Shown here: one piece after another, positions 1 to 64,000 of the stretch
Numbering within the stretch: the first letter of the stretch is position 1
Layout: each line of letters starts with the position of its first letter
NCBI GenBank assembly: GCA_965230295.1
Contig: OZ246001.1
Location: 160,001-224,000 of the forward strand
Length of the DNA stretch: 64,000 nucleotides
Source of the DNA: Marinicella sp.
GTDB lineage: Bacteria; Pseudomonadota; Gammaproteobacteria; Xanthomonadales; Marinicellaceae
Direction: 5' to 3'
Notes under the pieces: generated by a model
Seen by the model: the letters and a program-made list of their open reading frames with translations, nothing else
Database searches by the model: none
What the model was told of the DNA's origin: nothing
Translations under genes and position numbers: made by a program

Positions 1-704
1 TTCATACTGCTCAGTTCTGCATGTTCAAGTAATTCAAATTGGTTGTAACTGATGAATTTCTCGGTGTCACTGAGTTGGATATTTTGTGATCTACTGAGAT
101 TCGATGATGCACCCAATCGACAAACATTGACCACATTCAGTTGACCACTGACATGCTGTTCTGTAACACATACCCTGGTATTTTCAGCCATTTCCACCTG
201 GTTACGAACATAATGCCATGTTGGTAAGCTTTCGAAGCGGTACACCAATTTGATGTGTACGCTTTGTTGACTGGGTCCAACATGAATCAAAGCACCGTTT
301 TTAAACAAAGCCGTGTTGATTAAATTAACTGCTGTTTCTTGATCAAATGGCAAATCCAGCCATTGTGATATAGACACATGGCCAATGTCATTGATCACCA
401 GCCAGTCAGGACAAGTGCCATCAACCGCCACGCCTGCTTCTGACAAGGTTACCACCACATGATGGTCTGCAGCGAGTTCTTCAACATCATGAGGGTTTCT
501 GCTGTTGCTGTCCGGGGCAACTGCAACGGCCGACAAACGTTGTACATCGGCGTAACGCCATGCCTCATTTTTACGGCTTGGGTCAGACAGTGTTTGAAGC
601 TGATCAAGCGCCATTTGACGTTTTTCAACCAACCAATCAGACGGATCTTCAGCGTTGATTTGATTGATTGCTTGTGCAGTCCAATTATTGATCAAGCCAG
701 CCAT
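1..704 (-). CDS. sufD: Fe-S cluster assembly protein SufD (3' part runs off the window)
   Basis: Manually translated from ATG at 704: MAGLINNWTAQ...DPSRKNEAWRYADV, the SufD N-terminal P.RK.E.WRY motif; directly downstream of sufC. Confidence 0.85.
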   Translation of the reverse strand, partial: MAGLINNWTAQAINQINAEDPSDWLVEKRQMALDQLQTLSDPSRKNEAWRYADVQRLSAVAVAPDSNSRNPHDVEELAADHHVVVTLSEAGVAVDGTCPDWLVINDIGHVSISQWLDLPFDQETAVNLINTALFKNGALIHVGPSQQSVHIKLVYRFESLPTWHYVRNQVEMAENTRVCVTEQHVSGQLNVVNVCRLGASSNLSRSQNIQLSDTEKFISYNQFELLEHAELSSM

Positions 705-1425
705 AGCCTTGTTCCTCCAATTCCAGAGCCAAGTTTTTGTCACCTGATTTGACAATTTTGCCATCGGCCAATACATGCACAAAGTCTGGCTGGATGTAAT
801 CCAATAATCTTTGGTAATGGGTAATGATGATAAATGAACGGTCCGGGGCCCGCAGTTGATTCACCCCATCAGCCACAATTTTCAAGGCATCAATGTCCAG
901 GCCTGAATCTGTTTCATCCAGAATGGCTAATTTAGGCTCCAAAACGCCCATTTGGAAGACTTCATTGCGTTTTTTCTCGCCCCCAGAAAAACCCACATTA
1001 ACAGGACGCTTTAACAAATCATCACGCATATTCATGTCTTTGATTTTTTGTTTTACCATGCGCAGAAATTGGGCTGAATCCATGGCTTCTTCGCCGCGGT
1101 ATTTGCGCTGTGCATTCAAAGCTGTGCGCAAAAAATACATGTTATTCACGCCAGGGATTTCAACTGGGTACTGAAAAGCCAGGAACACCCCTTCTGCAGC
1201 CCGTTCTTCAGGCTCTAATTCCAACAAATCTTTGCCCAAGTAATCAACTGTACCACTTTGTGGTTCCACATAAGGCATGCCAGCCAACAGGTTACCCAAT
1301 GTACTTTTACCAGCACCATTAGGTCCCATGATGGCATGGACCTCTCCGGGTTTCACTTCTAAACTCAAACCTTTGAGGATTTCTTTGTCGCCAGCAGTGG
1401 CGAATACATCATTTATTTTTAACAT
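685..1425 (-). CDS. sufC: Fe-S cluster assembly ATPase SufC
   Basis: GPNGAGKST, FQYPVEIPGV, GFSGGEKKRNE, LDETDSGLDIDAL motifs. Confidence 0.97.
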   Translation of the reverse strand: MLKINDVFATAGDKEILKGLSLEVKPGEVHAIMGPNGAGKSTLGNLLAGMPYVEPQSGTVDYLGKDLLELEPEERAAEGVFLAFQYPVEIPGVNNMYFLRTALNAQRKYRGEEAMDSAQFLRMVKQKIKDMNMRDDLLKRPVNVGFSGGEKKRNEVFQMGVLEPKLAILDETDSGLDIDALKIVADGVNQLRAPDRSFIIITHYQRLLDYIQPDFVHVLADGKIVKSGDKNLALELEEQGYGWLDQ

Positions 1426-2924
1426 CAGCCGATGGCTCCTTCTAATGAGATGTCTAACAAGGCTTTTGCTTCAACGGCAAACTCCATGGGTAATTCTTTG
1501 AACACTTCTTTACAGAAGCCGTCCACGATCAGTGAAATGGCATCTTCTTCCGTGATGCCACGTTGTAAACAGTAATTCAATTGGTCTTCAGAGATTTTTG
1601 AAGTGGTGGCCTCATGTTCGAGTTTGGCCGTCATGTTGGCCGACTCTGTGTATGGAAATGTATGTGCGCCACATGACTTACCGATCAACAAAGAGTCACA
1701 CTGGGTAAAATTCCGAGCATTGTCTGCGCGCTTGGCCACCCTAACCAAACCGCGGTAGGCATTTTGGCTTTTGCCCACTGAAATGCCTTTGGAAATCACT
1801 GTACTTTTGGTGTTTTTACCCAAATGGATCATTTTGGTGCCGGTATCGGCTTGTTGGTGGTTATTGGTCAACGCCACCGAATAAAACTCTCCTCTTGAAC
1901 CATCACCTCTCAGGATACAGCTGGGGTATTTCCAGGTGATTGCCGACCCTGTTTCTACCTGGGTCCATGAGATTTTTGAATTCTTGCCCAAGCAGTTTCC
2001 TCGCTTGGTCACAAAGTTATAAATGCCACCCTTGCCATTTTCATCTCCCGGGTACCAGTTTTGAACGGTCGAATATTTGATTTTGGCATCATCCATGGCC
2101 ACCAGTTCAACCACAGCAGCGTGTAATTGGTTTTCATCTCGCATCGGTGCTGTACAACCTTCTAAATAGCTCACATAGGCACCTTCCTCAGCCACAATCA
2201 AAGTTCTTTCAAATTGACCTGTGTTGATGGCATTGATGCGAAAGTAGGTGGATAACTCCATAGGACATCGCACCCCTTTGGGGATATAAACGAAAGAACC
2301 GTCACTGAATACCGCCGCATTCAACGCCGCAAAATAGTTGTCTTGTGCTGGCACCACAGAGCCCAGGTATTTTTTAACCAATTCAGGATGGTCATGTACC
2401 GCTTCTGAGAACGATGAAAAAATCACCCCCACTTTCTCCAATTCAGCTTTGAAGGTGGTCCCTACAGAAACAGAATCAAACACGGCATCAACCGCTACGC
2501 CTGCCAAGCGCTCACGTTCATGCAAAGGCACACCCAACTTGTCATAGGTTTCCAGCAGTTTAGGGTCTACTTCATCCAATGACTTCGGTGCATTTTCTTT
2601 GTTGGCATTGGGTGAAGAATAGTAAGAAATCGCCTGGAAATCGATTTCCGGAATCTTTAACTTGGCCCATTCCGGCTGCTTCATGTTTTGCCATTTTTGG
2701 AAAGCATCCAACCGGTAATCTAACAACCATTGTGGCTCTTCTTTCTTTTCTGATATCAATCGGATGGTGTCTTCATCCAACCCGGGCGGGATGGTGAAAG
2801 ACTCAATGTCCGTGACAAAGCCTTCTTTATAGCCTTGTTTGGCCCTGGCCTTAACGGCTTGGTTTTCTTCTACCACTTCAGCTTTTTGGTTTTCTACTTC
2901 TTGACTCATGCTATCTAAACTCAA
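1425..2924 (-). CDS. sufB: Fe-S cluster assembly protein SufB (likely start ATG 2909)
   Basis: [38 protein letters not shown] motifs. Confidence 0.97.
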
Positions 2925-3349
2925 GGTTTGATTTGTAAGGTGATTTTTTTCTTTTCATCCAAAATATCACTGACCGTGACGCTTTCTAATGCATTCAAAA
3001 TCACTTGATTGACTTTTTTCATACCAGCACTCATGTAACAATCCTGGGTCAGATGACAGGCTGTATCATCATCAACACATTCGGTCAAAGACATGCCACC
3101 TTCCATGGCCACAATCACTTCGTTTAAGGTGATCTCTTGCTTTCTTTTGACCAGAAAATAACCGCCAGTGGCACCTCTCTTAGAGTCCAACAAACCGGCT
3201 TTTTTCAGTTGTTTAAGTATTTTGCTGACTGTGGGTGTTTCTAGCCCAGTCACTGATGCCACAAAATCAGCAGATGCTGGCAAATCTGACTTTTTCAAAG
3301 CCATGATCACCATAAAGGCATATTCAGTTAATTTGGACATTTTTATCAT
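2921..3349 (-). CDS. Rrf2-family SUF system transcriptional regulator
   Basis: [18 protein letters not shown], three Cys in the C-terminal half; first gene of the suf operon. Confidence 0.9.
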
Positions 3350-3428
3350 CGCGCGGATTATAGCATCATATAGGACTTATTTGGTACTATATGATGCCAA
3401 TTCAAGGGATAATACCGACTAAACCACG

Positions 3429-4661
3429 TCAGCGTTGATTAAAATGAATTTTTACCTGAAAGGTATCCACATGATTGTGATCAAACTGTACCAGCCACCC
3501 CAAACGCTCACACATGCGCTGAGCTATTATGGTCCCGACACCATAACCAGAACCAGAACCATTTTCAGATGATGCCTTGTCCCGAGGGTTTTCAATGACA
3601 ACAGAGTCATTGTTAAGGTAACAATAAACCACTTTTTCACTGCCGTGTTGAATGGCATTTTTCAGTAAATTACCCACCACAACCATGAAAACATCGGCAG
3701 GTGCGTTGATCAGAACCGGACCTCCATCTGCTTCTGTCAATGTAATTGTATGTGCTGGATAACTGAGTAAAAATTCTGCTTTTATGGCTTTCATACAAGC
3801 CATCATGTCACAAACTTGATCAGACCTGATCACGTCACTGGAAAGCCACAAGAACGCTTCGGTGATTTGCTTCATTTGCCGGATTGAGCGATTCAATCGA
3901 TCAATCACTGTACCTGGGTCGTAATCAGCCTTTTTTTTATACAATTCCAGTAACTCAAGGGCGTTTTGGGCAATTTGGATGGGAGATCTGAGTTCATGGC
4001 TGACACCCCGATTGAATTCGAACTCACGCTGCGCGGCGGTTTGCGCTTGGGCTATGGATGTTTCTAATTGTTTGGCCAAAACCCCAACTTCATCACTTTG
4101 AAAATCAGCAGCAAAACCCTTGGGTAGGTCTTGTTGATCATCTTGCAATTGTTCGGTTAGTTTTTTCAATGGAGCCAAAGTTTGTCTGGCCAACCTGTAA
4201 GCCACAATCACTGTCAAAAAAATCAACACCAGTGAAACCACCAAGACTGTTAATAACAAGTCGTTGCGACTGGTTCGCACTGCCAATAAACCACTCACAT
4301 CGTAACTGATGAAGTAATCAGTTGTATCTGGAGCCAGTTGATTGCGCAACACAAACACGGCTCGATCATCATCAAAGTATTCATAAACACCTGGTTTTGA
4401 ACCCACAATTTTTTTTAAGGCAGGAGGCAATTGGTCAATGCCCGGATATAATTTCATTTGTTGGTTGGTCGGTTGCCAATTTGATTGTTCATTTTCAGCA
4501 AGGCTTTCATACAATAGTTGTTCGCTGCGCAGTAAATTAATAAAGACCTGGTCTTCAGTGATGTATACCATCATCATGACCATGACAGTAAAGAACAGAC
4601 ACAAAGTCAATGCAAGGCCAATCATGGATCGCTTGATGCGCCTGGCTATACTAAGCTTCAT
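3429..4661 (-). CDS. Two-component sensor histidine kinase
   Basis: Two TM segments, HAMP, H-box SHELRSP, N-box NLLKNAIQH, GYGVG; start moved to ATG 4661, overlapping the regulator stop. Confidence 0.9.
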   Translation of the reverse strand: MKLSIARRIKRSMIGLALTLCLFFTVMVMMMVYITEDQVFINLLRSEQLLYESLAENEQSNWQPTNQQMKLYPGIDQLPPALKKIVGSKPGVYEYFDDDRAVFVLRNQLAPDTTDYFISYDVSGLLAVRTSRNDLLLTVLVVSLVLIFLTVIVAYRLARQTLAPLKKLTEQLQDDQQDLPKGFAADFQSDEVGVLAKQLETSIAQAQTAAQREFEFNRGVSHELRSPIQIAQNALELLELYKKKADYDPGTVIDRLNRSIRQMKQITEAFLWLSSDVIRSDQVCDMMACMKAIKAEFLLSYPAHTITLTEADGGPVLINAPADVFMVVVGNLLKNAIQHGSEKVVYCYLNNDSVVIENPRDKASSENGSGSGYGVGTIIAQRMCERLGWLVQFDHNHVDTFQVKIHFNQR

Positions 4662-5337
4662 TGGCCACCTCATCAACCATTTGATAGCCCACACCTTTCA
4701 CCGTTCTGAGCATGTTTGTTGCAAATGGCTTGTCGATGGTTTTTCTGATTTCATGGATATGTGAACGCAATGGATTGCTTCTGGGTGGCAGCTCGCCCCA
4801 CAACATGTACTCAAGTTCCTGCCTGGACACCACCTGTGGAGAAGCACGCATCAACACTTCAACAATTTGCATGCTGGCTTTGTGCAGATTCAAAATCTGC
4901 CCTGCTCTTGTTAACTGCCATAGACCGGCATCAAAGACCAGATCACCGACTTGCAATTCTTGCGTTTTTTGACCTTCCTGCTTGAGCACCAAAGCATCCA
5001 ATCGCAAACCCAACTCCTGCAAGGCAAACGGCTTAACCAAATAATCCCATGCACCTGCCTGAAAACCGATGGTTTTGTCAGCCAAAGATCCCCTCGCTGT
5101 CAACATCATGACCGGTGTATGCACTTGGTGCTGTTGTCGCAACTCTCGACACAAGGTAAACCCATCTTTTTTGGGTAAGTTGACATCCAGAATGATGGCA
5201 TCAAATTGATGGTTGGTGGCCAAAGACAACCCCTGCTCACCATTATCTGCGAAATCCAATTGATGACCCAAGCCAATCAGGTAGTCACTGATGTTGCCTG
5301 CAATGTCTAAATTATCTTCTACCAACAGAATCTTCAT
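4651..5337 (-). CDS. OmpR-family response regulator
   Basis: MKILLVED, LDVNLP, MLTARG, DYLVKPF, C-terminal TVKGVGY; start moved to ATG 5337. Confidence 0.92.
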   Translation of the reverse strand: MKILLVEDNLDIAGNISDYLIGLGHQLDFADNGEQGLSLATNHQFDAIILDVNLPKKDGFTLCRELRQQHQVHTPVMMLTARGSLADKTIGFQAGAWDYLVKPFALQELGLRLDALVLKQEGQKTQELQVGDLVFDAGLWQLTRAGQILNLHKASMQIVEVLMRASPQVVSRQELEYMLWGELPPRSNPLRSHIHEIRKTIDKPFATNMLRTVKGVGYQMVDEVANEA

Positions 5338-7835
5338 AATTGTTGAAATGTATTGACTGGTTGCTTTAACTTGTTCCGCGCCATACCAGCACCAATCAAT
5401 GCGTACAAGGCCGGTACAAAAAGCAGAAACATCAACCAAGTCAACCAATCTGGCTGAAAAGGTAAGCCAAACTGCTCTTTGAACATCAGCTGAGAAATGA
5501 TGAATGCGCCGACTAATCCTATGGTGCAGGATACCATGCCGACCACTGTTTTTTCAGCCATTAACATGTTTTGTAACCTCTTTTTCGTTAACCCGAAAAC
5601 ACGCAAGACATTGTTCTGGTGATGATCAACACTGATGTATACTGCTGCCACCAAAACCGGCAAAGCAGCCATTAACAGAATAACCAATAAGCTGTTCATC
5701 ACTGTGGTAATTGATACCATGATATTTCTTACCGACTCTATTTGCTGGGCTAAATCTGTGATCAATGCAGCAGGAAATTGTTGGCCCAATTCAGACAACA
5801 TCGGTTTGGCTTCGGTATTTATTTCAATCCCACCCATGCGTTGTTGGGCATATGGCGCCAACGTATCTGGGGCAAACATGAACCAAAACATCACCATGGA
5901 GCCACCACTTTTGAATTTGCGTTGGCTGCTGATGGTACTGGTTAGGTACTGGTCTCCAATTTTGAAGGTCAACTGATCACCCATTTGCAAGCCCATATCC
6001 GTCATGACTTCTGCCTCAACAGAGACATCTCCGCTACCCAGCTGTGGCCAATCACCTGAAACCAAGTGGTTATTTTCAGGTAAGTCGGCGGCCCAAGACA
6101 ACCGAACTGGCGAACGTGTTTCTTCACGGGTGTCACTTTCATGTTGAATGGCATCATCTATATTGATGCCATTTACGGCAATCAACATAGCAGGCACCAT
6201 TGGATACATCCCTTTAACTGTGGCGCCTTTACCTTCAACAAAATTGTTGAATGGTTGTGCTTCATCAGCAGGTAATCCGCTGAATATGTAATTACCATCG
6301 TGATGTAAGCGTTGTACATGGTAGGCATCCAGGAAACCACCCCGTAATGTCATGATCATCGCCAATGCCATGACTGTCAAAGAAACCGCCACCACAGGAG
6401 CCACGTTTTTCTTTGGGTTGCGACCGATGGATCGCAACACCACCCGAACTGGCCCATGAAAAAGGTGGTGGATGTGGCCTATCAATTTATTCAACCCCCA
6501 ACCAAACAGCAGCGCCATGAGCATCAAAACAAGCACCCCCAAACATAGATAAATGGTTAATCTGATGTTGTCGCTGAAGTACCACAACATCGATACCAGG
6601 CAGACTAAGGCAATGGTTGTTGACAACAACAAGCGTCTGTTGATATCAAGTTGCCCTCGCAACACACTCACCACTGGTATATCGGTTAAATTGATCATGC
6701 GGGGGTAGACAAATATCAACAAGGTCACCAGCGATACCGCACAAGACAGCATCACAATGGAATACTTGAAAGACACGGCTGCCATTTTCAAGTATGGCAT
6801 CAGTATACTGGCCAATGCCGGTTGTACCAACCAGCCTATCAAACCACCCGCCAAGCCACAAATCAAAGCCAAACAAGCCATCTGGGCCAATAATGCATAA
6901 ACCACCACCACCTTGGGCAACCCCATACAACGCAGTACTGTACTGGGCAAAGCATATTGTTTCACCGAATAATCTGCCAAGATGGCCGCACCTGAACCAC
7001 ACAACAACAGCACCAACACCATCACCAAACCCAGCATCTTTTCTGCCCGCATCATCATTCTGGCAAATGGGTGTTGTCCTTCATCTGGTTTAAGCACTTG
7101 GTGTTCATATTGACTCAAAGTGGTGGCCAATGCAGATTCAATTGTTTCAATGGCCTGATCAGTTCCTGCAAATAAATACCGGTATTCACTGCGACCATTG
7201 TTGAGATCAATGCCAGTCTTTGGCAAGTCTTCTGAACGCAGCATGACCCTTGGTAATGTGTGTTGGAACTGAGTGAGTCGATCCGGTTCAAAAGTCAGTT
7301 CTTCAGACACCTTAAAATGACTGTTTCCTATTTGAATCATGTCTCCGATCCGAGCACCCAATACACTCAGCGCTCTGGCATCTAACCAGGCTTCAGCTTC
7401 ATTCAGCTGGCTGGCTTTAACTGATTGGTCCCCTGCTGCTGTTTTTAGGGTCAATTGGCCTTGCAAAGGATAAGAGTTTGAAACCCCTTTGATGGCTACA
7501 CTGTGGTAGCTGCCTGGCCCGATGGCCCCATGTGTCAATGAAACCGTTTCGACCACGTCTTCATCAGTGATAGAATGCCACCATTCAGCTGGCAAAGGCT
7601 GGTCACTGCGGATGACCAAAGGCGCTCCAAGGAATTCAGCAATGTCTTGATTCAAGGTCGACTTCACACCCTGCGCAAAGAACCCCAAGGTACTGACTAT
7701 GGTTACACATATTAATAGGCAAGCCGCCATCAACAGGTGAGATTTGTTCAGCATGGACTTCAACCCTAAGCGCTTAAACACTATCCAGATTAAAGCCAAA
7801 GTTGATTTTGTTTTGGGTTTGATTTCAGGCTGCAT
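5334..7835 (-). CDS. YbbP/FtsX-like ABC transporter permease
   Basis: 833 aa with two FtsX-like halves, YPLQGQL, LSWAADLP motifs; follows the ATPase gene. Confidence 0.85.
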   Translation of the reverse strand: MQPEIKPKTKSTLALIWIVFKRLGLKSMLNKSHLLMAACLLICVTIVSTLGFFAQGVKSTLNQDIAEFLGAPLVIRSDQPLPAEWWHSITDEDVVETVSLTHGAIGPGSYHSVAIKGVSNSYPLQGQLTLKTAAGDQSVKASQLNEAEAWLDARALSVLGARIGDMIQIGNSHFKVSEELTFEPDRLTQFQHTLPRVMLRSEDLPKTGIDLNNGRSEYRYLFAGTDQAIETIESALATTLSQYEHQVLKPDEGQHPFARMMMRAEKMLGLVMVLVLLLCGSGAAILADYSVKQYALPSTVLRCMGLPKVVVVYALLAQMACLALICGLAGGLIGWLVQPALASILMPYLKMAAVSFKYSIVMLSCAVSLVTLLIFVYPRMINLTDIPVVSVLRGQLDINRRLLLSTTIALVCLVSMLWYFSDNIRLTIYLCLGVLVLMLMALLFGWGLNKLIGHIHHLFHGPVRVVLRSIGRNPKKNVAPVVAVSLTVMALAMIMTLRGGFLDAYHVQRLHHDGNYIFSGLPADEAQPFNNFVEGKGATVKGMYPMVPAMLIAVNGINIDDAIQHESDTREETRSPVRLSWAADLPENNHLVSGDWPQLGSGDVSVEAEVMTDMGLQMGDQLTFKIGDQYLTSTISSQRKFKSGGSMVMFWFMFAPDTLAPYAQQRMGGIEINTEAKPMLSELGQQFPAALITDLAQQIESVRNIMVSITTVMNSLLVILLMAALPVLVAAVYISVDHHQNNVLRVFGLTKKRLQNMLMAEKTVVGMVSCTIGLVGAFIISQLMFKEQFGLPFQPDWLTWLMFLLFVPALYALIGAGMARNKLKQPVNTFQQL

Positions 7836-8499
7836 TTAACTTTCCTTGGTTCAATTGATAAACCACATCACATCGGCGGGCTAAATTTTGGTCATGGGTC
7901 ACCAACACCATGGAGGTGTTGTTTGCCTGATGCATTTCAAACAAGTTTTTAATCACATGGGTCGCCGTCTTGCGGTCTAAATTCGCCGTGGGTTCATCTG
8001 CAAATAATATACTGGGCCTGACAGCAAAAGCTCGACACAAAGCAACCCGCTGTTGCTCCCCACCTGACAGTTGACTGGGTAAGTGATGAGCCCGTTTACC
8101 CAGACCCATTTTTTCTAACCACGACAAAGCTTCCTGATTGGGTGTTTGGCTACCAAACAATTCCAATGGCAAGGCCACATTCTCAAGAGCAGTCAATTCT
8201 TCCATCAAGTAAAAGGATTGAAACACAAAACCCGTGTCAGTGGCCCTAACGGCGGCCCTGTCATCTTCATTCATGGCAGTGATTTCCTGACCGTTCAAAT
8301 GAACTTGACCTTGTTGAGGTAAATCAAGTCCAGCCAACAACCCCAATAAGGTTGACTTGCCGCTGCCGGATTGCCCCAGGATGGCCACTGATTGTCCACT
8401 TTGAACGGTCAAATCGGCACCTTTGAGGATGTGCAATGGCCCTTCGGGTGTTGTCACTGTACGGTGAATGTCTTGTGCTTGCAGAACTGTAGACTTCAT
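7825..8499 (-). CDS. YbbA/LolD-like ABC transporter ATP-binding protein
   Basis: GQSGSGKST, LSGGEQQRV, ADEPTANLD. Confidence 0.93.
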   Translation of the reverse strand: MKSTVLQAQDIHRTVTTPEGPLHILKGADLTVQSGQSVAILGQSGSGKSTLLGLLAGLDLPQQGQVHLNGQEITAMNEDDRAAVRATDTGFVFQSFYLMEELTALENVALPLELFGSQTPNQEALSWLEKMGLGKRAHHLPSQLSGGEQQRVALCRAFAVRPSILFADEPTANLDRKTATHVIKNLFEMHQANNTSMVLVTHDQNLARRCDVVYQLNQGKLNAA

Positions 8500-9425
8500 T
8501 GGGCTTCTCCACCCATGTTCTCATCAATAAATGCCAGAACTACATCATGAAAACCGTCTGGCAACCGATGTCCACTGTCAAAAAACTTCACTTTTTTATT
8601 GTTACTGGCAATCAAATCAAACACCTGCTGATATTCGGCTTGGCTGGTGTATTGGTCTTGAGTGGCTGCCAACAGCAAGATCTGTGCTGATTTGATATTT
8701 GACACGTGATGCCTCGGAGCGACTGGCGATTCTGCCACCCCCACGTAAGGCGGGACCATACTCACCACATGCATGATACTGGGCTCATAGGCGGCCAACA
8801 ACAAACTCATTTGTGCGCCCATGCTGTAACCAAAGGCAGCGGTGTGTGAAGCCACAATGGGATGGGTTGACTCAATCCATTGCAGTGCCAGTCGATAGTC
8901 CCTGACAGTGCCTACAATCATGTCATTGTAAATGCGTCTGTTGGGGCTATGTGCTTTACCCAGTATCTCTCTGGGGCCCATGCCTTTGATTGTCCTCGAT
9001 CCATGCAACCGGGCATCCAGTGCCAAAACGGCATAACCCGATTGGCGTAAATGATCACTGATCAAACCGGCCTTGATGGAACGCTCACTATTGAACCACA
9101 GGTTTTGATCGGTCCCCATGGCATGTAACAGCAAGGCCAGTTTGTATGGTTGATGGCTGTCAGCCTGGTACCCTTGAGGCAAGGCTAAAGTTCCATTAAC
9201 TGGCTGTTGATCGTCACTGATGAATGTCAAGCTGTATTTCATCCCCAAATGATCTTCACCTAAGGGCAGTTGCTGCATCTGGATGTCGAATGTTGGGTCC
9301 ACGTCAAACCATTCACTCAAAACTTGATGGGCTTGCTCACCATAAAGTTCAATGGTTGATGCCGAGGCTTGGACGAATAAAAATATCAGGGTAACAAAGA
9401 AGGTTAATTGTTTTGTGTATCGCAT
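8496..9425 (-). CDS. Secreted alpha/beta hydrolase
   Basis: Signal peptide, GYSMG nucleophile elbow, C-terminal Asp and GH. Confidence 0.85.
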   Translation of the reverse strand: MRYTKQLTFFVTLIFLFVQASASTIELYGEQAHQVLSEWFDVDPTFDIQMQQLPLGEDHLGMKYSLTFISDDQQPVNGTLALPQGYQADSHQPYKLALLLHAMGTDQNLWFNSERSIKAGLISDHLRQSGYAVLALDARLHGSRTIKGMGPREILGKAHSPNRRIYNDMIVGTVRDYRLALQWIESTHPIVASHTAAFGYSMGAQMSLLLAAYEPSIMHVVSMVPPYVGVAESPVAPRHHVSNIKSAQILLLAATQDQYTSQAEYQQVFDLIASNNKKVKFFDSGHRLPDGFHDVVLAFIDENMGGEAQ

Positions 9426-9548
9426 GATTGACTCTAAGGATATGAAGAAAAATCAGCGTAACAAAACCATGTTCAAATAAACTTCAAATACGCCGTTTAT
9501 ATACACAGCTATTTGAACACCATCCATCTGTTCGCAATGATCTGCTGT

Positions 9549-9696
9549 GGAAAGCTGCTGAGCAGCTTGACCCGCCGAGCCGGTTGGTGAACTTTGTGAA
9601 TCAGAGGCGAAGAGCGCAAGGTAGCATGTCATGTTCGCCGCGGTCGCTTTCACTTTTGTCATGAACAAAAGTGAATGAAGTCCCAAGAACATTCCT
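9549..9696 (+). repeat. Dispersed ~150-bp structured repeat, copy A
   Basis: Nearly identical to 21254-21400: gaaagctgctgagcagcttgacccgccgagc...ttcacttttgt-N5-acaaaagtgaatgaagYcccaagaacattcct. Confidence 0.9.
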
Positions 9697-9843
9697 TTGT
9701 TTATTTTTGGATGAAAAACAATCATTCAAACTTGTTATTTGATGTTCATGATTTCGTGATATTTTTGTGATGTTCTTATCACATAATGTATCTCATATAT
9801 AACAAACATGACGCATTACCCATCAAATAATTGAGAGAAAACC

Positions 9844-10026
9844 ATGACTTACATCATCAGCTCAAATAGCCTGTCGAAAAAAATCATCATCAACCCTGTC
9901 ATCAATCGAAAAATTAAAGAATTGCACCGCAAACTGGTGGATCTGAGTTTTTCCCATGGTAAAAATTCAGAGGAGTACTTGTTGATTTTAAAGAAGATAC
10001 ATCAGTTGCGCAGCTGCAAAGACTGA
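9844..10026 (+). CDS. Small hypothetical helical protein (60 aa)
   Basis: ATG preceded by GAGAGAAA; stand-alone position after an AT-rich promoter-like region. Confidence 0.55.
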   Translation: MTYIISSNSLSKKIIINPVINRKIKELHRKLVDLSFSHGKNSEEYLLILKKIHQLRSCKD

Positions 10027-10103
10027 TTTTAAATATGCGACAACGATGATCTAGACAGTAACTTAAGCCATTATTAGTCTGAGGCAAAATGGCTCAAAAG
10101 ATT

Positions 10104-11150
10104 TTATATTTTCGCGTTTTTGATTTCGACGGTAGTTCCAGACTGCAAACTGTCAGCGCCCCGAATCACCACCTGATCACCCGCGTCTAAATCAGCTTCA
10201 ATCGCAATTAAATCACCCACATTTTCATTGGCTTTCACACTGATTTGCTCCACTGTATTTTCAGCAGAAACTTTAAACACAAATGTCCCGTTTTCACGCA
10301 ACACCAAAGCATCCTGGTTGACCACCAGTGATTCACGTGCTTGGTACATAGGCACTGAGACACTGACCAATTGACCAATACTTAATGCATTTTCATTTTC
10401 AAATGACAGGCGCATTTCGTATGCTTGATTGCGGTTGTTGGTTGAGGGGACCAAGTTTTTCACAATGGCTTGTTGTGTGATGCCATGAGCAAACAAATCA
10501 ATGGTATTGCCCACCTGAATGAAGTTGGCATAACGCAGCGGTACTTGAGCCCTGATTTCTAGGTTTTGCATGTCTGTGATACCCGCCAATACAGTTCCTG
10601 CAGAGACGGTTTCCCCTTCTCTTCTTTCTCGGTTTGAAACCACACCTTTGAAATTGGCTTTGATTTCAGAACGACTGAGTTGTTCTTTGATTTGGGCCAA
10701 ACGCAATCGTGCCACTTCTAAATCACTGCTCGCGACATCTCTTTGTGATTCAGTTTGTTCAACTGCATTGGCTGATATGGTCTTGGCTTTGACCAAATCT
10801 TGCTGTCTTTTTAAGTTGGTCTCCAGGTAGTTTAACTGAGTTTGTGCACGTTTGATTAAAGCCTGCTGTTCAGCCAACTGAAGTTCCAATGCAACCGTGT
10901 CCATTTTGACAATCACATCACCTGATTCCAATAAAGTACCAGGTTCAGCCACATAGGCCAATTGCCCGGTGATTGCAGCTGTGATTTGAATGGCATTTTG
11001 GCTGTAAACATTACCAGTAATGGGCATGGTTGGAACCACTTGGGTTTTCTTGACGGTATCTGTAATGACAGGCACACCCGGTGTATCACCTTGCTGTGCC
11101 ATGGCCCATGAACTGACTGTGAAAAATCCAATGGTTGCTAAAATTTTCAT
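10104..11150 (-). CDS. RND efflux periplasmic adaptor (membrane fusion protein)
   Basis: Signal peptide, lipoyl halves, coiled coil, GDQVVIRG; coupled to the permease. Confidence 0.9.
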   Translation of the reverse strand: MKILATIGFFTVSSWAMAQQGDTPGVPVITDTVKKTQVVPTMPITGNVYSQNAIQITAAITGQLAYVAEPGTLLESGDVIVKMDTVALELQLAEQQALIKRAQTQLNYLETNLKRQQDLVKAKTISANAVEQTESQRDVASSDLEVARLRLAQIKEQLSRSEIKANFKGVVSNRERREGETVSAGTVLAGITDMQNLEIRAQVPLRYANFIQVGNTIDLFAHGITQQAIVKNLVPSTNNRNQAYEMRLSFENENALSIGQLVSVSVPMYQARESLVVNQDALVLRENGTFVFKVSAENTVEQISVKANENVGDLIAIEADLDAGDQVVIRGADSLQSGTTVEIKNAKI

Positions 11151-14100
11151 GTATGAACTCCTTCATCAGCCGACCTGATGTCGTCGATTTGTTGTTTGTT
11201 CTTTGTGAATAAAGAATTGATTTTGTCAACCCAGTCTCCGGGCTGTCCAAGTTGTAATAAACTGGGCATCAACAACAGCGTGAACACCAAGCTGAATATC
11301 ATCCCACCGATAATCACAGTTGCAAGACCTCTGTAAATATCTGATCCAACACCAGGTATTACCAACAATGGCATCATCCCAAAAATACTTGTCAAAGTAC
11401 TCATATAAACAGGTCTGGCCCTAACCCTCACTGCATTCCTGACGGCTGCCATTCTAGACATGCCCTGCCGTTCTCCTTCGCGTGTTTGACTGACCAGCAA
11501 AATGGCATTGTTAACCACCAGTCCCAATAAGATAATAAACCCAATCATGGTTAACATATCCAAAGATTGGTATGAAACCAAATTCAGCAACTTAAGCGCC
11601 AACAAACCACCAGCCAAAGCCAGTGGCATCACTGCCAACACCAACAGGGAATCTTTCATGGATTTAAAAATGGCTGCCATCATCAAGAACAGAATCAAGA
11701 TCGCCAAAAGAAAATTGTTCAGCATATCACCCAGAGCAGACTCCAACCTGTCTGCACTGCCTTTGTATTGAATCGCCGCCCCTTCTGGCAAATATTCACG
11801 AATTTGTGGTCCAGCCACTGTGCGCAAAGTCTCCAGTGCCTCCTCGACGGTCATGTCAGCAGCAGGTAAGATTTGTAAACTGATGGTCTTCTGCCCGTCA
11901 ACCCGTTGAATTCTGCTGGGCCCAACTGTGCGTTCAATTCGAGCCAATGACCCAATGGTTTGGGCGCCAGCCAAAGGAGTTGCGATTGGTATGGCGGCCA
12001 ATTGATCTGGGTTTGTCCACCCAGCTGATCGCAGAATCATGTTATATCGGTTGTTCCCATCAAAGTATTCTCCAACAAACAAACCACCCGTAAAGGATCG
12101 AATGGCACTGGCCAAACCGCGTGAGGTTAAACCAACCTCTGTGATTCGATGTTCATCGGGAATTATTTGCAACTCGGGTTCTGATAAGGACAAACCGGAT
12201 AAGGGCCTGACCATGGCACCAGGCAAGGCCTCCTGCAAGACCGGCATACTTTGCCTGGCCGCACTCATCAGGCCTGAGATATCTGAACCTTGTAAATTAA
12301 TGGTTATGGACCTGCCGCCATTGTTACCCACGCCCAACAAAGATGCCCGACTGGGGAATGCCGTGGTATCGGGAATTCCTTTCAACAGATCGCCACTGAG
12401 TAAAGTCACAAACTGCTCAGTGTCTTCAGGGTTAAGTGGATAGAGATACAGGATGCTGTTGGTACCAAACATAGACAGGTTGTAGCCTTTTATGAATGGC
12501 TCTTTTTGGTGTTCCATGTGTGGACGCAACCTTTCGACAATGACGTTGCCAATTTCATGCTCATAAACATCTGTGGTCACTCCTGGAGGTGCATTGAAGA
12601 ACACTTGCACAGCATCGGCTTTGGCTGGTGGTAAAAAGTCAGCTTTGGGCATCGTCAGCACAACAATTCCAAGTGACATAACGGTTAAACCAAGCACCCA
12701 GGTGTTACGCTTGATGCCACTGTCAGTCAGTTGCATCACCCATTTTGTGATGTTGTTCCACCAATGTTCACAAGGATCAATTTGTTTGCTGTCTTTTAAG
12801 AACAGTTTACTGGCGACAGGTACAATGGTGATGGCTGCCAACAGCGATGCAATCACGCTGACAGATAAAGTGATGGCCAAATCAGAAAACATTTGTCCTT
12901 CCATACCTTCCAGAAACAAGATGGGTAAAAAGATCGCTATGGTGGTTACTGTTGAAGCAAACAAAGCCCCCTGAACCTGTTTTGGGCCTTGAGTAACCGC
13001 TTCACTTAAAGGCAAGCCGTTTTGTTTATACCGCACGATGTTTTCCTGAACAATGATGGCGGCATCCAATATAAGACCCACTGCAAAAGCCAGTCCTGCC
13101 AGTGATATCACATTCAGAGACAAGTCAAAAATTTTCAGTGCCATGAATGACACCAGTAAAGAAACCGGAATTGAACTGGCAATGATCAAAGTTGAACGGC
13201 GATCTCTCAGGAAAAAGAACAGCACTGCAATTGACAGCATGACTCCCAAACCCAGGTTGTTTTTGACCAAATCAATGGCCCTGCGAATATAAACTGATGA
13301 ATCATAGCTCAATTCGATGATCAAACCTGCTTCATCCAGGGCGCCCTGGTTCAATTCATCAATCGCTTTGTTGACTTCATCCAGTATGGCCACAGTGTTT
13401 GAATCACTGCCACTTTGTAAGGTGATGTAATATGATGGATAACCATTGCGTTTGTTGACGCCGAAACCATCAACCGGTATTTTTTCCACTGTGGCCACTT
13501 CATTCAAGTGAATGGGACGGCCTTCGACCCAGGCAATGATCATTGAGCCCAGTTTCGATAAGTCATGTTGGCCTAAAAATCGAACGGTGTACTGACGACG
13601 ACCGACATCAGCAAATCCGGCTGACACATCATTGGCTGCCGCAATGGACTGGGAAATACTGTTGATGGGTACACCCAATGCAGCCGCTTGATAAGGGTCA
13701 AAATTAATTCTGACCTCCAATGGACGGCGACTGTTCATGTTTACCCGACTGACACCCGGGATTCTGGCCAGTCGTGGCTCAATCACTTCATCAAAAACAA
13801 ATTCGTATTTATCAGAGGTGTAATCAGCATCCAGGTTATCTTTCTGTGTATAAACTTGGATAGAAGCCACATTAGGCTGTCCCTGTCCACCAACGGCAAC
13901 AAACGGCTCACCTGCATCGACCGGTAATGGAGGTGCTTGATTCAGGTTATTGATGACATTGATAAACGCTTGTTGTAAATCTGTGTCTTGTTCAAACGTC
14001 AGTGTGGTGTTGGTAAACCCTCGGTTGATGTTGCTGGTGATTTCCTTCAGGCCCGGTGTACGTCGCAGGATGGTTTCCTGTGGTTCTATGATGTTGGATT

Positions 14101-14278
14101 CCATTTCAGCCGGAGCTGCTGCTCGCCAATTATTGAAAATTGATATTTGCGGTTGTGAGAGGTTGGGCAGCAACTGGATCGGGCGATCCTTGATGGCCAG
14201 ATACCCAAACAAAGTAATGAGTGCCAGTACCACTGCAATGCTGGCTGGGTTTTTCAAACTTATCTGCGTTAAATTCAT
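11147..14278 (-). CDS. RND efflux permease (AcrB/AcrD/AcrF family)
   Basis: LNVISLAGLAFAVGLILDAAIIVQENI, GLVVNNAILLV, RARPVYMS; start moved to ATG 14278. Confidence 0.93.
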   Translation of the reverse strand: MNLTQISLKNPASIAVVLALITLFGYLAIKDRPIQLLPNLSQPQISIFNNWRAAAPAEMESNIIEPQETILRRTPGLKEITSNINRGFTNTTLTFEQDTDLQQAFINVINNLNQAPPLPVDAGEPFVAVGGQGQPNVASIQVYTQKDNLDADYTSDKYEFVFDEVIEPRLARIPGVSRVNMNSRRPLEVRINFDPYQAAALGVPINSISQSIAAANDVSAGFADVGRRQYTVRFLGQHDLSKLGSMIIAWVEGRPIHLNEVATVEKIPVDGFGVNKRNGYPSYYITLQSGSDSNTVAILDEVNKAIDELNQGALDEAGLIIELSYDSSVYIRRAIDLVKNNLGLGVMLSIAVLFFFLRDRRSTLIIASSIPVSLLVSFMALKIFDLSLNVISLAGLAFAVGLILDAAIIVQENIVRYKQNGLPLSEAVTQGPKQVQGALFASTVTTIAIFLPILFLEGMEGQMFSDLAITLSVSVIASLLAAITIVPVASKLFLKDSKQIDPCEHWWNNITKWVMQLTDSGIKRNTWVLGLTVMSLGIVVLTMPKADFLPPAKADAVQVFFNAPPGVTTDVYEHEIGNVIVERLRPHMEHQKEPFIKGYNLSMFGTNSILYLYPLNPEDTEQFVTLLSGDLLKGIPDTTAFPSRASLLGVGNNGGRSITINLQGSDISGLMSAARQSMPVLQEALPGAMVRPLSGLSLSEPELQIIPDEHRITEVGLTSRGLASAIRSFTGGLFVGEYFDGNNRYNMILRSAGWTNPDQLAAIPIATPLAGAQTIGSLARIERTVGPSRIQRVDGQKTISLQILPAADMTVEEALETLRTVAGPQIREYLPEGAAIQYKGSADRLESALGDMLNNFLLAILILFLMMAAIFKSMKDSLLVLAVMPLALAGGLLALKLLNLVSYQSLDMLTMIGFIILLGLVVNNAILLVSQTREGERQGMSRMAAVRNAVRVRARPVYMSTLTSIFGMMPLLVIPGVGSDIYRGLATVIIGGMIFSLVFTLLLMPSLLQLGQPGDWVDKINSLFTKNKQQIDDIRSADEGVHT

Positions 14279-14528
14279 ACCACACCTGATTTTTACAGGC
14301 CAGTGTACCAACCTGTTTAACAGCTTCAATGTGCCATTAGGCCCAAATTACGAAGAAGACTGTAGGCCAAAAGTCATGGTATGTGGCATTTTGTACAACC
14401 AAAAAAACAGTTTAAAAGAGGCTTCAACACAGGAAATGTTCAATCAAAGACTCAAGAACAACCTCAATACATTCACGAATCTGATGCTTGATTGACGAAT
14501 TGTCATAAATCTTTCAACGTTATTGACA

Positions 14529-15077
14529 TCAGCCATCAAAGTTGCTGGCAAAAATGACATCACTGGGCATGATGGCCAGGGCTGAAGCATCATCTCTGAC
14601 AAAACGGTAAAATTCTTGTGATGCCTGCATACCCCTTTGGCCAGACAATACATAGGCCAAGACATAAACCGTGCCAACTGACTCAGCTGGCGGGACCCAA
14701 AACACTGTTCTGGACATGACATCGCCATGTTGTGAGGTGTGGGTAGCTGCCATGGCTGCACCATCACAATCTCTGACTTCTGTTTCAGTGGCAAAATCAA
14801 ATGTACCCACTTTTGTACCATTCTCGTCGACAACTGAAACCACGATTCCGGTAAACACGGGGCCAGAAATGTTTAACTCAACAAAGTCAGTGTTGTTGTA
14901 CACCGGTGAATCAGACGTCAACACGTATGGACCAGGTGTTTGGTTTCTGGTGCGAGTACCCATTGCTGTGATGGTTGAAAAATCAGCGACAACATCGCAA
15001 GTTCCTGCACCACTTGGGAATGCAAAAGCTGAATTAGCTTGACCAAATAATAAAATTGAAATGATTAAATAGCGCAT
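14529..15077 (-). CDS. Secreted protein with Reeler-like domain and C-terminal DVIFASNFD motif
   Basis: Signal peptide; FPSGAG.C, FTG, ATH, WVPP pattern typical of Reeler domains. Confidence 0.7.
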   Translation of the reverse strand: MRYLIISILLFGQANSAFAFPSGAGTCDVVADFSTITAMGTRTRNQTPGPYVLTSDSPVYNNTDFVELNISGPVFTGIVVSVVDENGTKVGTFDFATETEVRDCDGAAMAATHTSQHGDVMSRTVFWVPPAESVGTVYVLAYVLSGQRGMQASQEFYRFVRDDASALAIMPSDVIFASNFDG

Positions 15078-15283
15078 AATACTCCTTGGGGTAAGTAAGT
15101 GAATCTATTAACAGTATACCCAATCAACAAAGCAAATTTCATTAAAAACAACCAATCAACTTGAGCTGTGATAAATAAAATTAACTTTGCTACCAAGTTT
15201 ATCGAATTTTTATATTTTAAATTTCATGCTGCAGTGCATTTACCGTTATAATCGCGCCCTTTTGTACCACCAGCAGACCAGAC

Positions 15284-16882
15284 ATGATTTCTCCAGCCAA
15301 CATCACCATGCAATTCGGTTCCAAACCATTGTTTGAGAACATATCTATTAAATTCGGCAACGGCAACCGCTATGGACTGATTGGTGCCAATGGGTGTGGT
15401 AAATCCACCTTCATGAAAATATTGACTGGTGAATTGGCGCCCTCCTCCGGTAATGTCAGTTATGATCCAGATGAACGCATTGGAGTTTTGGGTCAAGACC
15501 AATACGCCTTTGAAGAATACTCGGTGATAGACACAGTGATCATGGGTCACAAAGAACTGTGGGAAGTCAAAGCTGAACGCGACCGCATCTATGCTTTGCC
15601 TGAAATGTCAGATGAAGAAGGCATGTTGGTTGGTGAGCTGGAAAACACCTTTGCTGAAATGGATGGTTACTCTGCCGAAGCCAGGGCCGGAGAATTGTTA
15701 TTAGGTCTGGAAATTCCAGAGAGTCAGCACTACGGCCCCATGTCTGAAGTGGCGCCCGGTTGGAAACTGCGGGTGCTGTTGGCACAAGCTTTGTTTGCTG
15801 ATCCCGATGTGTTGTTACTCGATGAGCCTACCAATAACCTGGACATCAACACCATCCGCTGGTTGGAAGACACGTTGAATGCCAGAAAATCAACGATGAT
15901 CATCATTTCACATGACCGACACTTCTTGAATTCTGTGTGCACCCACATGGCTGACTTGGATTACGGCGAATTGCGCATGTTCCCTGGAAACTACGATGAA
16001 TACATGACCGCAGCAACCCAAGCCAAAGAACGTTTGTATGCTGAAAACGCCAAGAAAAAAGCCCAGATAGCCGAATTACAAAGTTTTGTCAGTCGCTTCT
16101 CAGCCAATGCGTCCAAGGCCAAGCAAGCCACATCCAGACAAAAACAACTGGATAAGATCAAACTTGAACACATCAAACCTTCTTCACGAGTGAACCCGTA
16201 CATCGTCTTTAAACAAGGTAAGAAATTGTTCAGAAATGCCATCAATGTCAAAGGCTTGAGCAAATCATTTGATGACAAAACCTTGTTCAAAGATGTGGAT
16301 CTGATGCTTGAAGTGGGCGAGCGTCTGGCTGTCATCGGTGCCAACGGCATTGGTAAAACCACCTTTTTGAATTGCATCACTGAAACCACAGAAGCTGACA
16401 GTGGTGAAATCAAGTGGTCTGAAAATGTCGAGATCGGTTATTTCAAACAAGACAATTTAGGCGCCTTCAAAAAAGACATGACCGTCTTCAACTGGATGGA
16501 ACAATTCAAAAAGAAAGACGATGATGAACAAGCCATTCGATCTGTATTGGGAAGGATGCTATTTTCGAAAGAAGATTCCAACAAAAAGATCAGTGTGCTT
16601 TCAGGTGGAGAAAAAGGTCGTTTGATGTTTGGCAAGTTGATGTTAGAAGAACCCAATGTCATCATCATGGATGAACCCACCAACCATTTGGACATGGAAT
16701 CCATTGAGTCACTGAACCTGGCCCTGGAAAATTACGAAGGGACATTAATCTTCGTATCACATGATCGCCAATTCGTCTCATCGATTGCCACCCGAGTGAT
16801 GGAAATCCTACCCAATGAAGTGGTCGACTTCCGGGGCACTTACCAAGAATATCTGGAACGCCAGGGCATCAAGGGCGATTAA
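15284..16882 (+). CDS. ybiT: ABC-F family ATPase YbiT
   Basis: [56 protein letters not shown]; two NBDs, no TM. Confidence 0.92.
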
Positions 16883-16941
16883 CAGCTCGTTGACTGAACA
16901 TCAGAAAGCTTCAAAAACACCAGGTCAAGCCGAAGATCAAA

Positions 16942-17030
16942 CGTCCACTGAGCGAAGTCGAAGTGAACAGTTATCCGCTGTCTTTGGCTTCGACTCCAGC
17001 CTGTGCTGAGCCAGTCGAAGTGCTCAGCCG
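16942..17030. repeat. REP-like palindrome cluster (ctgagcgRagtcgaag family)
   Basis: cactgagcgaagtcgaagtg plus nested inverted copies; the same motif occurs at 42212-42317 and 55526-55550. Confidence 0.75.
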
Positions 17031-17057
17031 ACGACTTAATCACCTCGCTAAATTCTG

Positions 17058-17348
17058 TCACAAACAATCCAAACCATCCAAAGCCATATGGATGACCAAT
17101 CCCAAACCAATTAATCGGGTTTTAGGGAATAACAGAAACAAGACATACACAGCAATCAATCCCGGATGATGCAATGGATGAAACCCTATGCTGCAACGAT
17201 TGGGGTCATAAATTGGATTTGCCAGCAGATGATCCAAGTCCACCAGCATGGTCAACATCATGATGACAAATGCCTTGATCCATTGAGGACGGTAAAAAAC
17301 ACCTGCCACAATCAATGGAACCATAAAGTGGAGCAAGATATGAGCCAT
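17058..17348 (-). CDS. DUF6122-like small membrane protein
   Basis: MLVDLDHLLANPIYDPNRCSIGFHPLH signature. Confidence 0.8.
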   Translation of the reverse strand: MAHILLHFMVPLIVAGVFYRPQWIKAFVIMMLTMLVDLDHLLANPIYDPNRCSIGFHPLHHPGLIAVYVLFLLFPKTRLIGLGLVIHMALDGLDCL

Positions 17349-17357
17349 CTGTGTTGA

Positions 17358-18152
17358 TTATTTGTAAATCAGGCGTTCTAAGTGTCGCGCTTTGAAAGGC
17401 TGCCATTGGCCATCGGCTTGAGCCAGTCGGTCAGCCAGTGCCCACATCACGGCAGGATGGTGGCCATAACCCATGTGTGAGCAATTGATTTCAATATTCT
17501 GGGTGAAATCACTGTCTAGCTCTAAGCAACATTGCCAGGCGGTGATACCATCGGTTTTGGAATAGAAGGCGGTGCTTGGAACCGGTGGTGGTAAAGGCAT
17601 GTTTTTGATCAATTTGGGGCACATGTCTGTTAACTTGAAGCCGCTGGTTTTTTCAAATATTCTGGTGGCGTGATTGGCTCGCAGGTTTTTATTGAATGGG
17701 CTGCCCATGGTCACCACCTGACGCACCATCGCTGGATATTGACGGGCCAGTTCCCTGGCATAAATCCCCCCCAGAGACCACCCAATGATCGAAACTTTTT
17801 CACCATGCTTTTGGTGGATGTCATGCAGGCGCTGGATAATGGCAGGCCCGCAAGCGGTTTCCGGATGGCTGTGACGACCCATGTTGCGTCCGAGTTTCCA
17901 ACCATAGGCATGGTAGTTTCGACTTTTCAAAAAGGTCCGTAACAACTTGGTCGAAAAATCCGAGGCCAAAAATCCTGGTAAAACCAACACCGGGTGTCCG
18001 TCACCTTTGGCCGTGGTTTGTAACAACGGAAAACTGAAAGCAAATGAACCCGCTTCAAAAAATGTGCGCATTTCCAATGCCATTTTAAATAAGGAGGGCC
18101 GGTGTAAATGTTGGCCAGGTGTATCAAGAATCGGTTGTTTGGTCATGGTCAT
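17358..18152 (-). CDS. Alpha/beta hydrolase (esterase/lipase)
   Basis: GHPVLVLPGF, GWSLGG, YSKTDGI, SHMG. Confidence 0.88.
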   Translation of the reverse strand: MTMTKQPILDTPGQHLHRPSLFKMALEMRTFFEAGSFAFSFPLLQTTAKGDGHPVLVLPGFLASDFSTKLLRTFLKSRNYHAYGWKLGRNMGRHSHPETACGPAIIQRLHDIHQKHGEKVSIIGWSLGGIYARELARQYPAMVRQVVTMGSPFNKNLRANHATRIFEKTSGFKLTDMCPKLIKNMPLPPPVPSTAFYSKTDGITAWQCCLELDSDFTQNIEINCSHMGYGHHPAVMWALADRLAQADGQWQPFKARHLERLIYK

Positions 18153-18178
18153 AATTGGGTCATACCTGTTTCAGTTTT

Positions 18179-19585
18179 TTATTCTATTGTCACACTATTT
18201 TCTAATTCATTGGCGGCATCTCGGATGTACCGAGCAAACAAATCAACATCTGGCATCACATTGGCTGCGACTGTTGGACTGATTGAAATTACGCCGTTGT
18301 AGCTGAATACTGGCATGATCAGGCCCATGCCATCAAATACCGGCGCCATGCCCATATGTGCCAGCATTTTGTGACCATTCATATACAGTGGCACCTGTGG
18401 TCCTGGCACATTGGTGATCACCAAGTTGAAAAATGGTCGGTGGTATTGACTGGCTTGCATGCGGGTATACAGTCGCGTTGCTTGTGAGCCCAAAGCAAAT
18501 GGTATGAACTCAGCATAGTCAATCAATTGCTTAGCACCAATGGCATTTTGGTATGATTTGCCTTGTTGGGTGTGTTGATGAATTTTTTGCAACTGCTTGA
18601 TGGGGTCACTTTCATTGGTAGGCAATTGGACCAACATGGCTGAAACCTGATTGCCCATATCCTGTTGTTCTTCTTCAGTACGTGTTGAGACCGGAACCAT
18701 CGCCACCAGTGGCTTTTCAGGCAATTCATCTTTTTCCTGCAGATAACGACGCAATGCGCCAGTACAAATGGCCAATACCACGTCGTTTAAAGTGGCCCCT
18801 TCTGCTGCTTGGCGCAAGGCTTTGACCCGGCCAAGATCCAACAAGGCCGTATTCCACAAGCGCTTTGATGACACCGCCTGGTTTAAGATACTTGGCGGTG
18901 CATTGAATAGGGACCTGGGCACATCACTGCTTTGGACACGAGACAATCGACCGGCTTTCCAGGTTGATTTGGCCGTTTCCAACAACAAGCCAGGTAATTT
19001 TAAGGGCCGCTTAATGAAATTCAAGGTACTGCGGGTGATCAAAGTCATGTCGCTGGGTAATGGTTCCACCACTTTTGGTGCCATTTTGGGGATTTTGCGC
19101 GGCCTTTTTGTCACATCAAACAACAAACCCAATATCGCCGCACCAGAAGCGCCATCAATCGCAGCATGGTGGATTTTACTGATCACAGCCACAGAACCTT
19201 TGGGTACTTGCGAAATGTTATCTAGCCCTTCGACAAAAACAAATTCCCACAAAGGCCTGGAACGGTCTAATTTTTGGCCAAATATCCGCGAAGTTAACTT
19301 TCGCAAAGCCCGCCAATCACCTGGCTTAGGCAATGCAGCATGGTGCAAATGCATGTCCAAATCAAAATCGGGGTCATCTACCCAGTAAGGATGGTCAAAG
19401 CTCAATGGCACTTGAACCAGTCTTTGGCTCAATCGAGGCGCCAAAGGCAATCGTTCAGCCAAGAATGCTTTGAAATCTTCAAACGAAAGCGACCCTTCAT
19501 ACACATTCAGACCGCCAACATGCATGGGTTGGCTGTCAGTTTCTAAATACAGGAATGAAGAATCAAGCCCGCTGAGTGGTTGCAT
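18179..19585 (-). CDS. Wax ester synthase/diacylglycerol acyltransferase (WS/DGAT)
   Basis: PMHVG, HHAAIDG catalytic motif, TLNDVVLA, ITNVPGP. Confidence 0.95.
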   Translation of the reverse strand: MQPLSGLDSSFLYLETDSQPMHVGGLNVYEGSLSFEDFKAFLAERLPLAPRLSQRLVQVPLSFDHPYWVDDPDFDLDMHLHHAALPKPGDWRALRKLTSRIFGQKLDRSRPLWEFVFVEGLDNISQVPKGSVAVISKIHHAAIDGASGAAILGLLFDVTKRPRKIPKMAPKVVEPLPSDMTLITRSTLNFIKRPLKLPGLLLETAKSTWKAGRLSRVQSSDVPRSLFNAPPSILNQAVSSKRLWNTALLDLGRVKALRQAAEGATLNDVVLAICTGALRRYLQEKDELPEKPLVAMVPVSTRTEEEQQDMGNQVSAMLVQLPTNESDPIKQLQKIHQHTQQGKSYQNAIGAKQLIDYAEFIPFALGSQATRLYTRMQASQYHRPFFNLVITNVPGPQVPLYMNGHKMLAHMGMAPVFDGMGLIMPVFSYNGVISISPTVAANVMPDVDLFARYIRDAANELENSVTIE

Positions 19586-19677
19586 TTTCGATCGTGGGTA
19601 GAATCATGCAAACTATCATAGCAGAAAATCACGACATCGGCATATAATACATTTAAGACCAAACCCAAGAACAAAAA

Positions 19678-20118
19678 ATGCATCAAGTTCACGTCACCGT
19701 TTATTTTGACCAAAAATTGGACGACATTTTTGCCCAAATATCAGACCATCGCAAATTCCTCTCAGGTGGCGGGCTGACCTGTCGCATGATGCAAAAAGGC
19801 GTACCCAATAAAAACGGCAAAGGCGCTGTTCGAATGGTCAGGACCAAGAAACGGACATTGATTGAGGAAATCACTGACTTTGAAGAAAATAAAGGCTATG
19901 ACTATTTAATCAAAGAAGTCAGACCCCCAGCTGCATTCACCCACCACAGTGGCTGGCTGGAATTCACTGAAGTCAATGACCAGGTGCGTGTTGATTGGCA
20001 TTCACACTTTACATTCACCACGCCAATCATTGGCCATTTCATTGGTTGGTTGGTCAAAAGACAATTGGAAAAAGTCTTTTTACAGAGACTGAATTATGTC
20101 AAAAACAACCCTGCTTAA
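19678..20118 (+). CDS. SRPBCC family protein
   Basis: NGKGAVR, EEITDFE, YDYLI pattern; 146 aa. Confidence 0.75.
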   Translation: MHQVHVTVYFDQKLDDIFAQISDHRKFLSGGGLTCRMMQKGVPNKNGKGAVRMVRTKKRTLIEEITDFEENKGYDYLIKEVRPPAAFTHHSGWLEFTEVNDQVRVDWHSHFTFTTPIIGHFIGWLVKRQLEKVFLQRLNYVKNNPA

Positions 20119-20128
20119 AAAATAAAAA

Positions 20129-20485
20129 ATGGTTAAACAATCTTTGTGGTTATTGGTTGGGTTGATCAGCCTGGTGTTGGGTTTGATCGGTGTGCCGTTG
20201 CCTTTGTTGCCTACCACACCTTTTTTGTTGTTGGCGGCCTTTGCATTCGCCAAGTCATCACCTAGACTGCATGCCTGGCTGATGAACCACCCACGATGGG
20301 GGAAAGTCATCAAAAATTGGCACGATGGTGGGCGTATTGACCGCAGGAGTAAAATCCTGGCAGTGGGCTTCATGCTTTTGATGCCGCCGTTAAGTTGGTT
20401 GCTCAATGCACCCATGTGGGCCATCGGTCTACAAATGGTTGTTTTGGTCTGTGTGGCCACATTCATCCTGACCAGGCCTTCATAA
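20129..20485 (+). CDS. YbaN/DUF454 membrane protein
   Basis: GVPLPLLPTTPFLLLAAFAFAKSSPRLH. Confidence 0.9.
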   Translation: MVKQSLWLLVGLISLVLGLIGVPLPLLPTTPFLLLAAFAFAKSSPRLHAWLMNHPRWGKVIKNWHDGGRIDRRSKILAVGFMLLMPPLSWLLNAPMWAIGLQMVVLVCVATFILTRPS

Positions 20486-20497
20486 ATGGTGATCGAA

Positions 20498-20526
20498 TAA
20501 AAGACCTGAATCGATCAGGTCTTTTA
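20498..20526. terminator. Bidirectional intrinsic terminator
   Basis: taaaagacctga-atcga-tcaggtctttta between convergent genes. Confidence 0.75.
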
Positions 20527-20547
20527 TCTTTATATTGTCCCTATGTG

Positions 20548-21024
20548 TTACCTGAAAATTTCTCGGTTGTAATCAGCCGTTGCTGACAATGTCGCGATCA
20601 CTTGTCCGGTATTTTTATTGACAACAGTTGCAACCACTGTCAAATCAGCAATGAAGCCAATGGGTAAGATACATAAACTGGGCTCGTAAGCCGGGCAACC
20701 GACATTGCTCCATATCACTTTGTGAGTTGGATCAAGATTAAAAACCTTAAATGCAGCAGTGGTACTGAATGCAGTACCGGTACTGCTGCAGGTTGGACCC
20801 GTGTAAATCTCCCATGCAGGCGTATCAACGAAACACAACAGTTCAGGACCAAAAGATTTATTTAAAACAGCGCCCTTATCAGCATGTTCGGGCATGGCAA
20901 ATTCCAGCAACTCTTGTTGTGTTGCATGATTCATCGGCTTATCAAAAGCTGACACAGAAGCTGTAAAAGACATTCCAATCAACAATGCAAAAGTCAAATT
21001 TCTAAAATTTTTGATAGTATTCAT
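20548..21024 (-). CDS. Secreted Cys-containing hypothetical protein
   Basis: Signal peptide from ATG 21024 (GAGG RBS upstream); four Cys; CFVDTPAW motif. Confidence 0.7.
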   Translation of the reverse strand: MNTIKNFRNLTFALLIGMSFTASVSAFDKPMNHATQQELLEFAMPEHADKGAVLNKSFGPELLCFVDTPAWEIYTGPTCSSTGTAFSTTAAFKVFNLDPTHKVIWSNVGCPAYEPSLCILPIGFIADLTVVATVVNKNTGQVIATLSATADYNREIFR

Positions 21025-21253
21025 AATGTAATCCTCATAAAAAAATAAAACATCCATGTGCTCAATTCCTGGATTACATTTTCAAAACTTCAGTCAAAAA
21101 CCGTTATCAAATTTGAGACGTAATTGAACAAAATTTGGACAAAAACAGTTCCTCTTGAGACAATTATCAACAATAAATACACACATTAACTATTTATGTA
21201 TCTGATATTAAAGGTTTTTTAAATATTTGTGAAAAAATCAAGAAGTTGCTGGA

Positions 21254-21400
21254 GAAAGCTGCTGAGCAGCTTGACCCGCCGAGCTGGTTGGTGAGCATAG
21301 CGAATCAGAGGCGAAGAGCGCGAGGTAGCATGTCATGTTCGTAGTGGACGTTTTCACTTTTGTCTGGAACAAAAGTGAATGAAGCCCCAAGAACATTCCT
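21254..21400 (+). repeat. Dispersed ~150-bp structured repeat, copy B
   Basis: Collinear near-identity with 9549-9696. Confidence 0.9.
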
Positions 21401-21411
21401 TTTTATGCTGG

Positions 21412-21657
21412 CTAATTATTCAGTACTTTAACCGGAATAGCGTCTGAATCGATTTCGAATGCATCTCTTAACCAGCCTTTGACTTGCCATACATGGCGAT
21501 ATTTCTTGGCTGTCCCATCATCTTTCTCAAAGACATGGGATGTACCCTCGATATCCACAATAAGATAACAATCATTTTTTAGCCGATGGATCGCTATAGA
21601 CTCATAGCTTTTCTCCTTTAAGGCCTTTAACTGCTTTTGATGGTTTTCATTGTTCAT
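21412..21657 (-). CDS. Hypothetical protein (81 aa)
   Basis: Start overlaps the amidohydrolase stop; plausible composition. Confidence 0.6.
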   Translation of the reverse strand: MNNENHQKQLKALKEKSYESIAIHRLKNDCYLIVDIEGTSHVFEKDDGTAKKYRHVWQVKGWLRDAFEIDSDAIPVKVLNN

Positions 21658-23287
21658 CGGTTGCTTTGTTGCTGAATACTTTCTGCCCTGCCACCCAAGT
21701 TTCCAGAACTTCAGTCTTCCAGATGTCTTGTGGGTTGATGGCGAAGATGTCTTGGTCGATCACAATAAAGTCTGCTTGCTTGCCCACATCCAATGAGCCA
21801 CTGAATTGTTCAGCATGGGCAGCAAATGCGGCATTGATGGTGAATGACTGTAAGGCCTGCTCCACTGACATTGATTCAGCGCTGTACCAACCACCATCGG
21901 GTTGATTTTGATGGTTCTGACGCGTCACGGCGGCATGTAAGCCATGAAACGGGTTGATCAACTCCACGGGAAAATCCGACCCTGAGGCGACCACCACACC
22001 TGCTTTGATCAATTTTTGCCAGGCATAAGCACCTTTGATGCGTTCTGGACCGACACGATCTTCAGCCATATTCATGTCACTGGTGGCATGGGTGGGTTGC
22101 ATGGAGGCGATCAGGTTGTGTTGCTTGAATTTTTCAATGTCCGTGATACGTAAAATTTGCGCGTGTTCCACTCGATGTCTGAGTAGGTCTGACTTCATAT
22201 GAGGCCGTGCCAGCAAGTCAATCACTTCGGTGTTGCCTTTGTCTCCTATGGCATGGACATTGGCTTGAAAATCAGCTTTGATCAAATAATCCAACAATGC
22301 TTCAATTTGTTCCGGGGTCTGGACATAAGCCCCTTGCATTTCGGGCTTGTCAGTATATGGGGCATGCATGATGGCTCCATAACTGCCCAATGCACCATCG
22401 ATCATCAATTTAACTGAGCGCACAATGAAATGATTCTCGATGTTTAAATGACCCTTCTTGATGAATGTTTTAAAATCCTTACTGCCGCTGGCCAACATGG
22501 CATAGACACGGATGGGTAAGGTTCCAGCTGCAGCCATGTCAGAAAAAATGTCATAACTGTCCTTGCCAATACCGGCATCATGCACAAATGTCAATCCAGC
22601 TGCCGCCAAATCATCAACTGCCAACTTCATGGCTTTGATTTTCATTTCACCTGATATTGCAGGCACCAACTTTTCGACTTCGTACATGGCGTTGTCTATC
22701 AGGATCCCTGTTGGCAGCCCTTCCGAATCTTTTAATATCAAATCATTGTTTTTGGCCGTTTCACGATTGATGCCTGCCAGTTCTAAGGCCTTTGAATTGG
22801 CCCAACCTGCATGGCCATCAATGCGTTCCAGCCAGATGGGTTTGTCTTTTGAGATTTTGTCCAGGTCATAGCGACTCGGAAAAGCTTTATCAGGCCACAA
22901 AACCTGATTCCAACCACGACCGATGATCCAGGGGTAATCCGTGTTTTGAGTGGCATATGACCGGGTTTGTTTGATGGTGGCTTCTAATGACTTGAAACCG
23001 CGCAAGTCAACCAACAAACGTGACAAACCATAAGCCAAAATGTGTCCATGTGCATCGTGTAAGCCAGGTAACACGACCTGCCCATTACCATCAATCACTC
23101 GAGCCTGTTTTAAAGTGTCTTTATCTGCCTGCAGTAATTTTCCGGTTTCAACATCAAAAACCAACTGATTGATTTTATTTAACTTTTTTCCGTCATGGGA
23201 ATAACCATTGATATTCTTGAGGTGAATGATTTCAGCAGTAATGGCCGAACTACAAAGTATCAGAAACAAAGAAAAGTATATTCGCAT
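21647..23287 (-). CDS. YtcJ-like amidohydrolase
   Basis: PGLHDAHGH, DGALGS, VHAIGD, RVEHAQ, SMQPTH, GSDFPVE. Confidence 0.93.
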   Translation of the reverse strand: MRIYFSLFLILCSSAITAEIIHLKNINGYSHDGKKLNKINQLVFDVETGKLLQADKDTLKQARVIDGNGQVVLPGLHDAHGHILAYGLSRLLVDLRGFKSLEATIKQTRSYATQNTDYPWIIGRGWNQVLWPDKAFPSRYDLDKISKDKPIWLERIDGHAGWANSKALELAGINRETAKNNDLILKDSEGLPTGILIDNAMYEVEKLVPAISGEMKIKAMKLAVDDLAAAGLTFVHDAGIGKDSYDIFSDMAAAGTLPIRVYAMLASGSKDFKTFIKKGHLNIENHFIVRSVKLMIDGALGSYGAIMHAPYTDKPEMQGAYVQTPEQIEALLDYLIKADFQANVHAIGDKGNTEVIDLLARPHMKSDLLRHRVEHAQILRITDIEKFKQHNLIASMQPTHATSDMNMAEDRVGPERIKGAYAWQKLIKAGVVVASGSDFPVELINPFHGLHAAVTRQNHQNQPDGGWYSAESMSVEQALQSFTINAAFAAHAEQFSGSLDVGKQADFIVIDQDIFAINPQDIWKTEVLETWVAGQKVFSNKATDEQ

Positions 23288-23408
23288 GACAGAACCTGTT
23301 TAAGAAAGCAAACCATTCTAACACCCCAAGTGAGACTTACACAAAAATAAAACTCCAGTAAAATTTACCGATTTTCTACGAAATATTCATCACTTTGATT
23401 TAAGATAT

Positions 23409-24560
23409 ATGTTGATTAAACTCAAGGCCTTACCCATGAACAAATTGAATTCTCTGCTATTAATATTGACTGTCTGTTTTCTGCCAGTTGCCTTTGCTGA
23501 TAACCAAAGCAGCCACAACATCAAAGTCTCCACTTTTGCGGAAGGCTTGGAAAAACCCTGGGGCATGACTTTTCTACCTGATGGTCGTTTGTTGGTGACT
23601 GAAAAGTCTGGACAACTGCGAATCGTCAACCAAGATGGCAGCGTTTCCGAACCTGTCAAAGGAGTTCCTGAAGTCAACGACAGTGGTCAAGGTGGCTTAT
23701 TGGATGTGGTGTTAGACCCCAATTACAATGACAACAGCATGATCTACTTCTCGTATGCCAAGTCTGAAGGTGGCGATCAGTCAAGAACGGCCGTAGGTAA
23801 AGCCAAATTCAGTGAAAATGGATTGGTAGACACCCAAGAGATTTGGCATCAGGCCCAGGCCTGTCGGGCTGGATACCATTATGGTTCACGATTGGTTTTT
23901 GATCGCACTGGCCATTTGTTTGTAACCTTAGGTGACCGCAATTGTGGCAAAGACCAAGTTCAGGACATGAGCACCCATTATGGTAAAGTGGTCAGAATTG
24001 ACACCAACGGTCAACCTGCCAAAGGCAATCCATACCTCACCAAAGATGGTGTGTTACCTGACATCTGGAGCTCTGGTCACCGCAACATCCAAGGTGCATT
24101 CTTGCACCCGGAAACCGGTGAATTGTGGGGCAATGAACATGGCCCCAAAGGCGGAGACGAAATCAACCACATCCAAGCGGGTAATAACTACGGCTGGCCC
24201 GTGATCACTTTTGGTATCAACTACAACGGTACACCCATCACTGACAAGACAGCCATGCCAGGCATGGAACAACCCGTTCATTATTGGGACCCTTCAATTG
24301 CCACATCAGGGATGTTGGTTTATAGCGGAGATGCCTTTCCAAATTGGCAGGGAGATATCTTTACGGGGGCCTTGAAACTGATGCACCTGAACCGGGTCAA
24401 GCTGGACGACAAGCAAAAAGTCATCACCGAAGAAAGGTTACTGAAAGACCAAAAAGAACGCATCAGAGCCATTGAACAAGGCCCGGATGGTCACATATAT
24501 GTGGCCACTGACCACGTTCAAGGACGGATCCTGAAAATATCACCTGCTGATAATCAATGA
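23409..24560 (+). CDS. PQQ-dependent sugar dehydrogenase (YliI/Asd family; start probably ATG 23436)
   Basis: PWGMTFLPDG, GQGGLLDV, HYGSRL, GHRNIQG, EHGPKGGDEIN, NYGWP. Confidence 0.93.
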   Translation: MLIKLKALPMNKLNSLLLILTVCFLPVAFADNQSSHNIKVSTFAEGLEKPWGMTFLPDGRLLVTEKSGQLRIVNQDGSVSEPVKGVPEVNDSGQGGLLDVVLDPNYNDNSMIYFSYAKSEGGDQSRTAVGKAKFSENGLVDTQEIWHQAQACRAGYHYGSRLVFDRTGHLFVTLGDRNCGKDQVQDMSTHYGKVVRIDTNGQPAKGNPYLTKDGVLPDIWSSGHRNIQGAFLHPETGELWGNEHGPKGGDEINHIQAGNNYGWPVITFGINYNGTPITDKTAMPGMEQPVHYWDPSIATSGMLVYSGDAFPNWQGDIFTGALKLMHLNRVKLDDKQKVITEERLLKDQKERIRAIEQGPDGHIYVATDHVQGRILKISPADNQ

Positions 24561-26596
24561 AGTTAAACAACTTGATTGGTCTGGTGCTGTCAGGCATCAG
24601 CACCAGCCTGTGCTCGCAACAAATTCAAGAGACAGCTTCTTCCATTGAAGAACAGCCAGTGATTGTGGTCAGCAGTGATGACCAGCCATTACCAGCGCCC
24701 TTGATGCCTGAAGCCAATCAAGCCAATGCTACGTCAGGAGGAGCGCAAATATTCACCCAACAAAATTGGGAACAACAAAAAGCCACCAACCTCAAAGACA
24801 TGCTGGACTTTGCACCCGGTGTCTTTGTACAACAGCGCAATGGGGCCGAAAGTGCTCGGGTTTCCATCCGCGGTTCCGGGCTGGGCCGACAATTCCAGGG
24901 TGGTGGTTTACAATTGCTCTATGATGGCATCCCTTTGAACACAGCCGATGGTTCGTTTGATTTCCAAGCCATCGACCCTTGGTTGGCTGACTATGTCACA
25001 GTCTATAGAGGTGCCAACGGTATGCGCCAAGGCGGCAGCACTTTGGGTGGCGTGATTAATTTTGGTACCACCGATCCCAACAACCAAGACAATCACCTTT
25101 TACGCTCAGCTGTGGGGAGTTTTGCCACACAGCAAGCGATGTTAAGCCTCAACAGTCAATTTGATCAGGGCTCAAAGCAAGCCATGCGGCTGCGGTTCAG
25201 CCATTTCAATCAAAGTGGCTTTCGGGTGCAAAACCAGCAGCGCAGTAACCGTATTGATCTACAACATCAATTCCAAAATACCGAGTACACGACCCATAAA
25301 ACCAGCTTCTATCACCTCAACACCTATGCGGAACTGCCCAGCAGTTTATCCAAAGCGTTGTTGTTTGCTGACCCTCGCCAATCTCGCGGCTTTAACATCA
25401 ACGGAAATTTTCACCGTGATTTAACCCTGAGTCGTGTGGCGTATCAAATGAGGCACAAAAATGCCAACCACTCAGCCATCGAAATGACCCTGTTTTATGC
25501 CGAAAAACAATTGGTTAACCCGGTGTTTACTTACATCAGCCGCGATTCAGATGACTTGGGCCTGCAATTCAAATGGACCAAAGGCTTCAACACCCTCCAC
25601 TTGCACAGTCAGTATGGCAGCCAGGATGAGTTGCGCCGAGAAAATGAATCGGGTTTACCAGGGGATTTACGTTTGGCCAGAGACCAACAAGCCTTGACCA
25701 GCAGCTTGACCTATGAACATCGACGCCCACTGCTGATCGAACGATTTGATCATGCCTTGACAGGAATTCTGGCGCTTCAAGGCGTGCATGCCCAACGCGA
25801 CATCACAGAAATCAGCTCCAACCGCATCGTCAGCGATCGCGATTACCAACAAATCAATCCAAGGTTTGGTTTTTTGTGGCAACCCAAACGCAACATTCAA
25901 TGGTTTGGTAACCTCAGTCGAAGTTTTGAGGCCCCCACCTTTGCAGAATTGAACAACGGCAATCAACCAGGCATCAATGCCCCCATCCAAGCCCAAAGCG
26001 CCGATACCATCGAACTGGGAACCCGCGGTACCAAAGGTTCAATCAGTTGGGATGCTGCTGTGTATTACAGTCAACTGGACCAAGAGTTCATTCGGTTTAG
26101 ATTTCCTGATGGCGCCACCCGCACCACCAATGCCGATAATTCAACCCACCTGGGATTGGAATCAGCCATACAATGGCAAGTGGCAGATCAATTGAAATGG
26201 ATCACCAGCTACCAATGGACCCAATTCAAGTTGGATAACGATCCTCATTTTGGTAACAACCGCATCCCTGGTATTCCAGAACACTACATCCAATCCAAAC
26301 TGACCTACCAACACCCCAGCGGCTGGAAGATAACTCCCAACCTGGAATGGGTCCCCACTGCTTATTACATTGATTTGGCCAACAGCTTCCGCACCGACAA
26401 TTACCTATTAACAGGATTGACATTGTCCTATGCCAGTTCGCAAGGCTTTGAATTTTATCTGGATGCCAAAAACCTCAATGACCAAACCTATATTTCTACC
26501 TCACTACCCATCCCTGATGCCAATGGCTCCGACGGCAATTACTTTTACAGTGGCGAAGGTCGTGCATTCTATGCAGGGATTAAATGGCAGTTTTGA
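24557..26596 (+). CDS. TonB-dependent receptor (YncD/FecA-like)
   Basis: Plug SIRGSG...DGIPLN, GGVINF, C-terminal GRAFYAGIKWQF. Confidence 0.92.
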   Translation: MKLNNLIGLVLSGISTSLCSQQIQETASSIEEQPVIVVSSDDQPLPAPLMPEANQANATSGGAQIFTQQNWEQQKATNLKDMLDFAPGVFVQQRNGAESARVSIRGSGLGRQFQGGGLQLLYDGIPLNTADGSFDFQAIDPWLADYVTVYRGANGMRQGGSTLGGVINFGTTDPNNQDNHLLRSAVGSFATQQAMLSLNSQFDQGSKQAMRLRFSHFNQSGFRVQNQQRSNRIDLQHQFQNTEYTTHKTSFYHLNTYAELPSSLSKALLFADPRQSRGFNINGNFHRDLTLSRVAYQMRHKNANHSAIEMTLFYAEKQLVNPVFTYISRDSDDLGLQFKWTKGFNTLHLHSQYGSQDELRRENESGLPGDLRLARDQQALTSSLTYEHRRPLLIERFDHALTGILALQGVHAQRDITEISSNRIVSDRDYQQINPRFGFLWQPKRNIQWFGNLSRSFEAPTFAELNNGNQPGINAPIQAQSADTIELGTRGTKGSISWDAAVYYSQLDQEFIRFRFPDGATRTTNADNSTHLGLESAIQWQVADQLKWITSYQWTQFKLDNDPHFGNNRIPGIPEHYIQSKLTYQHPSGWKITPNLEWVPTAYYIDLANSFRTDNYLLTGLTLSYASSQGFEFYLDAKNLNDQTYISTSLPIPDANGSDGNYFYSGEGRAFYAGIKWQF

Positions 26597-26609
26597 TGAT
26601 GATCATATG

Positions 26610-26651
26610 AAAGACGCTGGTTACCGGCCTTCGCCGGTAACCAGCGTCTTT
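26610..26651. terminator. Perfect 19-bp hairpin between convergent genes
   Basis: aaagacgctggttaccggc-cttc-gccggtaaccagcgtcttt. Confidence 0.75.
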
Positions 26652-26688
26652 AAAAATACCTTTCTGAGCCGGTAAAAATTTGATTGCA

Positions 26689-29600
26689 TCATGTGGTTTT
26701 CTTAGTCACCTTTTTGGCAGTCTTTTTCTTTGCCAATTTCTTAGTCACCTTCTTCTTGCTTACTTTTTTGTCGCTGCTGGCCTTGGTCACCGTACGAGCC
26801 GTTCTCCTTTTGCTGAGATTTTGAATTTTTTGACTTAACTCAGTGACTTTCTCCAACACTTCTGTATGAATACCCAGTTTCTTATTCATCGTCATGATCA
26901 CCGGAATGAATGAAGTTTCCATGGTTTCTGACAAGGAAGCCATGGCATCATCCAAACCAGGTAGGGGTTCATTGGAAACCGTCACTTCAAGGTTCAATTG
27001 CTTAATTGCTTGAGCCAATTCAGCAGTGACTGCTTGTAAGCTGGCTTTGGTTTGCTCTGAAGACGCTTGCTGACCTGAGGTCATTGAGGTACCCAAATCG
27101 GCCAAGGCATCCTGCATGGCAGCCAACTGCGTGGCAATCTTGGTGGCCCCATCGGCCTCATCACCTGCCACGGCATTTCTGATCTTGAATTCAGTTTTTA
27201 TGGCTTCCCAACGCTGTGCATCTTCTTCATTCAAGATACCACGCAACTCTTTGAGTTTAAGCAGGTTTTCTTCTGCTCCTGTGGTCAACAACTGGGCTTC
27301 ACCCACATAGTGATCATCAATCAGTTCTTGTAGTTCTGCTTCATCCATCACCGCCACCACTTTTTCTGCCAACTTGTTCATGTTGCGGTAACTGCCCTGT
27401 AATTTGAATGAAGGCTCTTCACGGTAACGGTCATCCATGGCAGCTGATCGAATGTACTCCTGGTTCACCTTTAAAATCACATCTTGCACTTTGAACAGAC
27501 GCTGTAAGACGGTGACAATCTCGTTGATTTCGCTGGTGGCATAACTGTGGGATAAATCGGTGGTGGCTACATTTTTGCCATGTGCCATATCCATCAGCAG
27601 GTATAAATCATTCAAGTCCCTTAATGCCAATGGTGCCAAAACGGGATTAGAAGTCAGTGAATTTTCAATATAACTTTTGGCAAACACATCATCCTGGCCA
27701 CTGAGCACATCACCCAGGTTATACACATCTGCCCGATTGGCGAGCATGTCCGGTATGCGGAACACCTCGCCTGATTCGGTATAAGGGTTACCAGCCATGA
27801 TCACACAAAACTTTTTGCCGCGCATGTCATAGGTTTTACTTTGTTCTCTCCACACACCTTCTATTTTTCTGGTGCCATCACACAGAGAAATGAACTTTTG
27901 CAGAAATTCTGGGTGGGTGTGCTGAATGTCATCGAGATAAAGCATGACATTGTTGCCCATTTCTAAGGCCAGGTTGAGTTTTTCCAACTCTTGTTTGGCA
28001 GTGGCATTCGGTGCATTGGCTGGATCCAACGATTTCACATCATGGCCCAGTGATGGGCAATTGATTTTCATGAAATTCAAGCCCAATCGATTGGCGGTGT
28101 ATTCCATCAAAGTGGTTTTACCGTAGCCAGGGGGTGAAATCAGTAGCAGCAAGCCCATCAAATCACTGCGTTTTTGTTGGCCCAAAGCACCCATTTGTTT
28201 GGCCAAATTATCACCAATGATGGGTAAATAGGATTCATTGATCAACTGGTTGCGCACAAATGAGGCCAAGGGTCTGGCCTTAAAAGTATCTAAAGCCATT
28301 TCAGCTTTCTGGCTGTGCATCAAACCATGCTTCACTTTGCGGAAAGCCTGGTATTGAGGATTTTGCACCGCATCAAAATGCCCCAATCGTTGCATAAACT
28401 CATCAAACTCAAAACTTAAATCGCGGTCATTGATGTTGCGATGATCGCCCAATAAGTCGCTCACTTTACATCGCAGGTTAACTGGTGACGGATCGAAATG
28501 CTTTTTATGGTCACAAAGAATCAACACGGTAGCCTCATAGACATACCTATTGTGGAGTTGGCGGTCTTCTTCGGCCACTGTGTTTTTAATCATGGCTTTG
28601 AGCCAATAACCCACTAATTGCCATTGTTGTTTGGGGTGAGCAGACAGGCTTTCTAATTGTTTGTTAAAGCCTTTGTATTCAGAAACAGATTCTAAATGTG
28701 AGCGCAACTGATCTGCCAACGCCCTGGCATGAACCGCACTTTTAAAACGTTTGGACTCTCTGACCACAGTCAAATAAGCGTACAAAAACTCTGCAGCAGT
28801 CTTGAGTTCATTCTCATGACAGTCAATGCCCAGTTCGGTAAAATAAGCAAGCATGTCACTTTCGAATGACTCATAAAGCTGCAAACTCATTTCTCTGCCA
28901 CCCAACTGACTGGCAATTTTGTGCGCTGTCAAAGCCTGTTGAGTGTAGTTTTGTTGTCTTTGCTCTGGTTGATTCAACCAATAAAACATGGCCAACGCAC
29001 GTGCTGTGGGTTGGTACATCAACAACGGTGCCCTGCCATAGGCATCGAGTAACTGCTGTAAAATTTTCAGTGCATCATGATCATGAACGCCCTTTTCATA
29101 GCCATCTTGGTATCTTGGATTGGCATAATCCTTCACCACTTGTAACAGGTCATCTGAGGACAACTCGGTTAACTGCATGATGTCATGCTCGCCACTGCCA
29201 TTCAATGCAGCACTGAATATGGCGTAGGCCAGGTATTCAGCCCGATAAACTTCGTTGTTTTCTGAACCAATGGTTTGCAGCCAGTATGCTTGATAACTTT
29301 TCAATGATGCATCATTCACCGGTTCATAGAAATCGGTGCCCGATAAATGAAACACCAATTCATCGCCCTTGGGCAAGATGGTTAAATCCAAAGGTTGGGT
29401 ATTGACACTGAATTTGTGTTTACCCAGTTTGATGGCATTGCCGCCGTCTTCGAAGATGTCCTTTTTATCCCTTAAACTGCGGATTGCTTGCTCTTTGACA
29501 GCTTTCAGCTTGGCTTCCACGTCATCGGCTTTGACGTTGTCATCCAATTCACGTAATTGAACAACCAGATCAGCCACTTTGTGCACCATGGGGTCCGATG

Positions 29601-32004
29601 AATAATAGGTATTGAGTTGGTCGTTATCGGTGAATTTCAATGATCGACGTTCAATGCTTTTCAACACCCGAGTGGCAGCAGATTGGACGTTTTCTGCTTT
29701 GCGTTGACGTTGATCAATCAGGTTTTGTTTCTTGTTCTCAAAAGTTTCGTGTAATTCTTCACGTTTATTGAGGATTTCATCCAGAAATGCTTCGTTGTCA
29801 CTGAAGTTACTTTCGAGTTCTTCCAGTTGCACCATCAAACGTGCCAGTTGCTCATCACAACCATCAGGTGTTTCGGCCAAGGCCACACCACTGGTGATGC
29901 TCTGTGATAAAACAGCCAACTGGGCACCGAACTCAGCCACCGACTCTGTGGCTGACAGTTCTTTGATGGTTAATTTGGCATGGGCTTTGGTTTGGTTGAT
30001 GCGGCTGTATACCTTCGAAACCGACTCCAAAATGGCGGTCTTTTGCAAGGTGTCATCGATGTCCAGGCCGTTGATCACCTCAGACAAGGCATCCAATCCC
30101 AAGGCCATTTCTTCCAATTCCACAGACAGGGGTTTGAGGTCCTTGACCGTCTTGATTTCAGCAATTTTATCGTGCACCGATTCAACCACTTGATCATAAT
30201 GATGCATGGCATGGTCTTGAGTGAGAAAACTGACCGTGCGTTGACCCAAAGCTTCGATTTCCTGATCCACCTGTTCAGACAATCGATTGATTTCATCCAT
30301 GTCTATATAACGGTATTCTCTGAGCGACAACAAATGACCTTTTTGACGTTTTAAATCCAAGAGCCCGTTGACAAATGGTGCTGGAGTGTCCCAATTGGCA
30401 ATTTGTATTTCACGCAGCAACTGGCGCAAATCTTGTTGTGCTTGCTGCAATGCTTTGGCTGACTCCTGGTTGATGGATCTGACTTTCTCAAACTCGTCTA
30501 ACACCAGCTCTGAAGTGTCTCCAATCACTTTCAATTGAGAAGAAAAGCCACCCAACTCTTCATTTTCCAACCAATAATAACCATCCAATACCCTTTGGAT
30601 GTTTTTGATCAAGTCTTCATATACCTGAACGCTGGGCGATTGTTCGCTGATCAGCTTTGATATGCTGTAAAGCTCTGATATGCCTTGTACCAATTCGGCA
30701 TTACCGATGGTTGCCAGTTCGGTTTTGTCATTGGCCTGGGCGGCACTGAACTCATCGCTGGTATAGGGTGTTTGCCACACTTGCATGGGGTGGATGCGCG
30801 AAGGCTCGGTTGATTCCGAACGAAAAATGATCATTTTGCCATCATCGTACAAAGAATAACCATGCCCAAAGATAGGACTCTGAAGCTCTTTGCGGATCAT
30901 GTTGTAAGAATACAAAGCAAATTTTCCTTCCAAGTGCTCATAGAACACGTACAAGACGTCCTCGCCATTGGGGGAATTCCAACGACGCTTGAACCGCAAA
31001 CCTTCTACATCTTCTGCAAAAACTTTGGATTCACCGCTTTGTAGATAATAACCACCTGGAAAAATGATGCCGTGGTCATTGGGTAATTGAACACAAGCGT
31101 GACCAATTTCATCAATGCGCAACACTTCATTGTTGCGTGTGTTGAACACAAAATACCGCCAGACCTCTTCTTTGTACGGTAGAATTTTCAACAAAATCAA
31201 CGAATTGACTTTGGCGTAGTAAATATCTGCATCTTCCAGTGATTGGTTGGGTTCATCCACAGTTTCTCGATAGATGCCTTCACCATCTTCGGTGTTGTCT
31301 TCTATTTTGATGGTTAAATCACCGCCCACGGTCTCGACAAACACTTCATCCAGAATGGACACATGTGGATGGCGGCCCTGGATAAAATCCTCACGGGTTG
31401 ATTTGTGCCATTCAAAATCATAGGAAGGTGGCAGCTCGATATCACGTTCACCGCGATCATCGATGTATTTCACTTCACCCTCATCACCGATACCCCATCG
31501 AAACACCCGTATGTCTCCGATGTTTTCACCAATTTGGAAGGCCGCCATCAATTTTTGGTTGATGACCCGCAGTTGAATCAAATGGGCTTTCTTGTAGTAA
31601 TTGTACAGCTCATGAAATTGTTTAAGGAAAACAGGATCATCCAAAAAACTGTCAGTAAGGGGTTCTGCCTTGACTTCGAATTTTCCACCTGACTCATGCA
31701 AACTATAAAGTGCAAACACATCGGAAACCTTGGTTTCCTTTTTAAGTCCGATGAATACATTGTAACCAAACAACAATTGGCCATTGATGCGCACAATGTC
31801 TCTGGGCGTGCAGTTATTTTCTGTGCGCACCCGGACCCGGTCTACCACTTCTAGTATGGTCTTGCCAAATTCTTGTTCACGCAACTGATTCAGTTGAATG
31901 ATTTGCGCTTCCAGTTGTTTGTTTTGTTCTTCCAACCGCTTGCGGATGACTTCATAAGAGCCTCCGGTGGCAACGGCTTGATTGATGGTGTTGTTCTCAA
32001 CCAT
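26689..32004 (-). CDS. Large 'DNA repair ATPase' (DUF3686 plus AAA; PA3728-like)
   Basis: GGSYEVIRKRL N-terminus, RIHPMQVWQTP, Walker A SPPGYGKTT, Walker B MLYLDD, FKLQGSYRNMNKL. Confidence 0.9.
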   Translation of the reverse strand: MVENNTINQAVATGGSYEVIRKRLEEQNKQLEAQIIQLNQLREQEFGKTILEVVDRVRVRTENNCTPRDIVRINGQLLFGYNVFIGLKKETKVSDVFALYSLHESGGKFEVKAEPLTDSFLDDPVFLKQFHELYNYYKKAHLIQLRVINQKLMAAFQIGENIGDIRVFRWGIGDEGEVKYIDDRGERDIELPPSYDFEWHKSTREDFIQGRHPHVSILDEVFVETVGGDLTIKIEDNTEDGEGIYRETVDEPNQSLEDADIYYAKVNSLILLKILPYKEEVWRYFVFNTRNNEVLRIDEIGHACVQLPNDHGIIFPGGYYLQSGESKVFAEDVEGLRFKRRWNSPNGEDVLYVFYEHLEGKFALYSYNMIRKELQSPIFGHGYSLYDDGKMIIFRSESTEPSRIHPMQVWQTPYTSDEFSAAQANDKTELATIGNAELVQGISELYSISKLISEQSPSVQVYEDLIKNIQRVLDGYYWLENEELGGFSSQLKVIGDTSELVLDEFEKVRSINQESAKALQQAQQDLRQLLREIQIANWDTPAPFVNGLLDLKRQKGHLLSLREYRYIDMDEINRLSEQVDQEIEALGQRTVSFLTQDHAMHHYDQVVESVHDKIAEIKTVKDLKPLSVELEEMALGLDALSEVINGLDIDDTLQKTAILESVSKVYSRINQTKAHAKLTIKELSATESVAEFGAQLAVLSQSITSGVALAETPDGCDEQLARLMVQLEELESNFSDNEAFLDEILNKREELHETFENKKQNLIDQRQRKAENVQSAATRVLKSIERRSLKFTDNDQLNTYYSSDPMVHKVADLVVQLRELDDNVKADDVEAKLKAVKEQAIRSLRDKKDIFEDGGNAIKLGKHKFSVNTQPLDLTILPKGDELVFHLSGTDFYEPVNDASLKSYQAYWLQTIGSENNEVYRAEYLAYAIFSAALNGSGEHDIMQLTELSSDDLLQVVKDYANPRYQDGYEKGVHDHDALKILQQLLDAYGRAPLLMYQPTARALAMFYWLNQPEQRQQNYTQQALTAHKIASQLGGREMSLQLYESFESDMLAYFTELGIDCHENELKTAAEFLYAYLTVVRESKRFKSAVHARALADQLRSHLESVSEYKGFNKQLESLSAHPKQQWQLVGYWLKAMIKNTVAEEDRQLHNRYVYEATVLILCDHKKHFDPSPVNLRCKVSDLLGDHRNINDRDLSFEFDEFMQRLGHFDAVQNPQYQAFRKVKHGLMHSQKAEMALDTFKARPLASFVRNQLINESYLPIIGDNLAKQMGALGQQKRSDLMGLLLLISPPGYGKTTLMEYTANRLGLNFMKINCPSLGHDVKSLDPANAPNATAKQELEKLNLALEMGNNVMLYLDDIQHTHPEFLQKFISLCDGTRKIEGVWREQSKTYDMRGKKFCVIMAGNPYTESGEVFRIPDMLANRADVYNLGDVLSGQDDVFAKSYIENSLTSNPVLAPLALRDLNDLYLLMDMAHGKNVATTDLSHSYATSEINEIVTVLQRLFKVQDVILKVNQEYIRSAAMDDRYREEPSFKLQGSYRNMNKLAEKVVAVMDEAELQELIDDHYVGEAQLLTTGAEENLLKLKELRGILNEEDAQRWEAIKTEFKIRNAVAGDEADGATKIATQLAAMQDALADLGTSMTSGQQASSEQTKASLQAVTAELAQAIKQLNLEVTVSNEPLPGLDDAMASLSETMETSFIPVIMTMNKKLGIHTEVLEKVTELSQKIQNLSKRRTARTVTKASSDKKVSKKKVTKKLAKKKTAKKVTKKTT

Positions 32005-32139
32005 AAATAACCCTGATTATTGACTGATGGGACGATCTGCCACGTGTAAAAAAATGTGGGCAGTTCGATCCGAGCCAGTTGTTGTATGATTGGGGCCCAA
32101 ACCCTTAGGGCCCTCAGCAAATCCTATCCCAATTTATGT

Positions 32140-34143
32140 TCAGCTGTTTTCGCTGTCATCATCATTGCGCGATAATTTTTTAATCATCTGGGTGATCGCC
32201 TCTTTGTCAAACTTCTGTCCGGCACCCAGGCTCATCACCTTGCTGACCGCAGCTTGTAAAATGTCACTTTTACCGATCGCACCATCAACCGCTTTACCAA
32301 CGGCCAATGAACTCATGAATTTCTCCAAGAAGTCACCGTTACCACCCACAATGTCGATGTTGGCTTCTTTCAAGGCTTCAGCCAAGACCCTGGCTTGGGT
32401 TTCAGCAATGCCCGTATTGGCTTCAATGGCTTTCATGTTCTCAACATGAGACATGTCTAAGCCCATGCGGAATTCTTCGTGTTCACGCACGGTGTCATCC
32501 ATGGTTGATAAGGCAGCAAATTTCTCTTTCAAACCACGGGCTTCAGCAGCGTAACGTTCTTCAATGGCTTGTGCTTCTGCCACTTTGATCTTCACGGCCA
32601 CCATGGCTTGTTGTTCTTCACCTTGTGCATCGGCTTCTTTCACCCGCACATTGGCCATGCCAATTTCTTCGGCACCCACCGCTTCGGCTTTGAATTTAAG
32701 GGCCATGACCTCAGCTTCTGCTTCACCTTGTTTTTGTTGGGCATCGGCTTTGGCTTCTATCACTTTGGCTTCAGCCAAACCACTGGCGGCCACTTCTTCC
32801 CGCACACCTTCAGCCAAACGAATCTTGGCATCGGCTTCTTTAGAGGCAGCTTCACGTTCTGCTTCAGCCATGGTGATGCGCTCGTTAGCACGGTGCTTGG
32901 CTGTGGTTTCCTGGGCTTCGGCTGCCTTGATCTCTTTGATCAATTCTTGTTCAGCCAAAGCTTCTGCTGCGATCACTTGCGCTTGTTTGGTGCGTTTGGC
33001 TTCTTCTACCACACGCAGTTCATTGATCTGCTCTTCTTGTTCTGCCACAGTTTTTTCAACTGCAATGCGTTCACGAACCACATCGGCAATGTTCTTTTTC
33101 TCCACTTCGATGTCTTTTTCTTTGTTGATTTCTTGCAATGAAACTTCTCGTTCCCTGCCAACCACTTCCAGCTGTCTGACTTTGGTGACCTTCTCTTCTT
33201 CGATCGCCACAGCGCGCATGCGGTTGTTGGCAGCGACTTCGATTTCTCGGCGTTTGTTCTCTTCCATCACCATCACTTCTTGCTCTGTGGCGATCCTGGC
33301 TGCTTCAGATTTCAAGCGCTCTTCACTTTCAATCTTTTCTTTTTCAGCCTGCTCTCTGGCAACCACGGTGGCAATTTCACGTTGTTGCTTGGCTTCGGCA
33401 TCGGCCTCAATGCGTTCTAACTCAAGGATTCGCTCCCTGGCTTCCACATCCCGTTTCTTGATCTTGGTTTCTTCTTCACGTTCAAATTCATTGGTCAGAA
33501 TTTTCTGCTTGGCCGTCAACTCAGTGATTTTGCGAATACCTTGGGCATCCAGAATATTGTTTTCGTCCAAGGAAGAAATCGGCGTTTGTTCCAGATAATC
33601 AATGGCGGCATCTTCCAAAACATAGCCATTGAGGTCTTTACCAATCACTTGAATGATTTCATCACGGAACCGATCACGCTCTTCATACAACTCTTCAAAC
33701 TCCAGTTTCTTACCGACTGTTTTCAAAGCTTCAGAAAATTTGGCACTGAATAACTCTTCAATGGTGGCCTGCTTTGACGCCCGTTCACAACCAATGGCTT
33801 GGGCCACTTTCAGCACGTCTTCTTTGGTCTTGTTGACCCGCACAAAGAAGGTCACTTTGATGTCAGCCCGGATGTTGTCTTTACAAATCAAGCCATCTTG
33901 CGCCCGGCGATCAATCTCAATGGTTTTCAAAGAAATGTTCATGAACTCCTTTTTATGTATCACTGGCCACACCGTACGACCAGTGAACGTCACTTCCGGG
34001 ACTTCTTTCATCGTGTTCACGATCATGGCCTGACCTTGTTCTACTTTCTGGTAGAACTTCATCACAATCAATGCCAACCCAATCAGGGCCAGCACCACCA
34101 CACCTGCATAGGTCGCTATGGCTATTAATAAATCACTGTTCAT
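32140..34143 (-). CDS. Flotillin-like SPFH protein (YqiK/PA3729-like)
   Basis: N-terminal TM, GLICKDNIRADIKVTFFVRVN, long EA-rich coiled coil. Confidence 0.92.
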   Translation of the reverse strand: MNSDLLIAIATYAGVVVLALIGLALIVMKFYQKVEQGQAMIVNTMKEVPEVTFTGRTVWPVIHKKEFMNISLKTIEIDRRAQDGLICKDNIRADIKVTFFVRVNKTKEDVLKVAQAIGCERASKQATIEELFSAKFSEALKTVGKKLEFEELYEERDRFRDEIIQVIGKDLNGYVLEDAAIDYLEQTPISSLDENNILDAQGIRKITELTAKQKILTNEFEREEETKIKKRDVEARERILELERIEADAEAKQQREIATVVAREQAEKEKIESEERLKSEAARIATEQEVMVMEENKRREIEVAANNRMRAVAIEEEKVTKVRQLEVVGREREVSLQEINKEKDIEVEKKNIADVVRERIAVEKTVAEQEEQINELRVVEEAKRTKQAQVIAAEALAEQELIKEIKAAEAQETTAKHRANERITMAEAEREAASKEADAKIRLAEGVREEVAASGLAEAKVIEAKADAQQKQGEAEAEVMALKFKAEAVGAEEIGMANVRVKEADAQGEEQQAMVAVKIKVAEAQAIEERYAAEARGLKEKFAALSTMDDTVREHEEFRMGLDMSHVENMKAIEANTGIAETQARVLAEALKEANIDIVGGNGDFLEKFMSSLAVGKAVDGAIGKSDILQAAVSKVMSLGAGQKFDKEAITQMIKKLSRNDDDSENS

Positions 34144-34243
34144 TGTTTTTTTTCTCCATTATCAGTCTCTGCTATATGTCCACAACCGGAGTTGTTTATA
34201 CCTGTTTTTTTTACCTTGAGAATCATGCCAAGGCAACCATTCT

Positions 34244-34969
34244 TTAATTCAATTCTGTGGATTTGATGACCCAATAACTGCCATCATCTTCATTGTATGT
34301 TTTGAGTATGACCAAATCACCTTTGCTGATGTCGTCTGATTCTTTTGCCCTCACATCAAACAACATGCCGGCTCCACCATCATCGTACTCGGCCTGGCCG
34401 AATGATTCATTCACTGAACCCGTTTTGACCATACACTCACAACCAATGAATGAAGCTTTGGTTTTGGCAGTGTAGGATACAAAAGCGCTTTTTAAGGGTT
34501 TGATGAACTGTGCAGTCACGGGAATGGCTAAACCAAAACTGACCACCAACAATGCCGCTCCAATCAACCATTTTAGCAAGGCCAACGGCACCAATGGCAT
34601 CAGTAATGAAACCAAAATGTAACTGATCAGCCAAGCCGAAGCCACCAAAATTGAAACAACCACAGTGACCGGCACACCAGTCAACCCCCACTTCAACATA
34701 AAGCCCGTGATGCCCCTGAGGCTTTCCGGATCAAAATCAGGGTCAACAGTGGCCCCAACATCGGCGCCCACATCGGTATCAATGTCGACATCAACGTCGA
34801 CATCAACGTCGACATCAACGTCAACATCAAGGTCTATGTCAGCATCGAACATGTCGACATCAACGGCCCCCAACATCGCCAACAACCAATAGACAATAAT
34901 GATTGCCAGTAAAAAAGTGAAAACCACCACTGGAAAACTTGTTATATTAACTAAGAAAACGTCCATCAC
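34244..34969 (-). CDS. YqiJ/NfeD-like membrane protein with OB fold
   Basis: TM helices, acidic (DV)n loop, GLTGVPVT, C-terminal FGQAEYDDGGAG; upstream of the flotillin gene. Confidence 0.85.
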   Translation of the reverse strand: MMDVFLVNITSFPVVVFTFLLAIIIVYWLLAMLGAVDVDMFDADIDLDVDVDVDVDVDVDVDIDTDVGADVGATVDPDFDPESLRGITGFMLKWGLTGVPVTVVVSILVASAWLISYILVSLLMPLVPLALLKWLIGAALLVVSFGLAIPVTAQFIKPLKSAFVSYTAKTKASFIGCECMVKTGSVNESFGQAEYDDGGAGMLFDVRAKESDDISKGDLVILKTYNEDDGSYWVIKSTELN

Positions 34970-35310
34970 AGCTCCTTATCATCTGTATTCCTGACGTGCT
35001 CAATGAGTTTCTCAGCAGCACGTCTTTTGACCTCAACGGGGTCATTGGTTTCTAGTTTATAGGCATCGGCTAAAAATGCCATGTCATCATCGGACAGTGA
35101 GATCGATAAACGCAAACGCTTGGGTTTCCGTGATACCTTCAGTCCCAAAATTTGTCTGATGCGGTCTGATGGGTTGATGCTGCGATCCAGTGCTTCTTTG
35201 CGGATCACATATTGGATTTTCTCACCCACATCAAAAGCCACCTGTGTGGCTTTAACGGCTTTTTTCTCAGCCGCCCATTTATTCAATATTTTTTGTTTTT
35301 TATCAGTCAT
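34966..35310 (-). CDS. Conserved hypothetical protein, possible ribbon-helix-helix regulator
   Basis: TQVAFDV...IRKEAL...PSDRIRQILGL and RLSISLSDDD resemble two RHH-like units; start moved to ATG 35310. Confidence 0.6.
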   Translation of the reverse strand: MTDKKQKILNKWAAEKKAVKATQVAFDVGEKIQYVIRKEALDRSINPSDRIRQILGLKVSRKPKRLRLSISLSDDDMAFLADAYKLETNDPVEVKRRAAEKLIEHVRNTDDKEL

Positions 35311-35314
35311 GCAG

Positions 35315-35756
35315 CCGATCAATCCTTGTCAATGATCCATATCAACACATCCGCTGCATGGTCCTTTGCCTGATAATAAACTGTCTGTTCTTGTTTCATT
35401 TTTTTCATTCTTTTTGTTTTAAGTTTGCAGCAGATGGTCCTTGTCAACCATCCCTATCAACACACCTGCTGCACCTTCCTTGACCCGATCCTCACCTTAA
35501 TATTTGGTCATTTTATTTTTCTCGTCCTGTCATTCATTTTTGAGCTGTTTACCAGCTCATAACTTGCTCCTGGTTGGTTCGGCTCAGCCGAATCAGAAGG
35601 TACAAGCCTGAAGTTCAAAGCCATACTCGCTGTGGTCGCTTGCAAATTGGCCTCTGGCTCATTTGAATGATGACCCAAGAGCATTCCAATATCCGCAGCA
35701 GATCATTCCTTGTCAACGATCCGTTTCAACACATCTGCTGCGCCTTCCTTGCTACT
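35315..35756 (-). repeat. Three degenerate copies of the ~55-bp pspA 3' end
   Basis: tccttgtcaa.(g/c)atcc.(t/a)tcaacaca.c.gctgc at ~35323, ~35439 and ~35707. Confidence 0.8.
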
Positions 35757-36410
35757 TTTGGTTACCTTTTCTTGTGGTTCTTCCAACGCTTTGTTTGGAT
35801 CACCATACATCGATTCATCCACTTCATATTGTTCATCAATTTGTTGTTGTTTTTTACGGATCCGCTCCAGGGCCCGTTTGGCTGATAACATCTTGGCATC
35901 GGCTTGACTGAAGCTTTTGGTGATCACATCAGTGGCCTTTTGTATGTCCTCTGTGGTTTGCACCATGGCCATTTGTCGTTCTAAATCCTTCAGCGTACGT
36001 TCGGCATTTTCTAAACGTCTGGTCAAGTGTCCTAAATGCAGCTCATGCGACTTCAAAATGGTCAATTCAGCTGCCTGATCCTGTTCTAACTCAACCATTT
36101 CTGTTGCCAGGTTAAAAGCCAAATCTTCATCATTTCTACTCAGCGCTTCTATGATCAGTTGTTCCTGCTGGTTCACCCGGTCATTGAGTATTTTCACTTT
36201 CCTTGAACTCTGCAATTCTTTGGCCAGTTCATCAGTGATCGCACTTTTGGCTTGCCGCAAATTTTCTTTGGACACCTCTATTTGTTTTTCATAAAGGCGA
36301 CTACCACTCGAATCCATGACTGCTTCACTCAACGCCCTGGAATCATCTCTAATGACCGTGATGATTTTCTCCAGAATGTTTTTGCCAACACTTTTTTTGT
36401 CGTCACTCAT
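35703..36410 (-). CDS. PspA/IM30 family protein (YjfJ/PA3731-like)
   Basis: Coiled coil, SAKRALERIRKKQ, AADVLKRI C-terminus; follows a yjfI-like gene. Confidence 0.85.
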   Translation of the reverse strand: MSDDKKSVGKNILEKIITVIRDDSRALSEAVMDSSGSRLYEKQIEVSKENLRQAKSAITDELAKELQSSRKVKILNDRVNQQEQLIIEALSRNDEDLAFNLATEMVELEQDQAAELTILKSHELHLGHLTRRLENAERTLKDLERQMAMVQTTEDIQKATDVITKSFSQADAKMLSAKRALERIRKKQQQIDEQYEVDESMYGDPNKALEEPQEKVTKSSKEGAADVLKRIVDKE

Positions 36411-36814
36411 TGCAAAAAGTCCTCCATGGCTGATACCACATCTACAGCGTTTTCATTCAACATAACCACTTCTTCCACCACTTTGTCTAATTCCGAGCTC
36501 ACCGACAACGCCCCAAACAAAACATACCGGTCACCGACCCTGGCATATGACGACAGCGGAATTGAAATACTGGTGTCCAACATCATTTCCAACATTTCAG
36601 TGCGGCTCTCTGCTTTGATCTCATCTTCAGCCCATAAATAGACGATACACATAATTTGAAATTGAGTTTGGGTAATAAATACAGGGAAGCCATCGAATCC
36701 ATTCATTTCTACCTGCAACACCTCCACTTCTCCTGTGATCCTTTGACAGTCAAATGTAAATCCTTCTGCTGTCCGATGTTGAGATAATTTGATGGCTAAA
36801 TCCTCTGTATTCAT
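36407..36814 (-). CDS. YjfI/DUF2170 family protein
   Basis: QIMCIVYLW, SIPLSSY, YVLFGALS. Confidence 0.85.
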   Translation of the reverse strand: MNTEDLAIKLSQHRTAEGFTFDCQRITGEVEVLQVEMNGFDGFPVFITQTQFQIMCIVYLWAEDEIKAESRTEMLEMMLDTSISIPLSSYARVGDRYVLFGALSVSSELDKVVEEVVMLNENAVDVVSAMEDFLQ

Positions 36815-36841
36815 ATCTTTCTGCTCTCCTTCATATGCTCA

Positions 36842-36890
36842 ATGCATGATGACATAATATGTCACAATGACATAATATGTCAATATGCAT
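36842..36890 (-). promoter_or_regulatory. Tandem palindromic operator overlapping a sigma70 promoter of the yjfI-pspA-flotillin operon
   Basis: Two perfect TGACATA-A-TATGTCA palindromes (36850-36864, 36868-36882); minus strand reads TTGACA-18-TATTAT. Confidence 0.75.
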
Positions 36891-37021
36891 GAAGTCATAG
36901 TTGCACAATCATTAAATCACTTAATGAACAGTAAACAGTTGAAATAAAACCCCTATCTATTTGTTTTAAAAGACATTTTAATGGTTTCATACCTACTTGC
37001 TGTCCTTAATTAATTGTTAGG

Positions 37022-37999
37022 TTATCGTTTTTTAAAGTCCATTTCTTGCAAGGCAGATGCAGAATCTAGACTCACCTGTTGCATGTGTTCAAGTGTTTGA
37101 TCAATCAATCTTTTGGCTTGTCGCAGCTTTTCAGTATCGACCCCTACCTGTTTACCCAGTTTTTGATTTTTTTGATTGTTGTTGACCATAGCCACACCAG
37201 CAGCCACATCTATTGCTGCAGTGGTGGTCATGACTGTCTGATCAATGTCTCGAATTAATGATTGGTTTTGCTTGATGATCAACTCAATGGTCATCACCGC
37301 CTGTCTGGCAATCAAGATTTGCTGTTGTAAATCCATCATGCGTTGTTGGACAGGACCCAACAATTCATTGTCTATCATGGCCATGAGGTCAGCATTGATG
37401 GCACTTTTTCTACCATTTAGCTTCAGCGTTTGTTCTAAAAGTGATGCGAAGTCATAACTAAGAACCAGCTTGTTTAAGCCAGCTGTTAAGGATTCATGAT
37501 CACCTGATAGGATGTGATTATCACGTTTTAGCTGTTTTTTTTCTGCCTTCAGTTGACCCGTTAATTCAACCATGTTTTTTCGTTTTCCTGGAAAGCCATC
37601 CAACCACATCTGGTAAGCAGATTCGCGCCATGAAAACAACAACATGAACCGCTCTTTCCAACTCAATCTCTTGTTGGGTGGTTGCATATCGGCCACTTGT
37701 TGTGACAACTTCTCTAATAATTGAGATACCTGGCCACCGGCATCGATGTCTGCCATCAACTGTTGTAAAGGCTGAATCAATCGATTGTTCAAGCGCCAAT
37801 AATCGGTTTGCTCTTGGGCACCTAACTCAAATAAAGCATTCCTGACTTGATCCACCAACTTCAAATCTTGTGGATCAATGGCCAACAACCAATTGGTCAG
37901 TTGATCAGCAGCTTTTTGTAAGTACCCTTCGGATTCCTTGCTGATCATTTCATGGTTGAGGGTACTCAGTCGCTGAAGTTGATCAAGAGATGTCGACAT
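37022..37999 (-). CDS. Toxic anion resistance (TelA/KlaB-like) coiled-coil protein
   Basis: All-helical; VQQRMMDLQQQ, IELIIKQNQSLIRDID, TMTTTAA resemble the TelA family. Confidence 0.65.
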   Translation of the reverse strand: MSTSLDQLQRLSTLNHEMISKESEGYLQKAADQLTNWLLAIDPQDLKLVDQVRNALFELGAQEQTDYWRLNNRLIQPLQQLMADIDAGGQVSQLLEKLSQQVADMQPPNKRLSWKERFMLLFSWRESAYQMWLDGFPGKRKNMVELTGQLKAEKKQLKRDNHILSGDHESLTAGLNKLVLSYDFASLLEQTLKLNGRKSAINADLMAMIDNELLGPVQQRMMDLQQQILIARQAVMTIELIIKQNQSLIRDIDQTVMTTTAAIDVAAGVAMVNNNQKNQKLGKQVGVDTEKLRQAKRLIDQTLEHMQQVSLDSASALQEMDFKKR

Positions 38000-38048
38000 G
38001 AATTAAGCTTCCGTTTAATAATGTAAGTATATTATAACAAGCATTATA

Positions 38049-38532
38049 AGGAATGTTCTTGGGGCTCCATTCTGGTTCATGGTCTGACAGGTCTTCATAT
38101 TTGCTGCGCAAATAAACCGACCTTTACAGACTATTGTCTGAGCAGTTGCTTCGCACTGCATGTCTGTTCCAGACAAAAGTGAAAACGGCCACGGCGAACA
38201 TGACTTGCTTCCTCGCACGCACTGCGGCATTCAAATCGGGCTTCTTTATCTTCGATAAAACCGCCCAACTTTCATTGCCTGTGCTATAACGCCATTCACA
38301 TAAGGCTTCTTGACTTCGTCAAATCGCCATATGCTCATTGGCTATTCTCTTCGCCTCTGATTGGCCTACATGGATGTAGGTCTGCCGCGATAGCAAGGAG
38401 CGATAGCGGCCGCAACATCAATAGCTCACGGCTAATCAATCATTACATCAAGGCTTCTTTGCTTTGCAAAATCGCCATGATTGCATGATTTGCCTAACCG
38501 GCTCGGCGGGTCAAGCTGCTCAGCAGCTTTCC
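38049..38532 (-). repeat. Expanded (~485-bp) copy C of the dispersed repeat with nested insertions
   Basis: Both termini (aggaatgttcttgggg; gggtcaagctgctcagcagctttcc) and internal blocks at ~38170-38220 and ~38345-38362 are present in order, separated by extra sequence. Confidence 0.8.
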
Positions 38533-38644
38533 GTTGAGTAGAATTTAAGTCTTCCTGGATGGGCCGCTGTGATTCGTATGATCTTAACATGCACTTAATA
38601 TGTGGATAGGATAATATGGTGAGATAAAAAACATACATAACTGA

Positions 38645-39364
38645 ATGAAACAGACAACCAATCACTATCCATTGCCCAATCGATTGTTGCTGGTTGAAGA
38701 TGAAACAGTGATGGCAAACAACATCATTGGATTTTTAGAAAATGATGGGTTTCAAGTTACACACTGCGTGTCAGGAAAAGAAGGCCTCAAAGTTTTTCAA
38801 GATATACATTTTGATTTGATTATTTTGGATGTGATGTTGCCAGAACTGAATGGACTGGAAATATGTCACCAAATCAGAGCCCAAAGTGATGTACCCATCA
38901 TCATGTTAACGGCCCTATCCGAGCCATATGATGTGGTGAAAGGTTTAGAAGCTGGTGCTGATGATTACATCAAAAAACCTTTCAGTGCCGATGAGTTGAA
39001 TGCACGTGTGATGAGTGCATTAAGAAGAAACACTGGCCTCATGGATCACCAACAACAACATCTGCAGATCGGAGACCTGAAACTGATCATAAACAGCCAA
39101 CAAGTGATGCTTAAAAACCAAACCATTGTTGATTTGACACAAGCTGAATTCTTGCTGCTAAAGACCCTTTGTCATAGACCAGGACAGGTTTTTACCCGAA
39201 ATCAACTCATAGATGCTTGTTTGGGTGAAGATTTCAACGGATTTGACCGAAACATTGATGTTCATATATCTAACTTAAGAAAGAAATTGGGTGAAAGCTC
39301 ACGACACCCCAAACACATCATCACAGAAATAGGCATTGGATACCGTTTGGTGAGCCGTGTATAA
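38645..39364 (+). CDS. OmpR-family response regulator (BaeR-like)
   Basis: LLVEDE, LDVMLP, ADDYIKKPF, DRNIDVHISNLRKKL. Confidence 0.93.
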   Translation: MKQTTNHYPLPNRLLLVEDETVMANNIIGFLENDGFQVTHCVSGKEGLKVFQDIHFDLIILDVMLPELNGLEICHQIRAQSDVPIIMLTALSEPYDVVKGLEAGADDYIKKPFSADELNARVMSALRRNTGLMDHQQQHLQIGDLKLIINSQQVMLKNQTIVDLTQAEFLLLKTLCHRPGQVFTRNQLIDACLGEDFNGFDRNIDVHISNLRKKLGESSRHPKHIITEIGIGYRLVSRV

Positions 39365-40760
39365 AATAAGGGCCAGTCTCATATCCAGAATGGTGTTGAT
39401 GTTATCCCTCATCATCGGCATTGGTTTTTGGATCGGGGTGAAATTGTATGAAAAATCAGTATTCAAAGCGTTCCAAACCACTGTAAAAATTAATGTACAA
39501 AATTTTGCCGAATTATTCACACCATCAGATCGTTTATTGACTCAAATAAACAACCATTATTCAAGCTCTCAATGGAACGACATAAAAACCATCATTGATC
39601 CTTACAAAGGGCAAAGACTGGTCTTGTTTGATCAGGACATGAACTTCATCACAGCAAACCACAGCAGAAAATTTACAGCAAAGATGAAAGAAAAACTGGG
39701 TGCTTATGAAGTATCTTTTACTTTTATGACAAGCGATGGCAGCCAAGAAATTAAGCAATCAAACCATCTACAACCCCATAAATTGGTGTCGGAATCTGGT
39801 GAATTTTACGGGTACTTGGTTTTGCTTCCTGTTCAAGACATATTAATCCACCCCGAAAGCTTTACCAATCAAGTGACCAGTAATGTCTTGTGGCTGCTGT
39901 TCATGCTGTTGGTTACCATCCTTGCTGTTGTGACTTTGTTTTTAAAGTACATTCTGAAACCAGTCAAAGCCCTGAGGGTGGCTTCCATGAAACTTAAACA
40001 AGGTATAACACCCGATCCTGTAAGCTCCAATGGAACGGGTGAAATTGCTGAATTGATTGACGTTTTCAACTCAGCAGTGAAAGAAATGAACCAATCGGCC
40101 AAGATCAGAAAAGAGTTTATCGCTGACATTGCCCATGAGTTCAAAACCCCCATCGCTAATCTCAATGGTAAATTTGAAGCTGCACAAAAGAACATCATCC
40201 CTTTTGATCAAGCCATGTTGAAAACGCTGACACAAGAAGTGTCAAGATTAGAAGTGTTGGTTAATGACTTACAACAACTGGCTGTGGCTGATTCAGGAGA
40301 ATTGCTGTTACAAAAACAAGACACTTACATTTTTGAGTTGATAGAAAACACCATAGGGTTGTGTAATTGGCAATCTGAAGTTAAGTGGGTCAACAACATT
40401 GAAAAAAATTGTGTTCTTAATGTAGACCCTTATCGCTTACAACAAGTCTTTCTCAATTTATTCGAGAATGCCTATAAATATGCCGGACCCAACACCACCA
40501 TCACCGTTCAGCACAACACGGCGAAGGAGCCACACATCATTCAAGTCAAAGACTCTGGATCAGGAATACCCAAGAGTGACATTGAGCAAATATTCAAACG
40601 CTTTTATCGCGCCGACATTCATCGAACAAGCCATTCAACAGGAACTGGTTTGGGGTTGTCGATTTGCCAATCCATCATTCATGCACACTCAGGGTCCATA
40701 CAAGCAACAAATGCCAGCCCAAGTGGATTGATCATAACCATACAGTTACCTCAATCTTAA
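39357..40760 (+). CDS. Sensor histidine kinase (BaeS-like)
   Basis: HAMP, ADIAHEFKTP, NLFENAYKY, DSGSG, GTGLGL. Confidence 0.93.
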   Translation: MYKIRASLISRMVLMLSLIIGIGFWIGVKLYEKSVFKAFQTTVKINVQNFAELFTPSDRLLTQINNHYSSSQWNDIKTIIDPYKGQRLVLFDQDMNFITANHSRKFTAKMKEKLGAYEVSFTFMTSDGSQEIKQSNHLQPHKLVSESGEFYGYLVLLPVQDILIHPESFTNQVTSNVLWLLFMLLVTILAVVTLFLKYILKPVKALRVASMKLKQGITPDPVSSNGTGEIAELIDVFNSAVKEMNQSAKIRKEFIADIAHEFKTPIANLNGKFEAAQKNIIPFDQAMLKTLTQEVSRLEVLVNDLQQLAVADSGELLLQKQDTYIFELIENTIGLCNWQSEVKWVNNIEKNCVLNVDPYRLQQVFLNLFENAYKYAGPNTTITVQHNTAKEPHIIQVKDSGSGIPKSDIEQIFKRFYRADIHRTSHSTGTGLGLSICQSIIHAHSGSIQATNASPSGLIITIQLPQS

Positions 40761-40802
40761 TACCTCCTTAAAATCACAGTGGCATACTTATGTTTTTTTT
40801 AA

Positions 40803-41639
40803 TTGGAGCTCAATCCTATGCCTCTTCAATATCTAATTGCTTTCTTCACATTGGCTACATTTGTGGTGGAAGCAGAAACAACCACTGACAGTGTTTTGCC
40901 TGCATATACCACACCTGTCTATTCAAGTATGGTGAATACCAATCGCCTCAAACCATTCCATGCCAAATGGATTCAGCAGAAAATAGAAGCTGGGAAAACC
41001 ACGACATTGCCTGTCACTATTGAAGAAAAACTGATTAAAGATGAGCAAGGAAATTGGCAGCACATTCAAGTCATGCATGATGAAGTCAAAGACATGAAAG
41101 TCCATCATACACGTACTTTTGATCAGCAAAGCATGCGGTTTATGACGCAAAAAACCAGGTATGAAAATGCCCCGGAACAAGCGCCTAAATCAGTATCCTA
41201 TGAATTATTCAATAACCGCTTTTCTGGCGAAGTTGTGTCGGCTGACGGGGCATTAAAAAGCATTGAACACCCGCTGAGCATGCCAATGTTTGATGGACAA
41301 ATTGCCGGACTTCCCATTGCATCATTGCCCTTGGAATTGGGAAAAAAATGGTCAATGCCAATGGTCATACCCACCATGAAGTCAGAGTATTGGTTAGAGG
41401 CAACGGTAACTGCCAAAAAACTGATGGCAGCCGAAAATGGTAATGAACTTGAGGTTTGGGTGGTTGATGCCCTTTGGCACAACCTAACCGATGGTGATGT
41501 TTATCCAGCAGGACCCAATAATTCTGGTGGCACCTATTACATCAATGTAGATCAGCAAGCTGGAGAACCTGTAGTGATCGCGTATGCAAACCAAAATGCT
41601 GTGATATTGTGGGATGGTCAAAAACAGCAGCAGCCATGA
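40803..41639 (+). CDS. Exported hypothetical protein (start probably ATG 40818)
   Basis: Signal-like N-terminus; long ORF downstream of the two-component pair. Confidence 0.7.
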   Translation: MELNPMPLQYLIAFFTLATFVVEAETTTDSVLPAYTTPVYSSMVNTNRLKPFHAKWIQQKIEAGKTTTLPVTIEEKLIKDEQGNWQHIQVMHDEVKDMKVHHTRTFDQQSMRFMTQKTRYENAPEQAPKSVSYELFNNRFSGEVVSADGALKSIEHPLSMPMFDGQIAGLPIASLPLELGKKWSMPMVIPTMKSEYWLEATVTAKKLMAAENGNELEVWVVDALWHNLTDGDVYPAGPNNSGGTYYINVDQQAGEPVVIAYANQNAVILWDGQKQQQP

Positions 41640-41774
41640 ATCTTTTCCGAGCAAAATCTGTAAACAACCTCAGCCCTGCTCATTTTATTTCATTTATCAC
41701 TGATCAATTTAAGACAAATATCGGAATGGCCGCTAAAATCATTCCCATTGAAATTGATTTGATCGAGTTGACCC

Positions 41775-42188
41775 ATGAAACAGTACAATCTGACCATCCA
41801 AACTCCAGGGCGGGGTTATTATCTGATCACCGACCAGATACAGAATGCAGTGGCTGAGGCTTTGGTGGGTATTGAAGTGGGTCTGTTGCATGTGTTTTTG
41901 CGTCATTCCTCGGCCAGTTTAACCATCAATGAAAATGCCGACCCTACGGTCAGAGAAGATTTCAAGCGGTTTGAAGAACATTTGGTGCCCAGAGATTTTC
42001 CGTACCGCCACGATTATGAAGGCGAAGATGACATGCCTGCCCATATCAAGTCTTCTTTGATGGGCTGTCAGTTGACGATTCCTGTCACTGAAGGCCGGTT
42101 GGCCCTGGGTACCTGGCAAGGTGTGTATTTGTGTGAACACCGCGACCAACCCCATCACCGGCGTTTGGTGTTGACATTGCGGGATTGA
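41775..42188 (+). CDS. yjbQ: YjbQ/UPF0047 family protein
   Basis: HSSASLTINENADP, DDMPAHIKSSL, LGTWQGVYLCEH. Confidence 0.93.
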   Translation: MKQYNLTIQTPGRGYYLITDQIQNAVAEALVGIEVGLLHVFLRHSSASLTINENADPTVREDFKRFEEHLVPRDFPYRHDYEGEDDMPAHIKSSLMGCQLTIPVTEGRLALGTWQGVYLCEHRDQPHHRRLVLTLRD

Positions 42189-42211
42189 ATGAAGTTATAA
42201 TTTTCAAGCAT

Positions 42212-42317
42212 GTTCACTTCGACTCCGCTCAGTGAACGATTATATTAATTCTTTGGCTGAGCTTGTTGAAATGGCCAGTACTGAGCCATCCGTTGGCTGA
42301 GCGGAGTCGAAGCCAAC
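42212..42317. repeat. Inverted pair of REP-like palindromes
   Basis: gttcacttcgactccgctcagtgaac and gttggctgagcggagtcgaagccaac. Confidence 0.75.
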
Positions 42318-42513
42318 TTAACCTCCTTTCTTTTCGATTCACCTAGTGCCTCTGCTGACTCTACGTCTGATCTGGACGAATCAGATGACGCTGTGAAAGT
42401 TGCAAGGCAAACTGGAACCATCTCCTCTACATAATTGAATTGTTTCAATAAGATAGCCATGAACTCTTGAAGAGATTGCTATATACTAAATAGGAAAGTC
42501 TTTATGACTGTGT

Positions 42514-43518
42514 GTGATGACAGAAGCGGAAAAACGACTGCAATACCAAAAAAGTGAGTTCAGCGTGCTGAATAAATCGGCCATGTGGCTGGGTAATGTG
42601 GCCATGGTTTTTATCACCCCGTTTGCCATCAACAACTTTTTCAATGGACAACTGGAAGTGTCCATCATATCTTTCTCAATCATTTTGATTTTCTCATTCA
42701 ACACTTTCACTGTGTTGTTTTGGAAAAAATACTATTCAAACCTGTCCTTACTGGTACTCTCACCTGCCATTTTAGTTTTCTGTTATTATGCAATTCCGAA
42801 TCAAGGCATCATTGGTGTTTTATGGAGTTTTCCGGCCTTGGTGTGTGCCTATTATTTTTTACCAGAAAAACAGGCTTGGGTGGTGAATGTGGTGACCCTC
42901 TCTTTGTGTACCTACCTTGCTTTTGAAACTTTTGAACAAGGCTTGGCCATCAGGGTGTTTGCGACTTTGTCCCTGATCAGTGCCTTTACCGCAGTCAGTA
43001 TCAGACTCATATACAAACAACAAATCCTGTTGCATCACCTGGCCATCACTGATTCATTAACCGGGCTGTATAACCGCAATGCCTTAAAAACAGTGATTGA
43101 TGATGTCATCGAAAACCAACATAAACTGGATGAGCACTGTCATTTGATGACCTTAGATGTGGATCATTTCAAACACATCAACGACCAATATGGTCATGAC
43201 ACAGGTGATACCATGCTCAAAAAAGTGGCTCACAAGATCAGAGACCTGGTCGATCAACATGGCGTGGTGTTTCGCCACGGTGGTGAAGAATTCATTGCCG
43301 TAATTGAACAAGAAAGCTGGCAAAACACCAAAAAACTGGCCGAAAAAATCAGGGTAGCCATTGAAACCATTGAGGTTATCCCAGGTCGCAGAACCACCAT
43401 TTCAATCGGCTTGTCTAAGCTGAAACCAAAAATGTCACGAACTGATTGGATCAGAGAATCAGACCGCAACTTACTGATGGCAAAGGACCAGGGACGCAAT
43501 CAAATCATTGCCAGTTAA
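42514..43518 (+). CDS. Membrane-bound diguanylate cyclase
   Basis: Several TM segments, DSLTGLYNR, DVDHFKHINDQYGH, GGEEF; no RxxD inhibitory site. Confidence 0.92.
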   Translation: MMTEAEKRLQYQKSEFSVLNKSAMWLGNVAMVFITPFAINNFFNGQLEVSIISFSIILIFSFNTFTVLFWKKYYSNLSLLVLSPAILVFCYYAIPNQGIIGVLWSFPALVCAYYFLPEKQAWVVNVVTLSLCTYLAFETFEQGLAIRVFATLSLISAFTAVSIRLIYKQQILLHHLAITDSLTGLYNRNALKTVIDDVIENQHKLDEHCHLMTLDVDHFKHINDQYGHDTGDTMLKKVAHKIRDLVDQHGVVFRHGGEEFIAVIEQESWQNTKKLAEKIRVAIETIEVIPGRRTTISIGLSKLKPKMSRTDWIRESDRNLLMAKDQGRNQIIAS

Positions 43519-43601
43519 ATCTTGTCGCGTGTCAATGGCAACTTTGTGTTGCGTGGCTTATAATCATTTGACAACTATTGAATAAATAAAAGGGGACAAA
43601 C

Positions 43602-45221
43602 ATGAGAGAATCATTTGTTGTAGCAGCAATCATCTGCCTATCAATGCCATCAACCAGCCTTGCCGTAAACACCCAAACCGATGAATTCACACCTTACATC
43701 GATCGAGCAGCAGGCGGTCCTGATGCTTTTGGATACACATGGGCAGATTCAAATGAACCAGGTGGACCTGTATTCAACTGGGTTGACATCACTGGTATCG
43801 GCACCCAAGTGACCGGATTAGCTGATGACAATTCAGTGCCCTTGATACCTATGGGAATGGATTTCACCTACTATTGGATCACCTTTTCTGACATCAAAAT
43901 TGGTTCCAATGGCTGGCTCAGTTTTAACAATGTAAGTAATGTGGCACATTGCTTTCCTGTTTTACCAACTCCTGGTAGCACTGGCGATAATTTGGTGGCA
44001 CCATTTATGTCCGATCTGAACTTCAGTGAACCTGGAAACCCCGCTGCAGTGTATTATTTCCATGATACCGATAATCAGGAATTTATAGTTAGTTATATCG
44101 ACGTTCCATGGTGGGTCAATTCCAACCCGGCATACATAGGCTCCAATACGTTTCAGGTTATTTTTTCCGCAATAGACAACAGCATTACATACCAATATTT
44201 AGACATGGATCCTGCCAATTTTAATGACACAGCAGGTTGTGCCCATGACTTGAGCATAGGCTTTGAAAACACCACTGGTAATATCGGCTTAGAAATCAGT
44301 TCGGAGACTGTACCCCCTGACAATTATGCCATCAGGATTACCTACCCAGATCCTGTCTTATTCAACATCATTGACTTGGCCCCCATTTGGAATCAAAACG
44401 ACCAAAACAGTGGGAGATTTTCTTTTTTGGGTCAAGAGGTGACATTATTATCTCGGGTTAAAAACACCGGAAACACTGATGCAGTTAATGATATTGATGT
44501 CACCATGCAAGTGTTTGACGACCAGAATATGTCAATCTACACTGAATCAGACACTTTGATGGGTCTGGTTGCTCAAGGTGAAATTGATGTGATTTCCTCT
44601 AATCTACTAATCACTGCAGCAGGCACATATCGACATGTGGCTACCACCACTTCAGCAGAAGACATCAATCCCAGTAACAACGTCAATGAATCGGAGCTGG
44701 TAATAGTCGATACATCACAAGCACCATTGACTTTAAGTTTCACTGATGCAAATTCTCATAATGGCGTCATTTCCTGGAATGGCGGAAACGGTGGAGCAGG
44801 CGTCTTTATCAGCCCTCCTGAAGCTGGCTGGTCAATATACAGTGTCGAAATGTTTGTGGTTGCTGGAGGCGGTGCTGGTGCTGATTACACGGTGAGTATA
44901 TTTGCCAATGACAATGGTGATGGCCTGCCAGGAACATTATTAGATTCTGTAGTTGTTCCTGAAGGATCTTATACATTTGATACTTGGGTTGAAACCGTCA
45001 TGAACAGCCTGATTGAAGCACCCACTGAAGGATTTTTCGTGACTTGGGAGCAAATCAATGCCGAAGGGGTTTCTTTGGGTAGAGATGACAACCGGCCTTT
45101 CTCTTTTAACAGCATTGAACAGTTAGGTGGCCAGTGGGCCACTTACCGCCGGAATGATGCTTCTGACTTGATGATCAGGGCTAATTTAGTGGATGTGATT
45201 TTTGCTGATGGATTTGATTGA
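43602..45221 (+). CDS. Secreted beta-rich protein (GGPDAFGY domain, CARDB-like segment) with C-terminal DVIFADGFD
   Basis: Signal peptide, GGPDAFGYTWADS, GSNGWLSF, EDINPSNN, terminal IFADGFD. Confidence 0.8.
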   Translation: MRESFVVAAIICLSMPSTSLAVNTQTDEFTPYIDRAAGGPDAFGYTWADSNEPGGPVFNWVDITGIGTQVTGLADDNSVPLIPMGMDFTYYWITFSDIKIGSNGWLSFNNVSNVAHCFPVLPTPGSTGDNLVAPFMSDLNFSEPGNPAAVYYFHDTDNQEFIVSYIDVPWWVNSNPAYIGSNTFQVIFSAIDNSITYQYLDMDPANFNDTAGCAHDLSIGFENTTGNIGLEISSETVPPDNYAIRITYPDPVLFNIIDLAPIWNQNDQNSGRFSFLGQEVTLLSRVKNTGNTDAVNDIDVTMQVFDDQNMSIYTESDTLMGLVAQGEIDVISSNLLITAAGTYRHVATTTSAEDINPSNNVNESELVIVDTSQAPLTLSFTDANSHNGVISWNGGNGGAGVFISPPEAGWSIYSVEMFVVAGGGAGADYTVSIFANDNGDGLPGTLLDSVVVPEGSYTFDTWVETVMNSLIEAPTEGFFVTWEQINAEGVSLGRDDNRPFSFNSIEQLGGQWATYRRNDASDLMIRANLVDVIFADGFD

Positions 45222-45224
45222 ATA

Positions 45225-45252
45225 AAGGAATGAAGTCCCAAGAACATTCCTT
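45225..45252. repeat. Terminal fragment (copy D) of the dispersed repeat, forming a hairpin between convergent genes
   Basis: aaggaatg-aagtcccaagaa-cattcctt. Confidence 0.7.
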
Positions 45253-45262
45253 AATGGTTGAT

Positions 45263-45712
45263 TCAGCATTGTGGGAATGGATTGAGGTCTGGTTCAATAA
45301 ATTTTGACCTGGCACGGTCTGAGAACAATAACTCGTGGCTGTAATGTGACAACAGTATTTCTTTGTTAAGTAACACTGGATTTGTAGATATAAATTCATT
45401 GGCAGATTTCATTGACTGGCTGTTCTGCATAAAATGCCAGATGGCAATCATCCACCCATGAGTGATGGTCATGTGAAACTTATCTGGGCTCACACCGTGG
45501 GCTTTGAGAAAGCCCATCAATGTATCTTGCATTTTTTTACCACCGTCAGATAAATCATGGGAAGTTAAATAACAATAGGCCAATTTAACATGCACCTCAT
45601 GACTGAACTCAGGTAACTGCATGACATGGTTTTCTATGGCAGCCACCATCAATTCATCAGCTTCGCTCATGCGATGTTTTACTGCAGTTTTAATCTTGTT
45701 ATTCATGACCAT
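45263..45712 (-). CDS. Conserved hypothetical protein
   Basis: FSHEVHVKLAYCYL, KFHMTIT, HYS...ARSKFIEPD pattern. Confidence 0.75.
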   Translation of the reverse strand: MVMNNKIKTAVKHRMSEADELMVAAIENHVMQLPEFSHEVHVKLAYCYLTSHDLSDGGKKMQDTLMGFLKAHGVSPDKFHMTITHGWMIAIWHFMQNSQSMKSANEFISTNPVLLNKEILLSHYSHELLFSDRARSKFIEPDLNPFPQC

Positions 45713-45935
45713 ATTTTACTGGATCTGATGTGAAAACAACAGCACACCCAACTCCACTTATTTGAACCAACCTGTGGTGAGAATCTTTGCCACTGATGTG
45801 TGTATTCGGACTGTATTCAGTAAATGGTGTAACAAAGCACTCTTGCATTATTTTTTGTGGCCTCTGTTTTACATTTGTATAAAATCAAAGGTGTAAAACA
45901 GGTAGAATATTAATACTTACTTTGACTGATGGATC

Positions 45936-46868
45936 ATGAAAAAACCTTTGATTGGCCTGGCCTTAGGCAGTGGTTCTGCCAGGGGGATGTCACACATTGG
46001 CGTTATCAATGCCTTACAAGACATGGACATTCATCCAGACATTGTGGCTGGATGCTCTGTCGGTAGTTTGGTGGGTGCCAGCTATGCCACTTCAAATTTG
46101 GATCGCCTTGAACAATGGGCATTGTCAATGACTGAATCAAAAATCAGAAACTTTCTGAGCCTGAACATCAGTGCAGCTGGATTCGTGAACTCTAAACGAT
46201 TACAAAAACTGTTTGAAAACGCCATTGGTATTGAGTCATTAACTTTCAAAGACATGGATCGACCCTTTGGGGCTGTGGCCACCAACTTAAGTTCTGGCAA
46301 AGAGGTATGGCTGACTGAAGGCTCTGTGCATGATGCATTGTGGTCTTCCATGGCTTTCCCTGGTTTATTTCCTGCCGTACTGCACAATAAAAAATGGCTG
46401 GTAGATGGCGGGTTGGTCAACCCGGTGCCTGTTTCATTGTGCCGTGCCATGGGTGCAGATGTGGTGATTGCAGTGAATTTGAATGCCGACATCATCAACA
46501 GTTATGAAATTTTTGATGAATCCACTTCCAGCGATGCCGACATTGATCAATCAGTTGACCCAGGTGATGAACCCACATTTTGGGGAAAAACCAAATCTGG
46601 TTTTCAAAAAGCGTTTGATATGGTCAGTGCAGATGGTAGCGAAGTCAAAGAACCCAAAGGCCTGGATGTCATATCTAACTCAATTCACATCATGTCATCC
46701 CACTTAACCCGCAGTCGACTAGCTGGAGAGCCGCCTGATGTTTTGTTGCAACCAAGATTGACAGATGTGGGTTTGTTACAGGTTTACAAAGCCAAAGAAA
46801 CCATATGTGAAGGCAGGGCTTGTGTCGAACGGATGCAAGATGAAATCAACTTCAGGATCAAAGGATAA
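45936..46868 (+). CDS. rssA: Patatin-like phospholipase (RssA family)
   Basis: GSGSARG, GCSVG, DGGLVNPVP, RSRLAGEPPD. Confidence 0.88.
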   Translation: MKKPLIGLALGSGSARGMSHIGVINALQDMDIHPDIVAGCSVGSLVGASYATSNLDRLEQWALSMTESKIRNFLSLNISAAGFVNSKRLQKLFENAIGIESLTFKDMDRPFGAVATNLSSGKEVWLTEGSVHDALWSSMAFPGLFPAVLHNKKWLVDGGLVNPVPVSLCRAMGADVVIAVNLNADIINSYEIFDESTSSDADIDQSVDPGDEPTFWGKTKSGFQKAFDMVSADGSEVKEPKGLDVISNSIHIMSSHLTRSRLAGEPPDVLLQPRLTDVGLLQVYKAKETICEGRACVERMQDEINFRIKG

Positions 46869-46900
46869 ACCGCACCATTGATCGGCTTTTACATTGATAA

Positions 46901-48154
46901 TTGATAAAGAAAAAGATGTTTAAAACTACAGAACAAATCACCTTACCCATCAACATCACATTAGGCCTTGGGGCTTACACAACCAAATTGTATATTGGCA
47001 GTGAACAGGTTGAAGTCAATGTATTGCTGGACACTGGTAGCAGCACATTAGCCATAGATCTTGAAAAATACACACCAGAAAAAGACCAACATTTAAAAAC
47101 CACAAAATATGCACAAGATGTGGTTTATGGATCAGGTGGTTGGGCAGGACCAGTGGTTCACAGTCATATAGAATTGAATCATGATCAAAAATTAACGTTG
47201 GATAATGCACCCATTGCCATAACCGCCAACAGCCAACAACAAAATTTTCAACAAGCAGACGGCATTTGGGGGTTGGCATACCATCACCTGAACAAAGCCT
47301 ATGACGTCAGCAGTTACCTGGCTGATCAACAACCCGCTTTGGATTCAACTTTTCCATGGCCATTTTCAATAGAAGAATCACCAACTGCGATGCGAAATTT
47401 CAGATCTTATCTACACCAATTTCCTGAACATGACATCACGCCATTGTTCACTGATTTTGAGGAAAACAACATCATCCCTAATTTATTCACCCTCAAAACT
47501 CACCGTTCAATTGAATATGTACCCAGGTCAGGGATGGATAATGAAGAATTGGAAAGAGAACCATTGAACCAAGGGCAATTAATCATCGGTGGACAATTGG
47601 CAGAAGCACCTCAACGCAGCACTTTGGTGATACATGATGCCTATTACAACACCCATTTGATGGCATGTCAGGTATCTGGTTTTCCGGCTTGTGAAGCCCC
47701 TCCTTTGGATGAAAAACACATCAACAGTTTTTTCTCCAATGCCATCATAGATTCTGGTTGCAGTTTTCTGGTATTACAAAAATCCTTATACAGTTATGTT
47801 TTGGATTGTTTTGGCCAAATCAATGCATCTTTTCCATCCATGGTTGAAACCGCAACCGCGGCATGTCAACAAAATAAAGACTTTCACCCTGATCTTATCA
47901 ATTTAAAGGATTGGCCTGATATTTACTTGGTATTTAAAGCCCCTGATGACAAACAAGTGACTTTAACCGTTCCTCCTCAATGCTATTGGCAACACCATGC
48001 CAAGACACCAGATAATTGGATGTTCATGATTATGAACCAACTACCCCAATGGCCCGATCAAACCTTATGCGGGTTACCATTGATCAACAATTACACCTGC
48101 GTTTTTGATCGATCTAAAGAAGAAAATGGTTTGATACACTGGGTAGATAAATAA
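46901..48154 (+). CDS. Pepsin-like (A1) aspartic protease
   Basis: VLLDTGSS, flap YGSG, DGIWGLAY, AIIDSGCS, C-terminal CG...NYTCVFD. Confidence 0.88.
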   Translation: MIKKKMFKTTEQITLPINITLGLGAYTTKLYIGSEQVEVNVLLDTGSSTLAIDLEKYTPEKDQHLKTTKYAQDVVYGSGGWAGPVVHSHIELNHDQKLTLDNAPIAITANSQQQNFQQADGIWGLAYHHLNKAYDVSSYLADQQPALDSTFPWPFSIEESPTAMRNFRSYLHQFPEHDITPLFTDFEENNIIPNLFTLKTHRSIEYVPRSGMDNEELEREPLNQGQLIIGGQLAEAPQRSTLVIHDAYYNTHLMACQVSGFPACEAPPLDEKHINSFFSNAIIDSGCSFLVLQKSLYSYVLDCFGQINASFPSMVETATAACQQNKDFHPDLINLKDWPDIYLVFKAPDDKQVTLTVPPQCYWQHHAKTPDNWMFMIMNQLPQWPDQTLCGLPLINNYTCVFDRSKEENGLIHWVDK

Positions 48155-48332
48155 TTTATAGCCAAAGTCTGCGGCACTTTTTTTGAATGCCATAAACATC
48201 AACAGGCACAGTTTATGGTATACAGCGCCTTGAATAACGAAATATCCAATCTCAAAATATCTACAAATCACGTTGGAAAAGACTTAGAATAATTCAAATC
48301 AACATTTTATTGATTGAATCAACCTGAGTGAA

Positions 48333-49292
48333 ATGAGCAATGACAAAACCCATCAAATAAAACACATCCGGATAGATTTTGATGACCACAAAGTCACCTC
48401 GAATGGTGTCGAAGTCAGTATTGATTACAAAGCCATTGAGGTTCTTCAATTGTTGATCAAGCATGCCGGTGAAACGGTTCATACCGAACAATTCATGGAC
48501 AGCATTTGGCATGACAAACCCAGCGCACCTGAGGTGATACCGGCCGCCATTGCCAGACTCAGAAAAATGTTTAAAAAAGCCGGTATAGGCGATGACTTGA
48601 TCGTAACTGTGCATAAAGTTGGTTATCGATTTGAGCCCTTAAGTGAAGCTGAAGAACACACTTTGGTTAACCCTAAACAAAGCCACTCGTTGCTTAATGT
48701 GTTTTTTTTGATCTTGGGCTTGGCTGGTTTGTTCACCAGTATTGGTTTGAACATCAAGCATTACATGAACAACAATGATGAGGACCAACTGGCACAAATT
48801 GAAGCGGCTAAAATACAGCAAGAATCCGCTTCTGATGCCACCCAAATTTATATTTTGCGACACACAGAAAAAGCCGATGAGACTTCAGAAAACCCGGACC
48901 TTTCAGTGCAAGGCATTGAACGAGCAAAATACTGGAAAAAAGTATTACAACACACTGAATTTGATCAAGTTTTTACCACAGATTTTAAACGCAACATACA
49001 AACAGCAGAGCTGATATCAGCAGCCAGTTCAGTCAAACCCGAATTGTATTATCCCATGTCATTTGATGTGTTGAAGTTTTTGAATTTGATCAAAGGGCAG
49101 CAAGTGTTGATCATTGGCCACAGCAACACCATACCGGATATGGTCAACCGCCTGATTGGTGAAACCAAGTATCCGCCTATGAGCCACAAAAATTACAACA
49201 TCCTTTATATCATCACCATCAATAAAAATGGCGACACCAGCTCCAATATGTTGCATGTAGAAATGCCATCTCGATCAGATGAAGGTTTATAA
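48333..49292 (+). CDS. ToxR/CadC-like winged-helix plus TM plus histidine-phosphatase domain fusion
   Basis: N-terminal AIARLRK...TVHKVGYRF; one TM; IYILRHTEK, GIERA, IIGHSNTIP. Confidence 0.85.
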   Translation: MSNDKTHQIKHIRIDFDDHKVTSNGVEVSIDYKAIEVLQLLIKHAGETVHTEQFMDSIWHDKPSAPEVIPAAIARLRKMFKKAGIGDDLIVTVHKVGYRFEPLSEAEEHTLVNPKQSHSLLNVFFLILGLAGLFTSIGLNIKHYMNNNDEDQLAQIEAAKIQQESASDATQIYILRHTEKADETSENPDLSVQGIERAKYWKKVLQHTEFDQVFTTDFKRNIQTAELISAASSVKPELYYPMSFDVLKFLNLIKGQQVLIIGHSNTIPDMVNRLIGETKYPPMSHKNYNILYIITINKNGDTSSNMLHVEMPSRSDEGL

Positions 49293-50416
49293 AGTATAAA
49301 ACGTGGTGAAGAAGAGCACCATTCGATAGATCAAATACACCCAATAAACTGACAACGCATAAATAAAAACTTTTATCAACAAAGTGATGCCCTTTGTGTT
49401 GTACACCCTGATGCAAGCCAAATAAAAATACCAGGTAAAAATGGTTACTAAAATTAACGAGAAAACCAACTCAATCAGTCCACCACTTACTTTAAGAAAA
49501 AGCAGTGGGACGATAAAATTGATCAATGCCAACAGCAACGGAGCAACCACAGCTTGAATCAACAACATGAATGAAAACAGGTGGGTGGCAAAAACCAAAC
49601 TACCAACCACAGGAAAAGGTTGTTTTGGAAACAATATAAGCATTATCAGGGCAAACATAGGCACCATCAACATCACCAATGATTTGGCTAAAATTTCAAC
49701 CCTGTCATTGAACCGTTCTGTGAATGATGCATCAGTCTCTTCTGATCCTTGCAACCTTTCATCCAACATCTTCTTTGCCATTGGTTGATGAATAAAATTT
49801 GTAGAATTAGGGCCTGTTAACACTAAATAAATGACGACTGTTATGACTGAAAACATCACTATCAAGGCGCGAATCGCGTGATTTGGCATGCCAATTGAGT
49901 GATGAGCAACGCAGGGTGTGGTGTTTTCAGCCTTAACCCATAGGGCTGGACCGTATTTTCCACCCACCGGCCTTAGCCAATCGTTCATGTGGAGTGACCA
50001 CATATCACGATGGGTGGCGTTGTTGGCTGAAAAATACGGTTTCAGCAGTGGCCATTCATTTAGTGTTAACAGGCCCTAGTGTGGGTTTGCAAATGGGCTG
50101 TAAAGGCTGAATGACCTTGATAGGCAGCAACCAAGAAGAACACAATGTTGATCGTCAATAAGATTTGAAACGGTGATAAACGCTTCTTTCTAACACCTGA
50201 CATGTAATCAAGGGTTAACTGTCCTGGCTTACTGATCAACAACCAAAATGAACTGATGAATTTACCGTCCACTTCTGTGATTGAAGTGAATATATGTTCA
50301 AAAATAGTTTTTGAAGACAGGTCCTTTTTGGAGAATTTTTTTTCGCCACATTGGTGACAAAACTGCCCAAGCAATGGTTGTGCACAACTTGGGCATTGTT
50401 CATTGATATCAGACAA
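49287..50416 (-). pseudogene. DUF3667 membrane protein gene split by a MITE
   Basis: CPSC..FCHQCGEK zinc ribbon and PGQLTLDY in the 5' part; removing 49810-50078 restores the frame (QTHT|NSTNF). Confidence 0.88.
49810..50076. mobile_element. 267-bp MITE with 19-bp terminal inverted repeats and TA duplication
   Basis: gggcctgttaacactaaat ... atttagtgttaacaggccc flanked by TA (49808-49809, 50077-50078); no transposase. Confidence 0.92.
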
Positions 50417-50422
50417 AAACCT

Positions 50423-52327
50423 TTACCTCACTTGTTGTGAGGTCACCCAAGCATCCACATTTTCTTCCAATATTGCCATGGGTACGGCACCACCTAAGAG
50501 CACCAGATCATGAAAGGCTTTGATGTCAAAGTGTTCACCCAAGGCATTTCTGGCTTTATCTCGCAGTTCAACGATTTTGATCATACCCAGTTTATAGCCC
50601 AAGGCCTGACCCGGCCAAACCATATAACGTTCAATTTCTGCCACCACATCTGAGTCAACTGTACCGGTGGTTTCGGCCATGTATTTGATGGCTTCTTCCC
50701 GGGTCCACTTCTTATGGTGCAAACCAGTGTCTACCACCAACCGCACCGCACGGAATAATTCAGCTTTCAAACGACCCAGATCACCGTAAGGATCGCCATC
50801 ATACATACCCATTTCTTTGGCCACCAGTTCTGAATACAGCGCCCAGCCTTCTACATAGGCGTTGTAGGGTGCTATGCGACGAACCATGGGCAAACTGTCT
50901 TGTGCCAGATTCAGGGCCACTTGCCAATGATGTCCCGGGTTGGCTTCGTGGTATGTCAGTGTTTTCAAATCAAATTTAGCATTGGCTTTGATGTCTCTCA
51001 GGTTGATCCAATAGATGCCTGGCTGTGAACCATCAATTTTTGGTGATGAGTACATGCCACCAGGTGCCGAGGCTTCACGGGCTTTAGGAAAGGCCCTGAC
51101 CTCAACTTCATAAGGCGGTTTGGTGCCGAACAATTCAGGCATGCGCACATTGATTTCTTCAATATAACCATTCAAGTCAGCAATGAGTTCTGCCCTACCC
51201 TCTGCCGAATCTTCATACAAAAACTGAGGATCGTCATTGATCGCCAGCATGCGTTCTCCGACAGTCCCTTCGGTGTGGCCATTGGCCACCAAAATGGCAT
51301 CCATTTCTGCAGAAATACGCTCCACTTCATTCAAGCCAACCTGGTGAATTTCTTCTGGTGACAGGTCTGTATCTCCCAACATTTTCACTGCATCGGCATA
51401 GTACTCTGGGCCATTGGGCTGTGCCCAAATACCTGATTCTTCGGTCGCTTTTTCCAGCAGTTGCTTTTGCGCCTGAATCAATAAACGGTAACCCGAGTAA
51501 ACCCCTCCACTGATGTGATCCGCCGCTTGTTTTGACATGTTTTCAGCTTCTTCCTTTGAGATGCCTTCAATTTCGTTGACCTGGCTTGCAAAAGTTTTGT
51601 ACAACGGGTGTTGCGTCACTTCTGGCTCAATGAAAGCCTCCAATCCCGCAATGGTTTTATTCAAAATCACTTTAGGAGCTATCCAACCCTGTTCGGTGTC
51701 ATGTGATAACTTAGCCATCACACTTTGTAAGAAGGCATCATAAGCATCCAACCTTTGAAGAAAATCTTCGGCGTCTTTTTTGTTGTTGATTTTTTGGTTA
51801 GCCACCATGTAATTAGGCACATCGATCAGTGGCCCGTTGATTTGGTTGACCACAAAAGGTGATAAACCCATCCACAAATCTATGTAACCAATGTCAAATT
51901 TTTCATGACCAGAAAAGTAACGATTTAAATTCATCATCACTTTTTGGTTGGCGATGTCAGTTGCATCGGTCACTTCCATGTTGGCCAATTGCTTGTTGAT
52001 TTCACGCAGTTTGGCCCTGAGTTTGGCTTCTGCTGCTGGAGAATAGTCATCCAAACGGTGGTTATAAGCACCACCAGCCAGGGCCTCATCCACCCCTAAG
52101 ACAGTGGCATAATGTGGTCGGGCATGGAATAACATGGCAGCACTGCTGTCAAAATTAACTTGTAAAGGTGGAATGGCGGGTTCTTTTTGCTCAGCATGGT
52201 TGGGTAAACTGGGCTTTACCAACACCTCTTCTTTTTCGTTGATTGGTGCAGTTTCTTTATCGCCACAAGCAAATAATGTAAGGGCAAAACAACCTATAAA
52301 GAACGGTTTAAAAATAGTTTTCATCAT
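50423..52327 (-). CDS. DUF885 family lipoprotein
   Basis: Lipobox LFAC, HEANPGHH, AYVEGWALYSE, RLVVDTGLH, PGQALGYKLG. Confidence 0.93.
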   Translation of the reverse strand: MMKTIFKPFFIGCFALTLFACGDKETAPINEKEEVLVKPSLPNHAEQKEPAIPPLQVNFDSSAAMLFHARPHYATVLGVDEALAGGAYNHRLDDYSPAAEAKLRAKLREINKQLANMEVTDATDIANQKVMMNLNRYFSGHEKFDIGYIDLWMGLSPFVVNQINGPLIDVPNYMVANQKINNKKDAEDFLQRLDAYDAFLQSVMAKLSHDTEQGWIAPKVILNKTIAGLEAFIEPEVTQHPLYKTFASQVNEIEGISKEEAENMSKQAADHISGGVYSGYRLLIQAQKQLLEKATEESGIWAQPNGPEYYADAVKMLGDTDLSPEEIHQVGLNEVERISAEMDAILVANGHTEGTVGERMLAINDDPQFLYEDSAEGRAELIADLNGYIEEINVRMPELFGTKPPYEVEVRAFPKAREASAPGGMYSSPKIDGSQPGIYWINLRDIKANAKFDLKTLTYHEANPGHHWQVALNLAQDSLPMVRRIAPYNAYVEGWALYSELVAKEMGMYDGDPYGDLGRLKAELFRAVRLVVDTGLHHKKWTREEAIKYMAETTGTVDSDVVAEIERYMVWPGQALGYKLGMIKIVELRDKARNALGEHFDIKAFHDLVLLGGAVPMAILEENVDAWVTSQQVR

Positions 52328-52396
52328 TCAAAGCAAGTTCAATTAAAGGCACTTATCTTAATGCCCTGATGCGACAAATACAAAGAACTGCTTGTT

Positions 52397-53692
52397 TCAA
52401 GCCAAAAAAACAAAGCGCAGGGCAAAACACACGGCAATCAACCAAACACTGATCGGCACTTGCTGAGCCTGGCCGGTCAAGGTTTTCACCAACACGTATG
52501 ATATGAATCCGACTGCAATGCCATCTGAGATAGAAAAGCTGAATGGCATGATCAGCGCCGTCAGTAAGACTGGAATGTATTCACTGACATCTGCCCAATT
52601 CACTGTTCGCAATGCTGACATCATCAACATGGCCACAAACAACAAAGCCGACGCCGTGGCATAAGGAGGGATCATGCTGGCCACTGGTGACAAAAACAAT
52701 GCCACAACAAACAACACCGAAACCGTTAAAGCAGTGAGCCCCGTTCTGCCGCCTGCGGTCACACCGGCACCACTTTCAATGTAACTGGTGGTGGTGGATG
52801 TGCCCAATGCAGCACCTGCAATGGTGGCACTGGAATCAGCCAGCATGGCACGGCCAGCTTTCGGTAAATGGCCTTTGTCATCAAGCAGATCTGCTTGGTC
52901 TGCGACCGCGACCAAGGTGCCTGAGGTATCAAACAAATCAACAAACAAGAAGGCAATGATGACAGGCCACAATGCCAAATCCATGATCACTCGCCATTCA
53001 AGTTGAAATAAAGTGGGTGATATCGTTGGTGGTGCCGAGATCAAACCTTGGTATTGAACCAAACCCAACAACCAAGCCAAGAACGTCACCAACACAATTC
53101 CAATGATGATGGCTGCATTGAGCTTTTTGTGGTGTAACACCACAATAATGAAAAAGCCCAAAAAGGCCAGCAACACTTCGGGAGATTTAAAGTCGCCCAA
53201 GCCCACCAATGTGGCCTCATTATTGATGATGATTCCGGCATTTTGTAAAGCTATCATGGCCAAAAATAAACCAATGCCAATTGAAATGGCGGTCTTCAAA
53301 CTGCGTGGCATGGTGTTGATCAGCCATTGTCTTAACTTGAAAACACTGAGCAACAAAAAGAGCACCCCAGACCACAGTACACAACCCAATGCCACTTGCC
53401 AACTGTGCCCCATGGCACCGACCACACCAAAGGTGAAAAAAGCATTCAGCCCCATTCCCGGCGCCAAGGCAATGGGGTAATTGGCCAACAAACCCATCAA
53501 AGCACTGCCAATGGCCGCTGCCAGACAGGTAGCAACAAACACCGCACCTGCATCCATACCAGTGGTCGATAGCATGTTGGGGTTGACCACAATGATGTAA
53601 GCCATGGCCAAAAATGTCGACAGGCCTGCGGTCAATTCTTGTTTAACAGTCGTGTTGTGAGCCGATAAGTTGAACCACTGATTCAACATCAT
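52397..53692 (-). CDS. NCS2/AzgA-family purine permease
   Basis: MAYIIVVNP, LAPGMGLNAFF, FDTSGTL, YIESGAGV..GGRTG. Confidence 0.93.
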   Translation of the reverse strand: MMLNQWFNLSAHNTTVKQELTAGLSTFLAMAYIIVVNPNMLSTTGMDAGAVFVATCLAAAIGSALMGLLANYPIALAPGMGLNAFFTFGVVGAMGHSWQVALGCVLWSGVLFLLLSVFKLRQWLINTMPRSLKTAISIGIGLFLAMIALQNAGIIINNEATLVGLGDFKSPEVLLAFLGFFIIVVLHHKKLNAAIIIGIVLVTFLAWLLGLVQYQGLISAPPTISPTLFQLEWRVIMDLALWPVIIAFLFVDLFDTSGTLVAVADQADLLDDKGHLPKAGRAMLADSSATIAGAALGTSTTTSYIESGAGVTAGGRTGLTALTVSVLFVVALFLSPVASMIPPYATASALLFVAMLMMSALRTVNWADVSEYIPVLLTALIMPFSFSISDGIAVGFISYVLVKTLTGQAQQVPISVWLIAVCFALRFVFLA

Positions 53693-54093
53693 GGGCTCCC
53701 TGCATTGTTAACCCATTCCACACTGGACAAGGGTACACTGACCTGAATCACAGTACCACCAAACTTTCCGGAAAAACTCAAATGTTCTTCCAATACTTTC
53801 AAGTGATTGATCGACGTGGGTGACAAATTAAACTCCAAATGTGTTTTGTCTTGTGGTTGGATTGGAGGATCAAAATGAATGTCTTGGGTGATGGCTTTTA
53901 TTTTGGGCTTTTGTCCTTGCTGATGGATGGCCATATAGGTTTGGTAAAACTGCTGTTCAATTTCACTGCCCTGAGCTGCCGGTTCTAATCCTGCAAAATT
54001 ATTTTTCTTTAAAGACCATTGCATCATGCGGTTGAATTGAGTGATCAACACAAAGATCACCACCAACAGCGCAATGAGGATGTATTCCATCAT
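53689..54093 (-). CDS. Membrane-anchored SspB-like protein
   Basis: N-terminal TM; FNLSPTSINHL...LSFSGKFGG...VSVPLSSV resembles the SspB core. Confidence 0.6.
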   Translation of the reverse strand: MMEYILIALLVVIFVLITQFNRMMQWSLKKNNFAGLEPAAQGSEIEQQFYQTYMAIHQQGQKPKIKAITQDIHFDPPIQPQDKTHLEFNLSPTSINHLKVLEEHLSFSGKFGGTVIQVSVPLSSVEWVNNAGSP

Positions 54094-54133
54094 GATATTC
54101 TTAATTCAATAAATCGATAGGAGATCAATTCTA

Positions 54134-55474
54134 TCAGGATTCTACCAACAACAGTTTTAATCTTCTTTGGGTATAGACCCACGCCACCAAAGAACTGGCC
54201 AGAACAATGGCCACGATGGCCCAAAATATCGAATACAACCCATAATCCATCAGCTCAATCAACACATAAAAAGCCGCAATCGGTAGTACCATCTGACGCA
54301 AGATACCAATCACCAATGGAAACAAAGGTTGTTTGACCGCCTGTAACAAAGCATTGGAACAAAACAGCATCATATAGCCATAAAAGGCAAAGGCATCGGC
54401 CCGGAGGTAATACACCCCCACATCAACAATGGTTTGGCTGTTGCTGAACTGGGTCATCATCAAGGGCGATAAAAAGATCATGGTCGGAATGAACACCACC
54501 GAGATCATGGCCGCCACTTTCAGTGATTTATAATAAATCTCCTTAACCCGCTCGATGTTGCCCGCACCATAGTTCTGACCCACCAAGGCCATCACCGCTG
54601 CATTTAAACCCAAGGCCGGCATCAACAACAACTGTTCAATCCGAATACCCACTGAATAACCAGCCACCGGACCATCTCCGAATTGTGAGATGAAATAAAT
54701 GGTGATGAAACCACCAATGATGATGGTCAACATGTTCATACTGGCCGGCATGATTTGGGCCAACAGTTGTTTCCAATGGTCCCAATTAAAAGCAGGCTTA
54801 GACCAGGCATTGACTTCACTTTTTAACACCATCAACAGGTAGATCGAAGACCCGGCTTTGATGATCAAAGTGGACCAGGCCAAACCGGCCACACCAAAAT
54901 CCAACACAAAAATAAACAAGGGATTCAACAACCAATTGGCAAAGAAGCCTACAATCAAAACATTGCGGTAGCTGACGGTGTTGCCATGGGCGATCAAGGC
55001 ACCGGCAAAACAACTGGTTAAATTAAAAAACACATTACCGATCAGAATGATCGAAGTGTAGTCCCAGGCCACCCCAACGATGGTCTGATCTTCACTGAGG
55101 TAATTCAACAGATCCAAAGCATAAAGCCACCCCAACAGCAAAATAACCGCCGAGAGAAACCAGGTGATGCCATGCGAGCAATTGATCCAGGCAATCACAT
55201 TGTCCCGGTTCTTCTTACCCACATCAGCTGCCACCATGGCAGAGGTTCCACTTTGTAGGCCCATCCCCAAAGCCAAAAACAAGGCGAACACAATGCTGGC
55301 GATCGATAACCCTGACAAAGCCACATCTGAGATCTGCCCGGCAAACCAATTGTCAGTGAGGTTGTATAAGGTATTGAACACCATGCCCAACGCCGCCGGT
55401 ATGCCGATGCGGATCATGTGTTGGTACACCGAACCTCGGGTCAAGTCTTTTTCTTCAGCAGTGGCTGCTTTCAT
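54134..55474 (-). CDS. MATE family efflux transporter
   Basis: DLTRGS, YNLTDNWF, GVAGLAWST, VGQNYGAGN. Confidence 0.93.
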   Translation of the reverse strand: MKAATAEEKDLTRGSVYQHMIRIGIPAALGMVFNTLYNLTDNWFAGQISDVALSGLSIASIVFALFLALGMGLQSGTSAMVAADVGKKNRDNVIAWINCSHGITWFLSAVILLLGWLYALDLLNYLSEDQTIVGVAWDYTSIILIGNVFFNLTSCFAGALIAHGNTVSYRNVLIVGFFANWLLNPLFIFVLDFGVAGLAWSTLIIKAGSSIYLLMVLKSEVNAWSKPAFNWDHWKQLLAQIMPASMNMLTIIIGGFITIYFISQFGDGPVAGYSVGIRIEQLLLMPALGLNAAVMALVGQNYGAGNIERVKEIYYKSLKVAAMISVVFIPTMIFLSPLMMTQFSNSQTIVDVGVYYLRADAFAFYGYMMLFCSNALLQAVKQPLFPLVIGILRQMVLPIAAFYVLIELMDYGLYSIFWAIVAIVLASSLVAWVYTQRRLKLLLVES

Positions 55475-55525
55475 ATTGGGATGGTCAAGTAAGGTTGAAA
55501 ATAATTGTATCAGATTGCTGCTAAA

Positions 55526-55550
55526 CGTTCACTGAGCGAAGTCGAAGTGA
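55526..55550. repeat. REP-like palindrome
   Basis: cgttcactgagcgaagtcgaagtga, same family as 16942 and 42212. Confidence 0.7.
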
Positions 55551-55578
55551 TTCACCTGTTTGCAGTTAATCGTAGACT

Positions 55579-56067
55579 TCAATTCGATCCATTGGTCACT
55601 TCACGGTGGTAAAAATCCTTGATACAACTTAGACAAATATTGGCTTCATCGCTGGCAATAATTACTCCAATATCTTCAATAAAAGGAGACTTCTTACAAA
55701 AAGAGCAGTTATGCTCATCAAACTCCAACGCAGCTTCATCACATTCCTTAATCGCATCAGTTTTACTGTAATCGGTTTTTAACCAACATTTGCTAATTCC
55801 GTTGTAATATTTTTCTGCATATGCTTTGACCTCTGATACCGAGTCTCTTTCAATGATGGCTGTGATGAGCTCCCACTCCATGTCGCAATGAGCTAAATGA
55901 AATTTTTGAGTTTCTAAGTGAAAACAAATTGCCAATCTGGGCACTTTGCCAAGCCATTCACCACCTACATTGATGCTTTTATTTTCAACATACACTATTG
56001 AATCATCCACATCCGCATATTCGATTACATACGAAGGGTAAAACAAGACTAAAGGCGGTTTACCCAT
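55579..56067 (-). CDS. Protein with C-terminal ClpX-type C4 zinc finger
   Basis: CSFCKK-X-ICLSC; lower-GC gene. Confidence 0.75.
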   Translation of the reverse strand: MGKPPLVLFYPSYVIEYADVDDSIVYVENKSINVGGEWLGKVPRLAICFHLETQKFHLAHCDMEWELITAIIERDSVSEVKAYAEKYYNGISKCWLKTDYSKTDAIKECDEAALEFDEHNCSFCKKSPFIEDIGVIIASDEANICLSCIKDFYHREVTNGSN

Positions 56068-56178
56068 AATTACTTACTTAAACACATGGTTGAAAGAACT
56101 TAATACAGTGGCTGTGGACATTTTTTTGTTTGATTGATGGGTATGAATATAATTCTAGCAGAAAACCCAATGGTGGCC

Positions 56179-56706
56179 CTAACCCTGATACCAGTTTAAG
56201 ATCACTTGGGCCGATTCTTCAGCCGTGAGTTGTCCTGTATCAAGGACCAAATCGGGCTCACAAAACTTGGGGAAGTCAAAACACCCGTCGGTTTTGAGTT
56301 GTTGGTATAAGTCCGGATCGGTTAATTTGCCAAATTGATGCCTGCTGTCTGCACCCATTCTGTTGACCAGTTGATCTTCTGAGCACTGCAATTCAATGTA
56401 ATATACCGTACCCTTTGCTTGGGCAATATGAGACGTCACCTTTTTGATCAATTCAGGATCAACCGTATTTTCTGGATTGAAAGTGAAAACAAAGGACTGT
56501 TGTTGGTCCGCAGCTGCTGCAAAAGCAGCCAACCACATGTCGGCCCTCAGTTGCTTGAATCCAGGTGTACCAAACTCAAACAGCGACTTGACCGCATCAA
56601 CCACCAGGTGATTGTGAAACAACGGCATGGCCAACGCTTCACTAACCAGCGAACCGACGGTGTATTTACCAGCGGCTGCTGGTCCATAGATAAACAAAAC
56701 GTCCAT
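56179..56706 (-). CDS. P-loop kinase/AAA-family protein (shikimate-kinase-like)
   Basis: YGPAAAGKYT, LFHNHL, SRHQFGKL; start moved to ATG 56706. Confidence 0.8.
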   Translation of the reverse strand: MDVLFIYGPAAAGKYTVGSLVSEALAMPLFHNHLVVDAVKSLFEFGTPGFKQLRADMWLAAFAAAADQQQSFVFTFNPENTVDPELIKKVTSHIAQAKGTVYYIELQCSEDQLVNRMGADSRHQFGKLTDPDLYQQLKTDGCFDFPKFCEPDLVLDTGQLTAEESAQVILNWYQG

Positions 56707-56817
56707 GTAGATATTGTGAAAAGTTATGTTTCTAAAAGCAAGCGTAAATAACAAACAGTTACAGGTTATTAATTTTTGTCATTGCGAGCGCAGCGCGGCA
56801 ATCTCCAAAACTTTTGA

Positions 56818-57160
56818 GGCTTCCTAAAGGGGCCTACTTTTGGTCGCCTTAGATTAATTGCAGGAATATGAAATCAAACCAATTGGACAATGAAACCAGT
56901 TTCAATGGATCATCAATAGATCAAACACCAACTGCATGGATCCCGGATCAAGTCCGGGATGACGAAAAAGTAGTAACCATTACATCAAAAAATCTTTCTC
57001 CGTCATCCTCGGGCTTCCTTAAGGGACCTACTTTTGGTCACCTTAGAGTAATTGCAGGAATATGAAATCAAACCAATTGGACAATGAAACCAGTTTCAAT
57101 GGATCATCAATAGATCAAACGCCAACTGCCTGGATCCCGGATCAGGTCCGGGATGACGAA
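56818..57160. repeat. Tandem duplication (~149-bp unit, 194-bp period) containing REP palindromes (BIME-like)
   Basis: Near-identical units at 56818-56966 and 57012-57160, each ending ggatcccggatcaRgtccgggatgacg. Confidence 0.9.
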
Positions 57161-57174
57161 GATGACACAGGCAT

Positions 57175-57208
57175 AAAAAAACCCACAACACCTAACGATG
57201 CTGTGGGT
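57175..57208 (-). terminator. Intrinsic terminator after the slipin gene
   Basis: Minus strand acccacagca-...-tgttgtgggt followed by a T run. Confidence 0.8.
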
Positions 57209-57224
57209 CACAGGTGGACGAACA

Positions 57225-58364
57225 TCAAACATTCAATTTGATATTCTCCTTGGTCAAGCCATCCAAACCTCCGAAAACGGTGATGTTGCTGACTTTGTCG
57301 GCCACTTTTTCCAAAGTTTCCAACTCTTTCAAACGTCTCAAAGTTTCGCTTTGATCCATTAACTTTGCGGTGTTCAACAAAGAACGGGTCGCAGCGGTTT
57401 CTTCGCGGCGTTTGATGATGTTGGCTTTAGCTGCTTTTTCGGCCTCAACCACTTGATTCAAAATGGTTTTCATCTCGCCAGGCAAGATGATGTCTTTGAC
57501 ACCCACTTCGACCAAGGTCAAACCAAATTCAGCCACTTTTTTGGCCACAAAACCACGCACAAAAGTGTCAATGGCTTCTTTATCTGCCAACAAAGCGTCC
57601 AACACTTTGGTACCGATGGCTTTTCGCAAGGCCAACTGCAAGGCGTTGTACAAGAATTCCTTGTAGTTCGCCAACTCAGTCACCGCAGTCACCACGTCGC
57701 TTACTTTAAAAGTGGCAGACAAGTTAACCCTTAAGCTCACTTTGTCTTTGGTCAAGATTTCCTGACCGGCCACTTCCATGGTTTGCGCACGGGTATCAAC
57801 GACTTCCACTGCGACAGATTGGTTGTAATTCCAAAAACCGTATTTACCGGCTTTCAAAGTACGTACCAACTGACCATCGATGAACAACAAGCCGACTTGC
57901 TGGTTGGTCACCTCTTTGGTCACCATACCTGCAGACAAGACAGAGGCTTTGGCCGCTTTGGCCAACACCTTCATGTCTTTGGCAGACACTTCGATCTGCT
58001 CAGTGACATTGATGCGTCTGACTTCCACCTGAGCCGCGGTGTTCCAAAACCACTTTTCAGATTGAGGTTTAATCAAATCACTGAATTGACCATCTACATA
58101 GATCAAGGCCACCTCGTTTTCATCGGTGTTGATCACTGTGTAGAAATCTTCGCACAAGCTTGCTTTGTTCCTCAACAACACTTTGACGTCTTTCTGGGTG
58201 ATTTCAGTCGCGGTGATGTCGAATAAACGCACTTTCATGCGGTTACCGAAATCCCAAAACTGGTGTACACCGGCTGTCAAAACAGCTGTCAATTGTCGAT
58301 CGCGAAACAACAAAGCACGTTCGTTGTCAGCAACCACTATTCTTTTTCTAAAAATCATTTTCAT
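57225..58364 (-). CDS. Slipin-family SPFH (band 7) protein
   Basis: Repeated ERALL/GLL beta units, GQEILTKDKVSLRVN, GVKDIILPGEMK, RREETAATRSLLNTAKLM. Confidence 0.92.
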   Translation of the reverse strand: MKMIFRKRIVVADNERALLFRDRQLTAVLTAGVHQFWDFGNRMKVRLFDITATEITQKDVKVLLRNKASLCEDFYTVINTDENEVALIYVDGQFSDLIKPQSEKWFWNTAAQVEVRRINVTEQIEVSAKDMKVLAKAAKASVLSAGMVTKEVTNQQVGLLFIDGQLVRTLKAGKYGFWNYNQSVAVEVVDTRAQTMEVAGQEILTKDKVSLRVNLSATFKVSDVVTAVTELANYKEFLYNALQLALRKAIGTKVLDALLADKEAIDTFVRGFVAKKVAEFGLTLVEVGVKDIILPGEMKTILNQVVEAEKAAKANIIKRREETAATRSLLNTAKLMDQSETLRRLKELETLEKVADKVSNITVFGGLDGLTKENIKLNV

Positions 58365-58379
58365 ATATCCTGTGCGAAT

Positions 58380-58527
58380 AGGAATGTTCTTGGGGCTTCA
58401 TTCACTTTTGTTGCAACAAAAGTGAAAGCGACCGCGGCAAACATGTGTTGAGTTTTCGCTCGCACCTTTCTGACACAGCTCCGCTGTGCCAACCAAGGTG
58501 GCTGGTCAATTTAGTCACAAGTTTTTC
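58380..58527 (-). repeat. Diverged copy E of the dispersed repeat, just upstream of the slipin RBS
   Basis: aggaatgttcttggggcttcattcacttttgttgcaacaaaagtgaaagcgaccgcggc. Confidence 0.85.
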
Positions 58528-58578
58528 CGTTAGCACTGCTAATTAAACTCAGTCATTAATAAAACCTCGTATATCGTT

Positions 58579-58601
58579 AAAAAATACACCTTCTTGGGTG
58601 T
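58579..58601 (-). terminator. Putative terminator at the 3' end of the large structured RNA
   Basis: Minus strand acacc-caagaa-ggtgt-attttttt-like (short stem). Confidence 0.45.
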
Positions 58602-58910
58602 TCTGTTCCATGCCTCTCGACATGGGACCGATGCCAGGACCTCCTGACATCGGCAAAGCTTCCTTTCTTTCACCTACCTACCACTGATACCAAGCCATCC
58701 TGATACCAGCCACTTACGCTCTCTCGCCAACCGCACCACCGCAGGCCATCCTGCGTTGGCTTTGATAGACTCAGGCTTAGACAAGCTCAACCATCGTCAA
58801 TCATGTGGAAGATCAGTCTCACGACCACCCAGTGGCCCATGAAGGGTTGTTCTGGTTCCACCAGGTCATGAAGTCACTCAAATCCTTGTGTGTCTGATAC
58901 GTCCTGAGCA

Positions 58911-59056
58911 AGAATGTTCTTGGGGCTTCATTTACTTTTGAAAAATCAAAAGTAAAAGCGCCCACTGCGAACATCTCTCATGTCTATGCCCTCAACTTTC
59001 TGACTCGGTTAATCCTCGCCAACCAAGTTGATGGGGCGAACTGAATTCAGTTCGCC
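58911..59056 (-). repeat. Diverged copy F of the dispersed repeat, inside the putative ncRNA
   Basis: agaatgttcttggggcttcatttacttttgaaaaatcaaaagtaaaagcgcccactgcgaacat. Confidence 0.8.
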
Positions 59057-59314
59057 TAGGTTTGTACCCTGACTTCAATCAGTGGTTTCTCAATTCGGCC
59101 CCAACGGCTCGAAAAGCAGACCAATGCTTCATTGGCAAGAAAGCATGCTGTCTGAGCCATGCCTTCCTGAGTGGTCGTTGTTAGTCGACTGCCTTGTCGT
59201 TGCTACATGTTGGTAGCAATGGGCTTCTCGCCCACCCAACTGAGACTGACCTGTGATGTTTAAAGACGTCACACGTCTGGCTTAGATAGGGCTCTCGCCT
59301 TGGTGCCTTTCGGC

Positions 59315-59388
59315 TGGTTTTTGAGCAGGAGTCGAACCTGCGACAAGCAAATTACAATGTTGCTGCTCTACCTCTGAGCTATCAATCG
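59315..59388 (-). tRNA. Degenerate tRNA-like element (TGT anticodon position, Thr-like), ending in CCA
   Basis: Minus strand: TA-GCTC-AGAGGTA-GAGC, GCAAC-ATTGTAA-TTTGC, GCAGG-TTCGACT-CCTGC, ...CCA; acceptor stem only 4 bp. Confidence 0.7.
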
Positions 59389-59459
59389 TCTTAGAGATGG
59401 ATTCGAACCACCGTATAATTAATCCTAAGTTAATCGCCGTACCACTTGGCTATCTAAGT
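59387..59459 (-). tRNA. Degenerate tRNA-like element (TAG anticodon position, Leu-like D arm, short variable loop)
   Basis: Minus strand: CTTAGA-TA-GCCAAGTGGTACGGC, ATTAA-CTTAGGA-TTAAT, GGTGG-TTCGAAT-CCATC-TCTAAG; no encoded CCA. Confidence 0.7.
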
Positions 59460-59592
59460 ACCCAATCACCTGGCATACACACCAATAAAACTGGCTGCAC
59501 CGGCCTGCCATCCAGAGACAGGTCCATAAGGGATTTGGATCCTTTGCCATCAATATTCACAACATGAATTTTGATGAAAATATTTCGGGCAT

Positions 59593-59681
59593 AAAAAAAC
59601 CCGATGGAATGACCTATCGGGCTTTACGAAAAAGATTCCTGAAAGGCCATTCAATGCCTTTCAAGATTTTTGAAGGGCATT
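59593..59681 (-). promoter_or_regulatory. Transcription attenuator (alternative hairpins plus intrinsic terminator at 59593-59622)
   Basis: Overlapping pairings 59670-59681/59653-59664, 59656-59664/59639-59647, 59644-59652/59607-59615 and terminator gcccgat...atcgggt followed by a T run. Confidence 0.75.
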
Positions 59682-59778
59682 AAATCAACTGCATACCACG
59701 CAGCACGTTCGAGTCATGACTCGGACATGTCGCTTGCCAGCTAGTGGCAATTTTTATGTTGAAATAATTTAAATTCAT
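59680..59778 (-). CDS. Putative leader peptide (32 aa) MNLNYFNIKIATSWQATCPSHDSNVLRGMQLI
   Basis: ATG..TAA ORF between the promoter and the attenuator; stop codon overlaps the first hairpin strand. Confidence 0.65.
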   Translation of the reverse strand: MNLNYFNIKIATSWQATCPSHDSNVLRGMQLI

Positions 59779-59823
59779 AATTTTATTTTTGTTGTGGTCC
59801 GAAGACCTGTTTCAATTAAGGTA

Positions 59824-59878
59824 GCGCATTCTACGCCGTTGTTTTTCGGAGTCAAGATATTTTTAACATTTTTTTAAC
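59824..59878 (-). promoter_or_regulatory. Stable-RNA-type sigma70 promoter
   Basis: Minus strand TTGACT-16-TAGAAT followed by a GCGC discriminator; A-tracts upstream (UP-like). Confidence 0.7.
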
Positions 59879-60070
59879 ATCATGCCGGCGCAGGCCGGGA
59901 TCCAGCCTCTTTAAGAAATTAATACAGTAAAACTTAAAACCACATAAAAACTCTTTCGCTAAACCATTGTAATTATTGATGTTTCATTCACCAAATTTAA
60001 TTTGCTTTTGACAATAAGACAGTGGATACCGTCCCCTGTTTTCACGAGGGGCAGGCTCTACGCCGGTCAT
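59878..60070. repeat. Degenerate REP-like pair
   Basis: catcatgccggcgcaggccgggatccag (~59878) and tggataccg...cgccggtcat (~60023-60070, interrupted). Confidence 0.5.
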
Positions 60071-60089
60071 TCGATGTTTCAAGAAAATC

Positions 60090-61157
60090 ATGATTCAAAA
60101 TCAAACCAGTGATAATAAAACTTGTTCTTGTATAATTGCGAACATGATGACAGAGTTCACAATTATGCTGGTCGGGTTTACCCTATTTAGTGCGACCTCC
60201 TTGCTGTTTGCCTATATTTTTTTCTTACCTAACCTTCAAAAAAGCAGTTTATCTAGACTGACTTGTACAGCCTTACTTGTGGGTTTATCAGTACTGCAAT
60301 GGTTTCATTACCAAACGTTAACTTCAGAATTTGATGCCTTACAAAACCGTATCTACTTGCTTTTTTTATTGTTTGTACCTGCCTGTTTCTATTATTTCAG
60401 CCGGTATGTGTTGTTTCCCAGTCTTGAAGCGAAATGGCATCATGCCCTTCACCTCATACCTACTGTTGTGGGTTTGTATTTGCCGACAGAAATCATCCCT
60501 CCCATTGCTTTTATGATTGGCTCTGCATATTGTTTGTGGTTCATACATCTGGTACTTAAATTACGTACCCAACAGAATCGATTTGCCATGGAGCGGTTCT
60601 TCTTTGGGATGTTCGCTTTGATGGCTGTCGGTGCTTTGGTTTTGGGTTTGATGTTACCTTATATTAATTCAATCATATTTTATACGGCTTATGGCAGCGC
60701 CATAGGTATAGCCATGTTGTTGGTCACCACAGCCATCATAATCTTCCCTGACATGCTCAATGACATTCAGCAAATGGCTGAGATGGCATATGCCAAAAGC
60801 AAGTTAAGTGGTATTGATGTGGCGGCCAAAAAAGCTCAGTTAGAAAAACTCGTGCAACAAGAGAGTGTCTATCAAAATGAAAAGCTGAGCTTGAAACTCA
60901 TGGCAGAAATGATCGATTTGTCAGTTCACCAGTTATCAGAGTTGGTCAATACGCAATATGGATTCGGGTTTTCTCAATGGGTTAGGATGCACCGAATCGA
61001 GCAGGCAAAAAAGTTGTTACTTGATGAACCCCAAACTTCCATTTTGGCTATCAGCATCATGACCGGCTTCCAGTCTCAATCTAATTTCTATGCGGCATTC
61101 AAGGAAATCACCTCTGAGTCACCCGGAAACTACCGAAAAAGAATGATCAAAGCGTAA
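60090..61157 (+). CDS. Membrane-bound AraC-family transcriptional regulator (start probably ~60145)
   Basis: Multi-TM N-terminus; HQLSELVN, RIEQAKKLL, GFQSQSNFYAAFK. Confidence 0.9.
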   Translation: MIQNQTSDNKTCSCIIANMMTEFTIMLVGFTLFSATSLLFAYIFFLPNLQKSSLSRLTCTALLVGLSVLQWFHYQTLTSEFDALQNRIYLLFLLFVPACFYYFSRYVLFPSLEAKWHHALHLIPTVVGLYLPTEIIPPIAFMIGSAYCLWFIHLVLKLRTQQNRFAMERFFFGMFALMAVGALVLGLMLPYINSIIFYTAYGSAIGIAMLLVTTAIIIFPDMLNDIQQMAEMAYAKSKLSGIDVAAKKAQLEKLVQQESVYQNEKLSLKLMAEMIDLSVHQLSELVNTQYGFGFSQWVRMHRIEQAKKLLLDEPQTSILAISIMTGFQSQSNFYAAFKEITSESPGNYRKRMIKA

Positions 61158-61240
61158 CAGGTTCCACTTCTATCATTCTGGAATACATGTATCACACTGA
61201 TTTAAAAGACATTTATATTTTTTTTGTTAAGGAAATATAA

Positions 61241-61720
61241 TTGCGGAAGCCAATTGTTTTATTAATCCATAAACTGTCCCACATTGATTCGAAGTTTGAA
61301 TCAAATTTAATTAACTTTAACACTATGAGGACAATTATGATTACTTCTATAACATACATCACTTACATCATCATCAGCGTTGGTATCACCGTTTTTGTTT
61401 CACGCACATTAAGCAGGAACGGAGAAATATATTTGATTGATGGCTTTAATGGCAATGTAGAACTGGCCAAGTCTGTTAACCACATGCTGGTGGTTGGCTT
61501 TTACTTAATCAATGTCGGTTTTGTATTGATGCGCCTACAAGCCAGCAACCAACTGATCAGTTTCGAATCCATGATCATTTATTTAAGCTCCAACATCGGC
61601 CTGGTCTTATTGATCCTGGGTGCATTGCACTTCTTTAACATGATCGTTATCCATAAGTTCAGAGAAAATGGTTTGAAAAAGGCTTACATAGCTGAACAAC
61701 GAAAAGGGTTGATGTCTTAA
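61241..61720 (+). CDS. Conserved small membrane protein (real start probably ~61337)
   Basis: RTLSRNGEIYL, SVNHMLVVGFYLINVG, LGALHFFN. Confidence 0.8.
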   Translation: MRKPIVLLIHKLSHIDSKFESNLINFNTMRTIMITSITYITYIIISVGITVFVSRTLSRNGEIYLIDGFNGNVELAKSVNHMLVVGFYLINVGFVLMRLQASNQLISFESMIIYLSSNIGLVLLILGALHFFNMIVIHKFRENGLKKAYIAEQRKGLMS

Positions 61721-61860
61721 CCTGGCTTTTAAATGTGGCAGGTAGCGAAGGATGGCCGGCCTGCCACTCATCAGCAAAGTCGACCGCTTATACAAAATGA
61801 CAACCCGATCTAGGTCTATTGGCTAAACTTGAACTCGAATCTACAACAACAGGAAACAAC

Positions 61861-62730
61861 ATGAAACGCCATCTATTCTTAATCACCATATTATTATTTT
61901 CATCAATCGCTTTCAGTGTCGCAGATCAATATGACTTCAAAGTCACTGTGCACGGCGAAGGTCAGCCCATGCTGCTGATCCCAGGCTTGAGTAACTCAGC
62001 TGAAGTTTGGGACAGCACGGTAAAAAAATACCAGGATCAATATGAAATGCACACTGTAACCCTACCCGGATTTGCGGGACAGCCGGCATTGGCTAACAAA
62101 GAAGGTTTTTTACATCAAGTCAGAGATCAGTTATTGGATTACATCCATGCACAAGACTGGAAAAAGCCGGTCATCGTTGGCCACAGCTTGGGCGGTTACG
62201 TATCCCTATTGATGGCCATCGAACGCCCCACCTTGTTTGACAAAATAGTCATTGTTGACGCAGTCCCCTTTATCCCGGCTTTAACCATGCCTGGCGCCAC
62301 TGAAGAAACATCTAAGGTGATGGCCGATGGTATGAAAGCACAGATGTCTCATCAAAACGAAGAGATGCGAGCGGCTTCTTTGAACATGATTCTGGCCACC
62401 ATGATCACCGATAAAGAGAAAATTAAATTGGCTCATCAATGGGGCATGGACAGTGATCCAGCTTCAGTCAATCAAGCCATGTATGAAATGATGACCCAAG
62501 ACATCAGACAGGAGATAGCTGTGATTGAATCACCGACCTTGATCATGGGTGCATGGATTGCCTACAAATCATTTGGTATGTCACATGAACGTTTGGCCAG
62601 CAGTTATGGTGCGCAGTATGAATTATTAAAAGGACACCAATTGGCGATCACTGACATCGGCAAACACTTCATCATGTGGGATGACCCAGAGTTCTATTTT
62701 GCTACAATGAGCGAATTTCTGAATCCATAA
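61861..62730 (+). CDS. Secreted alpha/beta hydrolase
   Basis: Signal peptide from ATG 61861, LIPGL, GHSLGG, KHFIMWD. Confidence 0.9.
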   Translation: MKRHLFLITILLFSSIAFSVADQYDFKVTVHGEGQPMLLIPGLSNSAEVWDSTVKKYQDQYEMHTVTLPGFAGQPALANKEGFLHQVRDQLLDYIHAQDWKKPVIVGHSLGGYVSLLMAIERPTLFDKIVIVDAVPFIPALTMPGATEETSKVMADGMKAQMSHQNEEMRAASLNMILATMITDKEKIKLAHQWGMDSDPASVNQAMYEMMTQDIRQEIAVIESPTLIMGAWIAYKSFGMSHERLASSYGAQYELLKGHQLAITDIGKHFIMWDDPEFYFATMSEFLNP

Positions 62731-62746
62731 GCCAACAACTAACAAC

Positions 62747-63799
62747 ATGCGATCCAACACCCAATTTTGGCTGATCAACACAGCAGGCTGGTTCACCTTC
62801 CTGCTGTGTACTGGCTTGTTCTTTGCTTACTTCAGTGGCAACATGACCATGCACACTTTGTTGATCCAATCCTTTGCTTTCTCCTACTACTTACCAGCCT
62901 CTGGCTTGTTGCGCAAGTGGATCAACCAACTGGGCTGGTTCGATAATAAATCTCAAGCCAAATTAATTCCCCTGTTGTTCATCATCACCTTTGCCTTGGC
63001 TTTTATCGGCCAATTTTTGGTGTCTTTGATCATGATGTATGGATTCAACATGATGAATTGGGAAACTTACTCGATTCCGATTCTGTTGATGACCACGGTA
63101 CAAAACTGGATCATCTTGTGTTTATGGACGGTGCTGTATTTGATGCTAAAACACATGCGGAATAATCGCCAGCAACAGCTTAAACAGATACAATTGGAAG
63201 CGGCTTTGCATGCCACAGAACTGAAAGCATTGAAAGCACAGTTGAACCCGCATTTCATCTTTAACTGCTTAAACAACATGCGTGCCATGGCCATTGATGA
63301 TGGCATCAAGACCCGGGAAATGATCACCAACCTGTCAGAAATACTGAAATATTCCTTTCAATTCGGCGATCACAACCAAGTGACTGTGGCACGTGAAGTT
63401 CAACATGTGAAACACTACCTGGCCTTGGAGGGCATTCAATTTGAAGATCGGTTGAGTTACGAGTTTAAAGTTGATGCGGTCGTTGAGCAGTTGATGATAC
63501 CCACCCTTTCCATTCAATTATTGGTCGAAAACGCCATCAAACATGGCATCATGGGCTTGCCTGATGGTGGCCACATCCAAATCAACATCACCCAAGTCAA
63601 TCAGGTTTTGACCATCACCGTCACCAACACAGGCCAAATTGATGACCAACCGCCAGAGTCAACCGGTGTTGGCTTAACCAATTTAAAACAACGACTGGCT
63701 CTGATCTATGGAGATCAAGCCACTTTGAGCATTCAAAACATCGGCCAAGATCGAGTGGCCGTCCAAGTCAAAATCCCAATAGAAGAAAAAGATGACTGA
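62747..63799 (+). CDS. LytS/YehU-type sensor histidine kinase
   Basis: LKAQLNPHFIFNCLN, QLLVENAIKHG, GVGLTNL. Confidence 0.93.
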   Translation: MRSNTQFWLINTAGWFTFLLCTGLFFAYFSGNMTMHTLLIQSFAFSYYLPASGLLRKWINQLGWFDNKSQAKLIPLLFIITFALAFIGQFLVSLIMMYGFNMMNWETYSIPILLMTTVQNWIILCLWTVLYLMLKHMRNNRQQQLKQIQLEAALHATELKALKAQLNPHFIFNCLNNMRAMAIDDGIKTREMITNLSEILKYSFQFGDHNQVTVAREVQHVKHYLALEGIQFEDRLSYEFKVDAVVEQLMIPTLSIQLLVENAIKHGIMGLPDGGHIQINITQVNQVLTITVTNTGQIDDQPPESTGVGLTNLKQRLALIYGDQATLSIQNIGQDRVAVQVKIPIEEKDD

Positions 63800-64000
63800 T
63801 ACCATCCAAGCCCTGATCATCGATGATTCCAGATTGGCCAGAAAAGAGCTGAAACACCTGTTAACCGTCCACCCAAGCATTGAAATTGTTGGCGAAGCCA
63901 ATTCTGGACAAGCGGCTCTTGAATGGTTGTCCAACAACCATGTCGATGTGATGTTTTTGGACATTCAAATGCCTGGTATGGATGGCTTCGAATTGTTACA
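63792..64000 (+). CDS. Response regulator, probably LytTR family (partial)
   Basis: ATG 63792: MTDTIQALIIDDSRLARKEL...FLDIQMPGMDGFELL; follows a LytS-type kinase. Confidence 0.88.
   Translation, partial: MTDTIQALIIDDSRLARKELKHLLTVHPSIEIVGEANSGQAALEWLSNNHVDVMFLDIQMPGMDGFELL

Follow-up and report, generated by a model that had tools for sequence, protein, structure and literature searches.

The question raised by this locus is what is formed by a slipin gene of the SPFH (Band-7) family together with the tRNA-like elements and the long non-coding stretch that precede it in a Marinicella genome. The window analysed, to which all coordinates refer unless stated, is a stretch of 64,000 nucleotides from contig OZ246001.1. 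Every part listed in the initial annotation was found again, all on the minus strand and in the same order: a promoter, a leader ORF of 32 codons, an attenuator, two tRNA-like elements, a long non-coding stretch, the slipin gene and a terminator. The locus is probably a module of an SPFH/Band-7 protein and a tRNA-like RNA ("b7a-tRNA") of the kind associated with the RNA ligase RtcB, detached here from rtcB and forming one operon under a leader-ORF attenuator; we hold this reading with moderate confidence. The features, in their order on the minus strand, are as follows.

59828–59880, minus: sigma-70 promoter with an A/T-rich upstream element (-35 at 59855-59850, -10 at 59833-59828)
59680–59778, minus: leader ORF of 32 codons, open in relatives, with its stop beside attenuator segment 1
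59593–59681, minus: five-segment transcription attenuator (segment 1, 59681-59670; segment 2, 59664-59653; segment 3, 59648-59638; terminator hairpin and U-run, 59625-59593)
59457–59528, minus: 5' two-hairpin domain (helices 1 and 2; 9 of 20 pairs with a compensatory change)
59388–59459, minus: tRNA-like element 1 (RF00005 match at 59390-59458, 51.7 bits)
59321–59385, minus: tRNA-like element 2 (RF00005 match, 43.5 bits)
59289–59316, minus: two short GNRA-loop hairpins (helices 10 and 11), just 3' of tRNA-like element 2
59058–59288, minus: first part of the long structured RNA (compensatory changes at 29 of 56 pairs; 92.6% of cells paired against 83.6% in shuffled alignments; 0 of 500)
58906–59057, minus: MITE-like repeat within the RNA, 152 nt (repeat copy 58912-59030), a gap in relatives
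58579–58905, minus: second part of the long structured RNA (compensatory changes at 7 of 30 pairs), ending in a terminator-like hairpin at 58601-58586 and a T-run
58539–58568, minus: Shine-Dalgarno sequence (58568-58565) and five-codon mini-ORF (58556-58539, MTEFN and stop)
about 58380–58527, minus: second MITE-like insertion, separating the mini-ORF from the ribosome-binding site of the slipin gene (repeat copy 58382-58500)
57225–58364, minus: slipin/SPFH (Band-7) gene; from the conserved start 57225–58358, 377 aa, beginning MIFRKR at 58358
57180–57209, minus: intrinsic terminator closing the unit (stem of 13 pairs, then a T-run)

The arrangement is not peculiar to this genome. In all 11 loci of the genus the slipin gene lies 3' of the conserved non-coding stretch, and among 80 orthologous slipin loci (40-92% identity) from many genera a tRNA or tRNA-like gene was found on the same strand within 1.5 kb upstream in 73. 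In 45 of the 80, RtcB is encoded no more than 6 kb away. The suggested link to RNA-repair loci is real; 11 of 16 loci in an even sample of the class resembled the 80 orthologous loci in this pattern, and the slipin gave full-length matches (40-49% identity, E down to 1e-118) to proteins at RtcB-bearing loci. The order of the parts is far beyond chance.

The same pairing has been described before. A tRNA-like gene with a Band-7/SPFH gene, usually beside rtcB, was predicted in silico as b7a-tRNA (Burroughs & Aravind, Nucleic Acids Res 2016, as cited in bioRxiv 10.1101/312249), and that preprint states that the prediction is without experimental validation. The likeness lies in a tRNA-like gene that immediately precedes, in the same orientation, the gene of a Band-7/SPFH protein, and the difference in the position of rtcB, which is 3.4 Mb away here instead of adjoining. 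The unit can therefore not be called an undescribed system as a whole, and the match to a described system that the initial annotation had named as grounds for giving up its reading was found in part. The locus appears to add regulatory and RNA parts to the b7a-tRNA RNA-repair system, as far as that system is outlined there; no description was found for three of its features, namely the five-segment attenuator, the two-hairpin 5' domain and the 3' RNA of about 590 nt.

Transcription would start at a single promoter. The site TTGACT-16-TAGAAT (59855..59828) has 10 of 12 consensus matches and is the sole promoter-like site on the minus strand in 57100-60100; its hexamers and the A/T-rich upstream element are kept in 12 of 12 aligned genus sequences. 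The leader ORF that follows is open in 14 of 14 aligned relatives, where it has 24-32 codons and a stop 0-5 nt before segment 1, with a conserved N-terminal motif M-[NK]-x-x-Y-F-N-I and a nested in-frame ATG four codons ahead of the stop. No clear Shine-Dalgarno sequence was found for the leader ORF in the genus. Across lineages, the stop codon abuts segment 1 in 32 of 35 cases, as against 8-16 of 35 in shifted controls, and an in-frame ATG within four codons before that stop, giving tiny ATG-led ORFs, occurs in 18 of 35 (controls, 0-2). One distant leader, L025, may begin at a promoter directly before segment 2.

The attenuator itself has three competing pairings. In the 2:3 hairpin and the terminator, 15 of 19 pairs show a compensatory change (93.6% of cells paired against 79.5% in shuffled alignments), and all aligned members have a U-run after the 4:5 hairpin. 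Both alternative duplexes are more stable than permuted sequences, the 3:4 antiterminator at -14.15 against -9.3 kcal/mol and the 1:2 duplex at -13.43 against -8.90 kcal/mol, with none of 5000 permutations as low in either case. A ribosome on the end of the leader ORF, which stops exactly where segment 1 starts, would cover segment 1, leaving 2 to pair with 3, the 4:5 terminator to form and transcription to halt. When ribosomes are late, scarce or damaged, 1 would pair with 2, while 3 would capture the loop of the terminator together with its 5' half, allowing RNA polymerase to read through. Minimum-free-energy folds of the full leader retain the terminator even with 1:2 formed, so that the switch is not visible from folds alone and the antiterminator must win kinetically. 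The trigger by translation stress proposed earlier would be the most likely reading of such an attenuator. Three other readings were considered and dropped: a kissing contact of the 2:3 loop with the terminator loop, better accounted for by the 3:4 antiterminator; a second small ORF from inside segment 2, whose frame is broken by one-base indels in three relatives; and a Shine-Dalgarno/anti-Shine-Dalgarno mimic formed by GGAAGG/CCTTCC.

With segment 1 abutting the stop of a tiny leader ORF, the attenuator is a putative widespread switch, found also ahead of rtcB and, in other genomes, of tRNA arrays. Two covariance models, R1 and R2, were built, R1 without the rtcB leader. The initial annotation had rtcB as absent, which is true of the locus only: the single PF01139 match in the genome (G000:C1:3602648-3603763), about 3.4 Mb from the slipin unit, stands behind the same type of attenuator. 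In the 4.0-Mb genome R1 ranked the rtcB leader second (33.1 bits, E 0.0012; next match 24.7 bits), and of the 11 genus genomes with an RtcB ortholog, 10 carry the attenuator 45-390 nt ahead of that gene. Since rtcB and the slipin unit carry the same kind of attenuator, we propose that the two together form one translation-damage regulon. As 65 of 93 slipin loci had no attenuator match at E<=0.01, other controls must exist.

Several reported responses are of the same kind. In the Anabaena PCC 7120 trcR mutant, rtcB (77-fold), a slipin gene (42-fold) and the tRNA operon are derepressed together, and under translation stress the tRNA operon and rtcB are induced. The likeness of the TrcR regulon and its trn array thus lies in a co-induced tRNA array, rtcB and slipin-family gene; TrcR, however, is a protein repressor acting on promoter repeats and not an RNA attenuator, and the phylum is another. 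Tigecycline induces rtcB of A. baumannii above all other genes, and an SPFH gene is located within the rtc locus of P. aeruginosa. The nearest precedent for the switch is PA5471.1-armZ of P. aeruginosa (armZ is annotated "RtcB-like"), where, according to reviews, a short leader ORF and terminators downstream of it admit an RtcB-family gene when ribosomes are impaired; compared by description only, the present case differs in being a conserved five-segment RNA family, with a leader ORF often of two sense codons, that serves slipin units, rtcB and tRNA arrays. Apart from PA5471.1-armZ, no attenuator for slipin, b7a-tRNA or rtcB was described in the literature searched, a coverage too limited to prove absence.

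The RNA read through would consist of the 5' two-hairpin domain, two tRNA-shaped modules, the GNRA hairpins and a long 3' domain with a weak terminator, beyond which the mini-ORF and then the slipin mRNA would follow. Model R3 of the 5' domain has matches at E<=0.01 in 54 of 93 slipin loci, without exception in the orientation of the slipin gene, a figure that rests on locus-scale E-values, strand and position. Its reach at genome scale is poor: at E<=1e-3 it found a single copy in the present genome and, in 150 other genomes, one match at a contig end.

Both tRNA-like elements score above the RF00005 gathering score of 29, and ARAGORN calls element 1 and misses element 2. They differ from ordinary tRNAs, as had been noted. 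In element 1 the acceptor arms are constant while the body type differs between species, a long variable arm being present or absent, and the anticodon varies. Element 2, the most conserved part in distant genera, has highly conserved D and T arms and a variable anticodon triplet, with only 4-5 acceptor pairs in place of a seven-pair acceptor stem and with no conserved CCA or discriminator context. Anticodon calls for one and the same element differ among close species, in many loci ARAGORN gives "anticodons" of two or four bases or with A34, and the shape of the anticodon loop is preserved while the triplet drifts. Neither element closely copies another of the 41 ARAGORN-called tRNAs of the genome, element 1 included in that number. 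For the 5' TTAGA of element 1 there are two possible partners, the 3' end of the element itself and a near-identical TCTAA that follows the GNRA hairpins; RNAalifold picks the distant TCTAA, and the arms hardly vary. On visual inspection, distant loci showed hairpins similar to the GNRA pair.

Punctuation by tRNA shapes is known as a means of RNA processing, and the modules could mainly be signals at which RNase P or RNase Z cuts, setting free a stable slipin mRNA as well as the long RNA, which would have no role with the protein. They do sit between separately conserved RNA domains, and a weak terminator parts the RNA from the slipin gene. Such a function leaves unexplained, however, why the modules recur with Band-7 and RtcB at the frequencies given above (73/80 and 45/80 loci) and why the loop shape is kept over a drifting triplet, and as the whole explanation we consider it unlikely. 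Processing of this kind is compatible with a b7a-tRNA module and does not exclude it.

Alternatively, the elements could be working spare tRNAs, as in stress-induced tRNA arrays, that top up decoding when housekeeping tRNAs are cut, with slipin as a co-regulated passenger. The same attenuator type does drive long arrays elsewhere with ordinary anticodons by ARAGORN, the Anabaena array is induced by translation stress, and the Rfam tRNA threshold is exceeded twice. The short acceptor stem of element 2 and its missing CCA/discriminator context argue against spare tRNAs, as do anticodons that vary between close species and are often of two or four bases or A34, the lack of any near-copy among the other called tRNAs, and the conserved 5' domain and 3' hairpins that flank the elements; such a role is improbable.

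RtcB-linked genes are reportedly associated with conflict systems. The mimics could be decoys or sensors for anticodon nucleases or other ribotoxins, soaking up toxin or reporting damage while the cage sequesters them, which would agree with variable anticodons in a retained loop geometry and with the sponge role proposed for the Anabaena array tRNAs. No nuclease or toxin gene was found beside the unit among the ORFs inspected, and with one or two mimics per transcript only high expression would make an effective sponge; decoys or sensors seem a distinctly poor prospect.

The non-coding segment 59320..58580 is structured, as had been supposed, with compensatory changes at 22 of 58 and 29 of 56 predicted pairs and none of 500 shuffles as high, and species of the genus share 75-83% nucleotide identity over about 800 nt, with invariant blocks. 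A hairpin and T-run stand at the matching position of the RNA 3' end in 12 of 12 genus sequences, and the mini-ORF block, including ATGACTGAGTT, is invariant in the same number; locus L041 has a different mini-ORF at the same place. The non-coding segment, initially given as about 730 nt, is thus real, except that 152 nt of it are a multi-copy MITE-like insertion: the repeat has 43 matches in the genome, its own place included, and a contig of a relative joins 58905 directly to 59058. The copy of the RNA in this genome tolerates a MITE insertion. tRNA genes are common integration sites, and with MITE-like insertions in the stretch it might be taken for decayed DNA, tRNA pseudogenes and remnants of integrated elements making merely a long 5' UTR, but this is very improbable in view of the identity and invariant blocks within the genus and the same part order in many genera, and is already contradicted by the covariation counts, with dozens of compensatory base-pair changes.

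A sequence profile (nhmmer, genus alignment) found in distant loci the tRNA-like part only and one weak leader match (E 0.011), and the strongly co-varying 3' RNA of roughly 590 nt could not be traced by it beyond the genus and two relatives, L040 and L041. The initial annotation had pointed to GOLLD and ROOL, a kinship for which no Rfam match was obtained. Neither these nor other known large RNAs of Rfam 15 (OLE, HEARO, raiA and others) matched at E<=1 in 55000-62000, where the matches at that threshold were tRNA, YrlA and one chance match on the opposite strand, and no large-RNA family was found in the relatives' loci at E<=0.01. YrlA scored 35.1 bits, where its gathering score is 69, and the matches run across the T arm of mimic 1 into the D arm of mimic 2; we therefore take them as general tRNA likeness, and identity with YrlA was rejected. 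A search of metatranscriptome runs returned small shares only. Portions of the slipin gene and of the RNA core are covered by short contigs of relatives, drawn from four such studies, which is not proof of transcription; the gaps and the depth of this coverage carry no information.

The protein carries Pfam Band_7 (PF01145, 1.3e-31, residues 151-322). An AlphaFold2 model (pLDDT 81.3) predicts three N-terminal beta modules, the SPFH domain and a long helix, with an SPFH fold match of Z 17.9 and rmsd 1.1 Å over 104 residues. The proposal of a membrane SPFH scaffold did not hold up: no transmembrane stretch was found in the slipin, the highest Kyte-Doolittle mean over 19 residues being 1.28, and with no predicted membrane helix the protein is expected to be soluble. 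It probably builds a soluble ring or cage, like other SPFH proteins, and while tRNA and rRNA are being repaired or protected, this cage would serve to hold the tRNA-like RNA or to present it. The Salmonella rsr-yrlBA-rtcBA system likewise combines a tRNA-mimicking non-coding RNA (YrlA) and a scaffold protein (Rsr, Ro60) in an RtcB context; the scaffold here is SPFH and not Ro, and no Ro60/TROVE/Rsr (PF05731) match was found in the genome (97.9% complete).

The vault particle pairs a cage-type protein, the major vault protein, with a small structured vault RNA. Only the major vault protein aligns with the slipin over residues 5-360 (9bw5_A, chain residues 272-715; Z 12.1, 248 residues), at a high rmsd of 10.9 Å and 12% identity. 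The predicted slipin may resemble it in the sequence of beta-repeat modules, SPFH-like "shoulder" and long helix, and in an assembly with RNA as we infer it here a cage-type protein would again be paired with a structured RNA; it differs in having three repeats where the major vault protein has nine. A wider view, which we put forward only tentatively, is that a widespread RNA switch reading ribosome occupancy of a leader ORF, often of two sense codons, may define a translation-damage regulon of Gammaproteobacteria comprising rtcB, tRNA arrays and the Band-7 unit. As the main cargo of the regulon one would expect a multi-domain RNA, 300 to about 900 nt long and with tRNA mimics at its centre, in a soluble vault-like SPFH cage, a possible bacterial counterpart of vault and Ro ribonucleoproteins.

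RtcB is among the genes most strongly induced by translation poisoning, and little is known of how the damage is sensed outside the RtcR/sigma-54 systems. The locus offers a simple, mutable candidate sensor of ribosome failure, in which a leader ORF and a terminator are joined by three competing pairings, and it bears on a Band-7/tRNA-like partner module of RtcB that was predicted and is reportedly so far without experimental test. Where the predicted b7a-tRNA was a single tRNA look-alike, it is widened here to a large multi-domain RNA with co-varying pairs, of which few are known in bacteria, and this RNA together with a predicted soluble SPFH protein of vault-like layout makes a concrete candidate for a bacterial cage ribonucleoprotein.

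The set of features that had been noted for the slipin unit, slipin being a Band-7/SPFH protein, was confirmed, with every part lying on the minus strand. The layout of the operon is as follows.

59855..59828, minus strand: sigma-70 promoter (TTGACT-16-TAGAAT)
59778..59680, minus strand: leader ORF of 32 codons
terminator end at 59593, minus strand: attenuator of competing hairpins and a terminator, with a variable spacer after it
59528..59457, minus strand: two-hairpin 5' domain
59459..59388, minus strand: tRNA-like element 1 (mimic 1; Rfam tRNA model 51.7 bits, called by ARAGORN)
59385..59321, minus strand: tRNA-like element 2 (mimic 2; Rfam tRNA model 43.5 bits, missed by ARAGORN)
directly after element 2, minus strand: two GNRA hairpins
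from the GNRA hairpins to a terminator-like hairpin at 58601..58586, minus strand: long non-coding stretch
58568..58539, minus strand: Shine-Dalgarno sequence and 5-codon mini-ORF (MTEFN stop)
58358 (conserved start) or 58364 to 57225, minus strand: slipin gene (Pfam Band_7, 1.3e-31)
57209..57180, minus strand: strong terminator of the unit
58382-58500 and 58912-59030: MITE-like repeat copies in the operon

The mini-ORF block with its Shine-Dalgarno sequence (58539-58568) had identical nucleotides in 12 of 12 sequences, even at synonymous sites, and the hairpin that follows it ends at the slipin ribosome-binding site. Possibly the block serves as a second point of control, at the level of translation.

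When 40 related genomes were searched at the DNA level, ten from the genus carried the promoter-to-59058 stretch at 75-83% identity and three more had parts of it; the sequence was again conserved at 58906..58627. In all 11 loci retrieved, the slipin gene follows downstream (71-92% amino-acid identity). Long invariant blocks with variable helices between them make up the genus alignment. RNAalifold and pair counts were applied to 14 sequences, 12 from the genus and two from relatives with a diverged long RNA (L040 and L041). Compensatory changes were seen in 22 of 58 pairs of the 5' domain, mimics and hairpins (97.5% of cells paired vs 90.0% after shuffling), in 29 of 56 pairs of the next 230 nt (92.6% vs 83.6%), and in 7 of 30 pairs of the last part, which forms two hairpins with similar GGAUGG-type loops. 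For most pairing measures the observed values were reached by 0 of 500 shuffles, and slid controls fell to 31-46% paired. The RNA holds no ORF of more than 51 codons. Because it is conserved in the genus, changes in a compensatory manner and contains no such ORF, the large structured RNA proposed in the initial annotation is real, and its conserved length after the mimics is about 590 nt, leaving out an inserted repeat.

Repeat copies at 59057..58906 and approximately 58527..58380 lie outside the conserved RNA. The repeat has 43 matches in the organism's own genome, counting the query's own place, and is of a MITE-like type, roughly 70-150 nt long and with a hairpin at its centre; many matches were found in genus relatives too. 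Both insertions are absent from the relatives, and in a metatranscriptome contig of one relative position 58905 is joined directly to 59058, i.e. without the insertion. The operon is still present despite the two copies that landed within it; in locus L018 a copy occupies yet another position in the RNA. Just past the slipin terminator, at 56818-56966 and 57012-57160, are two 149-nt direct repeats that are 95% identical, have a spacing of 194 nt and each include a GC-rich palindrome, probably representing a further family of small mobile repeats.

Across genera, conservation is highest in mimic 2. It has almost unchanging D and T arms and an acceptor stem of 4-5 pairs, and its anticodon triplet varies between species with the shape of the loop retained. 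Mimic 1 has constant acceptor arms and a body whose type changes between species. No close copy of either was found among the other ARAGORN-called tRNAs of the genome (41 calls, element 1 included). The 5' acceptor strand of mimic 1, TTAGA (59454-59458), has two possible, near-identical TCTAA partners, one at its own 3' end (59390-59395) and one in a segment past the GNRA hairpins (59282-59287); pairing with the latter would close both mimics inside one long-range helix, and one sequence (L019) carries a compensatory change in favour of this long-range pair. Outside the genus, the long 3' domain was detected only in L040 and L041, in more diverged form; in other loci the slipin spacer measures 200-550 nt. 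A covariance model of the two-hairpin domain 5' of the mimics (R3), seeded with the genus, L040 and L041 only, matched 54 of 93 slipin loci at E<=0.01. These matches were all on the slipin strand, 310-700 nt upstream of the gene, and included five loci without an ARAGORN tRNA, while the opposite strand gave matches only at E 0.37 and 0.88. The RNA is therefore more than a tRNA look-alike.

Slipin orthologs are patchy, being present in 16 of 299 other genomes of an even sample of the class, and same-strand tRNA-model matches lie upstream in 11 of these 16 loci. The comparison was extended to 80 slipin loci of named public genomes (Lysobacterales, Pseudomonas, Competibacteraceae, Methylococcaceae, Cellvibrionaceae and others). 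A same-strand ARAGORN tRNA or tRNA-like gene was located within 1.5 kb upstream in 73 of them, many of the calls having 2- or 4-base 'anticodons' or A34 anticodons, and RtcB lay within 6 kb of slipin in 45, mostly directly downstream. Long tRNA arrays occurred in about nine of the 80; in several gammaproteobacterial genomes (loci L052, L066, L115, L129, L130, L137 and others) arrays of up to about 25 tRNA genes stand between attenuator and slipin, paralleling the stress-induced L-arrays of cyanobacteria. The 2016 abstract of Burroughs and Aravind is said to present SPFH/Band-7 modules with 'a novel tRNA-like molecule' as putative scaffolding cofactors. [quoted passage not shown] A 2026 paper also reports an SPFH gene of P. 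aeruginosa lying within the rtc locus. Since the pairing of Band-7, b7a-tRNA and RtcB was already predicted in 2016, the claim of an undescribed system fails for this core pairing, and the locus is a variant of the predicted module. A Y RNA system was rejected, as YrlA scored 35.1 bits vs a threshold of 69 and a TROVE protein was not found.

The genus leader contains three segments, with pairing of 1:2 or 2:3, followed by a terminator (4:5). A covariance model of this attenuator (R1) was built from a seed of 14 sequences with the rtcB leader left out. When the whole 4.0-Mb genome was searched, the slipin leader scored 86.4 bits and the rtcB leader came second with 33.1 bits (E 0.0012), the next match reaching at most 24.7 bits. 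After one iteration with the rtcB leader in the seed (R2), the same two were the sole strong matches (69.2 and 51.9 bits; next 27.5). The gene rtcB, which had been taken to be absent, is present in this genome; a 320-aa ORF without Pfam or NCBIfam match directly follows it (2740-3702 of the rtcB locus L021, G000:C1). The attenuator precedes the slipin unit in 14 genus genomes and lies 45-390 nt upstream of the RtcB ortholog (81-100% identical) in 10 of the 11 genus genomes having one; it was not found before the RtcB paralog of 62-63% identity. This second RtcB without an attenuator match occurs in seven genus genomes; G004, G012, G013 and G017 have it together with the attenuated ortholog, and in G003 the ortholog has no match before it. 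A third attenuator copy was seen in the latter relative (L140, G003:C7:57300-60800, positions 260-800), before three tRNA-model matches of 110-130 nt (54.7-58 bits), none called by ARAGORN. Each carries about 40-55 nt inserted at the place of the anticodon loop and encodes its CCA end. These resemble tRNA mimics of an intron-bearing or split type in the same regulon; a 622-aa ORF without Pfam match and an ORF with weak HEAT repeats follow.

Same-strand attenuator matches at E<=0.01 were obtained in 28 of the 93 slipin loci, 13 of them outside the seed, and were missing in 65. In clusters that open with tRNA arrays or rtcB, the attenuator is the 5'-most element of them all. Among 150 other genomes of an even sample, six gave matches at E<=1e-3, four of them slipin-bearing; the DNA downstream contained tRNA arrays, a tRNA-like gene or the slipin unit, and two matches resemble ordinary gene-end terminators. 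Of 19 pairs in the 2:3 hairpin and the terminator, 15 showed compensatory changes (22 aligned members). The 3' arm and loop end of the 2:3 hairpin are complementary to the 3' end of the terminator 5' arm and its loop start. This 3:4-type duplex had a native mean of -14.15 kcal/mol vs -9.3 with swapped partners (43 distinct sequences; 0 of 5000 permutations as low), and the result was unchanged with the own genus cut to one sequence. Segment 2 likewise has its complement in the 28 nt upstream (-13.43 vs -8.90; 0 of 5000 permutations as low).

In 32 of 35 lineages segment 1 starts right next to a stop codon (8-16 in shifted controls), and 18 of 35 have an in-frame ATG at most 4 codons upstream (controls 0-2). 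The leader ORF is often merely ATG, one sense codon and the stop; in the genus it is longer (24-32 codons), is open in 14 of 14 and has a conserved Y-F-N-I motif near its start. The simplest reading of these sequences is that masking of segment 1 by the leader ribosome would control read-through. With a ribosome stationed where the leader ORF ends, the 2:3 and terminator form would be favoured; with no ribosome there, the 1:2 and 3:4 antiterminator form would let transcription proceed, so that the operon is proposed to respond to a translation shortfall. Minimum-free-energy folds retained the terminator in both states, and no obvious Shine-Dalgarno sequence was found before the genus leader ORF. 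The proposed response fits the physiology of other organisms. In Anabaena, a trcR mutant showed derepression of rtcB (77x), of a slipin-family gene (42x) and of the latter's upstream neighbour (71x), and translation stress releases the targets of the TrcR repressor, a tRNA operon among them. Tigecycline induces rtcB more than any other gene in A. baumannii, and an unnamed gene directly downstream of rtcB was co-induced 252-fold. For P. aeruginosa armZ, annotated as 'RtcB-like', the review literature describes leader-peptide control with proposed attenuation on ribosome stalling.

An AlphaFold2 model of slipin from a 14-sequence alignment (pLDDT 81.3) has beta modules at 1-50, 73-117 and 145-188, an SPFH domain at 190-293 and a 60-residue helix. 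Foldseek and VIA-align ranked stomatin, HflK/C, prohibitin, erlin and flotillin at the top (Z up to 17.9), mostly ring or cage complexes as judged by entry titles. Major vault protein alone aligned over residues 5-360 (9bw5_A, Z 12.1, 248 residues, rmsd 10.9 Å). No 19-residue window reached transmembrane-level hydrophobicity (maximum 1.28), and the membrane-bound slipin of the initial annotation is accordingly not predicted. Given its ring- and cage-forming SPFH kin, the vault alignment and the lack of a transmembrane window, a soluble cage or ring is plausible. Gene linkage suggests a contact between slipin and the RNA. The first interpretation, a translation-stress-induced module of RNA and slipin, holds in outline, without its undescribed status, membrane-bound slipin and absent rtcB.

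Neither the attenuator family nor the 5' RNA domain nor the long 3' RNA was found described in Rfam 15 or the literature searched. The worth of the locus lies in these three: a proposed ribosome-sensing attenuator family common to the slipin unit, rtcB and tRNA arrays, a conserved 5' RNA domain, and a long co-varying 3' RNA.

What the first reader, a model, noticed from the sequence alone, without database searches (positions are those of the whole stretch)
58579..59314. Putative large, ornate structured RNA with long-range helices and a pseudoknot
Seen (minus strand): it begins immediately after a tRNA-like CCA with two GNRA hairpins (gccGAAAggc 59305-59314, ggcGAGAgcc 59290-59299). An 11-bp helix (59241-59251 with 58811-58821) and an adjacent 12-bp helix (59167-59178 with 58821-58832) close a multiway junction holding three short hairpins. 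A 9-bp pairing (59078-59086 with 58680-58688) crosses those helices and is a pseudoknot candidate. There are 3' hairpins at 58628-58653 (11 bp) and 58606-58627 (GAGA loop), then a U-rich end. Mismatches resolve mostly as G-U on the minus strand, which supports that strand. Inference: a ~590-nt core ncRNA in the size class of ROOL, OLE and GOLLD that I cannot assign to a family.
Basis: partly seen in the sequence, partly recalled or inferred. Interest (0 to 1): 0.85.

Follow-up and report, generated by a model that had tools for sequence, protein, structure and literature searches.

The report
Giant tRNA-like leader RNA before slipin
The flagged stretch is a real, evolutionarily conserved, elaborately folded non-coding RNA that sits behind two tRNA-shaped modules and in front of a membrane-scaffold (slipin) gene, a combination that recurs across many gammaproteobacteria and matches no catalogued RNA family.

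Summary
On the minus strand, 59314-58810 folds into a multi-helix domain. Across 20 homologues, 139 predicted pairs are 93.1% paired, against 32-44% when partners are slid, and 76 pairs show compensatory changes. Its pseudoknot is not conserved. Of the length, 152 nt (59057-58906) is a genome-specific insertion of an interspersed repeat. The 3' hairpins are lineage-specific. No Rfam family other than tRNA matches. The domain belongs to a larger unit: promoter, small ORF with attenuator, structured 5' block, two tRNA-shaped modules whose anticodons differ between species, core domain, then a slipin (SPFH) gene. A tRNA-like module lies 190-640 nt upstream of slipin orthologues in 23 of 24 family genomes, 34 of 35 loci from other families of the order and 9 of 14 loci from other orders. 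The core is closed by a covarying long-range helix followed by a U-tract, and outside this family the slipin start codon follows directly. Most likely it is a very large cis-acting leader or attenuator. A free-standing ROOL/GOLLD-like RNA is the main rival.

The parts
59828..59855 (-). Promoter-like site, TTGACT-16-TAGAAT, preceded by an A/T-rich UP-like stretch
   Evidence: 10 of 12 matches. The hexamers and the A/T-rich upstream stretch are conserved in the homologues whose aligned stretch reaches that far.
59680..59778 (-). Small ORF of 32 codons whose stop codon abuts alternative hairpins
   Evidence: Translation. The frame stays open (about 24-32 codons, read by eye) in homologues despite indels.
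59593..59666 (-). Attenuator-like pair of hairpins ending in an intrinsic-terminator-like hairpin (stem 59622-59600, U run 59599-59593)
   Evidence: The stems covary. Weak sub-threshold Rfam hits to PyrR, Thr_leader and trpB at the same place in L111, L015 and L023.
59467..59532 (-). Structured 5' block: two hairpins inside two enclosing helices
   Evidence: columns 17-84. Hairpins 29-34/42-47 and 57-61/65-69 have 3 and 5 pairs with changes on both sides. The same motif is recognisable in other orders.
59388..59459 (-). tRNA-shaped module 1 (called tRNA-Leu UAG, but 72 nt with no long variable arm)
   Evidence: ARAGORN and Rfam tRNA at 51.7 bits. A canonical 85-nt tRNA-Leu(UAG) lies elsewhere in the genome. 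The anticodon differs among orthologous loci.
59321..59385 (-). tRNA-shaped module 2 (anticodon loop reads UGU; acceptor stem only 3-5 bp)
   Evidence: Rfam tRNA at 43.5 bits; missed by ARAGORN. There are 6 different anticodons among 20 orthologous loci.
58810..59314 (-). Core structured domain (helices H1-H17). Closing helix H5 is 59252-59242/58820-58810, H10 is 59178-59167/58832-58821, and the long helix H12 is 59136-59117/58854-58835.
   Evidence: RNAalifold consensus, pair counts, window coordinates. Covariance model R1 of H12-H17 finds one copy per genome in 15 of 44 family genomes.
58906..59057 (-). Genome-specific insertion of an interspersed repeat in the apical loop of helix H16
   Evidence: Absent from all 19 other homologues. 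Relatives' RNA-library contigs join 58905 to 59058. The repeat gives 30 matches in the genome, including itself and the 58382-58500 copy, most of them to a 64-67-nt core.
58683..58760 (-). 3' extension: hairpins H18 (58760-58735) and H20 (58710-58683), specific to this bacterial family
   Evidence: 98.8% and 93.4% paired; 2 and 6 pairs with changes on both sides. Absent in L023, L089 and L109.
58578..58653 (-). Two lineage-specific hairpins (58653-58628, 58627-58606), then a terminator-like hairpin 58601-58586 with a U run
58539..58556 (-). Five-codon mini-ORF (MTEFN*) with a GAGG ribosome-binding site at 58568-58565
   Evidence: Translation. The anchor at the start of the mini-ORF was found in all 20 homologues, and the aligned ends are.
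58382..58500 (-). Second copy of the interspersed repeat, between the mini-ORF and the slipin gene
57225..58364 (-). Slipin / SPFH (Band 7) gene, 379 codons, always downstream of the RNA
   Evidence: Pfam Band_7, E 1.3e-31. Public sources name it 'slipin family protein'. Synteny.

Best explanation
The flagged stretch is the large central domain of a conserved, highly structured non-coding leader transcript that precedes a slipin (SPFH) membrane-scaffold gene.

Shown:
- The unit reads, on the minus strand: promoter; small ORF plus attenuator; structured 5' block; two tRNA-shaped modules that are not ordinary decoders; a core of about 353 nt with 17 helices (505 nt here because a repeat was inserted into one loop); a family-specific 3' extension; a terminator; a 5-codon mini-ORF; the slipin gene.
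- The core's first and last strands form a covarying long-range helix (H5) that is followed by a U-rich tract.

Inferred:
- The whole unit is transcribed as one RNA.
- The tRNA-shaped modules give it the fold that tRNA-handling enzymes recognise. They would serve as processing, stabilising or sensing handles.
- Formation of the closing helix just before the U-tract acts like an intrinsic terminator. That would decide whether RNA polymerase reads on into slipin, so the element would work like a very large attenuator or riboswitch-type leader.
- The terminated or processed product would accumulate as a stable RNA.
- The signal it senses is unknown.
For: 1. Structure. 139 consensus pairs on 20 homologues are 93.1% paired, against 32.0-43.7% with partners slid by 1-3 columns. 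76 pairs have changes on both sides (shuffles 34.7 +/- 3.7; slid 25-36), in 216 cells against 57 in shuffles.

2. The same layout is found independently in 12 GC-rich sequences from other families of the order: hairpins, an 11-bp closing helix, then two sub-domains. 34 of 52 pairs are compensatory, and the closing helix (columns 71-81/300-310) is followed by a U-rich run in all 12.

3. Linkage to slipin.
- In the family, model R1 hits 15 of 44 genomes. All 15 carry the slipin gene next to the hit. None of the 20 genomes without slipin has a hit.
- 8 of the 9 slipin-positive, R1-negative genomes have tRNA-like modules 430-640 nt upstream, and the spacer carries the same 5' motifs and a re-covaried H5 and H10.
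- In other families of the order I looked at 35 of the 47 slipin-positive genomes, and 34 of the 35 loci have the module: all 15 loci, and 19 of the 20 stretches (the 20th is cut by a contig end).
- In other orders, 9 of 14 loci have it.

4. Leader geometry. In loci of other orders the U-tract after the closing helix is followed within about 25-35 nt by the ribosome-binding site and the slipin ATG (read: L192, L194, L196, L199, L200). An unbiased scan recovered that closing helix plus U-tract in L160-L163, L165, L167, L185, L192, L194 and L195.

5. The tRNA-shaped modules score 43-75 bits on Rfam tRNA and their stems covary. Their anticodons are not conserved: 7 different ones in 18 resolved loci for module 1, and 6 in 20 for module 2. 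Anticodons starting with A and 2-nt 'anticodons' occur elsewhere. The genome has canonical Leu-UAG and Thr-UGU tRNAs elsewhere.

6. RNA-library contigs of relatives from 4 of 4 runs laid (4 studies) carry the element. Three contigs (X1 record 1, X3 record 2, X9 record 11) bridge the boundary between tRNA-like module 2 and the core with 46 nt or more on each side.

7. No conserved ORF. The longest ORFs in the 20 homologues are 41-144 codons and lie on different strands, frames and positions.
Against: - No transcript ends, termination or regulation have been measured. The laid runs are assembled contigs that cannot show ends, strand or level, and DNA carry-over cannot be excluded.
- In this window the U-tract after H5 is weak (cttccac).
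- About 450 nt separate H5 from the slipin start. They hold an extra structured extension, a second terminator, a mini-ORF and a repeat insertion. Direct terminator control of slipin is therefore less obvious here than in other orders, and slipin may have its own promoter.
- A helix that closes a domain of about 300 nt is not a canonical intrinsic terminator.
- An alternative (antiterminator) pairing is only a candidate.
- No ligand or protein partner is known.
- Homology of the interior between this family and distant orders rests on shared layout and short motifs, not on a single alignment.
Confidence: 0.55

Rival explanations
1. A free-standing, stable large non-coding RNA in the manner of GOLLD, ROOL or OLE. 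It would be co-transcribed with tRNA-like modules, released by tRNA-processing enzymes, and would act in trans, possibly as an RNA-protein complex with the neighbouring membrane protein (as OLE does with its partner protein) or as a homo-oligomer.
For: - Its size, many helices and GNRA loops, and strong covariation.
- It lies directly behind tRNA-shaped genes. GOLLD and ROOL are described as often lying near tRNAs (passages read in PMC5737381, and PMC12286853).
- In this family its own terminator-like ends (U-rich run after H5; hairpin 58601-58586) separate it from slipin.
- RNA-library contigs 155-451 nt long cover the RNA.
Against: - In other orders the closing helix and U-tract sit immediately before the slipin ribosome-binding site. 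That is leader geometry, not that of a separate gene.
- The linkage to one gene family is strict, unlike GOLLD and ROOL, which are described in phage and prophage contexts.
- There is no match to the GOLLD, ROOL or OLE models.
- It is single-copy and syntenic, not phage-borne.
Confidence: 0.3
2. A GOLLD/ROOL-type RNA of a prophage or other mobile element that inserted next to tRNA genes.
For: The tRNA neighbourhood. Mobile repeats have landed in and near it.
Against: - No similarity to 50,697 phage records.
- One copy per genome at the same syntenic place in 15 of 15 carriers.
- The neighbours are an AraC-type regulator, slipin and a hydrolase, with no phage genes seen.
- The 'tRNAs' themselves are part of the conserved unit.
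Confidence: 0.04
3. A decaying tRNA gene array with neutral spacer: relic tRNAs and meaningless intergenic DNA whose apparent structure comes from base composition.
For: Anticodons drift, module 2 has a poor acceptor stem, and some lineages keep a third, partial T-arm. The plus strand also folds with z -5.9.
Against: - Compensatory changes occur in 76 of 139 pairs, and pairing drops from 93% to 32-44% in slid controls.
- tRNA-module stems are kept by covariation.
- The layout is conserved across orders with very different G+C content.
Confidence: 0.03
4. A protein-coding gene or pseudogene.
For: Some homologues contain ORFs of 100-144 codons.
Against: Those ORFs lie on different strands, frames and alignment columns, and their products are not alike. 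In this window the longest is 51 codons and lies largely in the inserted repeat.
Confidence: 0.01

Closest known systems
GOLLD RNA
   Same: A large, many-helix bacterial RNA of unknown function. It is often found beside tRNA genes, and tRNAs are sometimes embedded in its linker. One studied example lies downstream of a Met-tRNA (passages read in PMC12286853, and PMC5737381).
   Different: - No match to the Rfam model, even at E<=10.
- GOLLD is described in phages and prophages, whereas this unit is chromosomal, single-copy and tied to slipin.
- Here the adjacent 'tRNAs' are non-decoding mimics that belong to the conserved unit.
ROOL RNA
   Same: The same size class (ROOL averages 581 nt, with multistem junctions) and a tRNA neighbourhood.
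   Different: - No model match.
- ROOL occurs in other phyla and in phage contexts.
- No conserved pseudoknot was established here.
OLE RNA
   Same: A large ornate RNA functionally tied to a membrane protein encoded nearby (abstract of PMC3413148 seen in the listing).
   Different: - No model match.
- Different phylum and a different partner protein (slipin here, and a partnership is only conjectured).
- OLE has no tRNA-like modules (that last point is recalled, not tested).
T-box leaders and other terminator-based riboswitch leaders
   Same: A long structured 5' leader whose last helix plus U-tract lies just upstream of the regulated ORF. tRNA shape is central to the mechanism.
   Different: - No T-box row in any Rfam scan.
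- T-boxes bind a free tRNA in trans and read its anticodon. Here the tRNA shapes are in cis and their anticodons are unconstrained.
- The regulated gene is not an aminoacyl-tRNA or amino-acid gene.
- This leader is several times larger.
tRNA mimics inside longer transcripts (E. coli thrS operator, tufB tRNA-mRNA operon, MALAT1-mascRNA, viral tRNA-like structures). All are recalled from general knowledge and were not examined here.
   Same: tRNA-shaped elements embedded in a longer RNA that serve as protein-binding or processing handles rather than as decoders.
   Different: Those are single partial mimics, true tRNAs, or eukaryotic or viral cases. None combines two full cloverleaf mimics with a domain of 350 nt or more in front of a membrane-scaffold gene.

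Membership tests
GOLLD (Rfam) | Match to the family covariance model at or above its gathering score | tested here: not met
   No GOLLD row at gathering, at E<=10 in the window region or in 8 homologous loci lacking the insertion, or at E<=0.5 in 14 loci of other families.
GOLLD / ROOL | Location beside tRNA genes, often in phages or prophages | tested here: inconclusive
   The tRNA-like neighbours are present. No phage similarity, and Pfam named no phage gene among the six neighbouring ORFs scanned. The context is conserved chromosomal synteny.
ROOL (Rfam) | Match to the family covariance model | tested here: not met
   No ROOL row.
OLE (Rfam) | Match to the family covariance model | tested here: not met
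   No OLE row.
Group I / group II introns, RNase P RNA, tmRNA | Match to any of these models | tested here: not met
   No rows in the RNA. The only tmRNA row is an 18-nt T-arm-like fragment in L157 (17.7 bits against a gathering score of 47).
tRNA (the two upstream modules) | Cloverleaf matching the tRNA model | tested here: met
   51.7 and 43.5 bits against a gathering score of 29. 43-75 bits in relatives. Stems covary.
tRNA (the two upstream modules) | Anticodon and identity elements conserved among orthologues, as in a functional decoder | tested here: not met
   - Module 1: TAG x7, TTG x6, and GAA, GTG, CAG, CAT, TGA once each, in 18 resolved of 20 loci.
- Module 2: GTT x7, TTT x5, CAT x3, ATT x2, TTG x2, TGT x1.
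- The 'Leu' module lacks the long variable arm, and a canonical 85-nt copy exists elsewhere.
- Module 2 has only 3-5 acceptor pairs.
Terminator-type leader / riboswitch-like attenuator | Lies on the same strand directly upstream of the controlled ORF, across species | tested here: met
   (counts are in the evidence for the best explanation).
Terminator-type leader / riboswitch-like attenuator | Conserved helix followed by a U-tract just before the ribosome-binding site | tested here: inconclusive
   Met in GC-rich relatives (all 12 sequences) and in loci of other orders. In this window the U run after H5 is weak, and about 450 nt with a second terminator intervene.
Terminator-type leader / riboswitch-like attenuator | Mutually exclusive alternative pairing, and a sensed ligand or factor | not testable with these tools
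   There is only a candidate 8-bp alternative pairing of the H5/H6 5' strand with an invariant internal segment. No ligand is known.
T-box leader | Match to the T-box model; specifier-anticodon reading of a free tRNA | tested here: not met
   No T-box row.

The most novel reading that the evidence does not exclude
The unit is a new class of riboregulator in which two cis-tethered tRNA mimics with freely drifting anticodons act as the sensor. Something would happen at the mimics: processing by RNase P or Z, CCA addition, binding by a tRNA-binding protein, or cleavage by tRNA-targeting toxins. That event would decide whether the 300-nt domain closes its terminator helix. Synthesis of a slipin membrane scaffold would then be coupled to the state of the cell's tRNA machinery, or to an attack on it. 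The large domain might in addition persist as a stable, possibly oligomeric, RNA.
Probability: 0.2. Interest if true: 0.9.

Novelty: new variant of a known kind. Interest (0 to 1): 0.8.

Why it matters
- Large, intricately folded bacterial RNAs are rare, and each class found so far (RNase P, group I/II introns, OLE, GOLLD, ROOL, raiA) has opened new biology.
- This is an uncatalogued class with strong covariation support. It has an unusual make-up: two complete tRNA mimics fused to a multi-junction domain of 350 nt or more. It also has a fixed genetic partner, a slipin/SPFH membrane scaffold whose bacterial regulation is poorly understood.
- It is found from AT-rich marine bacteria to GC-rich members of the same order and in other gammaproteobacterial orders.
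- The fixed partner gene and the terminator-like closing helix make its function directly testable with reporter fusions.
- It also flags an annotation problem. The mimics are called as tRNA genes with odd anticodons (att, atc, aat, ata, aca and others). Masking them as tRNAs is probably why intergenic-region screens missed the RNA behind them.

Tried and rejected
- **Rfam.** The whole window at gathering scores, and permissive scans of the region and of 22 related loci, found nothing but tRNA in the unit. The sub-threshold rows I rejected:
  - YrlA (25-35 bits against a gathering score of 69) is the T-arm of module 1 plus the D-arm of module 2 with unpaired outer helices.
  - The Plastid-ycf2 and psbl rows are tRNA look-alikes.
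  - PyrR, Thr_leader and trpB (E 0.13-2.4) mark the upstream attenuator-like hairpins, not the RNA.
  - sX4 (20.7 bits, E 1.5) appeared in one locus only and was absent from 14 GC-rich loci.
  - sX9 in L169 is a repeat between the RNA and slipin.
- **Phage collection.** No match.
Rejected.
- **A replacement pseudoknot at the 5' end.** AGACG 59278-59274 would pair with CGUCU 59268-59264, interlocked with the covarying H4. It is 89% paired but almost invariant, with only single-sequence compensations. It recurs in diverged homologues. Left as inconclusive.
- **Anticodon-loop contacts.** I compared the anticodon loops with the variable loop of H8 by eye in a few species, looking for a cis kissing contact. 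No pattern emerged and I did not pursue it.
- **Crude scan for a long-range helix followed by a U-tract.** It found a helix in 48 of 73 sequences, but also in 272 of 730 shuffles. It does not discriminate in AT-rich sequences, so I use it only for named GC-rich and other-order loci where it returned the homologous helix.
- **First family count.** The tally (17 of 23 genomes of the genus) was inflated by matches to the interspersed repeat alone. Model R1 gives 12 of 23.
- **Coverage.** None of the four runs laid covered the flanks (58200-58352 and 59475-59700). The runs were also chosen for holding words of the RNA.
- **Contig ends.** Two contigs of one study end at 58816, next to the end of H5. 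One study only, so at most a hint.
- **ORFs.** Rejected as non-conserved.
- **Literature.** Searches (Marinicella + noncoding RNA: 0 papers; tRNA-like + SPFH: 1 unrelated preprint) found no description of this unit.
Full report
**What is at the coordinates.**

On the minus strand the window reads as follows:
- a tRNA-Leu-like gene at 59459-59388 (ARAGORN; Rfam tRNA 51.7 bits);
- a second tRNA-like element at 59385-59321 (Rfam 43.5 bits; missed by ARAGORN);
- 955 nt with no ORF longer than 51 codons;
- an SPFH/Band 7 gene at 58364-57225 (Pfam E 1.3e-31), which public sources name 'slipin family protein'.

The ORF-free stretch is richer in G+C than its flanks (0.48-0.50 against 0.38-0.43) and G-rich on the minus strand. 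Both strands fold far better than shuffles (minus -293.5 kcal/mol, z -5.45; plus -253.1, z -5.92). Energy alone therefore shows structure potential but not the strand.

**Homologues, and what they remove from the claim.**

BLAST against relatives' genomes and a motif scan of metagenome contigs (filtered with nhmmer) gave 20 distinct homologues. They are the window, L010-L023, and L089, L094, L109, L111 and L112.

A scan of named genome records returned 13 true homologues among 50 pattern hits. All 13 are titled Marinicella or unclassified gammaproteobacterial assemblies. They have the same spacer lengths as loci already in hand, so I did not add them.

In every other homologue, window 59057-58906 is missing. 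Contigs of relatives in RNA libraries join 58905 to 59058. The 152-nt insert is one copy of an interspersed repeat. It gives 30 matches in this genome at E<=1e-5, most of them to a 64-67-nt hairpin core. Another copy lies at 58500-58382.

The conserved core is therefore about 353 nt. The insert sits in the apical loop of one helix (H16).

**Is the structure real?**

RNAalifold on the 20 sequences gave 20 helices. Counted on alignment A1:
- 139 pairs, with 93.1% of 2677 cells paired, against 32.0-43.7% when the 3' partners are slid by 1-3 columns.
- 76 pairs with changes on both sides (shuffled 34.7 +/- 3.7; slid 25-36).
- 216 such cells (shuffled 57.2; slid 33-58).
- None of 500 shuffles reached any observed measure.

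- The 11-bp helix is H5 (59252-59242 with 58820-58810).
- The 12-bp helix is H10 (59178-59167 with 58832-58821).
- The three junction hairpins are H7, H8 and H9 under H6. All are supported by compensatory changes.

It uses the segment that looks like a local palindrome.

G:U pairs make up 300 of the 2677 cells (11.2%). On the plus strand pairing would fall to 81.8%, which supports the minus strand.

Across the alignment 65.1% of its cells pair and the central pairs fail in most sequences.

No ORF is conserved. The longest ORFs in the 20 homologues are 41-144 codons, on different strands, frames and columns.

**Known families.**

Rfam 15 returned only the two tRNAs at gathering scores. Nothing else credible appeared at E<=10 in the region, in eight homologous loci without the insertion, or at E<=0.5 in 14 loci of other families. 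GOLLD, ROOL, OLE, T-box, introns, RNase P and tmRNA are therefore not met as memberships.

**The unit is larger than the finding.**

- Upstream of tRNA-like module 1 lies a structured block (59532-59467) with strongly covarying hairpins.
- Further upstream are a conserved promoter-like site with an A/T-rich upstream element (59855-59828), a 32-codon ORF (59778-59680) that stays open in homologues, and attenuator-like hairpins ending in a terminator (59622-59593).
- Downstream of the core this bacterial family has a 3' extension (H18, H20), lineage-specific hairpins, a terminator (58601-58586) and a 5-codon mini-ORF with a ribosome-binding site (58556-58539). The start of that mini-ORF is conserved at the nucleotide level.

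**The 'tRNAs' are mimics.**

- Both modules keep the cloverleaf, with covarying stems and intact D and T loops.
- Orthologous loci carry different anticodons. Module 1 has TAG x7, TTG x6, and GAA, GTG, CAG, CAT, TGA once each (18 of 20 resolved). Module 2 has GTT x7, TTT x5, CAT x3, ATT x2, TTG x2, TGT x1.
- The 'Leu' module is 72 nt without the long arm. The genome has a canonical 85-nt tRNA-Leu(UAG) and a tRNA-Thr(UGU) elsewhere among the 41 genes ARAGORN calls.
- Module 2 has only 3-5 acceptor pairs.
- In other orders the corresponding modules include anticodons such as atc, aat, ata, aca, aga and agt, and loops that ARAGORN cannot read.

**Linkage to slipin.**

A covariance model of H12-H17 (R1, 156 positions) hits one place in 15 of 44 genomes of the family: the window's genome, 12 of 23 others in the genus, and 2 of 15 in a second genus.

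The slipin orthologue is present in 24 of 44. All 15 R1-positive genomes have it beside the hit. None of the 20 slipin-negative genomes has a hit.

Of the nine slipin-positive, R1-negative genomes, eight have tRNA-like modules 430-640 nt upstream. The ninth holds only a gene fragment. Their spacers carry the same 5' motifs, and H5 and H10 are re-built with different letters. These are diverged homologues.

In the order, 62 of 201 genomes have the orthologue, and 47 of those are outside the family. I looked at 35 of the 47:
- all 15 loci have a tRNA-like module 340-520 nt upstream on the same strand;
- 19 of the 20 stretches have one, and the 20th is cut by a contig end.

In other orders of the class, 16 of 299 genomes have the orthologue, and 9 of 14 loci examined show the module by ARAGORN. 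A tenth (L195) shows it by eye.

**Shared architecture, and what it suggests.**

Twelve GC-rich sequences from other families fold into the same order of parts: a hairpin, a GNRA hairpin, an 11-bp closing helix (columns 71-81/300-310, with compensatory changes in 7 pairs), a first sub-domain and a second long-helix sub-domain. 34 of 52 pairs are compensatory. All 12 have a U-rich run right after the closing helix.

The strands flanking the closing helix resemble those of the window. In loci of other orders the U-run is followed within about 25-35 nt by the ribosome-binding site and the slipin ATG. That is the geometry of a terminator-type leader.

I therefore read the flagged RNA as the main domain of a very large cis-acting leader. 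Its closing helix could act as the terminator, and the tRNA-shaped modules could be the processing or sensing handles. The structure and the linkage are shown. Co-transcription is weakly supported: three RNA-library contigs from three studies bridge the boundary between module 2 and the core. Termination control and the sensed signal are inferred.

In this window the picture is less clean. The U-run after H5 is weak and 450 nt of extra elements come before slipin. The free-standing stable RNA reading, which resembles GOLLD, ROOL and OLE, therefore keeps substantial weight.

**Comparison with what is known.**

GOLLD and ROOL are described as large RNAs often next to tRNAs, and GOLLD sometimes has tRNAs in its linker (passages read). 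This unit shares that neighbourhood and size class. It fails their models, is not phage-associated, and is bound to one host gene.

It works most like a terminator-type leader, and its use of tRNA shape recalls T-box and tRNA-mimic operators. But the tRNA shapes here are in cis, complete, duplicated, and free of any constraint on the anticodon.

Literature searches found no description. Only listings were seen and supplements were closed.

**Verdict.**

This is a real, conserved and uncatalogued large structured RNA. Its interpretation needs widening, from a 590-nt orphan RNA to one domain of a class-wide leader unit that contains tRNA mimics and precedes slipin genes.

Noticed in passing
window 58382-58500 and 58906-59057; also about 9630-9696 and 21334-21403 (G000:C1:169630-169696 and 181334-181403): An interspersed repeat with a 64-67-nt hairpin core. 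The 152-nt insert finds 30 matches in the 4.0-Mb genome, and a 955-nt query spanning the RNA and the spacer before slipin found 43. Longer versions of about 120-150 nt occur. One copy has landed inside a loop of the structured RNA without destroying it. Weaker copies occur in relatives.
   Followed up: partly
window 59593-59855 (minus strand): A conserved strong promoter-like site with an A/T-rich upstream element, a 32-codon ORF that stays open in homologues, and two alternative hairpins ending in an intrinsic terminator. It looks like a leader-peptide attenuator placed ahead of the tRNA-like modules.
   Followed up: partly
window 58539-58568 (minus strand): A five-codon mini-ORF (MTEFN*; the fifth residue is N, T or Y in homologues) with a strong ribosome-binding site. 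Its start is conserved at the nucleotide level in all 20 homologues of this family. Other genera have different 3-4-codon mini-ORFs at that place.
   Followed up: partly
L023, L089, L094, L109, L146, L148 (family); L159, L167 (order); L192, L194, L198 (other orders): A third, partial tRNA-like piece follows module 2 in many lineages: a GNRA hairpin plus a T-arm-like hairpin. In the window's lineage only the GNRA hairpin (59299-59290) remains.
   Followed up: no
L011, L018, L020, L022 (alignment A1 columns about 920-1145); L020 columns about 1150-1600: Four homologues share an extra module of about 230 nt between the core and the 3' extension. L020 also carries a run of direct repeats of about 85 nt there. 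Nature unknown.
   Followed up: no
L169:1401-1472: A match to the Xanthomonas sRNA family sX9 just above its gathering score (45.5 against 44 bits). It lies between the RNA and the slipin gene in a GC-rich relative and is probably a repeat element.
   Followed up: no
loci: The tRNA mimics are called by ARAGORN as tRNA genes with unusual anticodons (Asn-att, Asp-atc, Ile-aat, Tyr-ata, Cys-aca, His-atg, Ser-aga, Thr-agt). Such calls in genome annotations of these bacteria are probably not decoders.
   Followed up: partly
window 59239-59246 with about 59088-59095: The 5' strand of helices H5/H6 can alternatively pair over 8 bp with an invariant internal segment, and at least 85% of cells pair in every column. 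It could be an antiterminator or a coincidence of shared letters.
   Followed up: partly
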